Shown: positions 1-64,000, numbered from the stretch's first letter. The stretch is 64,000 nt of DNA from an uncultured Gemmatimonadales bacterium (GCA_963708135.1 OY970192.1:704001-768000); one strand, 5' to 3'. Notes: generated by a model not told the origin, from the letters alone. A program made the numbers and translations.

Positions 1-1068
1 GTTAACGCGTGTGGGGTTCGTCTGCGACTCATTCATAATCTCGTACTTCCCGTCGCTGATGCGGACGCGCGCCTGAACGCGCGAGACGCTCGGGACTTTG
101 AGTTGGATATGCCGATACGGCTGCCCCTCCTGCCGCCCGAATGTCACTTCCGTCCTACCCTCCTCGCCAGGCATGGCGAACAACCGGATCGTATTCCTTT
201 CCGGACCATCAACATCGAACTGGCCGCGCAGCATCTTCACGGTTCCCGGAGGGGGGGTGAAGAAACGAACCGTCCGGTCCTCCACGACCTGGCCAACCGG
301 AACGCCAGCCCGGATGGCAGCGCCGTCGCCAGTCGGGCCCGGTCCCGGCTCCGGAGCCTGCGCCGCCGCGCCCGGAGCCGACCGGTGCGGAAGGCCCAGG
401 AACTCCGGGGCCGGCTTGGCCCGCCGCGACGACCATAGGAATGTTCCGGCCAGGACGAAGGCACTCGCGGTAATGAGCCAGTACCAGGGGCGGCTCCAGG
501 GCGCGGGGTGATGCGGCGCCTCCTTACTGGCACTGCCGTTCGGTCCCGCGCCAGATACGGGACTGGAGCTGCCATTGCTTGAACCAGCGCTCCCGACCCC
601 CGTGAGCGCACCACGATCCATAATGCCCGTACGTGCTTCAGTCTTTCCGTATGTTAGCGCGGTCCTGTAGGGATCCACCTCGCGCGTATCCTCGACGAGG
701 TAGGGCTGGCCCGCGAGCAGCGAAACCCCGCCCTTGATCCGGTACACGACTTGGAGATCCGGCAACTGGCCGCTGGTCCGCACGAGGATTGCGTCACCCC
801 AGGCGTCGCGGAAATAGAAGAACCTCGTATTTTTCGCCTGCGGATTCGGGTTGGTCGCATAGCGCTCGACGACCCCCTGCACCAAAACCTGTCTGTTCTC
901 CCAGACCCTGGGGCTCATCCTCACGTCCTTGATGACTTCCGGCAGGAGCTTTTGCGCAGCTGCGGTGTCCTGAGGCGCCGGTTGCTGGGGCTCCTGGGCT
1001 GTCAACGTTCCTGTCAGCGCCAACCCGACCACCAGTGCGACGACTGGTGCGACCGTCCTCGTTCTCAT
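1..1068 (-). CDS. Membrane-anchored FHA-domain protein (signal peptide, putative OB-fold-like extracellular domain, TM helix, cytoplasmic FHA); runs off the left edge
   Basis: Translated by hand; absent from the ORF track because there is no stop in the window. GGGAGG RBS, ATG at 1068, MRTRTVAPVVALVVGLALTGTLTAQ signal, G/S linker, WYWLITASAFVLAGTFLW TM, then the FHA motif VTFGRQ...HIQLKVPSVSRVQARV...ESQTNPTRVN. Confidence 0.8.
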   Translation of the reverse strand, partial: MRTRTVAPVVALVVGLALTGTLTAQEPQQPAPQDTAAAQKLLPEVIKDVRMSPRVWENRQVLVQGVVERYATNPNPQAKNTRFFYFRDAWGDAILVRTSGQLPDLQVVYRIKGGVSLLAGQPYLVEDTREVDPYRTALTYGKTEARTGIMDRGALTGVGSAGSSNGSSSPVSGAGPNGSASKEAPHHPAPWSRPWYWLITASAFVLAGTFLWSSRRAKPAPEFLGLPHRSAPGAAAQAPEPGPGPTGDGAAIRAGVPVGQVVEDRTVRFFTPPPGTVKMLRGQFDVDGPERNTIRLFAMPGEEGRTEVTFGRQEGQPYRHIQLKVPSVSRVQARVRISDGKYEIMNESQTNPTRVN

Positions 1069-1235
1069 CTCGGCCTCCCGCGTGAGTAGCGTTCTTGAAC
1101 TCCACCCGTTCTGTGCACCGCTCAGGGTTGTTCTCTTCAACGAATCGAGAGCAGCCGCCGCGCAGCGCCGTCAGCGTAGCACGAGGATAACGGGAGCGGT
1201 GTCACGCTGACGTCAAGTGCATACATATGAGCGGA

Positions 1236-3340
1236 TTACGGATCAGGGCGGTCGCCGTTGCGGCCCCGCGAACCCGGCGCTTTTGCTTCGCGCGCCACCG
1301 ACCTGGTCGGTGCGGGATCGTCTTCCTCGGGCATCTCGATCGGGTTCAGCCGGTCCGGCGCGACGGCGGGGTAGCTCTGAGGGGTGTCGGAGCGGCCACT
1401 GACGCTGAAGCGCGTGAGAAGGGTCATGGCTGTTCTGCGGAGGGTCGAGGCGGCCCTCGCGATCTGCGGACCGTACCCGGGCTGCCCGAGCGAGGCCCGG
1501 GCCGCCTCCCGGAGCTGGTCGTGGACGAAGTCAACCGTCTCCTCATCGACCCAGTGCGCCACTTCCCGCTGAACCATCTCGTTGAGGGCCCGTGCGAAGG
1601 TCCCGTCGCGGAGCCCCGAACGACGGCGAAGCACGTCGATGCCGACTGCCGGCGGAAGCGTGGCGAGGTGACTGGCCACGGTCCGGGCCGCGCCGCCCAG
1701 GGAATTCATCCGGTCATCGAGCAGATCGTGGATTTCCCCAGGCAGCAAAATGCGGTCTGGGATCATACCGGCGTGCATTCGCCAACGGCCGCCATCCTGC
1801 ACAATGATGCCCTGTTCCCTCAATGACTTGAGCAACTCACTGACCATGAACGGATTGCCTTGGCTGGCGGCGTGGAGCTTTGCCGCGGCGGCGGTGGCTT
1901 CCCGTAGATCGCCGAAGTCAATGCTCATGAAAAGGAGCTCGGCCACTTCCGAGCGTGTAAACGGCCAGAGGCGCATGGGAAAGGCTCTGGTTTCCCGGAC
2001 GAGCCGCGTGGCCGTGGAGGCGCGGTCGGTCGGTGCGTCTCCACTGCGGCTCGTCACGAGGAAAAGAGCACAGGCTCGCTGCAGCTGACGGAGAACGCGG
2101 GCGAGCACGGCGTGGCTTGCCGCGTCAACCCATTGGTAATCGTCCAGGAGGAGGATCAGGGGCGCCTCATCCGAGACTGCCTCTAACAGGTCCGCCATGG
2201 CGTCCGCCAGCGGCATGATCGTCAGGTATGAGGGAGCGGCCGGATTCGCCTCGCGCCCGTAGTCGCTCGGCAGAAATTGATCGAGCGCGCGGGTTGATGC
2301 CTCACTGATGCCTGCCGCGCCTCGGAGCGAGAGGAGCCTCGTGACGAGCCCCGCGAGAAAGGCCCACTCGAAATGGGCTTCGGATTCCACGCCCTTCAGC
2401 TTTACGGGGACGCCGCCATCCGTCTCGGCGTTCCCGCTCGCCTCCTGCGCCAGCCGAGTCTTTCCAATTCCCGGCGGACCAGAGATCAGGGCGATCTGAG
2501 GTGCTCCAGCGCGCGCCAACCGCCACAGCCGGACGAGCTGCGAGTATTCCTCCGTTCGGCCGACGAATTCGAGGTGGAGCGCGCTGCTCGCAGGACCCGA
2601 GGGCGCGCGTGTACTCAGCGCCTCGACGCGTTTCTCGACGTGCGACAGCTCCGCTCGGGCATCTACCTCTGCCAGGACTCGTTTTGCCTGAGCGAGCACC
2701 GTCTGCGCCTCCCCGGCCTCCCGCGCATCCAATAGTACGTAACCAGAGCGCTCCAGGATCTCGAATCAAACGGAGCAATGTCCGTCCCGTCCCGCAGGTA
2801 CTTCATTGCACGCTCCAGCCGCCCTGCTTCCCGTTCTGCTCTGGCCGCACGGAGCAAGGCTTCGGACATGGAACGCTCGAGACCCGCGCGAATTTCATCC
2901 ACCCACTGGTCCCAATCGGGACTTGCCGGGATTGCGAAGCGTTCAAGAAAGGAGCCCTGCCACAACCGGAGGGCAGTATCGACCCTATGCTGTGCCAGCG
3001 CCGCCTGCAGCTGAGCGACATCGCCTTCGATCGCCCCCGCGCGAATTCGGACCGGGTCGTCCGATTCGAACAGTCCGTCACCGAGGGAGCGACGCAGAAG
3101 AAGCAGGGCCTGTCTGAGGGAGTGGCGTGCCCGCTCCGGGTCACTTCGGGGCCAGAGCAGCGCCGCCAGATCCTCCCGGGAAGGACCGCCACCCTCAACC
3201 ACGAGGTACACCAGGATTGCGAACGGCTTGCCAAGCGTGATCGCAACCCGGCCACCGCAGGCTGGCTCTACCCCGATACGCCCCAACGTGCGGAGGAGCA
3301 GCGGCACTGAGGACGTCTCTTCGTTCTCCGATTGCAGCAT
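1236..3340 (-). pseudogene. BTAD (SARP-like) transcriptional regulator with AAA ATPase domain, split by a 1-nt frameshift near 2741 (real or sequencing error)
   Basis: The N half (LRTLGRI...SREDLAALLWP...ARHSLRQAL) lies in ORF 2663..3721. The C half (FVGRTEE, GPPGIGKT Walker A, LLLDDYQWVD) lies in ORF 1236..2732. CTG GTT AC GTA CTA TTG GAT joins in frame if one base is added. Confidence 0.8.
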
Positions 3341-3453
3341 CTGGCGCCGCCATCGTTTCGGGCGATACAGTGACTTAGTTTGGGGCGTACGCTTGGGCTC
3401 AGGGGCAAGCGCCACCGGAACAGAGGTGCGACCTGCGCGCCGATCCTCCGCCC

Positions 3454-3774
3454 CTACGGCTCCCCGTGAACAATGATCGTGTGAGTTGCGTAGAGCCCAA
3501 GCATCCCGGTTGTCCTGTAATCGACGTACTGCACTCGCGTAATCCCGCCGTTCTTCATCGCCGCGCCGATGCTGCAGTCCCCGCTCGCGAAAAGCCCGAG
3601 GATGGACGTGCAGGTGCTCGTCCCGGTCTTGCTGCCCGTGGGATAGGCTGTCGCCGTCACCGGGGCACTCACGTTCGTGAAGATCCACCCCGTCGCCGGT
3701 GAGGTGGCGTAGGCAGCGCATCCCGCGGTCGAAACGGACGCGACGAACAGAGCAGTGATCCAGCGCTTTACCAT
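3454..3774 (-). CDS. TRL-like family lipoprotein
   Basis: Lipobox STAGC; family-typical KTGTSTCTSILGLFASGDCSIGAAMKNGGITRVQYVD. Confidence 0.8.
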   Translation of the reverse strand: MVKRWITALFVASVSTAGCAAYATSPATGWIFTNVSAPVTATAYPTGSKTGTSTCTSILGLFASGDCSIGAAMKNGGITRVQYVDYRTTGMLGLYATHTIIVHGEP

Positions 3775-3797
3775 TTGAACCCCCGTAGGATGTAGAA

Positions 3798-5111
3798 TCA
3801 CCTGAACAGCAAGCCGGCGTCTAGTGTAATAGTGCTTACGCTTCCGGAATTGAGCTGGAACTGCAGTCGGGCCGATCGTCCGCCGAACGGAATGTCGAGT
3901 CCAGCCCCCATGCTGAGTCCGGCGGCGGCACGCTTAAAGAACCAGTCTGTGTAGTTGAAATCTCCCCCTGAGAACCTATCGAACAGGCCGGTCGCCAGGT
4001 ACGGGCCGAGAACGAAGTACGGTGAAACCCCGACCGCTGCTCCGCTGACAGCGGGGATTCTCATCGGCTCCACATTCGCCAAGAGGGAGAGGCCAAGGAA
4101 TGCACTGGAGCGGCTTATGCGCCGTCGCACGTCCAGCCACAGACTGGGCTCGAACGAAAATCCAGGGGTGATGCTGAACATCGCTAAGCCGGATGCCCGT
4201 GCACCGGGCTTCCATCCCTGGCGGGAGATGTTCGGCCCTGCCATGATCCCCAGCCCGGTGAGTGTCGGAGGCTTAAGAGAGCCACCGCCGGACGGCGGCA
4301 AGGAGACGGAGATGGTCCGCAGTGGAGATTCTGGCTCCTCATCGGACGCGGTGCGCCGGCACTCGGCCAGGCTCGTGTGCACGTAGCCGCCGCCGTTCCC
4401 AACGTCCACGTGGAGCCACTCTCCTGCCGCGGATCGCACATGCAGTGTCTCGCCTCGGTGAAGGGTTGCTATGATGTCACCATCCATGGCGGGGCCACGG
4501 AATACGTCGGCTGCCGGGACCCGTAGAAAGCATTCGACGGTTCGGGAGCGAGCCAGAGTAGGGTGGCCTCCGGTTTCCGCCGGCTTCGGGTGCGGAACCG
4601 GCCCTGCCGAAGATCGGGATGCAGCACGAGCAGAGGGTCGCGTCCGCTTCGATTCAACCCCAATCGGTGTGCCAATCGGCCGGACCGATTTTTTCGGACT
4701 CGTTTTCTTGATGCGAGTGCTTTCGGATTCGCCAATCGGAGCGGACCGAGCCTGGAGCCCCTTGGACGCGGTATGATCACCCTCGCCTGGTGATGAGCCG
4801 ATTCCGGGTTTGGAGCCGACGCCGTTGGCGGCCAGAGACACTTTGACCGAACCGAGGACGCGGGCGTATTCACGGGCGACTCGCCGCTCCAGTTCAATCA
4901 TGCTGCGCCCGCTCGCCCTGATCACCCCTACGCGCGGCAGCAGGACGTCGCCCAACGGATTCACCACGAAGCGACCGGTCAGATCAGGATGCCCCTGAAC
5001 TGACAGGGTCAACGTGTCGCCCGCCGTGACCACACGCTCCTGCGCCTCGAGCGGCCCAGCTCCGATCAGAGCCGCGGCCGCCAAACTGAACCAGTACCGA
5101 GCTTCCCTCAT
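3798..5111 (-). CDS. Secreted fusion: polysaccharide-export (Wza/Poly_export) domain, linker, SH3b domain and outer-membrane beta-barrel-like C-terminus
   Basis: GAGGT RBS and signal peptide ending LEAQ. GDTLTLSVQGHPDLTGRFVVNPLGDVLLPRVGVIRASGRS is Poly_export-like. GPAMDGDIIATLHRGETLHV..GEWLHV..GGYVHTSL is SH3b-like. The C-terminus has alternating strands ending DAGLLFR. Confidence 0.65.
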   Translation of the reverse strand: MREARYWFSLAAAALIGAGPLEAQERVVTAGDTLTLSVQGHPDLTGRFVVNPLGDVLLPRVGVIRASGRSMIELERRVAREYARVLGSVKVSLAANGVGSKPGIGSSPGEGDHTASKGLQARSAPIGESESTRIKKTSPKKSVRPIGTPIGVESKRTRPSARAASRSSAGPVPHPKPAETGGHPTLARSRTVECFLRVPAADVFRGPAMDGDIIATLHRGETLHVRSAAGEWLHVDVGNGGGYVHTSLAECRRTASDEEPESPLRTISVSLPPSGGGSLKPPTLTGLGIMAGPNISRQGWKPGARASGLAMFSITPGFSFEPSLWLDVRRRISRSSAFLGLSLLANVEPMRIPAVSGAAVGVSPYFVLGPYLATGLFDRFSGGDFNYTDWFFKRAAAGLSMGAGLDIPFGGRSARLQFQLNSGSVSTITLDAGLLFR

Positions 5112-5532
5112 AAGTACCTCACGTTCGCTCGAGCCGAGCGGGGCGCGACTTGCGGGATCGCAGCGGCTCCCTGGGCGGAATTGCACCGGACACTGCCCCG
5201 CACGATTGCGCACGAAGTTCATCCGGATCGGGATGGACCGCGGCGCACCGCACGCGAAAGCAAAGATTGGCGAGACCGCGTCATGGATGCGTCACGGGGG
5301 GAGAGGTGGCGGTCACGGGAAGCACTCATGACTGATGTGACGGGTACCGGCTCATCGTGTCGCTTCGCGCGTCGGGGTTCCCGGACGTCGAGCTGGCGAT
5401 GGATGCGATCACCCGCGTACAGAGTCTGCTCTCCTCAAGACGCGCGTTGACTTTACCGCCTCACCCGCCCCACATTCGCACCTGCATTGTTCCTCGTCGC
5501 ACACTGGCTGTGCCCCTTCTCGGAAGCGGGTT

Positions 5533-8214
5533 TTGACGAACGCGCCGCTGCGCCTGCTGACGCTCGGCCGGACCGTTCTTCTCGGTCCGGGCGGCGCGCC
5601 TGTATCGACGATTCGCAGGAAAGACCTCGCGCTGCTCGTCTATCTGGTGCTCGAGGGGCGGCGGCCGCTCGCGCGCGGGACGCTTGCGGGGCTGCTCTGG
5701 GGCGAGGCGGACGAGGAGCGCGCGCGGCACTCGCTCACGCAGGCGCTGGTGCGGCTTAAGGCGGTCGTGGGGTCCGAGGCGTTCGGGTCGGGCGGCGAAG
5801 CGCTCGTCTGGAGTGGCGACGTCGGCTGCGATGCGGCCGACCTTGAGGCCACCGATCCGACCGGTGCGCCGCCCTCCTCCCCGATCGCCTATCCGGGCGA
5901 TTTCGCGACGGACCTGGCGCTCGGTGCGGGCGCGGAAGACTTCGACGCCTGGGCGGACGGCAAGCGGGCGCATTCGCGGGCGCTCGCGGTGCGGCGGCTC
6001 GATGCGGCGGGGGCGCGAGCGGAGTCGGCCGGCTCGTGGGGCGAGGCGCTGGAGCTGGGACGGCAGCTCGTGGGCGTGGACCGGCTGTGCGAGAGCGGGC
6101 ACCGGCGGATCATGCGGAGCTGGTCCGCGCTCGGCGAGCGGCAGATGGCGGCGCGGCATTATGACGAGTACGCCTCCTGGCTGGAGCAGGAGGTTGGCGC
6201 GAAGCCGGACCCGGAGACGCGGAGCATGCACGAGGCCATTGTCGCCTCGGGCTTGGCCGGGCGAGCCGCGAGCTCCTGGACGGGGCCCGCCTGGCTCGAG
6301 CGGGCGGATCCGCCCGGGCCGGGCACGGCCGGCGTGGAATCCGCCTCCGGCGACAGCGGGCGTGCCCACACGCCGCCGGGAAGGCCGGGCTCGCTCCAGA
6401 TCTTCTCCTGGGCCGCCGCGGCGTTCACGGTTGGCGTGCTCACGGTGGTGACGCTCCGCTCCGTCTGGCCGCGCTCGGTCGTCGCCGGCGAGGGGAGTGT
6501 TGCGGCGCGCGAGCGGATCGTGTTCTCGTCCGACCGATCGGGCCGGGCGCGGCTCTACAGCATGTCGCTGGCGGGAGGGCCGGCCACGCTCCTGCCGGAC
6601 GAGCCTTCGAGCGGAGTGTTCCCCTCGCCCGATGGCCGGCTGCGCGCGCGTCCGCGGGTCGCTCGTGGGAGGATCGAGCTCGAGGTGAGCGACGCGGGCT
6701 CCGGCGAGGTCCTCGGCAGCTTCCGCGATTCACGCGAGGACGACTTCAAGGCGTGGGCGCCGGATGGCTCCCGGTTGCTCTTCGCTTCGTACAGGGCCGG
6801 CAACGCGGACCTGTACTCGGCGCGCCCCGATGGCAGGGACGTGCGCCAGCTGACGAGCGACCCCGCGGACGAGGACGCGGCCTGCTGGTCGCCGGACGGC
6901 AGCGCGATCGCCTTCCGCTCCCGCCGCGCCGGCACCCGGGAGCTCTGGCTCATGGACGCGGACGGCGGAAGGCCGCGGCGCCTGGTGAAGGGGCTGCAGC
7001 CGGCAGAGTGCGCCTTCTCTCCGGACGGGCTGAGCGTGGCGTTCACGGATCGGTTGACGGGCCGCTCCGATCTCTGGCTGGTGGGCCGGGACGGCTCCCA
7101 CCCGCGGCGGCTCGCCGAGCGCACGGCATACACGCACTGGTCGGCGGACGGGCAGTGGATCGTCTTCGGCACTGATCGTGACGGCGACCGCGAGGTCTAC
7201 CGCATCCGAGCCGACGGCACGGACGAGCAGAACCTCACGCGGAACGAAGCGCAGGATTTCCCCGTGAGCGTCTCCGGCACCCTCCCGCCGCGCTACGTTG
7301 ACCGGGTACGGCTCGAGCCCGCGCCCGGCGTGCCGATGGTGATCGGCGAACACCGGACGCTTGCCGCGCGGAGCTATGACGCCCGGGGCCGCTACGTCTA
7401 CGGCATACCTCTGCGATGGGAGAGCTCGGACACGGCGATCCTGGCCGTGGACAGCACGGGGACGGTGGTGGCCCGTGCCCTCGGGCGCGCGACGGTGACC
7501 GCCTCGGCCGGCGGCTGGAGGGCGGACACCGTCTCCGTCGCCGTCGCCCCGGGGAAGCCGGCGCTGGTGCTCTCCGATGATTTCGAGGGCGGCCTCGACC
7601 CGAGGCGATGGCGCGTGTTCGGCCAGCCCCGGCCCTACGTCGCACGCGGCCTCGGGACGAACGGCAGCGCCGCCTTCGTGAGCAACGGCGACGACTACTA
7701 CGAGAGCGGGGTCCTGTCGCGCGAGTTTCCGCTCGCCCGCGGCCTGAGCGTCGAGTTCAGCGCGTGCGCTCCCCTCACGGCGGCGCCGCACCAGGTGCTC
7801 GAGGTGGACATCGCAACGATCGACGCGGACGCGGCGCAGCTCGAGCGGGGCGAGATCTTCGTCCGCGGGACCGAGCAGCTCGCGGATTTCTCGATCTACG
7901 CCCACGGCACGGACGCGGCGCCGTGGATCAAGTTCGGTGGGCTGCGCTTCCCGGCGCCCGTCGCCACGGCCGACTGGCACGGCTACACGATCGTGCTGCG
8001 TCCGGACCGGTGGCGCGAGCTCTACATCGATGGCCGCCCGGTCGCGCTCGCCGAGCCCTGGACGGGCCCGCATGCGTCCGCGACCGCGAGCGTCGTCCTC
8101 GGCTACCGATCGCTGGGGACGCGGCTCGTGCAGGACGATGTCCGCGTCTACGAGGGCCTGGCCGCCTTCCCGTCCGCGCCCTTCCCGATCACGATCGAGA
8201 CGGTGACGCCGTAG
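5533..8214 (+). CDS. Transmembrane BTAD regulator with extracytoplasmic TolB-like (PD40) propeller, Ig-like domain and ConA/laminin-G-like domain
   Basis: LRLLTLG..ARGTLAGLLWG..ARHSLTQAL and ESGHRRIMR (wHTH-BTAD); TM WAAAAFTVGVLTVVTL; repeats WAPDGSRLLF, WSPDGSAIAF, FSPDGLSVAF, WSADGQWIVF; WESSDTAILAVDSTGTVVARALGRATVTA (Big_2). Confidence 0.85.
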   Translation: MTNAPLRLLTLGRTVLLGPGGAPVSTIRRKDLALLVYLVLEGRRPLARGTLAGLLWGEADEERARHSLTQALVRLKAVVGSEAFGSGGEALVWSGDVGCDAADLEATDPTGAPPSSPIAYPGDFATDLALGAGAEDFDAWADGKRAHSRALAVRRLDAAGARAESAGSWGEALELGRQLVGVDRLCESGHRRIMRSWSALGERQMAARHYDEYASWLEQEVGAKPDPETRSMHEAIVASGLAGRAASSWTGPAWLERADPPGPGTAGVESASGDSGRAHTPPGRPGSLQIFSWAAAAFTVGVLTVVTLRSVWPRSVVAGEGSVAARERIVFSSDRSGRARLYSMSLAGGPATLLPDEPSSGVFPSPDGRLRARPRVARGRIELEVSDAGSGEVLGSFRDSREDDFKAWAPDGSRLLFASYRAGNADLYSARPDGRDVRQLTSDPADEDAACWSPDGSAIAFRSRRAGTRELWLMDADGGRPRRLVKGLQPAECAFSPDGLSVAFTDRLTGRSDLWLVGRDGSHPRRLAERTAYTHWSADGQWIVFGTDRDGDREVYRIRADGTDEQNLTRNEAQDFPVSVSGTLPPRYVDRVRLEPAPGVPMVIGEHRTLAARSYDARGRYVYGIPLRWESSDTAILAVDSTGTVVARALGRATVTASAGGWRADTVSVAVAPGKPALVLSDDFEGGLDPRRWRVFGQPRPYVARGLGTNGSAAFVSNGDDYYESGVLSREFPLARGLSVEFSACAPLTAAPHQVLEVDIATIDADAAQLERGEIFVRGTEQLADFSIYAHGTDAAPWIKFGGLRFPAPVATADWHGYTIVLRPDRWRELYIDGRPVALAEPWTGPHASATASVVLGYRSLGTRLVQDDVRVYEGLAAFPSAPFPITIETVTP

Positions 8215-8276
8215 GCGGCGCCGGGTTTCCGGCCGGCCCCATTGGCCCGCGGGAGGAGCGGACGTATCATGACGCC

Positions 8277-8579
8277 ATGTCCAGCACGCCCGCGCATCCC
8301 GCCATGCCCGGGGGCTTCGAGCCCGATCCGGTGATCGAAGCCTACAAGCGGCATATCGACCGCACGCTCCTGCGGGAAAACCTGGGCGAGGTCACCGGCG
8401 GCGGCCGGTATGAGGAGCTCCTCCCGCACTCGATCGAAGTCGAGATCTTCGGACACCGGGCCCGGTGCCTGGACCTGGCATGGCTGATTCGCACCAAACG
8501 CGCCGCCGGGCGCCCGCGCGACATTGAGGCCATCGCGGAGCTCGAGGCGCTTCAGGAGGAATCCGGCGGGCGGGGGTAG
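8277..8579 (+). pseudogene. In-frame chimera: N-terminus of a small partner protein joined to the C-terminus of a nucleotidyltransferase-family protein (collapsed putative TA pair)
   Basis: DPVIEAYKRHIDRTLLRENL is joined directly to GEVTGGGRYEELLPHS...LIRTKRAAGRPRDIEAIAELEAL. The GG..DxD NTase catalytic segment is absent. TATCAT lies just before the ATG. Confidence 0.6.
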
Positions 8580-8621
8580 CCGCCTGGCGGCGACGTTCTC
8601 ACCCCGCGGCCGCCAGGCGCG

Positions 8622-8765
8622 CAGGCGTCCGCGATCGCGCGCGTCGTCCTCGGCTACCGCTCGCTCGGGACCCGGCTCGTGCAGGACGATGTCCGTGTCT
8701 ACGAGGGGTTGACCGCCTTCGCGTCCGCGCCCTTCCCGATCACGATCGAGACCGTGACGCCCTAG
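8622..8765 (+). repeat. Diverged 144-bp copy of the last 48 codons (8071-8214) of the BTAD-TolB gene
   Basis: Codon-by-codon alignment without gaps: 13 substitutions, 8 of them synonymous, same TAG stop. Confidence 0.95.
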
Positions 8766-8989
8766 AGAGGAACCACCGGATTCGGATTCCGGGGCTTCGC
8801 CCCTGGATTCGGATTCGGATTCGTTCTGCCCCGGTTCACGCCGCGGCCCGGGCGCACACGTAGGTGCCCGTCCTCGTCGCCCTGCGCGCGCCCTGCGCGC
8901 GCCCCGCGGCCGCTGGAAACTTCGGCTTGCTGGGGGGTAGCTGCGAGGGGTAGATTCTCGCCGACCGACACCCGGAGCGACGGCCGCCG

Positions 8990-9220
8990 ATGGACTCGCG
9001 GGACAAGATCGAGGAAGTGCTGGACGTGATCCGGCCGGCGCTCAGGCAGGATGGCGGGGATGTCGAGCTCATCGACTTCGACGAGGAGGACGGCGTCGTG
9101 CAGCTGCGCCTGATGGGCGCGTGCGGCACCTGCCCGATCTCGATCATGACGCTGAAGCAGGGGATCGAGCGGCGGCTGGTGAGCGCGGTGCCGGGAGTGA
9201 AGGCCGTCCAGGCGCTCTGA
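8990..9220 (+). CDS. NifU/Nfu-domain Fe-S cluster carrier
   Basis: IRPALRQDGGDVEL...LMGACGTCP..TLKQGIE. Confidence 0.95.
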   Translation: MDSRDKIEEVLDVIRPALRQDGGDVELIDFDEEDGVVQLRLMGACGTCPISIMTLKQGIERRLVSAVPGVKAVQAL

Positions 9221-9308
9221 GCCGGGCGGGAGATTCCAGGTCGGCCGGCGCCCCGTGAGCGTGCGGGGGTGTCGGCCGTTTTCAGATAGGGGAAGGGGCT
9301 TCGTAAGA

Positions 9309-10433
9309 ATGGCGATCGATCGCGAGGCGGTGCGGCGCGGCGTGGAGGCGGCGCTGGCGGCGGTGAAGCACCCGACGAGCGGACAGGACCTGGTCTCGGG
9401 CGGGCACATCTCGGATGTGAGCGTGGACGAGGACGGCAAGGTCCGCTTCCAGTTCACGCTCAGGCCGGAGGATCCGGGCACGCTGGTCCGCGAGGCGCGC
9501 GGGGCGGCGGAGGCCGTGGACGGCGTGACCAAGGTGAAGATCGACGTCAAGCTGCCGCAGGAGCTGCAGCGGCAGCCGCAGCGCGGCGGCGGCCACGGCG
9601 GCGGACTCAAGCCCGGCTCCGTGCCGGCGCCCACGCCGGAGCCGAACCTGATCGAGGGGATCGCGCGCGTGTTCGCGGTGAGCTCGGGGAAGGGCGGGGT
9701 GGGCAAGTCAACCGTCGCCGCGAACATCGCCGCGGCGCTCGCGCGGGCGGGGAAGCGGGTCGGGCTCCTGGACGCCGACATCTACGGTCCGGACATCCCG
9801 CTCCTCTTCGGCGAGCGCCGTAAGCCGCGCGTCACGGGCGAGCGGGGCGCGGAGAAGATCGTGCCGCTCGAGGCGCACGGCGTGAAGCTCATGAGCCTCG
9901 GCTTCCTGCTCGAGGAGGACCAGCCGGCGATCATGCGCGGGCCGCTCATTGCCGGGATCCTGCGGCAGTTCCTCGAGCAGGTGGACTGGGGCGAGCTCGA
10001 CTACCTCGTGGTGGACATGCCGCCCGGCACGGGCGATGCCCAGCTCTCGCTCGTCCAGACCATCAACGTGGACGGCGCGGTGATGGTCACGACGCCGCAG
10101 GAGCTGTCCACCAGTGACGTGCGGCGCGCGATCCGCATGTTCGAGCGCGTGCGCACGCCCATCCTCGGGCTGGTCGAGAACATGAGCGGCATGAGCTGCC
10201 CGCACTGCGGCGAGCCGATCGACGTGTTCGGCCACGGCGGCGGTGCCCGCCTCGCTCACGAGATGCACGTGGCGCTGCTCGGAACCGTGCCGCTCGACCC
10301 GGCGGTGCGGGTGGCCGGCGACGCCGGCGAGCCGACTGCGCTGTCGGCCCCCGGGTCGCCGGCCGGCGCCGCGTTCCACGAGGTCGCCGAGCGCGTGGCG
10401 GCTGCGCTGGACGAGGCGCTCGCCCCGACCTGA
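9309..10433 (+). CDS. mrp: Mrp/NBP35 (ApbC) Fe-S carrier ATPase
   Basis: SSGKGGVGKST, DADIYGP, DMPPGTGD, ENMS..CPHC. Confidence 0.95.
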   Translation: MAIDREAVRRGVEAALAAVKHPTSGQDLVSGGHISDVSVDEDGKVRFQFTLRPEDPGTLVREARGAAEAVDGVTKVKIDVKLPQELQRQPQRGGGHGGGLKPGSVPAPTPEPNLIEGIARVFAVSSGKGGVGKSTVAANIAAALARAGKRVGLLDADIYGPDIPLLFGERRKPRVTGERGAEKIVPLEAHGVKLMSLGFLLEEDQPAIMRGPLIAGILRQFLEQVDWGELDYLVVDMPPGTGDAQLSLVQTINVDGAVMVTTPQELSTSDVRRAIRMFERVRTPILGLVENMSGMSCPHCGEPIDVFGHGGGARLAHEMHVALLGTVPLDPAVRVAGDAGEPTALSAPGSPAGAAFHEVAERVAAALDEALAPT

Positions 10434-10455
10434 GCGCCGCGCCGCTCCGCGTCCG

Positions 10456-11235
10456 ATGCCGCGCATCACGCTCCTCACCGACTTCGGCACGGCCGACGGC
10501 TATGCCGCCGCGATGAGGGGCGTGATCGCCTCCATCGCGCCCGAGGCCGTGGTGGAGGACGTCGCCCACGACATCCCACCTGGGGACCTCGAGGCCGCGG
10601 CGTGGGCGCTCTGGCGCTACTGGGATCTCTACCCGCCCGGCACCGTGCACCTCGTGGTGGTGGACCCCGGAGTGGGCGGTGCCCGGCGCGCGATCGCCGC
10701 CGGCGCCGGCGAGCGGCTCCTCGTCGCCCCCGACAACGGCGTCCTGACGCGGGTGCTCGAGGCCGCGCCGGCGACGGTCGTCTCGCTCCAGGAGCGGCGT
10801 TACCAGCGGCCCCGCCTGTCGGCGACGTTCCACGGCCGCGACCTCTTCGCCCCCGCCGCCGCGCACCTCGCCGCGGGCGTCGCGCTCGACGCGCTGGGCC
10901 CCCGCCTGACGGATCCCGTCAAGCTGCGGCTGCCCGCCTACAGCCTGACGGAGGAGGGCGCCGTGGGCAGCGTGGTTCACGTGGACCGATTCGGCACCCT
11001 CGTCACCAGCATTCCCGGCGACCGGGCGAGCGCTGGCACCGTGCGGGTCGCCGGACGCGACCTGGGGCCGGTGCGGCGCACCTTCGGCGACGTCGCCTCC
11101 GGCGAGCCGCTGGCCCTCGTCGGCTCCGCCGAGCTGATCGAGATCGCCGTCCGCGACGGCAGCGCCGCCGCCTGTCTCGGGGTTGGCCGTGGCGCCGAGG
11201 TGCGCATCGGCGGCCCCAGCGCGCCGGCGGGCTGA
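10456..11235 (+). CDS. SAM hydroxide adenosyltransferase (DUF62; chlorinase/fluorinase family)
   Basis: ITLLTDFGTAD, VVDPGVG, PDNG, SATFHGRDLFAP, VDRFG. Confidence 0.92.
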   Translation: MPRITLLTDFGTADGYAAAMRGVIASIAPEAVVEDVAHDIPPGDLEAAAWALWRYWDLYPPGTVHLVVVDPGVGGARRAIAAGAGERLLVAPDNGVLTRVLEAAPATVVSLQERRYQRPRLSATFHGRDLFAPAAAHLAAGVALDALGPRLTDPVKLRLPAYSLTEEGAVGSVVHVDRFGTLVTSIPGDRASAGTVRVAGRDLGPVRRTFGDVASGEPLALVGSAELIEIAVRDGSAAACLGVGRGAEVRIGGPSAPAG

Positions 11236-11487
11236 TGTGGTGACACGATAGTCGCATGGGCGCCGGGCACGGAAGCCGTTGCGCCGGGGCCGGCGCCGCG
11301 GTATCCTGGCGTGGCATGCGGCCGGCGGGGCGGAGGGCTCGCTCACGACGCGGTCCTCCCAGCGTTCTCCTTCCCTCGAAGCGCCGGCCGTGCCACCCCC
11401 CGAACGCGGAGCGTTCCCATGCGTGCGATCCGTCCATCCGGCATCCATCCAAGCCGCATCCGTACAGCCGCCAACCAGGGATCGGCG

Positions 11488-12621
11488 ATGCGTGCGGCGG
11501 GCACCGGTCGATCCGGCGTCCATACGTCCACCCTCCTGCTGGCCGCCGTTCTCGGTGCCGGTGTGCTCGCGGGCTCGGTCCGCGCCCAGGACGTGACCTA
11601 CCAGGAGACCAGCAGCGTCAAGCTGGAAGGCGGGCTGGGCAGCCTGATGAGCTTTGCCGCCAAGCTGGGCGGCGGCTCGATGAAGGACATGGTGACGACG
11701 ACGTACATCTCCGGCCACCGCATGCGTGTGGACAACAAGGACGAGTCCACCATCTACGACGCGGACGCCGGGACGATCACGACCCTGAACCACAAGGACA
11801 AGACGTACTTCCAGGAGAGCTTCGCCCAGATGGCGGAGGCGATGAAGGCGGCCCAGGCGCGGATGGAGCAGGCGCGGGCGCAGTCGCAGACCGAAGACAA
11901 GGGCAAGAAGGGGCAGGACTCGGTGAAGCTGAACGTGAGCTTCCATGTCAGCGTCGATCGCCCCGGCGACCACCAGACCGTGGCTGGCTACGGCGCGGAG
12001 CGCACGTTCGTCACGCTGGAGGCGGTCGGCACGGGCACTCGGCAGAGCGACCAGCAGACGCAGCAGGTCGGCACCATGGTCTTCTTCAACGACGTCTGGA
12101 GCGCGCAGGGCACACCGCTGGAGAAGGCCCGCCGCAACTTCCAGGACGCGATGATGAAGCAGAACGGCAACGCCATCCGGGCGGAGGCACGCGGCATGGC
12201 CGGTCTCTTCACGAAGAATCCCCAGATGAGTGAGGGCATGAAGCAGAGCGCGGAGGAGCTGCAGAAGATGCGGGGCGTCCCCGTGCGGACGACCTCCTAT
12301 GTCGTCCTCGTTTCGCCCGACCAGAAGTTCGACCCCAAGCTCACGCTTGGCGAGCAGCAGCAGACGGCCGAGCAGCCCAAGCAGGAAAAGAAGAAGTCGG
12401 GCGGCTTCTTCAGCAAGCTGGCCAAGGCGGCGGAGAAGGCCGAGGAGTCAGCGAAAACCGACGAGCAGAAGAAGGACGATCAGAAGAACGCTCCGCCGCA
12501 GGCCACCGCCATGATCATCACGACCGAGGTCACCAGCGTGAAGGTCGGCGCCGTTCCGGCCTCCATGTTCCAGGTCCCGGCGGGCTATTCCGGGATCCCC
12601 GCGCCGACGTTGATGCACTGA
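11488..12621 (+). CDS. Secreted protein, DUF4412-like
   Basis: Signal ending VRAQ; TTTYISGHRMRVD..STIYDADAGTITTLNHKDKTY; C-terminal ASMFQVPAGY. Start uncertain. Confidence 0.65.
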   Translation: MRAAGTGRSGVHTSTLLLAAVLGAGVLAGSVRAQDVTYQETSSVKLEGGLGSLMSFAAKLGGGSMKDMVTTTYISGHRMRVDNKDESTIYDADAGTITTLNHKDKTYFQESFAQMAEAMKAAQARMEQARAQSQTEDKGKKGQDSVKLNVSFHVSVDRPGDHQTVAGYGAERTFVTLEAVGTGTRQSDQQTQQVGTMVFFNDVWSAQGTPLEKARRNFQDAMMKQNGNAIRAEARGMAGLFTKNPQMSEGMKQSAEELQKMRGVPVRTTSYVVLVSPDQKFDPKLTLGEQQQTAEQPKQEKKKSGGFFSKLAKAAEKAEESAKTDEQKKDDQKNAPPQATAMIITTEVTSVKVGAVPASMFQVPAGYSGIPAPTLMH

Positions 12622-12635
12622 GGCCGGCTCACGAG

Positions 12636-13013
12636 TCAAGATGCGGGTGCCATGCCGACCCTGATCTCCGTGCCGTGGCGCAGCGTCGTCTCGACCGTGC
12701 ACTGCGCCGCCACGCGGGTGGCGGCGCAGTGGCGGGACTTCGACAGCGACGGCCAGTGCAGCACCAGATCGTAATGGCCGACGCGGTAGGGGTCCTCCAC
12801 GTACGCCCATGAGAGCTCGATCTCGAGGTCCTCGACGCCGAGCCCGGCCGCGTCCGCCCACGCCGCGAGCACGGACACGGTGCAGGTGGCGAGGGACGCG
12901 GCCAGCATGTGGAGCGGGGAGAATTGAACCTCCGGGTCGGCGGAGGAGACCTCGAGGCCTTCTCCGGCGGCCCGGAGGCGGATGCGGGCGGCGGACTCGA
13001 GAATCAGGTCCAC
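12636..13013 (-). CDS. OsmC family protein
   Basis: FSPLHMLAASLATCT ... QCTVETTL two-Cys pattern. Confidence 0.8.
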   Translation of the reverse strand: MDLILESAARIRLRAAGEGLEVSSADPEVQFSPLHMLAASLATCTVSVLAAWADAAGLGVEDLEIELSWAYVEDPYRVGHYDLVLHWPSLSKSRHCAATRVAAQCTVETTLRHGTEIRVGMAPAS

Positions 13014-13038
13014 GGCACGTCGATGGCCTTCTCCGCGA

Positions 13039-13266
13039 TCAGCTCTCCAGCCACTTCCGGTCCTCGGCCGAGATCTGGTGCTGCTTCGGCTTCAGGAGCC
13101 GGACGATCACGTAGCCGAGGAGCACGATCGGGGCCACCTTGAAGAGCAGGAACGCGGCCAGGCCGAGCGTGACGGAGAAGATCACGCCGACGACGGCGAG
13201 CGCCACGCCAATGACGACGAGGCCGACCAGTCCCACCAGCAGGAACGTGAGCAGCGAAGCGAGCAT
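13039..13266 (-). CDS. Small two-TM membrane protein
   Basis: [10 protein letters not shown]; long hydrophobic stretch; lies in the ECF operon. Confidence 0.75.
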   Translation of the reverse strand: MLASLLTFLLVGLVGLVVIGVALAVVGVIFSVTLGLAAFLLFKVAPIVLLGYVIVRLLKPKQHQISAEDRKWLES

Positions 13267-13307
13267 CTGAGACTCCTTTCCAGAACGCGTCCACCCGATC
13301 CCCCACC

Positions 13308-14183
13308 CTAGAACGTCGTATCGCCGGTCCCGGTCCACTGCACATCGATCGAGCCGAGCGCGGCCTGGACGTTCAGCGTCAGGTGGCGCGCCGCGGCATC
13401 GAAGTTGGCCGACGTGTACGTGTTGCCGCGCTTCTCGAGGCCCGCGCCGTCGATGGAGGCGAGCACGCCATCCTTCACGATGCGCAGTCCCACGCCGCGC
13501 GGCACGACGAGCTTGAGCGAGCCGAGGCCCATGTGGACGTCGCCCGTCATGTCGCTCCGCAATTTGGCGCCGAAGCCGAGCGTGATGTCGCCCACGCCGC
13601 CCGAGAGCGAGATCCGGCTGCAGCCGAGGTTGCCGAGGTCCACGGCGTCGAAGGATGCGGCGCCGACCTCCAGCGAGAGCGCGTCGCAGGCGACGGGGTT
13701 GGGCTGCGACACGCGCAGCTTGGTCTCGCTCGCGCCGGTCGAGATCCGGGCGTTGGTGATGCGCAACCCGCCGAGGTCGAGGTCGGCCTGGACGGCGCCG
13801 AACTTGAGCGTCAGGTCGAGGGGCACGGCGGGGCCGAGCGCCAGGTCGAGGCGGTTGCCCTTGCGGTCACCCTTGCGAATCCGGACGTGGTGCTCGCCCT
13901 GGATGCCCACGCGCAGCGAGCCGTCGGCGTAGTCGACCTGCGGCGTGAAGCTGTCCGCGTCGTAGCGCAGCGTGGCGCGATAGAGCGTGGCGGCGGGGGC
14001 GGACGTCACGTTCAGCTGGCCGGCCCCGTACTCGACGTCCACGGCCAGGTGCTTCTCGCCGTTGTACTCCCGCGCCACGGTCTGCGTATGCCAGTCCTGC
14101 GCATCCGCGTTGGCCGGCTGCGCGCCCTCGGAGCCGCCGCACGCGGCCAGCACCAGGACGAGTGGCAGCCATGCTCTAGACAT
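13308..14183 (-). CDS. Lipoprotein with toast-rack/LiaF-like beta-solenoid (cell-envelope stress response)
   Basis: Lipobox LAAC; repeated xGAGxLxV, GVGDITL, GLGSLKL and ALGSIDV motifs. Confidence 0.7.
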   Translation of the reverse strand: MSRAWLPLVLVLAACGGSEGAQPANADAQDWHTQTVAREYNGEKHLAVDVEYGAGQLNVTSAPAATLYRATLRYDADSFTPQVDYADGSLRVGIQGEHHVRIRKGDRKGNRLDLALGPAVPLDLTLKFGAVQADLDLGGLRITNARISTGASETKLRVSQPNPVACDALSLEVGAASFDAVDLGNLGCSRISLSGGVGDITLGFGAKLRSDMTGDVHMGLGSLKLVVPRGVGLRIVKDGVLASIDGAGLEKRGNTYTSANFDAAARHLTLNVQAALGSIDVQWTGTGDTTF

Positions 14184-15480
14184 GGGCTTCCTCCTCGAAC
14201 ACGCCCGGCGCGGTCCGGCCGGCCATGCTCGTCGGCGGGCGGGTGCCCGCCCGCGAGATCAGCACCGCGCCGAGGCCGGTCGTGAAGGCGAAGCAGGTCA
14301 GCACGACGGCCAGGAAGGTCAGCGTGCCGTGGATGAAGCTCAGCCACGGGCCCGCCATCTCGACCACGTTGGAGGCCAGGAAGAGGGCCATGAGCAGGCC
14401 GAGCCCGGTGAGCAGGTAGTAATAGGAGTTGGCCCGCTGCATCCACTCGCCGCCGTAGAAGCGGCGCTCCGCCAGCGCCTCGCCGGCGGCGTGACCCACG
14501 GCCAGGTAGCCGAAGAGCGCGGCCAGCACCACGGCCACGGGGAAGAGCGGCACCCAGACCAGCAGCGCAGGGATCCCGATGATCGAGACGGTCAGCGCGA
14601 TGATCCCGAGCACGAACGCGGGCAGCACCAGGAAGGAGGCGGCCACGCCGACCAGCCACGAGCGCCCCATCTGGTGCCGGGCCGTGTCCGCCACCGCCTC
14701 CAGGTACGGCCGGCCGCCGAAGAAGACCACCGCGAAGCCGATCCCGAAGAGCACCGCCAGCACCACCAGCGAGGCGACCAGGTCCGAGATCCCGCGCCAC
14801 ACGTGGCGCAGCGGGTTCAGCCAGCCGGTCGTGCCGTCCACATCCAGGTCGCGCGCCTGCCCCGCCGCGCGCCGCGCCCGCGTCCGCACCTGGACGCTCC
14901 GGTCCTGGAGCTCCTGCACCCGCTGCTGCAGCGCCTCGATCCGGCTCTGCAGCCGGTTCAGCGAATCCGACGAGGGCACGCCCTGCACCCCGCCCACCGC
15001 CGGCGGCGCGATGGGGGCCGGCGGGGCCGCGGGAGCGGGCGGCGGGGGCGCCGCATCGGCCGCGGCGGCGTCCGCGCCGGACAGGACGGCGTCGAGCGCC
15101 CGGCGCATCTGGCCGGCCACGTCGCCCGAGGGGGCGTCCCAGCCGCGGAGCAGCCCCGCGAGCTGCGCGGTCGGCGTGTCCATGGCCCTGTTCAGCAGGC
15201 TCCGCCACGCCCGGTCGAGCGGCCCGCCGCGCGGCGCCTCGCCGAGGTCGCGGCCGTCCGCCCACACGTGGCCATCCCGGATGGCGACGTCCACGTTGCG
15301 GCCGCCGGCGAGGTCGAGATCGAGCGCCGCCTCGTCGCGCGAGATGTTGACCTGACTGGACACGATCCGCCCGCCCGACGCCGCCTGCGCCGCGGCCGGC
15401 CGGGGGCAGACACCGAGGAGCGCGCCGCACGCGGCGGCCAGGACGAGCCGGCTAGACGAAGAGCGAAGCATGGTGAGCAT
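14176..15480 (-). CDS. Membrane protein with an N-terminal exported domain and a multi-TM C-terminus
   Basis: Signal ending AAAQ; Pro-rich and coiled segment; TMs including LTVSIIGIPALL; overlaps both neighbours. Confidence 0.75.
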   Translation of the reverse strand: MLTMLRSSSSRLVLAAACGALLGVCPRPAAAQAASGGRIVSSQVNISRDEAALDLDLAGGRNVDVAIRDGHVWADGRDLGEAPRGGPLDRAWRSLLNRAMDTPTAQLAGLLRGWDAPSGDVAGQMRRALDAVLSGADAAAADAAPPPPAPAAPPAPIAPPAVGGVQGVPSSDSLNRLQSRIEALQQRVQELQDRSVQVRTRARRAAGQARDLDVDGTTGWLNPLRHVWRGISDLVASLVVLAVLFGIGFAVVFFGGRPYLEAVADTARHQMGRSWLVGVAASFLVLPAFVLGIIALTVSIIGIPALLVWVPLFPVAVVLAALFGYLAVGHAAGEALAERRFYGGEWMQRANSYYYLLTGLGLLMALFLASNVVEMAGPWLSFIHGTLTFLAVVLTCFAFTTGLGAVLISRAGTRPPTSMAGRTAPGVFEEEAHV

Positions 15481-16099
15481 CCCGCGAATGCGTGCCGAAG
15501 AGATTACGGTAGAGGATCCAGCTCGAGACGACGAAGAGGGTGCCGATCAGCGCGGCGGCGGTGCCGATGCCGGCGAGCCCCGCGGTGCCGACGAACGTGC
15601 GGAGCGCCGCGCCCAGGGACTGCACCGCGTCGCTTGCCATGATGATTCCGGAAACCTGCGCATAGAGCCAGCCGGCGCCCGTGAGCGCGCGGTCCGACAG
15701 GAAGACGACGAGCCCCTGCACCGTGACCCACGGCTGCGCGAGCAGCCAGGCGAGCCCGCCGCCCAGACCGAGCGCCGGCGCCAGCAGGAACGCCGCGGCG
15801 AGGCTCCAGCCGCGCGCGGTGTCCGGCAGCAGCCGGCCGAGCAGCGCCGCGACCCGCGCCGGCCACGGCCGCGTCACCCGCACCCGCGCCATGACCAGGT
15901 CGGCGAAGCCGGGCGCCGGCTCGACGGCCGGGAGCGTGGAGAGCGTCGCGAAGAGCGCCCGCCACTCCTCCACATCGGTCTGGCAGCGCGCGCAGGAGAG
16001 CACGTGGGACTCGAGCACGGCCGCCTCCCCCGCGTCGAGGGTTCCCTCGACGTAGGATTCCAGCCTCTCGGCCGACGGGTGCAGCATCGAATCGCTCAA
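15452..16099 (-). CDS. zf-HC2 anti-sigma factor (RsiW-like)
   Basis: HPSAERLESYVEG...ESHVLSCARC, plus TM helices; follows the ECF sigma gene. Confidence 0.9.
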   Translation of the reverse strand: MSDSMLHPSAERLESYVEGTLDAGEAAVLESHVLSCARCQTDVEEWRALFATLSTLPAVEPAPGFADLVMARVRVTRPWPARVAALLGRLLPDTARGWSLAAAFLLAPALGLGGGLAWLLAQPWVTVQGLVVFLSDRALTGAGWLYAQVSGIIMASDAVQSLGAALRTFVGTAGLAGIGTAAALIGTLFVVSSWILYRNLFGTHSRDAHHASLFV

Positions 16100-16133
16100 C
16101 TCAAGCCCTCCCGGATCGTGGTCCTGGTGTCCA

Positions 16134-16160
16134 TACGGATCCCCCGCGCAGGTGGTTTCA
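16134..16160 (-). promoter_or_regulatory. SigW-type ECF promoter for the anti-sigma operon; its -35 overlaps the sigma stop codon
   Basis: Minus strand TGAAAC-N17-CGTA; same format as the motif at 16791-16817. Confidence 0.7.
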
Positions 16161-16751
16161 GATCTTCAGATGCGCCAGATGCCGGCGCAACTCGTTCCGG
16201 GCCCGGTGGATGTAGGTCTTCACCGTGCCCAGGGGCAGCCCCATGATCTCCGCGATCTCGTCGTATGGCCGCGCCTCCATGTGCCACAACACGATCGCCG
16301 TGCGGTATTCCGGCCGCAGCTTCTCCATCGCCATCTCGATCTGCACCCCGAGCTCGCGGTTCTCCGCGTACTCCTCGGGCGTCTCGTCGCCGGACACGGC
16401 CGTCAGGCTCGACGCCTCCGCCTCCTCCGCCGTCGAGGCGTGCGGCGAGCCCTGCAGCGACAGCGTCTGCGGCTCCTTCCTGCGCAGCGCGTCGAGCGCC
16501 GTGTTGTTGGCGATCTTGAAGATCCACGAGCTGAACTTGTAGGAGGGATCGTAGCGGTCCAGCGCGTTCAGCACCTTGATGAACGTCTCCTGCGCGAGAT
16601 CCTCGGACTTCTCGCGGTTGCGGACCATCCGGTAAATGAGCGACAACACCGGACGCTCGTAGCGCCCGATCAGCTCACGGTAGGCCGCCTCCCGCCCCTT
16701 CCGGGCGTGGGCGACCACCTCCTGGTCCGTTAGACTCTTGTAATCAACCAA
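16158..16751 (-). CDS. ECF RNA polymerase sigma factor (SigW/RpoE-like)
   Basis: EDLAQETFIK..YKFSSWIFKIANN..YDEIAEIMGLPLGTVKTYIHRAR. Confidence 0.95.
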   Translation of the reverse strand: MVDYKSLTDQEVVAHARKGREAAYRELIGRYERPVLSLIYRMVRNREKSEDLAQETFIKVLNALDRYDPSYKFSSWIFKIANNTALDALRRKEPQTLSLQGSPHASTAEEAEASSLTAVSGDETPEEYAENRELGVQIEMAMEKLRPEYRTAIVLWHMEARPYDEIAEIMGLPLGTVKTYIHRARNELRRHLAHLKI

Positions 16752-16790
16752 TCAGGGGCCCCGCCTGCTCCGCGACGACTGGTATACCCC

Positions 16791-16817
16791 TACGCCCCCC
16801 CGGCGGGTCGGGTTTCA
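16791..16817 (-). promoter_or_regulatory. Autoregulatory SigW-type ECF promoter
   Basis: Minus strand TGAAAC-N17-CGTA about 40 bp upstream of the sigma start. Confidence 0.7.
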
Positions 16818-16908
16818 GGCCGCGGGCTTGATCGGGAAGGGGGCGCGGGCTAGCTTCACCGGCCCTGCGCCGCAGGCCCTATTTTATTCCAACGGAGCCA
16901 TTTGCGCG

Positions 16909-17646
16909 ATGCCCGAGCCGCGGCGCGCCGCCGCCGTCCTGCCGAGCGCCGAGGAGAAGTCCGCCGCGGTCCGCCACATGTTCGGCGCCATCGCGCCCCG
17001 CTACGACCTGCTGAACCACCTCCTCTCCCTTGGCATCGATCGCCTCTGGCGACGCCGCGCCATCCGCCGCCTCCTCGCCGGCCGCGCTCCCCGCGGCACC
17101 TTCCTCGACGCCTGCGCCGGCACTTTCGACCTCGCCCTCGCCCTCGCCCGGCGCCCCGGCTTCGATGGCCTCGTGGTCGGCTCCGACTTCACCTTCCGCA
17201 TGCTCGAGGAGGGTAAGCCCAAGATCCAGGCCACACCGGTCGCGCCCGCGTGCGCCGACGCGCTCCGCCTCCCCTTCGCCGACGCCACCTTCGACGGCGC
17301 CACCGTCGGCTTCGGCGTCCGCAACCTCGCCGACATCGACGCCGGCCTCGGCGAGCTCGCCCGCGTGCTCAAGCCCGGCGCCCGCCTCGTCATCCTCGAG
17401 TTCACCACCCCGCGCTGGCAGCCGTTCCGGGCGCTCTACTTCTTCTATTTCCTCCACGTGCTGCCCGTCGTCGGGCGGATCGTGTCCCGGCACGGCGAGG
17501 CGTACTCGTACCTGCCGGCGTCCGTGCTCGAGTTCCCCGAGCCGCCCGAGCTGGCCCGGCGGATGGAGCGCGCCGGGCTGGCCCGGGTCGAGTGGGAGGC
17601 GCTGACCGGCGGGATCGCGGCAATACACATCGGAACCCGGGGGTAG
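16909..17646 (+). CDS. ubiE: Demethylmenaquinone/ubiquinone methyltransferase (UbiE/MenG)
   Basis: MFGAIAPRYDLLNHLLSLGIDRLWRR, GFGVRN, RVLKPGARLVILEF, AYSYLPASV. Confidence 0.93.
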   Translation: MPEPRRAAAVLPSAEEKSAAVRHMFGAIAPRYDLLNHLLSLGIDRLWRRRAIRRLLAGRAPRGTFLDACAGTFDLALALARRPGFDGLVVGSDFTFRMLEEGKPKIQATPVAPACADALRLPFADATFDGATVGFGVRNLADIDAGLGELARVLKPGARLVILEFTTPRWQPFRALYFFYFLHVLPVVGRIVSRHGEAYSYLPASVLEFPEPPELARRMERAGLARVEWEALTGGIAAIHIGTRG

Positions 17647-17657
17647 GTGGACTGGTT

Positions 17658-17760
17658 ACGGCGGCAACTGCTTACGGCGGCACTACGGACACCGGCACTA
17701 CGTACACCGGCACTACAGACGGCGGCACTACGTACACCGGCACTACAGACGGCGGCAATA
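17658..17760 (+). repeat. 15-bp minisatellite (ACRSCGGCACTACNN), about 6-7 units
   Basis: Units start at 17674, 17689, 17704, 17719, 17734 and 17749, with a degenerate unit at 17658. Confidence 0.9.
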
Positions 17761-17841
17761 TGGGGGGGGCGGGGGGTGGCCGCGTCCGGTCGATCTTCCC
17801 ATCTTGGGCCTGAACGATCTCGAACCGAGGACCGCGAACTC

Positions 17842-20058
17842 ATGAAGAAGCTGCTCAGCACCGCGCTGACCGCGGCCGCGCTCGCGCTGCCGTGGCATAT
17901 CGCCGCCCAGGCTGTCACACCCGCCCCGACCCAGCAGGAGCTCGCGCGCTGGAAGGCCGAGGCCGCGGACGTCGCGATCACGCGCGACGACTGGGGCATC
18001 GCGCACGTGCACGGGAGGACGGACGCGGACGCGGTGTTCGGCATGGAGTACACGCAGGCGGAGGACGACTTCAACCGGGTGGAGATGAACTACCTCGTCT
18101 CGCTCGGCCGGCTGGCGGAGGCGGAGGGCGAGTCGGCGCTCTGGCAGGACCTGCGCGCCCGGCTCTACATGGATCCGGACACGCTCAGGGCGATGTACGC
18201 GCGCAGCCCCGTCGCCATGAAGAAGCTGATGGACGCCTTCGCGGATGGGCTCAACTACTTCCTCTACACGCACCCTGAGGTGCACCCGAAGGCGATCACG
18301 CGCTTCGAGCCGTGGATGGCGCTCTCCTTCACCGAGGGGAGCATCGGCGGCGACATCGAGCGGATGCCGCTCAGGGAGCTCGCGGCGTTCTACGGCGGCC
18401 CCGGCGACGCGACGAAGGCCGCATCGGAATCGTCGCCCGAGGGAGACGGACCGCCGCCCGAGCCGTCCGGCTCGAACGGCATTGCCATCGCGCCGAAGAA
18501 CACGCTGGACCGCCACGCGCTCCTCTACATCAACCCGCACACTTCCTTCTACTTCCGCTCCGAGCTGCAGATGTCGAGCGACGAGGGGCTCGACGCCTAC
18601 GGCGCCGTGACCTGGGGGCAGTTCTTCATCTATCAGGGCTTCAACCCGACGTGCGGCTGGATGCACACCTCGAGCGGCGTGGACAACATCGATGAGTTCC
18701 TGGAGACGCCCGTGAAGAAGGGCGGGCGGATGTACTACCAGTACGGGAACAAGCAGCTGCCGATGGCGACGCGCCAGATCACGATCGCGTACCGGACCCC
18801 GGGCGGCATGGCGCACCGCACCTTCACCGCCTACTACACGCAGCACGGGCCGATCTACGGCAAGCAGGGCGATCGCTGGCTCGCGTACTCCATGATGTTC
18901 GAGCCGGTGAACGCGCTCGTCCAGTCGTACACGCGGACCAAGGCGAAGGACATGGCCGCCTTCGAGAAGATCATGGAGCTGCACACCAACTCCTCGAACA
19001 ACACCGTCTTCGCCGATGCCGAGGGCGACATCGCCTACTTCCACTCGAACTACATCCCGCGCCGCGACACGTCCTTCGACTGGCTCGAGCCCGTGAACGG
19101 CGCGAACCCGAAGACGGCCTACCACGGCGTGCTGTCGTTCGACGAGACGCCGAACGTCGTGAACCCGGACGTCGGCTGGCTCTACAACTCGAACAACTGG
19201 CCGTGGTCCGCCGCCGGGCCGGACAGCCCGAAGCGCGCCGACTTCCCCAGGTACGTCGAGCGCGGCACCGAGGAGACCCCGCGCGGCCACCACGCGCTGC
19301 GCGTGCTCCCCGGCAAGCACGACTACTCCATGCTTTCCCTCACCGCCACCGCGTTCGACAGCTATCTGCCCGCCTTCGCGCACCTCGTTCCGCCGCTCCT
19401 CAAGGCCTACGACGGCGCGCCCGCCGGGGCGCTCAGGACGAAGCTCGCGAAGCAGATCCAGGTGCTCCGCGACTGGGACTTCCGCTGGGGCTACAACTCC
19501 GTGGCGACGTCGCTCGCCGTCTACTGGGGCACCGACCTCATCCGGCGCGTCATGCGCGAGTCCCGCGCGGCGGGCATGTCCTGGGAGGACTACGCCGCCG
19601 AGCGCGCCACGCCGGACGAGCTGCTCCAGTCGCTCGCCGACGCGTCCGACAAGCTCGCCGCCGATTTCGGCAACTGGCAGACGCCGTGGGGCGACGTGAA
19701 CCGCTTCCAGCGCTTCAACGACGACATCGAGCCGCATTTCGACGACTCGAAGCCGAGCATCCCCGTCCCCTTCACCTCCTCGCTCTGGGGCTCCCTCGCC
19801 TCCTTCGGCGCCCGCCAGTACCCGAACACGAAGAAGTGGTACGGCACCAGCGGCAACAGCTTCGTCGCCGTGGTCGAGTTCGGCGACAGCGTGCGCGCGC
19901 GGGCCGTCACCGCCGGCGGCGAGAGCGGGCACCCGTCCTCACCTCATTTCGATGATGAGGCCGAGCGCTACGCCACCGGGAACCTGCGGGTCGTGTATTT
20001 CTATCCCGAGCAGCTGAAGGGACATACGGAGAAGGTGTATCATCCGGGGGAGAAGTGA
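17842..20058 (+). CDS. Penicillin acylase family Ntn-hydrolase (acyl-HSL or glutaryl-7-ACA acylase-like)
   Basis: Signal peptide; ITRDDWGIAHVHG, YTQAED, beta-chain start GSNGIAIAP, INPH, GNSFVAVVEF. Confidence 0.93.
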   Translation: MKKLLSTALTAAALALPWHIAAQAVTPAPTQQELARWKAEAADVAITRDDWGIAHVHGRTDADAVFGMEYTQAEDDFNRVEMNYLVSLGRLAEAEGESALWQDLRARLYMDPDTLRAMYARSPVAMKKLMDAFADGLNYFLYTHPEVHPKAITRFEPWMALSFTEGSIGGDIERMPLRELAAFYGGPGDATKAASESSPEGDGPPPEPSGSNGIAIAPKNTLDRHALLYINPHTSFYFRSELQMSSDEGLDAYGAVTWGQFFIYQGFNPTCGWMHTSSGVDNIDEFLETPVKKGGRMYYQYGNKQLPMATRQITIAYRTPGGMAHRTFTAYYTQHGPIYGKQGDRWLAYSMMFEPVNALVQSYTRTKAKDMAAFEKIMELHTNSSNNTVFADAEGDIAYFHSNYIPRRDTSFDWLEPVNGANPKTAYHGVLSFDETPNVVNPDVGWLYNSNNWPWSAAGPDSPKRADFPRYVERGTEETPRGHHALRVLPGKHDYSMLSLTATAFDSYLPAFAHLVPPLLKAYDGAPAGALRTKLAKQIQVLRDWDFRWGYNSVATSLAVYWGTDLIRRVMRESRAAGMSWEDYAAERATPDELLQSLADASDKLAADFGNWQTPWGDVNRFQRFNDDIEPHFDDSKPSIPVPFTSSLWGSLASFGARQYPNTKKWYGTSGNSFVAVVEFGDSVRARAVTAGGESGHPSSPHFDDEAERYATGNLRVVYFYPEQLKGHTEKVYHPGEK

Positions 20059-20179
20059 CGGGCGGGATCCGGGATGCGGTAATCGGGATGCCGACGTGAG
20101 GCATCTTCCGGCTCCTCGCTGTTCCGAGTGGGTGAGGATTGGACCGGTGTGCGGGTGCGGGTGCGGCTCCGCCCCCCCT

Positions 20180-20568
20180 GTGCGTGTGCGCGCCACCTGG
20201 GCGCCTCCCGCGTTGCGGGCGCGGGCCCGCTGATGCTCTTCTCGAGCGTCGCCGGCGTATGGCGGCCCCTTTCCCCGGGCGCCTCGCTCCAGCTCCAGCT
20301 CGGCTTGGGCCCCGCGCTCATCGCCCACGCCGGCAGCGGGGAGTCCCTCATGGCGCGCCAGGTCGACGTCGGTGGCGTGGCCACGGCCGGGGCCCGGATC
20401 GCGCTGAGCCGCCGCCTGGGCCTCGGGGTGGACGTGTACGACTACCGCTTCACGTCGCGGTTCGACTCTTTCGCCTTCGATCCCGGCAACGGGACGTACC
20501 GCTACCCTGCGGCGTCCGTTCGCCGCTCGGAGTGGCTGATCCTGCCGGGGCTCCAGCTCCGCTTCTGA
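20180..20568 (+). pseudogene. C-terminal remnant of an outer-membrane beta-barrel protein
   Basis: Amphipathic strands ending LILPGLQLRF*; no signal peptide or convincing start; preceded by GTGCGG repeats. Left boundary approximate. Confidence 0.5.
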
Positions 20569-20666
20569 GGTTCCGCCCGCGAAGGCGGAGAAGACGGCCC
20601 CGGCCCGGTCGAGCCAGCGCTCGCCGGCCGGAGCCGCGTGCATTTTAGGAGCGCGGGCCGGGAGGG

Positions 20667-20853
20667 GCGGACTTTTCTGCACGTCCGCCACCCCTGCTGG
20701 CGCTCGCCACGCACTTTGGGCCGCTGTGCGGACCCAACTCCCCTCGCGTCGGCCGCCGCCATCGGCGCGAGCGGAGTTTGGTCCGCATGGCGGCTTTTTC
20801 TGCGCGAGCGACTCGCCGGCCCTCGTCGATCTGGAAGTTTGATCCGGCCCCGC
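20667..20853 (-). repeat. Palindromic dispersed repeat, copy A (solo, reverse orientation)
   Basis: Arms 20719-20748 and 20766-20795, 17-nt loop; the flanks match copies C and D as reverse complement. Confidence 0.85.
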
Positions 20854-20977
20854 CGGCAGGCGGATGTGCCGCGCTGGGGGCGGAAGTCCCGCGCGGCCAG
20901 GTAGTGGCGGCGGGGCAGGGCGCGCCGGGCGCGGCGGCGCCGAGAAGCGCCGAGGGCGCGGATCGGCCTCGTCGCCT

Positions 20978-21556
20978 TCAGGGACTCCGGCGGCGCGGCC
21001 CGGGCATCTCGGCCGGCGTGAGCCGCCGCACCGGCTCGGGCGGCGCACCGGGGAGGGCGCGCGGGGTGACGCAGATCGGGCAGGGGCCGAGGTTCGGCTG
21101 CTTGCCGAAGTAGACGTTCACCGGCCCGAGCACGACCAGCTTCTTCTCGACCGTGTCGTTCACCGCCACCGTCAGCGTGAGCCGGTTCCCGGCGACGACG
21201 CCCGCGAGCTGCGCGGGGAGCGCCGGCCCCACCGCGATCGGATAGGCCCGCAGCAGGTACTCCCCGGCCACGCTGAACCTGCCACTAGCATCGAGCGTGA
21301 CCGGCGCGGGGAAGTTGCCGTACGTGCACGCCACGTGGACGTGCGTGATCGTGTCGTTGGCGATGACGCCCGCGCTGTCGCTGCCCCAGGTGCCGGCGGC
21401 CAGCTGCGCGGGCGGGGTGGTGGGCGAGCCGCCGCCGCAGCCCGCCACGAGCGCGAGCGCGGCGGCGAGGATCGGCGCGGTGGCGCGGGCGGACGTGGCG
21501 TGCGCCGCGAGGGGGCACGGCCGGGCGGCCAGCGAGCGGGTGTTGACCGGTCTCAT
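20978..21556 (-). CDS. Hypothetical lipoprotein
   Basis: AGGAG RBS; lipobox LVAGC; GTWG motif and C-terminal GPCPIC. Confidence 0.7.
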   Translation of the reverse strand: MRPVNTRSLAARPCPLAAHATSARATAPILAAALALVAGCGGGSPTTPPAQLAAGTWGSDSAGVIANDTITHVHVACTYGNFPAPVTLDASGRFSVAGEYLLRAYPIAVGPALPAQLAGVVAGNRLTLTVAVNDTVEKKLVVLGPVNVYFGKQPNLGPCPICVTPRALPGAPPEPVRRLTPAEMPGPRRRSP

Positions 21557-22112
21557 GTGCGGCTCCTGCGGGAGCGATCTCTCCGTCCAATGCTGGCAAC
21601 GCCCCGGCCTCTCGCGGCGTGACGCCGCGGGGGCTGGTCCGGGCGGCGCTCAGGCGGGCGGCGCCCTTGCCTCTCCGCAACGACGGCCCATCTTGAGGGA
21701 CGCCGTGGCCGGCCGACCGCGGGGCGCGTCCGCGCTCCGCAGCCCGGCCCCGCGCTCCGGAGCGGCGCCGCCGATGCGGCGGCCCCGGGCCGGAGAGGGA
21801 GCGAGATGCCGGGAAGACTCAGCCGCCGGCGCCGATGTCGGGCCGGCGAGCCGCGTGCAGCACGGCGGACGCCGCCATCCGCGGGGGCCGATCCGGCTCC
21901 GGCGGCCGTGCGCGCGCCGGCGTGCCGGGCGGGCGCGCACCGCCAGGTCTCCCGCCGCTCCCCGCCTCTCCCCGATTCCATCCGTGTCCAGGTTTCCCTG
22001 CCGCCGGGGTGCATGGCGGCGCCACCCGGGCCGACCCATGTCGCCGCACGTCCGCGGCCCGTCGCGCCGGCCACCACGGCATCGTCTCGACAGTCAGGAG
22101 GAGATCAAGGGT

Positions 22113-23549
22113 ATGTCGAACCCAACGATCCCGGCAAGCGCGCCCGCGGGAGGCTGGATGCGGACGGCTGACGGGAAATCGAGCGCGACGGAGGACTACG
22201 TCGCTGACGTTCTGGGGGAGGTCCGCGCGAAGAACCCGGCGGAGCCGGAGTTTCATCAGGCGGTCCTGGAGGTGCTGGGCTCGATCGCGCTGGTGCTGGA
22301 GCGGCACCCGGAGTACCGCGCCGCGCGCATCATCGAGCGCATGGTGGAGCCGGAGCGGGTGCTGATGTTCCGCGTGCCCTGGATGGACGACACCGGCACG
22401 CCGCAGGTGAACCGCGGCTTCCGGATCCAGATGAACAGCGCGATCGGGCCGTACAAGGGCGGCTTCCGCTTCCACCCGTCCGTGAACCTCGGGATCCTCA
22501 AGTTCCTGGCGTTCGAGCAGGTGTTCAAGAACGCCCTGACCACGCTGCCGATGGGCGGCGCGAAGGGCGGCAGCGATTTCGATCCGAAGGGGAAGACGGA
22601 CGGCGAGGTGATGCGTTTCTGCCAGAGCTTCATGACCGAGCTGGCGCGTCACATCGGCCCCGACACGGACGTGCCCGCGGGCGACATCGGCGTGGGCGGC
22701 CGCGAGATCGGCTACCTGTTCGGGCAGTACAAGCGGCTCAGGAACGAGTTCACGGGCGTGCTGACCGGCAAGGGGCTGGGCTGGGGCGGCTCGCTCATCC
22801 GCCCCGAGGCGACGGGCTACGGCAGCGTCTACTTCGCCGCGGAGATGCTGGCCACGCGCGGGAAGACGCTCGGGGACAAGACCTGCCTCGTGTCCGGCAG
22901 CGGCAACGTGGCGCAGTACACGGTCGAGAAGCTGCTGGACCTGGGCGCGCGGCCGGTCACGCTCTCGGACTCGAACGGCTGGATCTACGACGAGGCGGGG
23001 ATCGACCGCGAGAAGCTGTCGTTCGTCATGGACCTGAAGAACCGCCGGCGCGGCCGCATCGCCGAGTACGCGGAGCGCTATCCGGGCGCGGTCTACACCC
23101 CGATCGACCCGGCCGCGGACCACAACCCGCTCTGGGACCACCCGGCCGAGTGCGCCTTCCCGAGCGCCACGCAGAACGAGATCAACGGCGTGGACGCGGC
23201 CAACCTGCTCGGGAACGGCGTCTACGTCGTCTCCGAGGGCGCGAACATGCCCTCCACGCTCGAGGCCGTGAAGCAGTACCTGGACGCGGGCATCCTCTAC
23301 GGCCCCGCCAAGGCGGCCAACGCCGGCGGCGTCGCGGTCTCGGGGCTCGAGATGTCGCAGAACTCCATGCGGCTGCGCTGGACCCGGGAGGAGGTCGACA
23401 CCCGGCTGCGCGGCATCATGAAGGACATCCATCGCGCCTGCATCGAGGCCGCCGACCGCTTCGGCGCGCCCGGCAACTACCTGCACGGCGCGAACATCGC
23501 CGGCTTCCTGAAGGTGGCCGACGCGATGATGGACCAGGGGCTCGTGTGA
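22113..23549 (+). CDS. gdhA: NADP-specific glutamate dehydrogenase
   Basis: GPYKGGFRFHPSVN, MGGAKGGSDF, DVPAGDIGVG, RPEATGYG, GSGNVA, KAANAGGV. Confidence 0.97.
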   Translation: MSNPTIPASAPAGGWMRTADGKSSATEDYVADVLGEVRAKNPAEPEFHQAVLEVLGSIALVLERHPEYRAARIIERMVEPERVLMFRVPWMDDTGTPQVNRGFRIQMNSAIGPYKGGFRFHPSVNLGILKFLAFEQVFKNALTTLPMGGAKGGSDFDPKGKTDGEVMRFCQSFMTELARHIGPDTDVPAGDIGVGGREIGYLFGQYKRLRNEFTGVLTGKGLGWGGSLIRPEATGYGSVYFAAEMLATRGKTLGDKTCLVSGSGNVAQYTVEKLLDLGARPVTLSDSNGWIYDEAGIDREKLSFVMDLKNRRRGRIAEYAERYPGAVYTPIDPAADHNPLWDHPAECAFPSATQNEINGVDAANLLGNGVYVVSEGANMPSTLEAVKQYLDAGILYGPAKAANAGGVAVSGLEMSQNSMRLRWTREEVDTRLRGIMKDIHRACIEAADRFGAPGNYLHGANIAGFLKVADAMMDQGLV

Positions 23550-26500
23550 GCGCCGGAACCCCGGCGTCCGGCGGCCCGGCTTCCGCGGCGCCGGAGCCGG
23601 GGTTCCACGACTTCATGCGCGCGCAGGTGCGCGACGTCCTCTTCGTCTCCAGCCTCTACGACTCCTTCATCCTCGCCGAGGACGAGCTCGGCGACGTGCT
23701 GCGCGCCAAGTTCGTCGACCTGAACCAGATCCAGGTCCCCACGCTGACGCAGGTGGCCACGGGCGACGAGGCGCTCGACCTGCTGCGCGGCGGCGCCCAC
23801 TTCGACCTCGTCGTCACGGCGCTCAGCGTGGGCGAGATGGACGCGCTCGAGCTGGCCCGCGCCGTCCGCTCCATCGCGCCGCGCCTGCCCGTCGTGCTGC
23901 TCGCCTACGACTACGGTGCCCTCAAGCAGACGCTCGCCCGCGGCGATGCGTCCGCCATCCACCGCAGCTTCCTGTGGCAGGGCGACGCGCGCATCCTGCT
24001 CGCCATCGTGAAGGGGATCGAGGACGAGCTGAACGTGGCCCGCGATGCCGCCGCCGGCGTGCCGATCGTGCTCGTCGTCGAGGACAGCATCCGCAACTAC
24101 TCCTCCTTCCTCCCCGTCATCTACGATGAGGTCACCCGCTACTCGCAGCAGGTCACCTCCGAGGGGCTGAACGCCGCGGAGCGGCTGCTGCGGCTGCGGG
24201 CGCGGCCCAAGATCCTGCTGGCCACGCGCTTCGAGGAGGCGTGGAGCTGGTTCGCCGCCTATCCGGATGACGTGCTGGGCGTGATCTCGGACATCGAGTT
24301 CCCGCGCGACGGCGTGCGCGACCCGACCGCCGGCATCGCCCTGGCCCGCCGGATCCGCGAGACCCGGCCCGACATCGCGCTGATCCTGCACTCGAGTCAC
24401 GCCGAGAACCAGAGGACTGCCGCCGAGATCGGCGCCGCGTTCCTGCCCAAGCGCTCGCCGCACCTGTTGCAGGGGCTCAGGGAGCAGCTCAAGGAGGCGT
24501 TCTCCTTCGGCGACTTCGTCTTCCGCACCCCCGACGGCCGCGAGATCGCCCGCGCGGCCGACCTGAACGCGCTGGTCCGGCTGATCGGCGACCCGGTTGC
24601 CGTGCCCGCCGAGTCGCTCGCCTACCACGGCGCCCGCAACGACTTCTCCCGCTGGCTGCGCGTGCGTGCCGAGTTCCGGCTGGCGCGCGGGCTGCGGCCG
24701 CGGCGCCCCTCCGAGTACGCCGACCTCGAGGCGCTCCGGCGCGACCTGGTCCGCTCGATCGAGGAGAGCCGGCGCGAGCGCGCCCATGCCACCATCGCAG
24801 ATTTCCAGCCGCGCACCTACCAGGAGCAGGGCGGCATCGCGCGCATCGGCGGCGGCTCGCTCGGCGGCAAGGCGCGCGGGCTCGCCTTCGGCGCCCGCCT
24901 GCTCGAGCGGGAGGGGCTCGCGGCCCGCTTCCCCGGCCTGCGCGTCGGCGTGCCGCGGGCGGTCGTCCTCGCCACGGAGGTGTTCGACGAGTTCCTCGAC
25001 TCGAACGGGCTCCGCGACGCCGCGCTCGACCTGGAAGACGACGCCGAGCGCGCCCGCCTCTTCCGCGCCGCCCCGCTGCCGGGCGCCGTCCGCGAGGATC
25101 TCGCGCGCTTCCTCGACCTGGCGCGCGCGCCGCTCGCCGTGCGCTCCTCGAGCCTGCTCGAGGACTCGCCCTACGAGCCGTTCGCCGGGATCTTCGAGAC
25201 GCGCATGCTCGCCAACGCCTCGCCCGACACGGCGCTCCGGCTGCACCGCCTGGAGGACGCCGTCCGCGAGGTCTACGCCTCCGCCTTCGCCCACGGCGCG
25301 CGCCACCTGCTCGAGGCCACGCCGTTCCGCATGGAGGAGGCACGCATGGCCGTCATCCTCCAGCCGATCGTCGGCGCCCGCCACGGCCGCCACTTCTATC
25401 CGAGCTTCTCCGGCGTCGCCCGCTCGCAGAACTTCTATCCGGCGCCGCCTGCCACCGCGGAGGACGGGATCGCCGCCGTCGCCCTCGGGCTGGGCAGGAC
25501 CGTGGTCGAGGGCGGCGCGTGCCTCCGCTTCTCGCCCGTCCACCCCCGCCGCCTGCCCGACCTGAGCCTCGTCGAGGACGCGCTCCGCACCACGCAGCGG
25601 GACTTCTGGGCCATCGACCTCGAGTCAGGCGACGAGGGCGACCCGCTCGTCCGTCTCCCGCTCGACGTCGCCGAGCACGACGGCACCCTGGCGCCGCTCG
25701 CCTCCACCTACTCGCACGACAACCAGGCGATCTACGACGGCGTCGCCCGCCGGGGCACCCGGCTCGTCACCTTCGCGCCGATCCTCAAGCACGGCCTCTT
25801 CCCGCTCGCCGCCCTGCTGCGCGAGCTGCTCCGGCTCGGCGTCCGCGCCACCAGCTCGCCCGTCGAGATCGAGTTCGCCGTCGAGCTCCAGCCGAAGGGC
25901 CACCCGCCCTCCTTCGCCCTGCTGCAGCTCCGGCCCCTGGCCGCGCTCCGCGAGCAGGAGGCCATCGGCAGCACCCGACTCGATGAGGGCCGCGTCCTCT
26001 GCCGCAGCGCCACCGTGCTCGGCAACGGCCGCCACGACGACATCCGCGACGCCCTCGTCGTCCCGCCCTCCGGCTTCAACCCGCTCTTCAACGGCCAGAC
26101 CGCCAGGAACATCGCCCGCCTCAACGCCCGCCTCGCCCGCGAAGGGCGTCCCTACCTCCTCGTCGGCGTTGGCCGCTGGGGATCCAGCCACCCACAGCTC
26201 GGGATCCCCGTCGACTGGGAGGACATCGCCGGCGCCCGCGCCATCATCGAGGCCGGACGCGCGGACCTCCACGTCGCGCCGTCGCAGGGCAGCCATTTCT
26301 TCCACAACCTGGCCTCCTCCGGCGCCGGCTACTTCGTCGTCAACCCCGACCACGGCGAGGGCACCCTCGACTGGGACTGGCTCGCGGCGCAGCCGGCCAG
26401 GGAGACACTCGGGACCGTGCGGCATCTCAGGTTCGAGGCTCCCCTCACGGTCATCATGGACGGGCGCAAGCGGGAAGGCGTCATCGCCAAGCCATCCTGA
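23546..26500 (+). CDS. Receiver-domain / PEP-pyruvate-binding (PPDK_N) protein coupled to gdhA
   Basis: GTGA overlap with gdhA. Receiver motifs VLVVEDS..GVISD..FLPK. GGKARGL, PLAVRSSSLLED..FAG, MAVILQ, FSGVARS and VEIEFA form the PPDK nucleotide-binding domain. Confidence 0.9.
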   Translation: MSAGTPASGGPASAAPEPGFHDFMRAQVRDVLFVSSLYDSFILAEDELGDVLRAKFVDLNQIQVPTLTQVATGDEALDLLRGGAHFDLVVTALSVGEMDALELARAVRSIAPRLPVVLLAYDYGALKQTLARGDASAIHRSFLWQGDARILLAIVKGIEDELNVARDAAAGVPIVLVVEDSIRNYSSFLPVIYDEVTRYSQQVTSEGLNAAERLLRLRARPKILLATRFEEAWSWFAAYPDDVLGVISDIEFPRDGVRDPTAGIALARRIRETRPDIALILHSSHAENQRTAAEIGAAFLPKRSPHLLQGLREQLKEAFSFGDFVFRTPDGREIARAADLNALVRLIGDPVAVPAESLAYHGARNDFSRWLRVRAEFRLARGLRPRRPSEYADLEALRRDLVRSIEESRRERAHATIADFQPRTYQEQGGIARIGGGSLGGKARGLAFGARLLEREGLAARFPGLRVGVPRAVVLATEVFDEFLDSNGLRDAALDLEDDAERARLFRAAPLPGAVREDLARFLDLARAPLAVRSSSLLEDSPYEPFAGIFETRMLANASPDTALRLHRLEDAVREVYASAFAHGARHLLEATPFRMEEARMAVILQPIVGARHGRHFYPSFSGVARSQNFYPAPPATAEDGIAAVALGLGRTVVEGGACLRFSPVHPRRLPDLSLVEDALRTTQRDFWAIDLESGDEGDPLVRLPLDVAEHDGTLAPLASTYSHDNQAIYDGVARRGTRLVTFAPILKHGLFPLAALLRELLRLGVRATSSPVEIEFAVELQPKGHPPSFALLQLRPLAALREQEAIGSTRLDEGRVLCRSATVLGNGRHDDIRDALVVPPSGFNPLFNGQTARNIARLNARLAREGRPYLLVGVGRWGSSHPQLGIPVDWEDIAGARAIIEAGRADLHVAPSQGSHFFHNLASSGAGYFVVNPDHGEGTLDWDWLAAQPARETLGTVRHLRFEAPLTVIMDGRKREGVIAKPS

Positions 26501-26743
26501 AGGGACGTGTAGGTGTAGGTGTAAGGGTCGGGTGTAGGGACAGGGGGCTGGGGCAGAAACGGAAGGCAGGGGCAGGTTCAGGGGGAGGGGGAGGGGCAGG
26601 GATTGACGGGCGGTATCACTCTCGACATGGGGGATGCCCTCGTGCTTCTACTCGCGCGAGGACGCCCGGCGCCCCGGGAGGGCGCGCTGCGGACGGTCGA
26701 TCGGGTGGAGCCGGAGGTGGTTGCGGGCGAGTGAGGAGGGCCT

Positions 26744-26776
26744 CTACTCGAAGATCAGCGGCTCGATCCGCGGAAC
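26744..26776 (-). repeat. Copy of the last 11 codons (VPRIEPLIFE*) of ORF 27989..28201
   Basis: 25-bp exact match (26746-26770 = 27991-28015); the other differences are synonymous (GTT/GTC, CCG/CCC, TAG/TGA). Confidence 0.9.
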
Positions 26777-27021
26777 GGCGCTCCCGCCCCTCGAGCGCAG
26801 GTCGCCCCGTCCGCGGGCGCGGGTCCAGCCCCTGGCGCCGCGGAACGTCGGTCTCGGGCCGAACGCCGGCCAGCGGCCGGGAGTTGGGCCCGCCGCCGAC
26901 TGGTGGGCCCGCGGCCGACCGGTGGCCCGCCGCCGACTGGTGGGTCCGCGGCCGACCGGTGAGTTCGCGGCCCGTCGTCGCTCCGTGGCGGGGTCCTCGC
27001 CAGGTTGGAACAGGGCGGCGG

Positions 27022-27205
27022 CCGGACATTTCTGCGCTCCCGTCGCCTTCCCGCGGACGCTCTCGCACTTATGGTCGCCATGCGGCCCAAAGTCCCCGTG
27101 GGTCCGCGCCGCCGCCGGCGCGACCGGACTTTGGTCCGGATAGCGGCCACTTCTGCAAGGGCGGCTCCGCACCCCGGGACGATCGGAGAGTTTGGTCCGC
27201 TCCCG
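27022..27205 (-). repeat. Palindromic dispersed repeat, copy B (solo, reverse orientation, degenerate)
   Basis: Arms about 27073-27102 and 27119-27148, 16-nt loop; flanks GGACATTTCTGC and GAGTTTGGTCCGC. Confidence 0.85.
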
Positions 27206-27209
27206 GGGC

Positions 27210-27700
27210 GCCCGCTCCACCGCGCGGCCGCCCCGCCGCGCGGCGCCCCCGCCGCGCGGGCGCCCCCGCCACGCGGCCGCTCCCAGCGCGCGGCTGCCCC
27301 GCCGCGCGGCCGCCCCCAGCGCGCGGCCGCCCCCACCGCGCGGGCGCCCCCGCCACGCGGCCGCTCCCAACCGCGCGGCCGCTCCGCCGCGCGGCCGCTC
27401 CCAACCGCGCGGCCGCCCCCGCCGCGCGGCCGCTCCCAACCGCGCGGCCGCCCCCGCCGCGCGGCCGCTCCCAGCGCGCGGCCGCCCCCACCGCGCGGCC
27501 GCCCCCGCCACGCGGCCGCTCCCAACCGCGCGGCCGCTCCGCCGCGCGTGCGCCCCCGCCGCGCGGGCGCCCCCGCCGCGCGGCCGCTCCCAGCGCGCGG
27601 CCGCCCCCGCCGCGCGGCCGCCCCTGCCCACCCCGCCGCTCCCAGCGCGCGGCCGCCCCCGCCGCGCGGCCGCGCCTGCCCCGCCCCGCCGCGCGCTCGT
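27210..27700 (+). repeat. Near-pure GC minisatellite built on CGCGCGGCCGC(C/T)CCC units
   Basis: Many tandem GCGGCCGC-containing units with small variants. Confidence 0.9.
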
Positions 27701-27988
27701 GCCGGACGGCCGGCTAGAGATCGGCCCGCCGCCCCCCCACCCCCGCCCCGGGGCGAGGGGCAGGGTGGTGGGGGGAGGGCAGACGGAGGGCAGGCGACGG
27801 GGAAGGGAGGACGAGGAGCGGTAAGGCGGACGGGGAGGGACGGGGAGCGGCAAGGCGGACGGGGAAGGAGGAACGGCAACGCGGATGGGGAGGGGCAGGC
27901 GGAACGCGGAGGGGCAGGGAGGCGGCCGGAGCCTGCGGTCCGCGCGCGCGAGATGACCGGGCCAGCGCTCCGCGGCGCCGGCCTTGCC

Positions 27989-28201
27989 TCACTCGAAGAT
28001 CAGCGGCTCGATCCGGGGGACCGGGACGCGCGGGGCGCCCAGCATGGGCGAGGCGTGCACGGGGCAGTACATCAGCGCGGCCGGCCGGATACTTCCCTCC
28101 GTGAGGCCCGCCCGCACCGACGGGTGCAGGCCCATCTCCTCGCAGCCGCACTCGAACCGCACCCCCTCCTCGTAACGCTGGATGAGCTCGTTCGCGTCCA
28201 T
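27989..28201 (-). CDS. Small protein with CGC and CPxH motifs (possible zinc binding)
   Basis: GGAGG RBS; FECGC...YCPVH; the tail is conserved synonymously in a second copy. Confidence 0.7.
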   Translation of the reverse strand: MDANELIQRYEEGVRFECGCEEMGLHPSVRAGLTEGSIRPAALMYCPVHASPMLGAPRVPVPRIEPLIFE

Positions 28202-28379
28202 GGCGACCTCCGGGGCTTGAGGAGGAGTGTGCGGGCCGGCCCTTCAATCTAATGCACGCGAGCGTCCGGCGCCCGTCGGCCGTGCCTGCTCAGCAGAACC
28301 CCGCCCACCGCAACGGATTTCCGCCGTGCGCACCCGAACGGGTACGGGCGCGGAACCGCACGCTTGCCGTCCGCCGCCG

Positions 28380-28540
28380 CTTGCCGCCGCGGGCACGCGC
28401 TTCCTGACCGCGTTCCTCTTCGGCCTGACGCCGGCGGACGCGGACTTTCGCGCTGGCCACCGCCGCCCTCGCCTGCGCCGCGGCGATGGCGGCGCTGCTC
28501 CCGGGCTGGCGCGCCGCGCGCATGCGGCCCACGGAAGGGT
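28380..28540 (+). pseudogene. C-terminal remnant of a MacB/ADOP-type ABC permease
   Basis: TRFLTAFLFGLTPAD, frameshift, then TFALATAALACAAAMAALLPGWRAARMRP, the typical permease tail. Confidence 0.65.
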
Positions 28541-28629
28541 GGCTCACGGCGATCTTGACTCGCTCCGCGTACGGGTGTCACCTTCACATTTCAGCCATAC
28601 GGTCGTTCCTCTCCCCCGGGTCTCCGTCG

Positions 28630-30387
28630 ATGCCGCGCAGCCTCTTCTCGTCGTCGCCCTCGGGCTCGGCTTTCCGTTCTGGCTCGCCTTCGCCTGGCTC
28701 TACGAGATCACCCCGAGGGTCTCAGGCGGGAGAGCGAGGTCGATCCGGAGACCTCCCTCACCCACCGCACCGGGAAGCGGCTGGACCGCTGGATCATCGG
28801 GGTCCTGGCGCTCGCCGTCGTGGTGCCGCTGACCAACACCTTCGTCTGGCACGGTGGGGCGGGGCTCGCGCGCGGCACCTCGCCGGAGGCGCCCTCGAGC
28901 GCACCCGGCGTGGCGGCCGCCGCCGAGCCGGTGCCGCCGCATTCGATCGCGGTGCTGCCGTTCGTGAACGAGTCCTCGGACCGGGAGCAGGAGTACTTCG
29001 CCGACGGCATCGCGGAGGATCTGCTGGACCTGCTGGCGCGGGTGCCGGCACTGCGGGTGGCGGCGCGCACGTCGTCGTTCGCGTTCAAGGGGAAGGCGGT
29101 GAAGGTCCAGGAGATCGCACGACAGCTCCAGGTGGCGAACGTGCTGGAGGGCTCGGTGCGGAAGGCGGGCGGCCGGGTGCGCATCAGCGCGCAGCTCGTG
29201 CACGCGGCCAACGGCTACGAGGTGTGGTCGCAGACGTGGGACCGCAAGCTGGACGACGTCTTCGCCATCCAGGACGAGATCCCCGCGATGTGGTCGGGCA
29301 GCTCCAGGTGAGGCTGCTCGGGGCGACGCCGACGGTCCGCGAGACCGACCCCCGCGCGTACGCGCTCTACCTGCAGGGGCGCGAGCTGAGCCGCCGGTTG
29401 ACGCCCGAAGCGCTCACGCGCTCCGACTCGCTCCTCCGTCAGGTGCTCGCGATCGACCCCCGTTACGCCCCCGCCTGGACGAGGCTGGCCGCCAACTTCG
29501 CCCACGAGGCGAACATCGGGGTGGTGTCGAACGAGGAGGGCTATCGCCGGGCGCGCGAGGCGGCCGGGAAAGCGCTCGCAATCGATCCCGGCTACGCGCC
29601 CGCCCATGGAGAGCTCGGCTACATCGCAAGGTCCGCGGGCGACCTGGCCGGCGCGGCCCGGGAGCTGGAGCGGGCGCTCGCGCTCGACGCTACGGATCCC
29701 GATGTCCTGGGGAACAGCGCCGTGCTGCTCGCGTCGCTCGGGCGGCTGAAGGAGGCGATCGCGCTCCAGGAGTACGTCGTCGCACGCGATCCGGTGAACT
29801 TGAGCAGGCTTTCCAACCTGGGCTATACGTATGTCAGGGACGGCCGCTACGACGACGCGATCGCCCGCCTGCGGACGGGGCTGAGCCTGAGCCCCGGCTT
29901 TGGGGCCGCGCACTTTCTGATCGGCGAGGCACTGCTGCTGAAGGGGAACGCACCGGCGGCGCTTGGGGAGATGCAGCGGGAGACGAGCGAGTCCTGGCGC
30001 CTGGGGGGCCTGGCCATGGCCGACCACGCGCTCGGTCGCGAGGCGCAGTCCGATTCCGCGCTCGCGGCGCTCGTCCGCAAGTACCCGAAGGACGCGCCGT
30101 ACAACATCGCCTACGTCCACGCGTTCCGCGGGCAGCCGGACCAGGCGTTCGCCTGGCTGGACAGGGCGGTCGAGTACGGCGACCCCGGGCTTGCGGAGAT
30201 CCCGGCGGAGCCCCTCTTCGAGCGGATCCACTCCGACCCGCGCTGGCTGCCGTTCCTGCGCCGGATCGGCAAGGCGCCCGAGCAACTGGCGAGGATCCAC
30301 TTCCAGGTCGATCTGCCGCAGAGCGGGGACACGGCCACTGCCGCGGCGCGGTCCGCCCCGCCCCCGGTGGCGGCGGCCTCGGAGTGA
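28630..30387 (+). pseudogene. Disrupted TolB-N/TPR membrane protein, paralogue of 45054..46910
   Basis: MPRSLFS versus MRRSLFS, then about 42 codons missing relative to the paralogue; 1-nt losses near 28722 and 29283. SIAVLPFVNESSD..YFADGIAED and the TPR region align with the paralogue. Confidence 0.85.
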
Positions 30388-30388
30388 A

Positions 30389-32878
30389 TTGACCGGCCTG
30401 ATCCTCCGCGGCCTCCGCCGAAGTCCCGGCCTGACGGCCACGGCCGTGCTCTGCCTGGCCGTCGGCATCGGCGCGACCACGACCATGGCGGGAATCGTGG
30501 ACGTGCTGCTCTTCCGGCCGCCGGCGCACGTGCGGGATGCCGCCCACGTCGCCGAGCTCCACTTCGACTTCGTGTTCCCCGGCTCCACGCGGCACGTGCC
30601 CTCCATGATCGGCCAGGGTCTGGTCTACTCCCATTTCCTGCGGCTGCACGGCGACCTCCACTCGCTCGACCGGGTGGCCGGCTTCCACAAGGCCGAGCTC
30701 TCGCTCGGGCGGGGCGAGGCGGCCCGGCCGGTCCAGGCCGGCTTCGTCACGGGCGGCTTCTTCCCCCTGCTCGGCGTACGCCCCGGCCTCGGGCGGCTCA
30801 TCGCGAGCGACGGCACGGACGCCGCCGAGGCCGGCGCGGCGCCGGTCGTCCTCTCCGACGACCTCTGGCGCACGCGCTTCGGCCGCGACCCCTCGATCCT
30901 CGGCCGGCGCATCAGGGTGGGGCGGGGGAGCTACACGGTGGTCGGCATCACGCCCGCGGGGTTCCGCGGCCCTGAGCCGCTCCACCCGACGGAGCTCTGG
31001 CTGCCGATGGGCGCGGCCGAGCGAGAGCTGTACGACGGCGACCGCGAGGCCTTCACCGAGCAGAGCGAGGGGCTGGTCCGGGTGCTTGGACGGCTCCGGC
31101 CGGGCGTGCCCGAGCGGCGCGTGGCGGCGGAGGCTGCTGGAATCGTGCGGGGCGCCTACGTCGCCTACTTCGGGGAGCGCTTCGGGGACACCCGCGTCGT
31201 TGCCGCGCTCGCGCCGATCATCCCGGGCCTGGCCGGCGCGCGGGGCGGAGACGCGGCGGTGGCGCTCTGGCTCGCGGCCGTGGCGGCCGTAGTGCTGCTG
31301 ATCGCGTGCGCCAACGTGGCGGGGCTGCTGCTCGTGCGCGCGGCCGAGCGGCGGCGGGAGGCGGCGATCCGGCTCGCCCTGGGCGCCACGCCGTGGCGGC
31401 TCGCGCGGCTGTTCCTGGCCGAGGCGCTCGTGCTGGCCGCGGCCGGCGGGGTGCTCGGGCTACTCCTGCGGCAGTGGGGCGGCAGCGCGGTGCGCGCGTT
31501 CCTGCTGCCGCAGCTCGACGCGGCGCCCGGACCGCTCGATCCGCGCGTGCTCGGCGTGGCGACGCTGGTCACGCTGGCCACCGGCATCCTGTGCGGCGCG
31601 GCCCCGGGGGCGCACGCCTGGCGCCGCGACCTCGCCGGCGCGGTCGCCGGCGCGCGCGGCCGCGGCGGGCCGGCCCGCCAGCGGGCGCAGCGGGCGCTGC
31701 TCGTCGGGCAGGTCGCACTCGCGGTGGCCCTTGTGTCGGGCGCGGCGGCGTTCCTCACGAGCTGGTGGCACGTGCGCCGGCTTCCGCTCGGCTTCGCGCC
31801 GGCGCGCGTGCTGGTCGGCCGCATGCCGCTCGACGCGCTCGGCTACGACACGCCCGAGGAGACGGCCGCGTACGAGCGGATGCTCGCGCGGGTGCGCGCG
31901 CTCCCCCGCGTGCGCGAGGCGAGCCTGGCGGTGGCGCCGCCCTTCGTCGCCAGGCGGTACGCCGCTGTCGAGATCCCGGGCGTGGACAGAGACGCCGTGC
32001 GTCAGGCCTCGCGGGTGGCGCTCGGCCCGGAGCTCCACGCCGTCGGCCCCGGCTTCTTCCGCGCCACGGGCACGCGGATCCTCCGGGGGCGGGCGTTCGA
32101 GGCGGGAGACCGGGCGGGCGCGCGCGACGTCGCCATCGTGAACGAGCGGATAGCCCGAACCTTCTGGCCGGCCGGCGACGCGCTCGGCCGCTGCATCCGG
32201 GTCCACCGCCCCGGCCCGCCCGGCGCCGGGCCGCCGTGCAGCCGGATCGTCGGCATCGCCGCCGACACGCGCAGCGTGGGTCTGCGCGAGGCGCCCGACC
32301 TCCAGGTCTATCAGCCGCTTGCCCAACGCCCCGACCTCGCCCCCACGGTGCTCCTCGTGCGCACCGTGGGCGACCCGGCCGCCCTCGCCGCCGCCGCGCG
32401 CCGCGCCATGCAGGGCGCCGGGCCGGCGCTTCCCTTCGCCGATGTCCGGCCGTGGAGCACGTATCTCGATCCCGAAACCCGCCCGTGGCGCCTGGGCGCC
32501 TCCATGTTCACGCTGTTCGGCGCCATGGCTCTGGCGCTCGCGGCCCTCGGCCTCTACGCCGTCTTCTCCTACGCCGTCTCCCGCCGCGCCCCCGAGCTCG
32601 GCATCCGCGCCGCGCTTGGCGCCCGGGCGGCCGACCTGCTGGGGCTGGTCGTGCTGGACGGGCTCCGCCTGGCCGCGGCGGGCGTGGTCATCGGCGTCGC
32701 GCTGGCGCTGGCGCTCGGCCGGCTCCTGGCGGGTCTGCTCCTGGATGTGCACGCCGCCAGCCCCGCCCTGCTCGGCGCCGCCGCCGCGCTCGTGCTTGCC
32801 ATCACGGCGCTCGCCGTCGCCGTCCCCGGGCGGGGCGCGGCGCGGGCGGATCCCGCGCAGGTGATGCGGGAGGAGTGA
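30389..32878 (+). CDS. ADOP-family duplicated ABC permease (MacB_PCD/FtsX x2)
   Basis: LRRSPGLT..LAVGIGATT, LLIACANVAGLLLVRA..RRREAAIRLALGA, YAVSRRAPELGIRAALGA, AARADP. Confidence 0.9.
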   Translation: MTGLILRGLRRSPGLTATAVLCLAVGIGATTTMAGIVDVLLFRPPAHVRDAAHVAELHFDFVFPGSTRHVPSMIGQGLVYSHFLRLHGDLHSLDRVAGFHKAELSLGRGEAARPVQAGFVTGGFFPLLGVRPGLGRLIASDGTDAAEAGAAPVVLSDDLWRTRFGRDPSILGRRIRVGRGSYTVVGITPAGFRGPEPLHPTELWLPMGAAERELYDGDREAFTEQSEGLVRVLGRLRPGVPERRVAAEAAGIVRGAYVAYFGERFGDTRVVAALAPIIPGLAGARGGDAAVALWLAAVAAVVLLIACANVAGLLLVRAAERRREAAIRLALGATPWRLARLFLAEALVLAAAGGVLGLLLRQWGGSAVRAFLLPQLDAAPGPLDPRVLGVATLVTLATGILCGAAPGAHAWRRDLAGAVAGARGRGGPARQRAQRALLVGQVALAVALVSGAAAFLTSWWHVRRLPLGFAPARVLVGRMPLDALGYDTPEETAAYERMLARVRALPRVREASLAVAPPFVARRYAAVEIPGVDRDAVRQASRVALGPELHAVGPGFFRATGTRILRGRAFEAGDRAGARDVAIVNERIARTFWPAGDALGRCIRVHRPGPPGAGPPCSRIVGIAADTRSVGLREAPDLQVYQPLAQRPDLAPTVLLVRTVGDPAALAAAARRAMQGAGPALPFADVRPWSTYLDPETRPWRLGASMFTLFGAMALALAALGLYAVFSYAVSRRAPELGIRAALGARAADLLGLVVLDGLRLAAAGVVIGVALALALGRLLAGLLLDVHAASPALLGAAAALVLAITALAVAVPGRGAARADPAQVMREE

Positions 32879-33084
32879 GGCGAGCGGAGCGCGCGCGTGA
32901 CACTCCTCGGAGCCTGACCGGCCACGTCGAGGTTGACACCGCCCGCTCGGCCGTGAATAGTGCGGGAGCTCGATCATTCCCGCCGGCGCCCGACCCCCCC
33001 TCTCGCCGTGCCGGCATCACGCTCCTCCGAGATCGGACCCTCCGCGCCGACGCGCTCTGCCGGGCGACGGGTCCGCCCCGACGC

Positions 33085-34386
33085 ATGGGCCTCTACCTGC
33101 GCAAGAGCTTCCGCATGGGCCCGCTCCGGCTGAACGTCTCGCGGAGCGGGCTGGGCGCGTCCTTCGGCGTGAAGGGCGCCCGCATCGGCATGGACGCGCG
33201 CGGCCGCGCCTACGTGCACGCCGGCCGCGGGGGGCTGTACTACCGCGAGTACCTCGGCGGCCGCGAGCGTCCCCGTCCAGGCGACGCCTCCGCCTCCGCC
33301 CTCGCCGCGTCCTCGGCCGCCGACCTCGACGGCGGCTCGACCGTGATCTACGAGGACACGGGCGCGGCTTACCCGCCCACCGTCGCCCCGCCGCCGCGGC
33401 CCGTGCCCCTCTCGGTGCCGGAGCCGCGACCGGACCCGCGGCTGGTCCTCGGGCTGTTCACGGGCCTCGGCGGCGTCGTGGCCCTCTTCTTCTTCGACAC
33501 CGCGGGCGTGGTGGTCGGGGCCGCGCTGCTCATCGCCGCGGCGCTTTTCTCGGTCACGGGCTGGCGCGCCGACCGGGCGCGCGCCCGGCTGCGCGGCGCG
33601 CTCGCGCGGGCGCTGGCGACGGGGCCGACCGCCGTGGAGCCGTGGGCGGAGGCCGAGGCGCTGATCCGGCGCGGCGAGGTACGCCCCGAGCCGCGTCGCC
33701 TGGAGATCGAGCGGGCGTTCCTCGCCGCGTGCCGGTCCGCCGTGGCCGACGGCCGCGTGAGCAGCGACGAGTGCGACCTCCTCGACCGCCTCGACTCCGA
33801 CCTCGGCGGCCCGAGCGAGCGTACCATCGCCGCGCGCGTGGACGCGTTCCTGGCCGTATACGTCAAGGCCGTCGCCGACCGCGCGCTGGATGCCGAAGAG
33901 GAATCCACGCTGGGCCAGATCCGGCGCGCGCTCCGCGTCCGCGAGATGGCCGTCCGGCCCTACATCGCGTGGCTGCACGAGCTCCACGCGCTGCGCGAGA
34001 TCCAGGAGGGCACGCCGCCCGCAGTCGAGCCCACCGTCCCGCTGCCCGCCGGCGAGGTCTGCTACCTGGAGGCCCCCGGCCGCCTGCTCGGCGAGAAGCA
34101 GCTCCGCACCTTCCAGCGCGACCACGTCCGCTACCACGTGCGCGGACTCGTCCTCGAGCACGAGGGCACGCTCCTCATCACCAGCCGGCGCGTTCTCCTC
34201 GTTCACGACGGCACCACCAGCATCCCTCTCGCCCACATCCTCCACGTCGAGATCGACGCCGACGCCAACGTGCTCCGCATCACCCGCGACGACCGCGCGA
34301 CGCCGCTCATCCTGTCCACGCCGGACGTGGTGCGGGCAGGGGCGCTGCTTGGGAAGGTCACACAAGGCGAGCGGGAGGGGGTATAG
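33085..34386 (+). CDS. DUF4236-domain membrane protein with TerB-like and PH-like C-terminal regions
   Basis: MGLYLRKSFRMGPLRLNVSRSGLGASFGVKGAR..GLYYR; two TMs; DGRVSSDE and DRALDAEE; GTLLITSRRV. Confidence 0.8.
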   Translation: MGLYLRKSFRMGPLRLNVSRSGLGASFGVKGARIGMDARGRAYVHAGRGGLYYREYLGGRERPRPGDASASALAASSAADLDGGSTVIYEDTGAAYPPTVAPPPRPVPLSVPEPRPDPRLVLGLFTGLGGVVALFFFDTAGVVVGAALLIAAALFSVTGWRADRARARLRGALARALATGPTAVEPWAEAEALIRRGEVRPEPRRLEIERAFLAACRSAVADGRVSSDECDLLDRLDSDLGGPSERTIAARVDAFLAVYVKAVADRALDAEEESTLGQIRRALRVREMAVRPYIAWLHELHALREIQEGTPPAVEPTVPLPAGEVCYLEAPGRLLGEKQLRTFQRDHVRYHVRGLVLEHEGTLLITSRRVLLVHDGTTSIPLAHILHVEIDADANVLRITRDDRATPLILSTPDVVRAGALLGKVTQGEREGV

Positions 34387-34402
34387 GGCGGCCGGAGGGG
34401 TT

Positions 34403-34475
34403 ACTGCGGCACGACCGACTGCGGCACGACCAACTGCGGCACGACCAACTGCGGCACGACCAACTGCGGCAGACC
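34403..34475 (+). repeat. 15-bp minisatellite ACTGCGGCACGACCR, about 5 units
   Basis: Units at 34403, 34418, 34433, 34448 and 34463. Confidence 0.95.
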
Positions 34476-34554
34476 TCTCGCCAGAGTCGGGTCCGCGAGC
34501 TCATTCGAGTTCGACCCGAGGCTCATGACCCGGGTGGAGGTTGAAGGCTGTCGG

Positions 34555-36210
34555 CTACTCTGCCCGGCCTGGCGGCCTGAACCGCCGGGACTGGCGCTCG
34601 TACGCATGCGCGAATGCCAGCACCCGGGCGTCCGTTCCTGGAAGGCCCACCACCGACAGATTCAGCGCCGGCATGCCGTCCGCGCCGTAGCCGGCGGGGA
34701 CCGAGACCTCGGGGATCCCCAGCCAGTTGCCGTAGCCGAGCGGGGTGTGCATGTCCGGCCAGCCGCCGGCGAGGGTGAAGGCGGGGAAGGGCATGGTCGG
34801 GTAGACCATCGCGGCGACGCCGGCCGCCCGCATGGACGCCGCGAGCGCGCTCAGCACGTCGGCGCGCGAGCGGGCGAAGGACTGCCCGGCCGGATCCGTC
34901 GCCATCGGGTTCTGGAGCAGGGGCTCGCAGCCATCGAAGGTGGCGGGGAGCACATCGTAGTAGGACTGGTAGGCGGCGTACCCGCGGCGCACGGCCGCGC
35001 GCGGGTCCGTCGTGCGCCCGGCGAAGTAGAGGTAGAGCGCGTTGGCGGTCGGCGCGGGAGACTTGGGATCGGGGGCGACGTCGCCTCGCCGGTTCGCGGC
35101 GGCGGCGAAGGCGTCGCGGTAGTCCGCGAGGGTGACGGCGGGCGCGAACGGCTCGACGGTGGCGCCGGCGGCGCGCAGGTCGGCCACGGCGCGGTCCCAG
35201 ATGGCGACGGCCTCGGCGGACATCTGGTCGCGCGGGATGTGGGCCTCGACGATGCCGAGACGGACCCCGGAAAGCGCGTCGTCGCGTAGCGTGAAAAGGG
35301 GTGCGGGATCGAACGGCTGCGTGCGCGCGAGCGGGTCCGAGGGGTCGGGGCCGGCGACGGCGGCGAGCAGCAGGGCGGCGTCCGCCACGTGGCGCGCGAG
35401 CGGGCCGTGCGTGTCGAGGTAGGGCCAGGTCGGGATCACGCCCGTGCGCGGGACGAGGCCGAACGTCGGCTTCATGCCGACGATGCCGGTGAACTGGGCC
35501 GGGATTCGGTTCGACCCGCCGTCGTCGGTGCCGAGGGCGGCGAATGCCATGCCGTCGGAGACCGCCACGGCCGAGCCGGCGCTCGAGCCGCCGGGCGTGC
35601 GCGTGCCGGTGGGGTCGTGCGGGTTCAGCACCTGGCCGGAGTAGGTGCTTGTGCCGACGCCGTGGTAGGCGAAGTCGTCGGCCGCGGTCTTCCCGAGCAC
35701 GACGGCGCCGGCCGCGCGCAGGCGACGGACCTCGATCGAGTCGCGGCGCACGGGATCGGGGAAGAGGCGCGCCCACTCGGCATTCGAGCCGGTCGTGGGC
35801 AGCCCGTTCACGTCGTAGATGGCCTTGGGGAAGACCGGCACGCCGTCGAGGGGGCCGCGCACCCTTCCGGCGCGCAGCCGTTCGTCGGCAGCGCGGGCAT
35901 CGGCGAGGGCGGCGGTGGCCGCGAGGGCGTCGATGGCGCGCCAGCGGCTGCCGTCGCCGCGGCAGCGGACGAGCGCCCGCTCGGTGACCTCGGCGGCCGA
36001 CCAGTCGCCGCGGCGACGGCCGGCCTGGTAGTCGGCGATGGTGCCGACGAGGGGATCGTCGCCGGCGGCGCGGGGCGGCCGATCGGAGCCAGGGCCGACA
36101 TCGGGGTCGGCGGACGGATCGGCGCCGGCCGCGACGCCGGAGTGCGGCAGCCGTGGCAGCACGGCGAGGGCGGCGAGCCGGGCCAGGACTTCACGTCGGG
36201 TCGGAGACAT
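34555..36210 (-). CDS. Amidase-signature family enzyme with a Tat-like leader
   Basis: TRREVL leader; GPLDGVPVFPK, GAVVLGKT, PGGSSAGSAVAV, GTDDGGSNRIPA. Confidence 0.9.
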   Translation of the reverse strand: MSPTRREVLARLAALAVLPRLPHSGVAAGADPSADPDVGPGSDRPPRAAGDDPLVGTIADYQAGRRRGDWSAAEVTERALVRCRGDGSRWRAIDALAATAALADARAADERLRAGRVRGPLDGVPVFPKAIYDVNGLPTTGSNAEWARLFPDPVRRDSIEVRRLRAAGAVVLGKTAADDFAYHGVGTSTYSGQVLNPHDPTGTRTPGGSSAGSAVAVSDGMAFAALGTDDGGSNRIPAQFTGIVGMKPTFGLVPRTGVIPTWPYLDTHGPLARHVADAALLLAAVAGPDPSDPLARTQPFDPAPLFTLRDDALSGVRLGIVEAHIPRDQMSAEAVAIWDRAVADLRAAGATVEPFAPAVTLADYRDAFAAAANRRGDVAPDPKSPAPTANALYLYFAGRTTDPRAAVRRGYAAYQSYYDVLPATFDGCEPLLQNPMATDPAGQSFARSRADVLSALAASMRAAGVAAMVYPTMPFPAFTLAGGWPDMHTPLGYGNWLGIPEVSVPAGYGADGMPALNLSVVGLPGTDARVLAFAHAYERQSRRFRPPGRAE

Positions 36211-36233
36211 CTCGCGGGCGGGTCGGGGTGAGC

Positions 36234-36890
36234 TCAGCGCGGCGGGTGGCCGGTCACGCTGAAGTTGGTGGACGGCTGCGCCGGCGTCTCGCGGCGGGCG
36301 CTCAGGCAGAGCCACGCGGCCGGCGCGGCCTCGGCCGGCGGGACGACGGCGAACCTGATCGCGCGCAGCTCGAGGATCCGGAGCGTCGGCTCGAGCGCCT
36401 CGACCACCTCGCGGGCCGAGCGGCGGGGCGGCCCGGTCTCCCGTGGGCCGCCTTCGGTCGAGCCGATGAGGCTGAGCCAGGCACCGTCGGCAGCGAGCAC
36501 GTCAGCGACGCGCCGGGCGAACGCGGCGCGCTCCGTCGCCTGATCGAAGGTGTGGAAGCAGCCGCGGTCGAAGACGAGGTCGAACGGCGGCTCATCGAGC
36601 GTATCCTCGAGGAAATCGGCGGCGGCGAAGCGGCACGCGACGCCCGCGCGGTCGCGGCGCTCCTCGGCGCGCGCGATCGCCGCCGGCGACACGTCGAGGC
36701 CCAGCACGTCCGCGCCCTGGCGCGCGAGCCAGACGGAGTTCGTGCCCGTGCCGCAGCCGACCTCCAGCACGCGCGGACCGCCCACCCGGCCGCTCCGCCA
36801 TAGCTCGACCAGGTGGCGGTCGGGCTCGCCGGTATCCCAGGGAAGCGCCTCGCCCGACGTGTACCGCTCGTTCCAGTGAGAATCGTCCAT
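36234..36890 (-). CDS. Class I SAM-dependent methyltransferase (TPMT-like)
   Basis: WNERY..PWDTG.PD, VLEVGCGTG, FDLVFDRGCFH. Confidence 0.9.
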   Translation of the reverse strand: MDDSHWNERYTSGEALPWDTGEPDRHLVELWRSGRVGGPRVLEVGCGTGTNSVWLARQGADVLGLDVSPAAIARAEERRDRAGVACRFAAADFLEDTLDEPPFDLVFDRGCFHTFDQATERAAFARRVADVLAADGAWLSLIGSTEGGPRETGPPRRSAREVVEALEPTLRILELRAIRFAVVPPAEAAPAAWLCLSARRETPAQPSTNFSVTGHPPR

Positions 36891-36973
36891 GGCGCCACAA
36901 TACGAGGACGAAGGGTTCGCCGCGAGGGGACCGCGTCGATGCGCAGCCTGTTGCCTCACCTGCGCGCGGCCCG

Positions 36974-37135
36974 ATGCCGGGCTGTGTCCGTCGGGCCCGA
37001 TGCGCTGTCGTGGCGCTGATCCTCGCGTTGGGCTCCGGCGCAGGGGTACACGCCGCGCAGGCGAAGGTCCAGGCGCAGGTGGCGCGATACCCGGGTCGCG
37101 TGGTGGGCGCGTGCAGCGTGAACCCGCTGGGCCGG
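36974..37135 (+). pseudogene. Collapsed remnant of a secreted amidohydrolase_2-like gene
   Basis: Signal-like AVVALILALGSGAGVHAA is followed directly by AKVQAQVARYPGRVVGACSVNPL, which resembles an internal amidohydrolase motif, then low-complexity DNA. Confidence 0.4.
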
Positions 37136-37230
37136 GGCGCACGGGACGCTCGGGCGGGGTCGCCCGGGCGGGCCGAGGGACGCGTGTGGGCCGGGCGGCG
37201 CCGTGGGCGGGAGGCAGCGCGCGCACCGGG

Positions 37231-37434
37231 TCGGACGGTGTCGCGGGCGGACCAAACTCCCAGATCGCCGAAGGGGCCGAAGCGCCCTTGCAGAAATGGC
37301 CGCTATGCGGACCAAAGTCCCGTCGCGCTGGTGATGGCGGCGAACGCGAGGGGACTTTGGTCCGCTCGGCGGCCCAAACTGCGAGAGGGCTGCCGAGGGG
37401 GCGACGATCGTGCAGAAAGGTCCGGGCGCCGCCT
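37231..37434 (+). repeat. Palindromic dispersed repeat, copy C (left flank of the DUF559 gene)
   Basis: Arms 37298-37327 and 37345-37374; loop CTGGTGATGGCGGCGAA. Confidence 0.95.
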
Positions 37435-37498
37435 AAGGCAGCGACGCGACCGCTCCGCTCCCCCTGCGCGGCCGAGGGCCCCATCCACGAAATCTCGT

Positions 37499-37564
37499 CC
37501 CATCCCGCCATGGAACTGTCCCATCCCGCCATGGAGCTGCCCCGTCTCGCCATGGAGCTGCCCC
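37499..37564 (+). repeat. 21-bp tandem repeat x3 (CCCATCCCGCCATGGARCTGY)
   Basis: Three consecutive units, the third slightly diverged. Confidence 0.9.
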
Positions 37565-37639
37565 AGACGGCGACGCAGGGTAGACGCGTGGTGGGCTGTG
37601 GCAGGCACGAGGAGGGGCACCGGAGCGAGGATACTCTCC

Positions 37640-38545
37640 ATGGACACGGAACTGGAGCGTCGCCTGTGGGAGCTGGCAGCGCGGCAGCACGGGGTAGTGG
37701 CTCGCGGGCAGATGCTGGAGCTCGGCATGCGACCGGGCGCGATCGGACGGCGGGCGCGGCGCGGCGGGCTGCGTCGCCTGCACAGGGGTGTGTACCAGGT
37801 GGGGCCGGTGCTTGCGCCGTCGGGGCGGCTGCTCGCCGCGACGCTGGCGTGCGGTCGACAGGGGATCGTGGCCGACTGGAGCGCCGCCGTCGTCTGGCGC
37901 GTGCGCGAAGGGTCCGACGGCGAGCCCGTCCACATCCTGCTCGTGGGCGGCGGCGGGCGGAGCCGCCCGGGGATCCGGGTGCGACGCGTCCGCCGGCTCG
38001 ACCCCGACGAGCGCACGTGCGTGGACGGCATTCCCGTGACGACGCCGGCGCGGACCCTGCTCGACCTCGCCGCGGTCGCCGGGGCGGGCGAGCTGGAGCG
38101 CGCCGTCGCCAGGGCCGAGCGTGAGCGGCTCGTGAGCCGCGACCAGCTGCGGGCGATGCTGCTTCGGGGCGCCGGCCGGCCGGGAGCGCCGGCGCTCAGG
38201 GCCCTGCTGTCGCAGGCCGGCGGCCCGGCGCTGACGCGCTCGGAGGCGGAGGCGCTGTTCCTGAAGCTGATCCGGGAAGCGTCGCTGCCGCTCCCCGAGA
38301 CGAACGTGGTCGTCGGCGGCTACGAGCTCGACTTCCTCTGGCGCAAGCAGCGGATCGCCGTCGAGGTGGACGGCTACCGCTACCACGGCACGCGACGTCG
38401 CTTCGAGGCCGACCGTCGCCGCGCGACCCGCCTGGCGGCGCTCGGGATCCAGGTCATCCCGGTCACGTACCGGCAGATCGTCGAGCAGAGAACCGCGACG
38501 GCCGTGCAGATCGGGAATGCGCTGCTGCGGGCGGAGCTGCGGTGA
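37640..38545 (+). CDS. AbiEi-type wHTH plus DUF559 (Vsr-like PD-(D/E)xK) endonuclease-domain protein
   Basis: LAARQHGVVAR..LRRLHRGVY (AbiEi_4); TTPARTLLDLA; RSEAE..LPLPETN..DFLW..IAVEVDG..YH..DRRR (DUF559). Confidence 0.9.
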   Translation: MDTELERRLWELAARQHGVVARGQMLELGMRPGAIGRRARRGGLRRLHRGVYQVGPVLAPSGRLLAATLACGRQGIVADWSAAVVWRVREGSDGEPVHILLVGGGGRSRPGIRVRRVRRLDPDERTCVDGIPVTTPARTLLDLAAVAGAGELERAVARAERERLVSRDQLRAMLLRGAGRPGAPALRALLSQAGGPALTRSEAEALFLKLIREASLPLPETNVVVGGYELDFLWRKQRIAVEVDGYRYHGTRRRFEADRRRATRLAALGIQVIPVTYRQIVEQRTATAVQIGNALLRAELR

Positions 38546-38580
38546 ACGGAGAACGCGGGGTGGAGGGGGGCGGACCGGCG

Positions 38581-38809
38581 CGGACCGGAGCCGACCGGAG
38601 GGACGCCGCGGGGAGGACCGGGCCGTGCGGCGTCGCGAAGCGGGCCGGGGCCGACCGGAGCGGACCGGAGCCGACCGGAGGGACGCCGCGGGGAGGACCG
38701 GGCCGTGCGGCGTCGCGAAGCGGGCCGGGGCCGACCGGAGCGGACCGGAGCCGAACGGAGGGACGCCGCGGGGAGGACCGGGCCGTGCGGCGTCGCGAAG
38801 CGGGCCGGG
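38581..38809 (+). repeat. 80-bp tandem repeat, about 2.9 units
   Basis: Near-identical units start at 38581, 38661 and 38741. Confidence 0.95.
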
Positions 38810-38827
38810 ACACGTGGCGGAGCCGGA

Positions 38828-39026
38828 TCGAAGGCGTCGCGGGGCGGACCAAACTCCCACATCGTCGAGGCGCGCGCGGCGCGGCCGCAGAAGTGGCCGC
38901 TATGCGGACCAAAGTCCCCTCGCGTTCGCCGCCACAACCGGCGCGAGGGGACTTTGGTCCGCATAGCGGCCTAAACTGCGAGAGGGCTGCCGAGGGGGCG
39001 ACGATCGTGCAGAAAGGTCCGGGCGC
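38828..39026 (+). repeat. Palindromic dispersed repeat, copy D (right flank of the DUF559 gene; perfect arms, flipped loop)
   Basis: Perfect 30-bp inverted repeat 38895-38924 / 38942-38971; loop TTCGCCGCCACAACCGG. Confidence 0.95.
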
Positions 39027-39069
39027 GGCCGCCTCGACGTGCCCAGGCGACGGCTCGCGGCGGGCCAGC

Positions 39070-39230
39070 CGTGGATGGACCGGCCCCCGCGGATGGACCG
39101 GCCGCCGCGGATGCACCGGCCAGCGGCGGATCCACCGGCCGGCCGCGGATCCACCGGCCGGCCGCGGATCCACCGGCCGGTCGCGGATGCACCGGCCGAC
39201 CGCGGATGCACCGGCCGCGCGCGGATGCGG
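39070..39230 (+). repeat. 18-bp minisatellite (GCGGATSCACCGGCCNNN), about 9 units
   Basis: Repeated GGAT(G/C)(C/G)ACCGGCC cores. Confidence 0.9.
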
Positions 39231-39254
39231 CCGCCACGGCGGCTCGCGCCTTCC

Positions 39255-41489
39255 TCACCGTCCCTCACCCGCCGCGTAGCCGCCGGCCAGATCCCGATAC
39301 GCCCGCACCAGCTCCAGGAACCCGTGCCGGTAGCCGTCCCCGTCCTCGCCCAGACCCGCCCGGGCGAGGGCCAGCACCTGGTCGGCGGTGATGGAGCCGC
39401 GGTGCTCGGAGTGGCGGAGCAGCATGCCGAAGCCGGCGACGGCGGCGGCGAAGCGGAAGTCGGCGGACGGCCGCCCCGGCGCGGCGGCGACGCGGGAGCC
39501 CGAGCCGACGCGGGAGCCCGAGCCGACGCGGGAGCCCGAGCCGACGCGGGAGCCCGAGCCGCCCCCGGGAAACTCCACCGAGCCGTCCCGCGACGCCTCG
39601 CCCGCGACGTCGCGGATGCCGCGCGTCATGAGGCGGCTCGTCGTCCCGTGCGGCGCCTTGTAGCGCACCTTCACGAACGCCAGCTCGCGGCCGCCGCTCG
39701 GGTCGGCGAGGCGGCCGGGGGCGCGGTAGCGGAGCGGGTCCACCGGCGCGGGAACCGCGGTGGAGTCGGGGCAGGCGGCGTCGCGCCCGGAGGCGGCGTC
39801 GTGCCCGGAGGCGGAATCGCGCCCGGAGGCGGCGTCGTGCCCGGAGGCGGAATCGCGCCCGGAGGCCGCGTCGCGCCCCGCGGCCGCGTCGTGGCCGCAG
39901 GCCACATCGTCGCCGGAGGCGCCATCGTCGCCTGAGAGGGTGAGCTCGTAGAGCGCCGTCACGGTGTGCCCGGCGCCGAGCTCCCCCGCGTCCTTCCTGT
40001 CGTTGTTGAAGTCCTCCGGCGCGAGCAGGCGGTCCTCGTAGCCGAGCAGGCGATAGCTCCGCACGCGCGCGGGGTTGAACTCGACCTGGACCTTCACGTC
40101 CTTCGCGACGGTGACGAGCGTCGCGCCCATCTGGGCGACGAGGACCTTACGGGCTTCCTGCAGGCCGTCGATGTAGGCGTAGTTGCCGTTCCCGTACCTG
40201 GCGAGCTGCTCCATCTTCTCGTTCTGCAGGTTGCCGGTGCCGAAGCCGAGGACGGTCAGGAAGGTGCCGCCTTCGCGCTCCCGCTCGATGAGGCGGACCA
40301 TGGCGGCATCGCTCGACTCGCCGACGTTGAAATCGCCGTCGGTGGCGAGGATGACGCGGTTGTTGCCGCGGGGGTCGAAGCTCCTCCGCGCCACCTCGTA
40401 GGCCAGCCGCAGCCCCTCGCCGCCAGCGGTCGAGCCGCCCGCCTGCAGACGCTCGATAGCCTCCATGATGAGGTCCTTCCGGTCGCCGGGGGTGGGCCCC
40501 AGGACGAGGCCGGCCGCGCCCGCGTAGACGACGATGGCCACGCGGTCCACGGCCCGGAGCTGCGCGACGAGCAGCCGCAGCGACGCCTTCACCAGCGGCA
40601 GCTTGTCGGGCTCGTCCATGGAGCCGGAGACGTCGAGCAGGAAGACCAGGTTGGCGGGCGGCAGGTCGCTCGTGGCGATCGGGCGGCTGGCCAAGCCGAT
40701 GCGGAGCAGCCGGTGCTTCGGCGTCCAGGGCGCGCGGCCCACCTCGGTGGTGATGGCCACCGGGTCGTCGCCTCGCGGGGTCGGGTAGTCGTACGGGAAG
40801 TAGTTGACCAGCTCCTCGATGCGCACGGCGTCGACGGGCGGCAGCCGATGCTCGCGCAGCAGGAAGCGACGCACGTTGCTGTACGAGGCGGGGTCCACGT
40901 CGATCGCGAAGGTCGAGAGCGGGTGGTCGGCGACGGCGCGGAAGCCGTTCTCCTCGATGTGCCCGTACTGCTCGCGGTCCACTGGCGGCCGGTACCAACC
41001 CGCCGCGTCCCGGCGCACGCCGCCCGTTGCCGTCTGCGCGTACATCGGTGAAGGCGACGGCGCGGCCGCGACCGCCCGTCCCGCCGCCGACATCGCCGCG
41101 TCCGTCACCACCAGCTCGTTGAGCGACACCGTCGTCTGCCGGAGCCGGAAATCGGCGGTCACGGAATCCGCCGCCGCGCCGGACGGCACCCGCACCACCA
41201 GGCGCGCCTCGTTGTAGCCGAGCAGCGTCGCCACCAGCGTGAGCCGGCCCGAGGCGACGTCGCCGCGCGGCACCTCCAGCGCGTACCGCCCGCCCGCGTC
41301 CGAGAGCGCGCCGGCGCGGGTGCCGGCGACGTGGATCTGCGCCCCCGCGAGCGGGCTGCCGTCACTCGCGCGGACGACCCGCCCGCTCACGCGCACCGCC
41401 TCGCCCGCGGGCCGGGCGAGGGCGAGGGAGGTGGCGGCGAGAAGGGCGGCCAGGGGGAGGGAGAGGATCGAGCGTCGGGTGCGTCGCAT
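39255..41489 (-). CDS. CarboxypepD_reg plus vWA/YfbK (DUF3520)-type secreted protein
   Basis: Signal peptide; VSGRV..PLAGAQI; PLSTFAIDVDPASY, VRIEELVNYF, MIDAS DVSGSM, ILATDGDFNVG, AKDVKVQVEFNP, DFRFAAAVAGFG. Confidence 0.92.
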   Translation of the reverse strand: MRRTRRSILSLPLAALLAATSLALARPAGEAVRVSGRVVRASDGSPLAGAQIHVAGTRAGALSDAGGRYALEVPRGDVASGRLTLVATLLGYNEARLVVRVPSGAAADSVTADFRLRQTTVSLNELVVTDAAMSAAGRAVAAAPSPSPMYAQTATGGVRRDAAGWYRPPVDREQYGHIEENGFRAVADHPLSTFAIDVDPASYSNVRRFLLREHRLPPVDAVRIEELVNYFPYDYPTPRGDDPVAITTEVGRAPWTPKHRLLRIGLASRPIATSDLPPANLVFLLDVSGSMDEPDKLPLVKASLRLLVAQLRAVDRVAIVVYAGAAGLVLGPTPGDRKDLIMEAIERLQAGGSTAGGEGLRLAYEVARRSFDPRGNNRVILATDGDFNVGESSDAAMVRLIEREREGGTFLTVLGFGTGNLQNEKMEQLARYGNGNYAYIDGLQEARKVLVAQMGATLVTVAKDVKVQVEFNPARVRSYRLLGYEDRLLAPEDFNNDRKDAGELGAGHTVTALYELTLSGDDGASGDDVACGHDAAAGRDAASGRDSASGHDAASGRDSASGHDAASGRDAACPDSTAVPAPVDPLRYRAPGRLADPSGGRELAFVKVRYKAPHGTTSRLMTRGIRDVAGEASRDGSVEFPGGGSGSRVGSGSRVGSGSRVGSGSRVAAAPGRPSADFRFAAAVAGFGMLLRHSEHRGSITADQVLALARAGLGEDGDGYRHGFLELVRAYRDLAGGYAAGEGR

Positions 41490-41556
41490 GGGGTCCTCCT
41501 CGCGTGCTCGGGATGTGCGCAGGCGGCCGGGCAGCCGGGCGTCCGGTCTCGAGCGG

Positions 41557-41585
41557 TACGACGAACGAGGAGGGAGGATTTGCAC
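41557..41585 (-). promoter_or_regulatory. Putative ECF promoter for the vWA gene
   Basis: GTGCAAATCCTCCCTCCTCGTTCGTCGTA aligns without gaps with the motif upstream of the sigma gene at 42759. Confidence 0.6.
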
Positions 41586-41665
41586 GCGGGGGGAACCGGG
41601 GCTCCTGCGGCTGAGGCCCGGCGACGATCAGGTCGACAAGGCAGCGGGGCCGCCACGGAGCCGGC

Positions 41666-42526
41666 TCAGCCCGGCGAGGTCAGGAACGCGGCGGCGTGCT
41701 CGGTGGCCCACTCGCGGAACGTCCGCGCGGGGGTGCCGGTGACCTGCTCGATGGTGTGCGTGACGTAGGCGGGCTGCCCGAGCGCGGCGCCCCACGCCCC
41801 CAGCAGCATGCCGGCGACGGCGGGCGGCATGCCCAGCCCGGTCAGCGCCTCCTCGGGCGACATCTCCTCGAAGCGCAGCGTCGTCCGCCCGATGACCTCG
41901 CCGATCGTGCGCACCTGCGCCGCCTGGGTCAGGGAGGCGGGTCCGGTGAGCACGTAGTCGGCACCGGCGTGGGCGTCGTCCGAGAGCGCGCGCACGGCGA
42001 CGTCGGCAACGTCGCGCTCATGGACGGGCGCGGTCTCCGCCGCCCCGTACGGCCAGTGGACGACGTCGCCCGCGCGGATCTGCGGCGCCCACCAGAACAG
42101 CGCGTTCGAGGCGAACATGCCGGGGCGCAGGATCGTCCAAGCCACCCCCGAGGAGGCGACGAGATCGTCCAGCTGCGCGTGCACGGCCCGCAAGGCGTTC
42201 GGCTGCTGGAAGAACGGGTGCGCCGTGCGGTGAGGCGAGGAGAGGAGCACGATGCGCCGTGCGCGCGCGGCCATGCGGGCCACGACATCGGGCGCGGTGG
42301 CCGGCGGCGCGGCCCAGACGAGGAAGACCGCATCCACGTCGTCGAGGGCGGCCTCCAGCGACTCCGGCACCGTGAGATCCGCCGCGACGAGCTCGACGCC
42401 GGCAGGCAGCCGCGCGGCGGCCGGGTCGCGCGTGAGCCCACGCACCTCCGCTCCGGCCGCGAGCAGCCCCGCGACCACCTGGCGCCCGACTCGGCCGGTG
42501 GCGCCCGTGACGAGGACACGATTCAT
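41666..42526 (-). CDS. NmrA-like NAD(P)H-binding protein
   Basis: VLVTGATGRVG, WTILRPGMFASN, VHERDVADVA. Confidence 0.9.
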   Translation of the reverse strand: MNRVLVTGATGRVGRQVVAGLLAAGAEVRGLTRDPAAARLPAGVELVAADLTVPESLEAALDDVDAVFLVWAAPPATAPDVVARMAARARRIVLLSSPHRTAHPFFQQPNALRAVHAQLDDLVASSGVAWTILRPGMFASNALFWWAPQIRAGDVVHWPYGAAETAPVHERDVADVAVRALSDDAHAGADYVLTGPASLTQAAQVRTIGEVIGRTTLRFEEMSPEEALTGLGMPPAVAGMLLGAWGAALGQPAYVTHTIEQVTGTPARTFREWATEHAAAFLTSPG

Positions 42527-42724
42527 GTGGGCCGGCTCCGGTGCGGGAGATCATTGCCTCGCATGCGCGAATATACTCCGCCTCGTGCGCGAGCGGGTGG
42601 GAACCCCATGCGGGAGGCACGTCACGCTGTTCCGAAGGTGAGGCCGCCGCCGGAGCAGAGAGAAGGCGGGATGGACAACGCAGGCGTCGCCGGAGGCAGG
42701 GTACTAGCTTCCGGACGGACCCTT

Positions 42725-42753
42725 GTGCAACTCACCGCCACTGATTCGTCGAA
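42725..42753 (+). promoter_or_regulatory. Putative autoregulatory ECF promoter
   Basis: GTGCAACTCACCGCCACTGATTCGTCGAA directly before the ATG at 42759. Confidence 0.6.
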
Positions 42754-42758
42754 AGCGC

Positions 42759-43328
42759 ATGAAGCGACCACGGCTGGGCGTGGGGGACCGGAGCGGCGCT
42801 CCCGGAACCGCGAGGCGGGGCCGGACGGACTGGGCGTCGGTGTACCGCGCCGTCTACCCGGAGGTCGTGCGCTTCCTCGGCTGGATGCTGTGGGACGAGG
42901 AGCGGGCGAAGGACCTGGCGCAGGAGGCGTTCGCGCGCGTGCTGGACAAGGACGCCGACAACCCGCGCGGCCTCGTCTTCCGCACGGCGGCCAACCTGGC
43001 GCGTGACGAGGCGAGGACCATTGTCAGGCGACGTCGCCACCTGAAGCTCCTGCGCGTCGAGGAGGACGTCCGGGCCGAGCACGCCGCGACGCCCGCCGAG
43101 GGGCTCGAGGCGAGGGAGCGCGACGCGCGGCTGCGGCGGGCGCTGGAGTCGCTCACGGAGCGCGACCGGCAGGTGCTGCTCCTCTGGAACGCCGGCTTCG
43201 ACTACACGGAGATCGCCGAGCAGACGGGCCTCGCCAAGGGCGCCATCGGCACCACCGTGGCCCGCGCGAAGAAGAAACTCGTGAGCGCGCATGACGCGCT
43301 GGAGGCGACCGATGCGGCACTTGGATGA
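42759..43328 (+). CDS. ECF sigma factor
   Basis: AKDLAQEAFARV, FRTAANLARD, YTEIAEQTGLAKGAIGTTVARAK. Confidence 0.92.
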   Translation: MKRPRLGVGDRSGAPGTARRGRTDWASVYRAVYPEVVRFLGWMLWDEERAKDLAQEAFARVLDKDADNPRGLVFRTAANLARDEARTIVRRRRHLKLLRVEEDVRAEHAATPAEGLEARERDARLRRALESLTERDRQVLLLWNAGFDYTEIAEQTGLAKGAIGTTVARAKKKLVSAHDALEATDAALG

Positions 43329-44820
43329 CGGCACCCTCCAGGCCTGGCTGGACGAGGAGCGCGCGGGGCTCTCGCCCGCCGAGCGCGACGACGTCGAGCG
43401 CCACCTCGCCGCGTGCGCGGAGTGCGCCGCGCGGCTGGAGGCGCTGGCGGGGCTGGACGGCCGGGCGAGGGCGCTGCTGGGGGCGGAGGGCGCGGGCGCA
43501 GCCGACATCCCGGACTTCGAGCGGGTGGTGGAGCGGGCGGGGCGGGGAGGCGGCGGCGCCCGCCGTCGCCCGGCCTGGACCGCGGCCGCCTGGGCGGCGA
43601 CGGTGGTGCTGGCGGTGGCGGTGGGGTGGCTCGTGCGCGGGCAGCCGCATCGGGATGTCGCCATGGCGACGGCGCGCGCTCCGGAGCCGGCGTCCGCGCC
43701 GGCGGTCGTGGCCGCGGCGCCGTCGCCGGCGAAGTCCGGCGTGACGGGGGGCGCTCCGGCCGCGGCGGTCGAGCCCGGGGCAAACGAGTCCGGCCGCATC
43801 CCGCCCGCGGAGCCGCGCGGGGCGGTGGCCGAGGCGCGGCCAGCCGCGCCCGGGCCGGAGCCCGCGCCGGCCGCGCCCGGGCCGGAGGCCCCCCTGAACG
43901 GAGACGTGGCCCTGAAGACGGAGGCGCGGCGGTCGCTGGCCGAGGCGGCCCCCTCCGCGGCGACGTTGGCGCCGGGTCGTTCGATGCAGGCGGCCAGGGC
44001 GGTGGCCGGAGCGGCCGCGCCCGCCGTGGTGCGCGGGCGGGTGACGGATGAATCCGGGAGGCCGCTGGCGGGCGCCCAGGTCGTTGCGAACGGCACGGGT
44101 GGGGGCGTGATCACCGATGCGGAGGGAAGCTTCTCGCTGCCACTGACGCGGTTGCCGGCGGACTCCGCCCGGCGCGAGGTGAGCGTGACCGCGCGGCTGC
44201 TCGGCTACGCCCCGGCGAGCCGGTCGCTACCCTTGCCGGAGGCAGCCGACGCCTCCATGGACATCCGGCTGTCGCCCGAAAGCGTCGCGCTCAACGCGAT
44301 CGTCGTCGCCGGCGGAGGCGACCGGGACGACACGCCCGCTTCCCCGGCGTCCCGCGCCGTGACGTACCGCTCCGCCGCCATAGACGCGAACGGCGACCTT
44401 GCCATCGTGACGGACGGTGGGGCGACCATCACCGTCCGGAAGGAAGCCGACCAGACGTCGTTCTCGGCGCCGGTCATCTCTTCTTCTCGAGCGGCGGTCG
44501 GTGCCCGGGCGATGTTCCCGAGCTGTTGCACGTCGTACGATCTCCCCCTCCAGCTCGTGGTCTACGCGGCGGGCAAGGTGCACAGGTTCACGGGAGTCGA
44601 GCTCCCGATCTTCCGGTGGGCCTTCGAGGACGGGGGAACCCGTGTCGCATACGGGCAGGAGCCGGCTCACTTCGGCTGCACGACGCACTACGAGCTGAGG
44701 GACGTCGAATCTGAGCGACTCATCGAAACCGTGGACGTTCCGGAGGCGTGCGGGGAGAACCCCGAGCCGAAGCCGGTGAAGACCCCGCCCTGGGTTGCGG
44801 AGCTCATGTCGAAGAAGTAG
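43312..44820 (+). CDS. zf-HC2 anti-sigma factor with TM, CarboxypepD_reg domain and an extra Cys-containing C-terminal domain
   Basis: HLAACAEC; TM WAATVVLAVAVGW; VRGRVTDESGRPLAGAQV; tail SCCTSYDLPLQLVVY..IFRWAF. Confidence 0.85.
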   Translation: MRHLDDGTLQAWLDEERAGLSPAERDDVERHLAACAECAARLEALAGLDGRARALLGAEGAGAADIPDFERVVERAGRGGGGARRRPAWTAAAWAATVVLAVAVGWLVRGQPHRDVAMATARAPEPASAPAVVAAAPSPAKSGVTGGAPAAAVEPGANESGRIPPAEPRGAVAEARPAAPGPEPAPAAPGPEAPLNGDVALKTEARRSLAEAAPSAATLAPGRSMQAARAVAGAAAPAVVRGRVTDESGRPLAGAQVVANGTGGGVITDAEGSFSLPLTRLPADSARREVSVTARLLGYAPASRSLPLPEAADASMDIRLSPESVALNAIVVAGGGDRDDTPASPASRAVTYRSAAIDANGDLAIVTDGGATITVRKEADQTSFSAPVISSSRAAVGARAMFPSCCTSYDLPLQLVVYAAGKVHRFTGVELPIFRWAFEDGGTRVAYGQEPAHFGCTTHYELRDVESERLIETVDVPEACGENPEPKPVKTPPWVAELMSKK

Positions 44821-45053
44821 GCCCGCTCGCCGCGACATGAGGCCGGCGGTGCGCCGGCGCCCGGGGACCTGCGATCGCCGGTCCGTTTCCTCCGGCGCCG
44901 TCCGAGCGCTCCGTAACAGAGCTGTTCCGGACTCGGACCCGCCGGAGGACGCCGGAGGACGCCGAGGACGCCGGAGGACGCCCGCCGGGCTTGACTCCAT
45001 CCGCGGGGCGGTCCAGCTTCGAGCGTCCCTTCCTCCCCTCACCCCGGACCTCC

Positions 45054-46910
45054 ATGCGTCGTAGCCTTTTCTCGGAGCTGAAGCGCCGGAACGTGTGGCG
45101 CGCGGCGGCGCTGTACGCGGCCGGCGCGTGGCTGCTCGTGCAGGTGGCGACGCAGGTGTTCCCCTTCCTGGACGTGCCGAACTGGGTTGTGCGCTGGGTG
45201 ATCGTGGCGGTGCTGGTCGGCTTCCCGTTCTGGATCGCGTTCGCGTGGCTGTACGAGATCACGCCCCAGGGTATCAGGCGCGAGAGCGACGTCGCCACCG
45301 AGGAGTCGGTCGCGCACCGGACGGGCCGCACGCTGGACCGCTGGATCATCGGCATACTCTCGGTGGCCGTGGTGCTGCTGGTGACCAATCTGTTAATGTG
45401 GCACCGGGGCGGCGCGGGGAGCGGGGCCGGCGGCGCAACGGCGGCGGCCGGCGGCGCCACGAGCGGGAGCGGCGGTGCGCCGGCCGTGCCCGCGCGCTCG
45501 ATCGCGGTGCTGCCGTTCGTGAACGAGTCGTCGGACCCGCAGCAGGGGTACTTCGCGGACGGGATCTCGGAGGATCTGCTCGACCTGCTGACCAAGATCC
45601 CGGCGCTGCGGGTGGCGGCGCGGACGTCGTCGTTCTCCTTCAAGGGGCAGAACCTCGATGTGCCGGAGATCGCGCGGCGGCTGAACGTGGCGAACGTGCT
45701 CCAGGGGTCGGTCCGGCGGGCGGGCGACGAGGTTCGGATCTCGGTGCAGCTCGTCCACGCGGCCGACGGCTATCAGGTGTGGTCGCAGAGGTGGGACCGC
45801 AAGCTCACCGACGTGTTCGCCATCCAGGACGAGATCGCGCGGGCCGTGGCCAGGCAGCTGCAGGCGAAGCTGCTGGGGGCGGCGCCGCGGGCGCAGCCGA
45901 CCGACCCGGGGGCGTACGCGCTCTTCCTCCAGGCGCGGGAGTTGGGCCGGCAGCAGCGGCCCGAGGCGATGCTGCGCTCGGACTCGCTCTACCGGCGGGT
46001 TCTCGCGGCGGATCCCCGCTACGCGCCGGCCTGGACGGAGCTGGCCCGCAACTTCGTGCACGAAACGAACATCGGGATGGTGCCGAACGACGAGGGGCTG
46101 AAGCGGGCGCGCGAGGCGGCCGGGAAGGCGCTCGCGCTCGATCCCGACTACGCGCCGGCCCACGGCATCCTCGGCTACATCGCCACGTCGGACGGCGACC
46201 TCACGGGGGCGGCCCGCGAGCTGGAGCGAGCGCTCGCGCTCGACCCGACCGATCTCGACGTGCTGGGAAGGAGCGCGTCGCTGCTCGAGTCGCTGGGCCG
46301 GCTGAAGGAGGCGATCGCGCTCCAGGAGTATGTCGTCGCCCGCGACCCGGTGAACGTGAGCCAGGTGTTCAACCTGGGCCTCTACTCCCTCTGGGCCGGC
46401 CGCTACGACGACGCCATCGCCCGCCTACGGACGGTGCTGAGCCTGAGCCCGGGCCGCGGCAGCGCCCACCACTCGATCGGCGAGGCGCTGCTGCTGAAGG
46501 GGTACGCACCGGCGGCGCTCGCGGAGATGCGGCAGGAGACGAGCGAGATGTGGCGCATGATCGGCATGCCCATGGTCTATCACGCGCTCGGGCGGAAGGC
46601 GGCGTCCGACTCCGCACTCGCGGCGCTCATCCGCAAGTACGACAAGGAGGCGCCGTACAACATCGCCTACGTCTACGCCTACCGGGGCCAGGCGGACCAG
46701 GCCTTCGCCTGGCTGAACAAGGCCAATGAGTACGGCGACCCGGGGCTCTCCGAGATCACCGATGAGCCCCTCTTCGACAGGATCCGCTCCGACCCGCGCT
46801 GGCTGCCGTTCCTGCGCCGCATCGGCAAGGCGCACGAGCAGCTCGAGCGGATCCAGTTCCACGTCGCGGTTCCGGGGACGGGGGAGGCAGCGGCGGCCGC
46901 GGCGGAGTAG
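45054..46910 (+). CDS. TolB-N/TPR membrane protein (adenylate-cyclase-associated architecture)
   Basis: ELKRRNV..Y...W TM hairpin; SIAVLPFVN.S.D..YFADGISED; DVFAIQDEIA; TPRs; DPRW. Confidence 0.9.
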   Translation: MRRSLFSELKRRNVWRAAALYAAGAWLLVQVATQVFPFLDVPNWVVRWVIVAVLVGFPFWIAFAWLYEITPQGIRRESDVATEESVAHRTGRTLDRWIIGILSVAVVLLVTNLLMWHRGGAGSGAGGATAAAGGATSGSGGAPAVPARSIAVLPFVNESSDPQQGYFADGISEDLLDLLTKIPALRVAARTSSFSFKGQNLDVPEIARRLNVANVLQGSVRRAGDEVRISVQLVHAADGYQVWSQRWDRKLTDVFAIQDEIARAVARQLQAKLLGAAPRAQPTDPGAYALFLQARELGRQQRPEAMLRSDSLYRRVLAADPRYAPAWTELARNFVHETNIGMVPNDEGLKRAREAAGKALALDPDYAPAHGILGYIATSDGDLTGAARELERALALDPTDLDVLGRSASLLESLGRLKEAIALQEYVVARDPVNVSQVFNLGLYSLWAGRYDDAIARLRTVLSLSPGRGSAHHSIGEALLLKGYAPAALAEMRQETSEMWRMIGMPMVYHALGRKAASDSALAALIRKYDKEAPYNIAYVYAYRGQADQAFAWLNKANEYGDPGLSEITDEPLFDRIRSDPRWLPFLRRIGKAHEQLERIQFHVAVPGTGEAAAAAAE

Positions 46911-46927
46911 CCGGTGCAGCTTCGCGA

Positions 46928-47581
46928 TTACGCGTGTACATCGGCCTCGCGCTCCCAAACCTCCACCTCCCAGACCAGGGTCCGGCTCCGCCAGCGCGGG
47001 ACGAGCCCGCGCTGGCGCACCACACGGCGGATCTCCTCGGGTGGGTGGAGGAAGGTGCGCATGGGGATGCGGCGCAGCCGCTGCACGAGGTTGATCACCG
47101 GCAGCATCAGCCGGTTCAGCAGGGTGCGGCGAGGGTAGACGGTGCCCCAGAGGCGGCGCGCGCGATCCGCCGACTCGGCGACGAGGGCCTCCATCGCCGG
47201 ATAGCAGCAGATCACCTTGTCGAGGGTGACGACATCGGCCGGGGAGAGGGTGTCCGCGAGCTCGAGGAAGTCGCCGTGGAGGAAGCGGATCCGGTCGTTC
47301 AGGTGCCGGCGCAGCGCCTCCTGCCGCGCGGCATCCAGGAGGGCCGACGAGGCGTCCACCGCCACCGCGCTCCGGGCGCCGTCCTCGAGCAGCGCGTGCT
47401 GGATGCCGCCCACGCCGCCGCCAATGTCGAGCAGGGTCTCGCCGCCGCCGGCCTCGAGGATCGCGGCCACGAGCAGGCGCGTGGGCGCTCCGACTCCGCG
47501 GCGCCGGTAGCGTCGCAGCTCGCGGCGGGCGAAGTCCTCGCCGAACTCCTTCTCCAGGCCGACGCACTGGGGGCAGGTCAC
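46928..47581 (-). CDS. Class I SAM methyltransferase (BchM-like fold)
   Basis: LLDIGGGVG, ADVVTLDKVICCYP; GTG start after TATAT. Confidence 0.8.
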   Translation of the reverse strand: MTCPQCVGLEKEFGEDFARRELRRYRRRGVGAPTRLLVAAILEAGGGETLLDIGGGVGGIQHALLEDGARSAVAVDASSALLDAARQEALRRHLNDRIRFLHGDFLELADTLSPADVVTLDKVICCYPAMEALVAESADRARRLWGTVYPRRTLLNRLMLPVINLVQRLRRIPMRTFLHPPEEIRRVVRQRGLVPRWRSRTLVWEVEVWEREADVHA

Positions 47582-47660
47582 GGGCGATATATAGCGAGGA
47601 GAGGTCGGGCGCGTCCAGGGGGGGCCCGCCCCGACGTCGGGGTCGGTGTGTGGGTAGGGA

Positions 47661-48578
47661 CTATACCTTGCCCACGACCGCGGCGATGGCGTCCAGCACG
47701 GCCTCGGGACTCTCCTCGTGGATCCAGCCGTGGCCGGCATCGCCGAGCGAGCGGTGCTGGCCCCGGGGGAGGGAGGCGGCGAGCGTCGCATGCAAGGCCG
47801 CCTTGGCCCGGTTGATGTCCTCCAGGACCTCCGGTGACCAGAGGCTGGCCTGGGTGGCGTCGCGTCCCAGGGCGGAGAGGACGAACAGGGGAACGTCGGG
47901 CAGAGGCGCCGCGTGCCTCAGCTCCTCGGTCACCTCATCGTAGAGGTTCCTGCCTTCGTCCCAACCGATCCGCCACGAGGTCAGATGGTATTCGACGAGT
48001 GCCTGCCGAACCCCGTCGGGCCAACTGGCGAAGTGCTGGACGAGCGGGGCGCGCGAGCGCTCGATCTGCTCCGGCGTGGGCTCGGGGAGCGTCGGGTTCT
48101 TGAAGCGCTCCAGCATGGCCCGGACGTGCCCGGGCGCCCGGGCCACCAGATCCTCGTGGAAGGGGTCCAGCAGGACCAGGCCGGCCACGTCGCCGGGAAA
48201 GCGCTGCGCGTAGTCGCGCGCGTAGGCGCCGCCCAGCGAGTGGCCCACGAGCACGTGGGGAGCGGGGACCCCGGCGGCATCCAGGAGCGCGCGCAGCTCG
48301 TCGCTCACCTCCCTCGCCGTGCGGGGCAGGTCGATGCGACTGCTCCAGCCGGTGCCCGCCCGGTCATAGATGACGCTCGTCGTGAACGCCGCCACGCGGT
48401 CGTGGAGGTTCAGGAAATCCAGTCCGACCAGTCCTGCGCCCGGCAGGAACACGACCGCCGGCTCGCCGGTGCCGGAGCGATGAAGCCAGAGCCGGCGGTC
48501 GCCGACGTCGACGAGACGCCCGATCGGCGCTTCGGGTCCCCGCGGCGGCGCGGCGGCGGTTGAGCTCGATTCGGTCAT
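47661..48578 (-). CDS. Alpha/beta hydrolase
   Basis: GGAG RBS; YDRAGTGWS, VGHSLGG, DAGHGWIH. Confidence 0.92.
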   Translation of the reverse strand: MTESSSTAAAPPRGPEAPIGRLVDVGDRRLWLHRSGTGEPAVVFLPGAGLVGLDFLNLHDRVAAFTTSVIYDRAGTGWSSRIDLPRTAREVSDELRALLDAAGVPAPHVLVGHSLGGAYARDYAQRFPGDVAGLVLLDPFHEDLVARAPGHVRAMLERFKNPTLPEPTPEQIERSRAPLVQHFASWPDGVRQALVEYHLTSWRIGWDEGRNLYDEVTEELRHAAPLPDVPLFVLSALGRDATQASLWSPEVLEDINRAKAALHATLAASLPRGQHRSLGDAGHGWIHEESPEAVLDAIAAVVGKV

Positions 48579-48596
48579 GTCGCTGTCTCCGGTGAA

Positions 48597-48616
48597 CGTT
48601 CTCAGATTTGCGAACG
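48597..48616. promoter_or_regulatory. Palindromic operator-like site
   Basis: CGTTCTCAGATTTGCGAACG is 16/20 self-complementary and lies between the hydrolase and the regulator remnant. Confidence 0.55.
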
Positions 48617-48932
48617 GTATCGGCTGCGCAGCGAGCGAGCCGCGGTGGACGCGGAAGCCGCCGCGGCGGCAACTCGAGACGAGCACCGGCATGCGTTGGC
48701 CGTGGCGATGGCGACGCTCGTGGCGGAGTTCAACGCCTACCTCGAGCGCCCCGGGAGCGATCCGGCGGCGGACGCCGTGGGCTACCGGCAGCACGCCGTC
48801 TGGCTGGACCCGGAGGAACGTGCCGCGCTGATCCGCGCTCTGAGGGAGGTCATTCTGGCGAGGGTCCACAACGACCCCACGTCCGGCCGCATCCGGCACG
48901 TGCTCAGCCCGATCCTGTTTCCCATGGAATAG
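48612..48932 (+). pseudogene. HTH transcriptional regulator remnant lacking its N-terminal DNA-binding domain
   Basis: ERYRLRSERAAVD..EHRHA..AEFNAYL..GYRQ..WL..LSPILFP looks like the C-terminal half of a family whose wHTH precedes 'ER.YRL'. There is no room for the HTH before the divergent gene. Confidence 0.65.
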
Positions 48933-48946
48933 GGGCAAGAACGTCG

Positions 48947-51517
48947 TTACGGCGCCGGCGGCGCCCCCCGGCGCAGCCGCAGCATCCGCGCGGTCTGCCG
49001 CAGCTTCTCGGGCACCTCCTCGCCGGACTCCAGGCTGTCGAGCAGCGCCCGCCTCCGCTCCCGGTCCACGGGCCGCCGGTTGTCCGGATCGACCATGGTG
49101 AGGGCCCAGAGCTCGGCGCCCTGATAGATGTCGGGGATGCCGGGGCCGCCCAGCCGGAGCACGGTCTGCGCGATGGAGTTGGCGACGCCGGCGCGGGCGA
49201 CCTTCGCCGCGAATTCCAGGAAATCCTTCATGAACGGGTCGTCAGCCGCCCTGGCGAGCAGCGCGTCGGTGAAGCGGGCCAGTGCCTCCTCGTATGCGGG
49301 GTCGGGGTTCCGCCAGGAGGTGTGCAGCTTGGCCTCGCGGGCGGCCTTGCGCATGAAGCGCTTCACGCGGCCGGCGTAGTCGGCGGGCGGCGGGACGGCG
49401 AGTCCCTCGCCGTCGTCGGCTGGCGGCCAGGTGCCGAGGAGGGTCTGATAGAGCCGGATCTCGTCGTCGGGCGCGATGCTGGCTGAGGCGAGCTCCGCGT
49501 TCCATTCGCGCCAGCGGGCGAGGCGGTCGGCCCACTCATCGGGGATCCGCGAAAGCACGTTGAGCCGTGCGCGCACGTCCTCGCCGCGTTTGGTGTCGTG
49601 GGTCGAGGCCGCGGTGAGAGTGAGCGGGGTGCGCGCGGCGAGGTGGCGCATGAAGGCGTCGTACTCCTCGACGGATACCGCGGCGCGGCCGGGATCGGCG
49701 CCGACCTCGCAGGCGGAGAGGAGGGCGCTGTCCACGAACAGCGCGGTGTCCTCGACGCCCTTGGCCATGACGGGACCGGTGAGCTGCTGCCATCGCGCGA
49801 CGAATTCCAGCCGTGCCTCCGGGTCGCTCCCTCCGGCCTCCATCAGCAGCACGCGACGCAGCCAGTCCACCGCCGCGGCGACAGGGTCGTTGGCCGCCGC
49901 GGCCGCCTCGATGGCGGCGCGGTCGGCGGCGGAGACGTCGCCATCCGTGCGGGTGTAGGTGCGGTACACGGGGAGCGCGGCGGTGATGGCCACGAGAGCA
50001 TCGCGCAGCCCACTCCGCGGCGCCTCCGGGTCGGCCTCCGCGAGCGCCTCCAGCCGGCTCAGCAGTCCTTCCAGCTCCGCCGGGAAGAGCGTCTCGAGCA
50101 CCATCCGCTTCTTCTCGTACGCGAGCGCGTCGAAATCCTCGGGCAGGCCGGTGTGCTCGTGCCATGTGCGGCGGAGCTTCGCGAGGCCCTCGGGATCGAT
50201 GAAGAGGCCGTTGAGCATGTTCAGCGTGTCGTAGCCGGTGGTGCCATCGACAGGCCAATCGTCGGGGAGGTGCTCGCCGCGGGCGAGGATCTTCTCGACG
50301 AGGATCCAGGCGCCGGGGAGCGCGGCGCGCAGGCGCTGGAGGTAGCCGGCGGGGTCGCGGAGTCCGTCCACGTGGTCGATGCGGAGCGCGTCGACCACGC
50401 CCTCGCGCGCCCACGCGAGCACGCGCGCGTGGACCGCATCGAAGACGTCGGGCTCCTCTACGCGGATGGCGACGAGACCGGTGATGTCAAAGAAGCGGCG
50501 GTAGTTGATGGCTCGGGCGCCGCGGCGCCAGTCGGTGAGCCGGTAGTGTTGGGTGGCCAGGAGCCCGGCCAGGGAGAGAAACGGGGAGTGGGGGAGTGGG
50601 GGAGTGGGTGATGTTCGCAGGGGCCGCTGCGTTCGCGGAGTGTTCTCACTCCGCGGCGGATCCGCCGGGTGCCCGGCGGGCGCCGCATCTTCGGGCGCGG
50701 CCGGGTTCAGGGCCGTTGCGGCGTGCTCGGGGGTGCTGAACGGGGCCAGGGCCGCCGCCTCGGTCTCGGGGCTGAGGGGGAAGCGGTGGTCGTAGTAGGC
50801 GAAGTGGAGATGGCCGTCCTCGGCGCGGAGCTGGATCTCGTGGTCGGCGATCGCCCCGTCGAGCGGCTTGCCGAGGACGGGGAGGACGAGCTTGCCGCCG
50901 GCGGCATCCCAGTCGATGTCGAAGTAGTGAGCGTACTCCGACTCGCGGCCCTGCCTCAGCACATCGGCCCACCAGGGGTTGGCGGCGTCGGCGGCCATGT
51001 GGTTGGGCACGATGTCGAGGAGGATGCCCATGCCGCGCTGGTGGAGCGCATCGGCCAGCGCGCGCAGGTCGTCCTCGGTGCCGAGGCCGGGGTTCAGGCG
51101 GCCGGGATCCGTGACATCGTAACCGTGGGTGCTGCCCTCGCGCGCGGCGAGGATCGGCGAGAGGTAGAGGTGCGAGACGCCAAGGGCGTCGAGGTACGGG
51201 ACGAGGTCCTTGGCTTCCGCCAGCGTGACGTCTGGGCCGAGTTGGAGGCGGTAGGTGCTGGTGGGTCTCGGGCCGGTTCTCTTCGCCGCGTCCCATGTTG
51301 GCTGGGTCCGCGCGTTTGCGCCCGTCGGCGGAGAGTGGGGGAGTGGGGGAGTGGGGGACCGGGCGACGTTCGCGGGGTGCTTCGGGCTCCCGGGCCTGGC
51401 GGGCTGCCGGGCGGATCCACCGGCGCCGGCCCATCCGCGATCAGGAGCGGCCTCCTTGCCCGTGGCCCGGCTGGCCGCACCTGCACGCGCGTTGCCGGCG
51501 CCTGCGTCGGCGTTCAC
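48947..51517 (-). CDS. treY: Malto-oligosyltrehalose synthase (possibly C-terminally truncated)
   Basis: STYRLQ, GSTHGYDV, DIVPNHM, INYRRFF, LRIDHVDGL, KGVEDT, STHDTKRGED, VDPDNRRPVD. Confidence 0.93.
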   Translation of the reverse strand: MNADAGAGNARAGAASRATGKEAAPDRGWAGAGGSARQPARPGSPKHPANVARSPTPPLPHSPPTGANARTQPTWDAAKRTGPRPTSTYRLQLGPDVTLAEAKDLVPYLDALGVSHLYLSPILAAREGSTHGYDVTDPGRLNPGLGTEDDLRALADALHQRGMGILLDIVPNHMAADAANPWWADVLRQGRESEYAHYFDIDWDAAGGKLVLPVLGKPLDGAIADHEIQLRAEDGHLHFAYYDHRFPLSPETEAAALAPFSTPEHAATALNPAAPEDAAPAGHPADPPRSENTPRTQRPLRTSPTPPLPHSPFLSLAGLLATQHYRLTDWRRGARAINYRRFFDITGLVAIRVEEPDVFDAVHARVLAWAREGVVDALRIDHVDGLRDPAGYLQRLRAALPGAWILVEKILARGEHLPDDWPVDGTTGYDTLNMLNGLFIDPEGLAKLRRTWHEHTGLPEDFDALAYEKKRMVLETLFPAELEGLLSRLEALAEADPEAPRSGLRDALVAITAALPVYRTYTRTDGDVSAADRAAIEAAAAANDPVAAAVDWLRRVLLMEAGGSDPEARLEFVARWQQLTGPVMAKGVEDTALFVDSALLSACEVGADPGRAAVSVEEYDAFMRHLAARTPLTLTAASTHDTKRGEDVRARLNVLSRIPDEWADRLARWREWNAELASASIAPDDEIRLYQTLLGTWPPADDGEGLAVPPPADYAGRVKRFMRKAAREAKLHTSWRNPDPAYEEALARFTDALLARAADDPFMKDFLEFAAKVARAGVANSIAQTVLRLGGPGIPDIYQGAELWALTMVDPDNRRPVDRERRRALLDSLESGEEVPEKLRQTARMLRLRRGAPPAP

Positions 51518-53958
51518 GCCTGGTCACCCTCCGGCACCGCCACGTGCAGGGCCTCGCCGAGGGCGCGGAAGTCTCTCGTCCAGGCGCGGGCCTCGGGCTC
51601 GCCCTGGCGGGCGCGCTGCTCCATGTCGATGTAGGTGGTGCGGAGCAGGTTGTAGAAGACGTTCTGAGTGTGCCACGGGCTGGCGTCGGCGGGGAAGGCC
51701 CTGGCGAAGCCGGCGGCGGCCTGGAGGGCGTGGAGGCGCTCCAGCTCGGAGGGGGCTTCGCCCAGGCGGTCGGCCAGTCGCTCGAGGGCGACGCGGAGCG
51801 CGAAGCCGAGGCTCTCGCGGTCCAGCACGACGTTTCCGGCGCGGGCCTCGTCGAGGAGCTGCCTGGCGCGCTCGAGGTCGAGTGGGTCGGCCTCGATGAC
51901 GCGGCGCAGCTCGGTGTTCAGGGTGAAGTCGGCGGCGATGCGGAAGGGCGTGGGGAGCGGCATGCCGAGGTCGAGCAGGAAGCGCATGAGCGGCGCGTGG
52001 TGCTCGTAGATGTTGCGGTAGACGGCCGTCGCCTCGCCGAGGGTGGTGTCGAGGATGGAGTCGAGGACGCGACGCTGCTCGTCGCGGAACAGGCTCTTGA
52101 GGGAGAACGTGGAGTCGGGGAAGTTCCTGTCGAGCAGGCGGATGACGGCGGCGAGGTCGGCGCGCGAGAAGGGGCGCGCGAGCTCGGCGTCGAGGGCGTT
52201 GAAGGCGTCGTCGCTCATGAAGGGGCGGATGCCGCCGTTCAGGTTGTGATCGCCCATGCCGAGGACGGCGAAGGTGACGTCCTCGGCCTCGCGGGTGATG
52301 ATGGAGGCGATGCGGGCGCGGCCGAGGACGAGGCGGGCCTCGCCGGCCTCGCGGGCGCTGCCGGCGTAGCGGTCGACGGTATAGCAGTAGATGCGGGTGC
52401 GCTCGGCGTAGGGCTCGAAGATGGAGCTGGCGGCGTAGTGGCCGCCGACCTTGAGGAGATCGACCATCGCGGGCTTGACGTAGCGCTCGTAGATCTGGCG
52501 GCCGTTGCCCTGGTCGGGGATGTTGCTCTCGGCGCGCTCGAGGCGCTGGACGAACGGCGGCTCGAGGTCGGCGCCGAAGAGCTCGCGGGCGAGCTGGACG
52601 ACGCGGCCGCCGTACTGGATGACCTGCACGGTCTCGATGCCGGAGAGCTCGTTGAAGAACCAGCCGCAGCTCGTGTACATGAGGAGCCCGTGGCGCTGCA
52701 GCTCGAGGAGCTTGAGCGCCCGAGTGGCGTCCTCGGCGGAGAGCTCGCGGGCGCCGTGGCGCTGCAGCCAGCCCTCGACGTTCGGGCGGGAGCGGTCGAG
52801 GAGGACGTCGATGTATTCGTCGCGCGCGGCCCACGGATCGGCGAGGAGGTCTGCGGCGGCGTCCTCGTAGGGGCCGGCCACTTCGTCGCGAAGCCAGTCG
52901 AGGGCCTCGCGGAGCGGCTGCCGCCAGCGCTGGTGCCAGCCGGGCTGGCCGCCGGTGGCGCAGCCGCAGTCGCCGCGCCAGCGCTCGATGCCGTGGGCGC
53001 AGCTCCAGGAGGTCTCCTCGAGGATGCGGACCTCGTGGGTGGGCGGGAATCGCTCGAGGTAGGCGGCGTAGTTGGTGAGGGCGACGCCGTCCGTCTCCTC
53101 GATGATCTGCAGCGCGTAGGAGAGCGCCATCTCGCCGTGGCGATGGTGGTGGCCGTAGGTCTCGCCGTCCGTGGCGATGCTCACGATCTCGGGCCAGCCG
53201 CGGTGCTCGTGGAAGAGGCCGAGCAGCCGCTCGGCGAAGCGCTTGCCGTTGGTCAGCAGCCCCTCGAAGGCGACGCCGCGCGACGCTGGTCCGTCGTAGA
53301 AGAAGATCGCGATGCTCTTCCCCGATGGCAGGCGCTGGAGGTAGGGGCGGGTGGGGTCGATGCGCGACCCCGCCACATCCACCCAGCGGGTGCCGCCGTC
53401 GATTCGCCGCACGGCCGCGGCCTGGTGCGGCGCGAGCACGGTGAACTTGATGCCGTGCTGCGCGAGCACGTCGAGCGAGGCGAGGTCGACGGCGGTCTCG
53501 GGGAGCCACATCCCCTCGGGCTCGCGGCCGAAGCGGCGCCGGAAGTCGGCCAGCCCCCAGCGCACCTGCGTTTCGCGGTCGCGCGGCGCGGCGAGCGGCA
53601 GGATCATGTGGTTGTATGCCTGCGCCATGGCGGAGCCGTGGCCATCGAAGCGCTTCGCGCTGTCCCTGTCCGCGGCCATGACGGCCTCGTAGACCTCGGG
53701 CTCGCCGGCCTCGAGCCAGGCGAGGAGGGTGGGACCGAAGTTGAAGCTGATGCGGCTGTAGTTGTTCACGATGCCGACGATGCGGCCGTCCTCGTCGAGG
53801 ATGCGCGAGGCGGCGTTCGGGCCGTAGGACTCGGCCGCGATGCGCTCGTTCCAGTCGTGGTACGGGTAGGCGGTGTCCTGCAGCTCGATGGCCTCCAGCC
53901 ACGGGTTCTCGCGGGGCGGCTGGTAGAAGTGGCCGTGGATGCACACGAACTTGCTCAT
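51514..53958 (-). CDS. GH57 / DUF3536 glycoside hydrolase
   Basis: CIHGHFYQPPRENPW, GMWLPETAVD, ATDGETYGHH, SWSCAHG, MYTSCGWFF. Confidence 0.93.
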   Translation of the reverse strand: MSKFVCIHGHFYQPPRENPWLEAIELQDTAYPYHDWNERIAAESYGPNAASRILDEDGRIVGIVNNYSRISFNFGPTLLAWLEAGEPEVYEAVMAADRDSAKRFDGHGSAMAQAYNHMILPLAAPRDRETQVRWGLADFRRRFGREPEGMWLPETAVDLASLDVLAQHGIKFTVLAPHQAAAVRRIDGGTRWVDVAGSRIDPTRPYLQRLPSGKSIAIFFYDGPASRGVAFEGLLTNGKRFAERLLGLFHEHRGWPEIVSIATDGETYGHHHRHGEMALSYALQIIEETDGVALTNYAAYLERFPPTHEVRILEETSWSCAHGIERWRGDCGCATGGQPGWHQRWRQPLREALDWLRDEVAGPYEDAAADLLADPWAARDEYIDVLLDRSRPNVEGWLQRHGARELSAEDATRALKLLELQRHGLLMYTSCGWFFNELSGIETVQVIQYGGRVVQLARELFGADLEPPFVQRLERAESNIPDQGNGRQIYERYVKPAMVDLLKVGGHYAASSIFEPYAERTRIYCYTVDRYAGSAREAGEARLVLGRARIASIITREAEDVTFAVLGMGDHNLNGGIRPFMSDDAFNALDAELARPFSRADLAAVIRLLDRNFPDSTFSLKSLFRDEQRRVLDSILDTTLGEATAVYRNIYEHHAPLMRFLLDLGMPLPTPFRIAADFTLNTELRRVIEADPLDLERARQLLDEARAGNVVLDRESLGFALRVALERLADRLGEAPSELERLHALQAAAGFARAFPADASPWHTQNVFYNLLRTTYIDMEQRARQGEPEARAWTRDFRALGEALHVAVPEGDQA

Positions 53959-54022
53959 GGGCGCGACGTCCATGGGTAGCGGGGCAGCTCGGTCGGGGCA
54001 GGTCCCGGCGTCACCATGCGGC

Positions 54023-56011
54023 CTACCCCCTGACCAGCAGCAGCGCCGTGTAGCCGGGCAGCCGCACCTCGACCCTTCCATCCGACGCCACCTCGGCGGG
54101 CATTGCAGGCCCCGGGCCGCTCCAGCGAGCCCGGGCGGAATCGAGGCGGACGTGCCAGCGGCCGGGCGGGAGCGGGAGCTCGAGGGCGACGGGATCCGGC
54201 CCCAGGGCGAGGACGAGCGCGGCGGTGTCGCCTTCGATGCGGCGCAGGACGAGGAGCACCCGCTCGGCCTCCCAGGCGGTGGCCTCGCGCTCCTCGGCCT
54301 CGCCGCCGCGGAGCGCCGGCTCCTCGCGACGGAGGCGGAGCAGCTCGGCGTGGAAGGCGTGGAGCGCCGAGTGCGGCGGTACGGCGCGCAGCTCGGGGTC
54401 GATCCTCGCGCGGCGGAACGTCTCCTCGGACTGCGGGTCGGGGATCTCGCGCTCCCACTCGAAGGCGGCGAACTCGGCGGCGCGGCCCTTCCGCACGGTC
54501 TCGATCAGCGCGGGGTCGCCGTGCGAGACGAAGTACGGGAAGGGCGCGGGCTCGCCGTACTCCTCGCCCATGAAGAGGAGCGGCGTGAAGGGGGAGAGCA
54601 GCACGGCGGCGGCGGCGAGCTTCAGGGCGTCGAAGGGGACGAGCTCGGAGAGGCGCTCTCCGCCGGCGCGATTGCCGACCTGGTCGTGGTCCTGCGCGTA
54701 GACGACGAAGCGGCGGGGCGGCACGCCGTCGGGCGGCGCGCCGTGGCGCCGGCCGCGGTAGCGGGAGCGGCCGCCGGTGTAGACGTAGCCGTGGCGGAAG
54801 GCGCGGGCGAGGTGCTCGACGCGGCCGAAGTCGGCGTAGTAGCCGACGTCCTCGCCCGTCAGCAGCGCGTGCAGCGCGTGGTGGAAGTCGTCGGTCCACT
54901 GGGCGTTCAGGCCGAAGCCGCCGAGCTCGGGCGGGCGGACGAGCCGGGGGTCGTTCAGGTCGCTCTCGGCGACGAGGTGCAGCCGCCGCTCCAGACGCGC
55001 CGCGGCCTCGTGGACCGTGTCCGCGAGCTCGTGGAGGAACGGGTAGGCGGAGGCGTCGTAGATGGCGTGGACGGCGTCGAGGCGGAGGATGTCGACGTGC
55101 ATCTCGACGGTCCAGTAGAGGGCGTTCTCGATGAAGAAGCGGCGCACGTCGTCGCTGTCGGGCCCGTCGAAGTTGAGCGCGCCGCCCCAGGGGGTGTGGT
55201 AGCGGTCGCTGAAGTAGGGGCCGAACTCCGCGAAGTAGTTCCCCTCGGGGCCGAGGTGGTTGTAGACGACGTCGAGGGCGAGGGCGAGGCCGCGCGCGTG
55301 GCAGGCGTTCACGAGGCGGCGGAAGGCGTCGGGGCCGCCGTAGCTCTCCTGCGCGGCGAAGGGGAGCACGCCGTCGTAGCCCCAGTTGCGCACGCCGGGG
55401 AAGGCGGCCACGGGCATGAGCTCGATGGCCGTGATGCCGAGCTCGGCCAGGCGGTCGAGGTGCGGGATCACGGCGTCGAAGGTGCCCTCGCGGGTGAAGG
55501 CGCCGACGTGGAGCTCGTAGAAGACGAGGTCCTCGAGGCGGCGGCCGACCCAGTCGTGGTCGGTCCAGGGGAAGGTCGCGTCCACGACCTCGGAGGGCGC
55601 GTGTACGCCGCCGGGCTGGGAGCGGGAGGCGGGATCGGGGCGCGCGGGGCCGTCGCCCAGGCGGTAGGCGTAGCGGGTGCCGGGCGGGGCGTCCGGGACC
55701 GTCGCCTCGAAGTAGCCGTGGGGCATGGCGGCCAGAGGGATCTCCGCGGCTCGCGCGGCTCCGGGCTCGTCGTGTGCTCCCGCTCCCTCTCGCGCAGACG
55801 CGGAGGAGCGCGGAGCCGCGGAATACAGCTCGAGCGTCACCTTCGGAGCGTTCGGGGCCCAGACGCGGAAGCGGGTGGCGCCGTCGCGCTGGGGGCAGGC
55901 GCCGAGGGTGGGGAGCAGGGCCTCGAGGGCGGCGGGCACGGGATCGGGCGCGGGCGGGCGGCCGCGGTCGGGCGAGGTGCCGGAGGCGGGGGCGTCGCCT
56001 GGAGGGCTCAC
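54023..56011 (-). CDS. treZ: Malto-oligosyltrehalose trehalohydrolase
   Basis: FRVWAP, YELHVG, NWGYDGV, DVVYNH, LRLDAVHAI, QWTDDFHH, QDHDQVGNR. Confidence 0.95.
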   Translation of the reverse strand: MSPPGDAPASGTSPDRGRPPAPDPVPAALEALLPTLGACPQRDGATRFRVWAPNAPKVTLELYSAAPRSSASAREGAGAHDEPGAARAAEIPLAAMPHGYFEATVPDAPPGTRYAYRLGDGPARPDPASRSQPGGVHAPSEVVDATFPWTDHDWVGRRLEDLVFYELHVGAFTREGTFDAVIPHLDRLAELGITAIELMPVAAFPGVRNWGYDGVLPFAAQESYGGPDAFRRLVNACHARGLALALDVVYNHLGPEGNYFAEFGPYFSDRYHTPWGGALNFDGPDSDDVRRFFIENALYWTVEMHVDILRLDAVHAIYDASAYPFLHELADTVHEAAARLERRLHLVAESDLNDPRLVRPPELGGFGLNAQWTDDFHHALHALLTGEDVGYYADFGRVEHLARAFRHGYVYTGGRSRYRGRRHGAPPDGVPPRRFVVYAQDHDQVGNRAGGERLSELVPFDALKLAAAAVLLSPFTPLLFMGEEYGEPAPFPYFVSHGDPALIETVRKGRAAEFAAFEWEREIPDPQSEETFRRARIDPELRAVPPHSALHAFHAELLRLRREEPALRGGEAEEREATAWEAERVLLVLRRIEGDTAALVLALGPDPVALELPLPPGRWHVRLDSARARWSGPGPAMPAEVASDGRVEVRLPGYTALLLVRG

Positions 56012-58314
56012 GCGCCGGCCTCGCCGGCCTCGGGCGCGGGGGCGCGCATGAAGATCACGGACAGCGGCGGCAGGGCGAGGACGAGGGAATGGGGCCGGCC
56101 GTGCGCGGGGACGGGCTCGCTCTCCACGCCGCCGAGGTTGCCCCAGCCGCTGCCGCCGTAGAGGGCCGCGTCGCTGTTCAGCGCCTCGGTCCAGCGGCCG
56201 GGGCGGGTGACGCCGAGGCGGTGGTTCTCGCGCGGGACGGGGGTGAAGTTGCAGGCGACGAGCACGAGATCGGCGGCGTTCCTGCCCTGGCGGAAGAAGC
56301 TGAGGGTGGACTGCTCGCTGTCGTTGGCGTCGAGCCAGGAGAAGCCGTCCGGCGAGAAGTCGAGCTGCCAGAGGGCGGGCTCGGCGCGGTAGAAGCGATT
56401 CAGGTCACCGACCCAGCGGAGCATGCCCTCGTGCTGCGGGATGTCGAGCTGGTGCCAGGCGATGCTCGCGTCGTGGTTCCACTCGGGGCCCTGCGCGATC
56501 TCGCCGCCCATGAAGAGGAGCTGCTTGCCGGGCTGGCCCCACATGTAGCCGTAGAGGGCGCGCAGGTTGGCGAACTGCTGCCAGGCGTCGCCCGGCATCT
56601 TGGCAAGCAGCGAGCCCTTGCCGTGCACGACCTCGTCGTGGGAGAGCGGGAGCACGAAGTTCTCGTTGAACGCATAGATCATGCGGAACGTGAGCTGGCC
56701 GTGGTGGAAGCGGCGGTGGATCGGCTCGTGGCGCATGTACTCGAGCGTGTCGTGCATCCAGCCCATGTCCCACTTCATGCCGAAGCCGAGGCCGCCGACG
56801 TAGGTGGGGCGGGAGACCATCGGCCAGGCGGTGGACTCCTCGGCCACGGTCTGGATGCCGGGCTCGGCGCGGTAGCACTCCTCGTTCAGGCGGCGCAGGA
56901 AGCCAATGGCGCCGAGGTTCTCGCGGCCGCCGAAGCGGTTGGGCACCCACTCGCCTTCCTTGCGGGAGTAGTCGAGATAGAGCATCGAGGCGACGGCGTC
57001 CACGCGCAGCCCATCGGTGTGGTAGCGCTCGAGCCAGTATATGGCGCTCGAGGTGAGGAAGCTGCGCACCTCGTTGCGCTCGTAGTTGAAGATGTAGCTC
57101 GCCCAATCGGGGTGGAATCCCTGGCGCGGGTCGGCGTGCTCGTAGAGGTGGGTGCCGTCGAAGTAGGCGAGGCCGTGCTCGTCGCTCGGGAAGTGGGAGG
57201 GCACCCAGTCGAGCAGCACGCCGAAGCCGCGCCGGTGCAGGTAGTCCACGAGGTACATGAAGTCCTGCGGCGTGCCGTAGCGGCTGGTGGGCGCGAAGTA
57301 GCCGGTGGTCTGGTAGCCCCAGGAGCCGTAGAACGGGTGCTCCATGAGGGGCAGGAACTCCACGTGCGTGAAGCCGGTGCGCTCGAGGTGGTCGGCCAGC
57401 CGCGGCGCGGCCTCGCGGTAGGTGAGCGAGCGGCCGCCCTCCTCCGGCACGCGCATCCAGGAGCCGAGGTGCACCTCGTAGACCGAGAAGGGCGCGTCCT
57501 GCGCGTTGCGCGCCGGGCGCTCCTCCATCCACTGGCCGTCCTCCCACTCGTAATCGAGGTCCCAGACGACGGAGGCCGTGCGGGGCGGCTCCTCGTGCAT
57601 CAGCGCGAAGGGGTCCGCCTTGTCCGCGGCGTAGCCGTGGTAGCGGGAGGCGACGAAGTACTTGTAGTGCGCGCCGCGCCCGACGCCCTCGATGAAGCCC
57701 TCCCAGATCCCGGAGCCGCCGTGCGGGCGGAGCGGGTGCGCGTCGTTGGACCAGCCGTTCCAGTCGCCCATGACGGCCACGCGCTCGGCATCCGGGGCCC
57801 AGACGGCGAAGTAGGTGCCGGCGGCGCCGTCGGGGGCGGTCATGACGTGGGAGCCGAGCTTCTCGTACAGGCGGAAGTGGGTGCCTTCGTTGAAGAGGTA
57901 GATGTCGTCGTCCGTGAGACGGGTGACATCCTGGCGGACGCGCGAGGCCGGGTGCGGGGCGCGGGACGGGTGGCCGGCGCCGCGGGTGGTGCCGGCCGCG
58001 GTGGCGCCGCCGACCTCGCCGGCCGCTTCCGACTCGTCGGGGCGCGAGGGCTCCTCGCCGGGGCCCGGGCCGGTCATCGGGGGAGCGGGCTCGACGTGGG
58101 CGGGGGGCGGGGGGGCGCCACGCTTCGCGGGCGCCTGGCGGGGGGGCGCCTTCTTCGCGGGGGGCTTCGGCGCGGACTTCTTCGCGACCGGGTCCGCCGC
58201 GGACTTCTTCGCGGCCGCTGACCTGGCGGCGGGTGCCGCCTTCCTGGCGGGTGTCGGCTCCTTGGCGGGCGCGGTCTCGTTCGCGGGGCGGGGATCCTGG
58301 TCTGACTCAGCCAT
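56008..58314 (-). CDS. glgB: 1,4-alpha-glucan branching enzyme
   Basis: YEVHLGSW, SWGYQ, DGLRVDAVASMLY, AEESTAWP, LSHDEVVHGK; Ala/Pro/Lys-rich N-terminal extension. Confidence 0.96.
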   Translation of the reverse strand: MAESDQDPRPANETAPAKEPTPARKAAPAARSAAAKKSAADPVAKKSAPKPPAKKAPPRQAPAKRGAPPPPAHVEPAPPMTGPGPGEEPSRPDESEAAGEVGGATAAGTTRGAGHPSRAPHPASRVRQDVTRLTDDDIYLFNEGTHFRLYEKLGSHVMTAPDGAAGTYFAVWAPDAERVAVMGDWNGWSNDAHPLRPHGGSGIWEGFIEGVGRGAHYKYFVASRYHGYAADKADPFALMHEEPPRTASVVWDLDYEWEDGQWMEERPARNAQDAPFSVYEVHLGSWMRVPEEGGRSLTYREAAPRLADHLERTGFTHVEFLPLMEHPFYGSWGYQTTGYFAPTSRYGTPQDFMYLVDYLHRRGFGVLLDWVPSHFPSDEHGLAYFDGTHLYEHADPRQGFHPDWASYIFNYERNEVRSFLTSSAIYWLERYHTDGLRVDAVASMLYLDYSRKEGEWVPNRFGGRENLGAIGFLRRLNEECYRAEPGIQTVAEESTAWPMVSRPTYVGGLGFGMKWDMGWMHDTLEYMRHEPIHRRFHHGQLTFRMIYAFNENFVLPLSHDEVVHGKGSLLAKMPGDAWQQFANLRALYGYMWGQPGKQLLFMGGEIAQGPEWNHDASIAWHQLDIPQHEGMLRWVGDLNRFYRAEPALWQLDFSPDGFSWLDANDSEQSTLSFFRQGRNAADLVLVACNFTPVPRENHRLGVTRPGRWTEALNSDAALYGGSGWGNLGGVESEPVPAHGRPHSLVLALPPLSVIFMRAPAPEAGEAGA

Positions 58315-60440
58315 CACGGGGTGTCCTTTCCACTGCCTGCTCTTCGGTGCGGCCTCTTTCGTCGCGCGCCGCGGCCACTTCCTGGAGGGCGTCCAGCACC
58401 TCCGGCAGCCGCACGATCTCCTCGAGTGGGTGGCGGGCCGTCCTTCTCCAGTTGGGGCGCTCGCGCCAGGTGCCGGGCGTGTTCTGGGGCTTCTCCTCGA
58501 GCCACAGGTCCTCGAGCGTGACGAGCACCATGCGGGCGGGGCCGCGCGCGAGCCAGCGCAGCAGGCCGCGCAGCACGCCTTCGGCCGTGGCGGGGCCGTC
58601 AAGGCAGCCATGTCCGGTCAAGAATCCTGCCAGCCGGGCGCGCAGCCGCTCGCGGGCGGCGCCCTCGACGCGCATGGCGTCGGTGGCGAGGAGGCCGAGG
58701 GCGCGGCGGTCCTCGAGGTCGAGGCCGGCCCAGAAGGCGGCGAAGGTCGGCATGTCATGGGTGTTCACGCCGGCCACGGCGCCGGGCGGGACGGCGTGCA
58801 TCGGCAGCGGCGCGTCGGGGCTGGCCTCGAACTGCACGATGAACATCCGGCGCACATCGCGGCGGCGCATCTCCCTGCGCACCACGGCGGGCACGGTGCC
58901 GAGGTCCTCCCCGACGACGGGGGTGCGGGCGCGGCGGGACTCGAGGCAGAGGACGGCGTAGAGCTCCTCGTGCGGGTAGCGGACGTAGACGCCGTCGGTG
59001 GCGGGCACGCCGCGCGGGACCCAGTAGAGGCGGTGCAGCGACATGACGTGGTCGAGGCGGAGCATCCCGGCGTGGCCCATGAGGGTGCGCAGCACGGCGC
59101 GGAAGTACGTGTAGCCGGCACGGCGCTGGGCGTGCGGGTTGAGCGGCGGAAAGCCCCAGTCCTGGCCGCCCGTGAAGAGGGGGTCGGGCGGGGCGCCGGC
59201 GGACGCGTCCTCGGCGAAGAGGGTGCGGTGCCGCCAGACATCGTAGCCGTCGCGGTGGACGCCGAGCGGGAGGTCGAGGTAGAGCGCCGCGCCGCCGGCA
59301 GCTTCCCCCCCGAGGCGCGCGAGCTGGCGGTCCGCCAGCCACTGCGCCAGCGCGTGCAGGCGGACGTCGGCCTCGTCGTAGGCGCCGGGCTCGAAGGTGC
59401 CGCCGCGGAGCCGCTCGGGCCAGAGCGGCCACGGCCGGGCGCGCCGCTCGGTCACGGCCATGAAGCGGGCAAAGTCCAGCGTCGCCGGCCGCTCGCGCAG
59501 GAACGCGCGGTAGTCATCGGAGCCGGGGCCGTCTCCATCGGGATCGAAGGCGCGGGCGAGCGGCTCGAGCAGGCGACGCCGCAGCGCGGCAGCCCGGCGG
59601 TAGTCCACGAGCGGCGCGTCCGCGAGCGCGGCGGTCGCGGCGCGGTACTCGGGCGAGGCCATGAGCTCCCGCGCCTCGGCGCAGTCCTCGAAGCCGGGCG
59701 CGGCGCGCGGGTCCACGTACAGCTCGTTCCAGAACAGGCGGCTGGCGGGCGCGTACGGGCTCGGCTCGAACGGCTCCTCGCCCAGGAACGAGGCGAGCAG
59801 CGGGAGCGTGCCCACGAGCGCCGCGCCCCGCCCGCCCGCCCACGCGGCGAGCGCCCGGAGGTCGGAGAAGTCCGCGATGCCCAGGCTCCGCTCCGTGCGC
59901 AGCGCGTGGAGCGGCAGGAAGATGCCCCAGTCGCGGCCGTGCGTGGCCCAGGCGCGGCGAGGGGCGGAGATCACGAGCGCTTCGTGGACGGCGCCGGCGG
60001 CCTCGACGCGCAGCCGGTGGTAGCCCTCCGGGAGCGGGGCGGGGAGATCCAGGCGGAGCGCAGCGCCGCCGCCGGCGTCCTGCGGCATCCGCTCGAGCGA
60101 GGCGCCGGCGCAGCGCCAGGCCGTCTCCTCGCCGTCCTCGCGGATGAGGGTGCAGTCCACGGCCCCGGCGGCGGGGAGGCGGAGCGCGACCGGTCCGGGC
60201 CGGCCGCCCCAGGCGACGATCACGGGCTCCATCCCGGCGTCGCGTCGCTCGGCCTCGTGGGCCGCGAGCCCGTCCGCGATGTCGGCGGCGCGCTCCACGG
60301 GCGCGCCGAGGGCGCGGAGCACCTGGAGGAGCACCTCCGGGTCGGCGGCGCGGCGTCGCCTGTCGATATCGTAGTAGGCGGTCTGCACGCCCCAGGCGCG
60401 GGCGAGCGCGTGCATTCCCGGGATGGCGCGGGGCACCGCC

Positions 60441-60448
<8 letters not shown>
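58307..60448 (-). CDS. malQ: 4-alpha-glucanotransferase (GH77)
   Basis: [51 protein letters not shown]. Confidence 0.95.
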
Positions 60449-63800
<3,352 letters not shown>

Positions 63801-63819
63801 TTCGCCTCCGTCGCCTCGT

Positions 63820-63999
63820 TCAGCCCTGCTCGACGCGGAAGATGTGCGCCGGCAGGAGGTGGGGGTTGAGCTGCACGAAGTTCCAGGCGCCGCTCCAGCT
63901 GTAGGCGGCGTCGGCGAGCAGGTCGTGCAGGCGGTAGGGGGCGCCGGGGTCGAGGCCGAGCTCGGCGAGCGGCAGCTCCAGGTTGGCGCTCTGGGTCCA
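63820..63999 (-). CDS. glgE: C-terminus of GlgE maltosyltransferase (partial, runs off the right edge)
   Basis: Translated by hand: [36 protein letters not shown]; directly upstream of treS. Confidence 0.8.
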
Positions 64000-64000
64000 C

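Follow-up and report, generated by a model that had tools for sequence, protein, structure and literature searches.

AbiEi-Vsr genes of an uncultured Gemmatimonadales bacterium are paired with private repeat arrays and share a promoter-like motif with transformation genes

We find that each AbiEi-Vsr gene in the genome of an uncultured Gemmatimonadales bacterium is single-copy, locus-stable and co-evolving with its own private arrays of about 180 bp, which carry six half-sites on a grid of about 30.5 bp. The AbiEi-Vsr genes also carry a promoter-like motif of transformation genes. On balance we consider it probable that gene and arrays form a two-part selfish or semi-domesticated system, RAYT/REPIN-like in function and built from other parts, with duplex binding, nicking and competence timing as its proposed steps. 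Binding, cutting and movement of the arrays by the protein are inferred.

Results

F1 is a fixed-length array of six half-sites

The window analysed here is a stretch of 64,000 nucleotides of a complete genome of 5.45 Mb (97.7% complete), in which we called 4343 genes with a rough gene finder of our own. It contains an AbiEi-Vsr gene between two copies of a repeat, F1, and two further copies that lack the gene (Table 1). The original prediction had located all four copies, and all four are present where it placed them. The two copies flanking the gene are direct repeats, as it had said, with 148/179 bases identical. The two gene-less copies exist as well; their orientation had to be corrected, since they lie on the strand opposite to the flanking copies. 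Palindrome arms of 30 bp had been described for each flanking copy. These are perfect in the downstream copy (30/30) and match at 26/30 in the upstream copy, and the palindrome is not the whole repeat, as the hairpin makes up the middle third of a 179-bp array.

We found that F1 consists of three units of about 61 bp with six half-sites alternating in direction and symmetry axes at about 29, 59, 90, 121 and 151. In each half-site a GCGG(A)CC-like box comes first and an A/T triplet follows. The two junctions are palindromes with a 3-bp centre, and the terminal half-sites are imperfectly inverted. An iterated DNA profile, whose scores are therefore self-trained, gave 20 matches at 18 sites genome-wide (E 4e-48 to 9e-11). 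The 18 full-length copies measure 178-181 bp, and the 11 of exact length have a mean identity of 68%. Among the 4343 called genes, the window gene alone has F1 within 600 nt on both sides. The 18 sites and this unique two-sided bracketing confirm that F1 is real and beyond chance.

The gene contexts of F1 are convergent in 7 cases, divergent in 2 and tandem in 10, and across all families 110/111 array copies are intergenic. Inspection of the 30-nt array flanks revealed no target-site duplication, which old copies could have lost. Rfam returned eight matches on 37000-39300, all far below gathering scores. The BLASTN comparison that had been proposed for F1 found a match in 0/30 relatives; related repeats were found by the profile model alone.

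Table 1. Features of the window (window position = genome position minus 704000)
Feature	Position	Strand	Description
AbiEi-Vsr gene	37640-38545	+	301 aa; Pfam AbiEi_4 and DUF559 above cut-off
Upstream F1 array	37247-37424	+	three ~61-bp units, six alternating half-sites
Downstream F1 array	38844-39021	+	direct repeat of upstream array
Central unit of downstream F1 array	38895-38971		perfect 30-bp inverted repeat, 17-nt loop
Solo F1 array	20668-20846	-	between convergent genes
Solo F1 array	27023-27200	-	between convergent genes, tandem repeats on both sides
Promoter-like motif	37496-37582	+	score 39.3, matrix trained on other genomes
21-bp tandem repeat	37499-37565		amplified window motif
80-bp tandem repeat x3	38567-38809		ends 35 bp from downstream array
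19-bp tandem repeat x8.8	39063-39228		just past downstream array
17-bp tandem repeat x27	27220-27684		starts 20 bp from solo array at 27023
19-bp tandem repeat x4.7	26885-26972		other side of solo array at 27023
15-bp tandem repeat	17658-17757 and 34403-34475		contains CGGCACTAC
Two 18-bp tandem repeats	39488-39561 and 39773-39921		in frame, inside downstream VWA/YfbK gene
TolB/TPR-like genes (by eye)	28700-30400 and 45250-46900		paralogous, 71-84% DNA identity, 16.5 kb apart

The window gene encodes a predicted fusion of AbiEi and Vsr-type domains

The window gene is free-standing between two intact-looking genes, one for a SAM-dependent methyltransferase, in divergent orientation, and one for a VWA protein, convergent with it. 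As modelled by AlphaFold (pLDDT 93, 100-sequence alignment), its product is a complete AbiEi fold fused to a Vsr/EDxHD-type nuclease in which the predicted catalytic residues are invariant. The predicted structure resembles the entire AbiEi antitoxin 6y8q over residues 1-197 (Z 13.4, rmsd 4.4, 184 aligned) and, over residues 199-300, 3hrl (Z 13.5), I-Bth0305I 3r3p (Z 13.4) and Vsr 1cw0 (Z 11.1). All 100 aligned homologues, which were selected among the best 120 of 4567, have D231, E242, D244, H249 and D258 unchanged. In a weak sequence match (E 0.43), D231 and H249 fall on D196 and H213 of I-Bth0305I, the positions mutated as D196A and H213A in its crystal (PMC3239194). A homodimer prediction for the window protein scored 0.07.

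There are at least 4567 homologues of the window protein, and the closest are from Gemmatimonadota. In the closest full-length one (L060/L077), a tandem repeat at 597-690 adds about 30 residues, in frame, to the AbiEi domain. At E 1e-10 we found no homologue in 72,556 plasmids and none in 50,697 phages, and viral contigs gave three partial matches only. The gene had been called an orphan. This is not the case, as it is one of seven full-length paralogues in the host genome, which are 44-56% identical to it. That no AbiEii toxin or transposase stands beside it was borne out, and the host genome is without PF08843 and PF01797 matches.

Six of the seven paralogues adjoin a repeat family of their own

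We found that 6/7 AbiEi-Vsr paralogues adjoin their own repeat family and that the paralogue flanks match non-overlapping sets of loci. The families are F1 (18 sites), F2 (23 sites), F3 (5 sites, a tandem of 61-bp units), F4 (30 sites, including a subfamily that adjoins paralogue 1681494) and F6 (28 sites). The seventh paralogue has an internal stop and no repeat family. While mostly unrelated in sequence, the families are alike in geometry: F1, F2, F4 and F6, which are unrelated at the blastn level, have five axes each at a spacing of about 30.5 bp, and they combine a near-fixed length (176-183 bp) with a mean identity of 60-86%. F2, F3 and F4 bracket their own paralogue and also bracket 2, 0 and 1 other genes, respectively, whereas F6 and the F4 subfamily are one-sided at theirs.

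Arrays also form a composite layout around unrelated cargo, seen in two F2 cases and one F4 case in the host genome. At L162 (G004:C1:10830-15490) the unrelated cargo is a tricorn-like protease gene (by eye), with an array on either side, both oriented alike. Different families co-clustered in one spacer in 4 cases against 4.3 expected, and co-clustering was set aside. A 13-copy "family" upstream of paralogue 1681494 was dropped, as it lies inside a gene (PadR-like by eye).

No paralogue adjoins the remaining dispersed families, which have 42, 16 and 14 members and include several IS ends. Two are GC-rich and palindromic and end in short tandem runs, one at G000:C1:539820 and about 41 other sites, the second at C1:3230675 and 13 others; neither adjoins an AbiEi-Vsr paralogue. 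A near-identical 170-bp MITE with terminal inverted repeats and CTAG ends occurs at G000:C1:1792967 and 8 other sites.

Repeat families co-vary with the protein tree

The original prediction proposed testing whether the palindromes follow the protein phylogeny. Our data support this: family profiles match DNA beside the closest kin of the cognate protein. In a tree of 78/84 homologue loci (6 short fragments omitted), the F1 profile matched flanks at the proteins ranked 1, 2 and 5 of 77 by distance from the cognate protein, and the F4 profile at ranks 1 and 2 of 77. F2 is weakly supported (ranks 2 and 19 of 77), and the F6 matches are scattered over the tree (ranks 1, 2, 6, 8, 13, 18, 28, 36 and 63 of 77). 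The F3 profile had no match outside the host genome. Such rank tests overstate significance because kin share labels.

We also searched from the repeat side, with an F1 model trained on 11 own copies together with L060 and L034. It matched 6/150 genomes of the order, all in the host's family. In two genomes outside the training set, G077 and G141, the matches bracket the genome's best homologue in direct orientation. Since G095, L060 and L077 come from one organism, only the solo copies of G095 count as new. G109 gave one weak match to the model and no homologue with the query used.

Bracketing is not a consistent feature of the homologues, contrary to what had been expected. The two flanks have a repeat in common in 14/68 homologue loci, versus 13/142 control genes with wide spacers. 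The best alignment in the two-sided loci is direct in 11/14 and inverted in 3/14, in arrays that are quasi-palindromic. A blind six-site score exceeded the 99th percentile of 260 control flanks in 28/84 homologue loci. Because this detector missed known arrays (F2, F4, L060, L034), its negatives mean little, including those at 12 actinobacterial or unassigned metagenome loci, none of which passed it. No repeat was found by any of three tests at 42/84 homologue loci, several of them at contig ends. Broken or partial loci make up 15/84, and the number of matches per genome within one family ranges from 0 to 9.

F1 conserves boxes and spacing rather than pairing

The repeat had been proposed to act as a hairpin or cruciform substrate. 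Our data speak against this for F1 and F2, which lack compensatory pairing within copies, and many copies fold weakly. Within-copy complementarity of F1 about the central axis is 0.543, versus 0.551 when arms are shuffled between copies, and the observed pairing was reached by 245/300 shuffles for F1 and 295/300 for F2. F4 shows an excess of within-copy pairing (1/300 shuffles) in a set that mixes subfamilies, and F6 is marginal (14/300). When six F1 copies were folded, z was -5 to -9 for the two flanking the gene and -0.1 to -3.0 for the remaining four. What is conserved in F1 is boxes and spacing rather than pairing. Given this lack of compensatory pairing, F1 is better explained as an array bound in double-stranded form than as REP-like hairpins.

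A guide-RNA reading of the arrays was rejected: the variable segments of different copies are homologous to one another, and array orientation bears no relation to the genes nearby. We made no use of strand bias, for which four tests were made on a noisy skew curve; leading-strand copies number 7/18 for F1 and 16/28 for F4, and F2 (21/29) and F6 (21/28) are nominally biased on that curve.

The nuclease gene stays at one locus while array presence varies

Array presence differs between the congeners of genus g5. In G004 the upstream gene, one array and the downstream gene follow each other and the nuclease gene is absent there. G077 has the same upstream gene, followed by array, nuclease gene, array and the contig end. 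G141 has array, nuclease gene and array, then the downstream gene of G004 (90% identical), and in G156 the nuclease gene and one partial array precede that same downstream gene. The simplest reading is that the nuclease gene has been retained at one locus and that recombination between direct copies removed it in G004; this comparison offers too few diagnostic bases to show a chimera. G004 holds 8 full-length arrays, and no F1-clade gene was found in its 95%-complete assembly.

A solo array lies between glnA and glnS (names by eye) in G004 and is missing in G077 and G141. We found no precise empty site at this interval, where the congeners without the array carry other genes; the array is polymorphic rather than a clean empty site. 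A different AbiEi-Vsr paralogue stands directly before glnS in G046 (L219, G046:C2:563756-564631). With the G004 solo array, the G046 paralogue and the varying genes of the congeners, the glnS-side interval is a possible insertion hot spot.

Tandem repeats cluster around the arrays

We found tandem repeats within 100 bp of 58/103 arrays, compared with a mean of 17/101 control positions (length-matched array-free spacers, 20 draws, maximum 25). A length-stratified count agrees (61/97 vs 162/797), and 0/9 copies of the ordinary CTAG-ended MITE have tandem repeats nearby. The periods run from 5 to 280 bp, and some of the repeats include part of an array. In the window, both arrays flanking the gene and the solo array at 27023 have tandem repeats nearby (Table 1). 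We read these as repair scars; alternatively, arrays favour spacers that were already unstable. The crowding of arrays by tandem repeats is new here. Elsewhere in the window there are tandem repeats inside the downstream VWA/YfbK gene, and a 15-bp tandem repeat at two positions that belongs to a family dispersed over about 23 intergenic loci.

AbiEi-Vsr genes and transformation genes share a promoter-like motif

The motif has the consensus GTCCC-N6/7-CCATGG-N4-GCCCC, then a -10-like box. CCATGG-N4-GCCCC occurs upstream in sense in 40/79 homologues, compared with 4/79 in antisense, 0/72 downstream and 25/1000 random genes. We built a matrix from 34 sites in other genomes, with the host's own paralogues held out of training. 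It finds the motif within 700 nt before 6/7 own paralogues (for the seventh at about -780) and before 3/500 random genes; its count of 52/79 homologues includes the 34 training sites and is partly circular. In the genome there are 50 matches above 17 bits versus 0-6 for shuffled matrices. Sites of the motif include G000:C1:975599, 954011, 2053808, 2676064 and 4547599. Fifteen sites lie 46-55 nt before a start codon, a spacing as for leaderless transcripts, and this position points to a promoter function.

The motif precedes 21/25 comM genes of the family, with none in antisense and none downstream; another 2 of the 27 genes had no upstream DNA and were left out. The genes verified behind it are those for YifB/ComM and YraN (above cut-off), for a PilB/GspE-type ATPase, a RecQ-family helicase and YfiO, two ssb, the gene that precedes comEC (miaB-comEC), an integron-like integrase, IS91/ISCR transposases, and Uma2, four-helix-bundle and toxin-antitoxin-type genes. 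By eye only, it also stands before a prepilin-like operon and a ComF-like gene. YraN and ComM are described as resolving the transformation D-loop (PMC13663708). Since dprA is without the motif (best 6.8) and recA scores weakly (8.9), we call it a candidate competence promoter. An array lies between motif and gene in 9/12 scored upstream cases; in the window the upstream array ends about 70 bp before the motif. That AbiEi-Vsr genes share this motif with comM, yraN and miaB-comEC is new here, and our literature search found no paper on a competence promoter for this Gemmatimonadota-related family, for which the motif is the first candidate.

Discussion

In the two-part system that we favor, the AbiEi part would bind the array as double-stranded DNA, with up to six protomers, and bend it; protomers would form pairs spanning the 3-bp junctions, in the manner of AbiEi at its operator. 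The Vsr-type domains would then nick DNA at or beside the array, mainly while competence genes are on. Repair of the nick by strand slippage, template switching or recombination with incoming single-stranded DNA could produce local tandem duplications, and the same repair may on rare occasions place an array at a new intergenic site without a target-site duplication. The array adjoining the gene would double as an autoregulatory operator. Recombination between two direct flanking copies could remove the gene and leave one solo copy, while the gene itself would rarely move. The age of the F1 copies, judged by their mean identity of 68%, counts against this explanation. So do the lack of a precise empty site, the 42/84 homologue loci at which no test found a repeat, the scattered F6 matches together with weak support for F2 and no outside match for F3, the 8 arrays of G004 beside which no F1-clade gene was found, and, for the competence part, the motif scores of dprA and recA.

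Four other readings have to be weighed against it. A host-serving role is unlikely in our view. The protein would then be a nuclease of transformation or repair that loads at chromosomal arrays in fixed places, to process nearby heteroduplex or D-loops for instance, and selection on the host rather than the arrays' own copying would maintain them. The motif shared with comM and yraN, whose products act on the transformation D-loop (PMC13663708), would fit such a role, as would the locus stability of the genes in congeners and the lack of matches in the plasmid and phage collections. Against it are the 0-9 matches per genome within one family, the several parallel private systems in one cell, the broken or partial loci (15/84) and the finding that the motif also stands before apparent riders on the regulon, namely IS91/ISCR transposases, an integrase and toxin-antitoxin-type genes. 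We give a little less credence again to an array-binding repressor whose nuclease has an unrelated job and whose solo copies arise passively by duplication and gene conversion. The arrays do match the geometry of an AbiEi operator, lie between motif and gene, a roadblock position, in most scored upstream cases, and show no compensatory pairing. The solo copies, however, have no orientation or position preference typical of operators (as the F1 gene contexts show), arrays lie solely downstream of genes at L060, L034 and L022, and sharp units of fixed length at 5-30 sites per family need a copying process.

A hairpin mechanism of the kind originally envisaged now appears improbable. Here the array would be cut, as RAYT cuts REP, after extrusion or exposure as a single-stranded hairpin, and the Vsr domain would read conserved mismatches. 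The strong folding of the two gene-flanking copies, the overall two-fold symmetry of the array with its conserved A-A/T-T mismatched triplets, the pairing excess of F4 and the marginal one of F6 all speak for it. On the other side, shuffles reach the pairing of F1 and F2 in most cases, the other four F1 copies fold weakly, the F4 set mixes subfamilies and AbiEi is reported to bind duplex DNA (PMC7319586). Finally, the genome does have IS91/ISCR transposases and an integron-like integrase that carry the same motif, and one of these enzymes might move MITE-like arrays with the nuclease gene as a hitch-hiker. We regard this as very improbable: all four transposase genes checked lie more than 70 kb away from the nearest array, the integrase lies 5 kb from one, and the five families each adjoin a different paralogue and track its phylogeny.

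A broader claim, which we put forward tentatively and do not expect to hold in full, is that the arrays constitute a new class of non-autonomous mobile DNA. Their own AbiEi-Vsr nickase would recognise them as duplex DNA and copy them by way of host recombination, timed by the competence regulon, and transformation would spread or protect them. Natural transformation normally purges inserts. If true, nature would have diversified these protein-array pairs into orthogonal nickase systems, each sequence-specific, and the five pairs in one genome would be a ready specificity matrix. At least 4567 homologues labelled "AbiEi antitoxin" or "very-short-patch-repair endonuclease", which have no known job, would gain a testable substrate and timing. 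The RAYT/REPIN strategy would then have evolved a further time, out of a toxin-antitoxin repressor and a nuclease of the repair type, and some of the dispersed repeats and tandem-repeat clusters of GC-rich genomes would have a possible cause. We found no description of such a system in the openly available literature searched.

The layout is RAYT/REP-like, as the original prediction had it: one nuclease gene with a cognate dispersed family, paralogue-specific families, co-variation, differences between congeners and invariant catalytic residues. RAYT genes are described as locus-stable (bioRxiv 10.1101/2021.07.10.451892). In what is reported of RAYT/REP(IN) systems (PMC2817692, PMC3733652, bioRxiv 10.1101/2021.07.10.451892) we likewise see a single-copy, locus-stable nuclease gene with cognate extragenic repeats that co-evolve, several gene-repeat pairs per genome, absence from plasmids and phages and absence of a clear target-site duplication. 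The nuclease class differs, as had also been foreseen: Pfam and structure give AbiEi plus a Vsr-type PD-(D/E)xK domain in a genome without PF01797, whereas RAYT is an HUH (Y1) tyrosine transposase. The flanking copies are direct or one-sided here and inverted for RAYT; the unit is a six-site array of 176-183 bp rather than a GTAG/CGTC hairpin of 20-40 bp; and the F1 consensus has neither a GTAG/CGTC terminal tag nor compensatory pairing. Families number 5-30 sites here and hundreds for REP, and the motif shared with transformation genes is a further difference. Because enzyme, orientation and repeat structure do not match, we do not count the system as a member of RAYT/REPIN.

AbiEi binds two 23-bp inverted repeats that are 3 bp apart and bends DNA (PMC7319586). 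The likeness to AbiEi and Rv2827c antitoxins covers the whole two-domain fold (Z 13.4 over 184 residues) and the operators, in which inverted half-sites are 3 bp apart and of which multi-repeat forms exist (PMC7319586). Unlike type IV toxin-antitoxin AbiE, the system has a fused nuclease, a genome without AbiEii and arrays dispersed far from the gene. It differs from an IS-derived MITE in that no target-site duplication was seen in 30-nt flanks and no transposase stands beside the F1 gene, and from Vsr very-short-patch repair in that the neighbour of the window gene is a Methyltransf_25/TPMT-type methyltransferase and not a dcm-type DNA cytosine methylase. In contrast to EDxHD homing endonucleases, the gene lies outside any intron or intein, with no Rfam family at gathering level, AbiEi replaces the NUMOD repeats and the partner is a dispersed array. 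The nuclease fold itself is like that of the EDxHD homing endonuclease I-Bth0305I and of Vsr (Z 13.4 and 11.1), with catalytic Asp and His, and I-Bth0305I, as described in PMC3239194, likewise carries an N-terminal DNA-binding module on a Vsr-like domain and is a selfish precedent.
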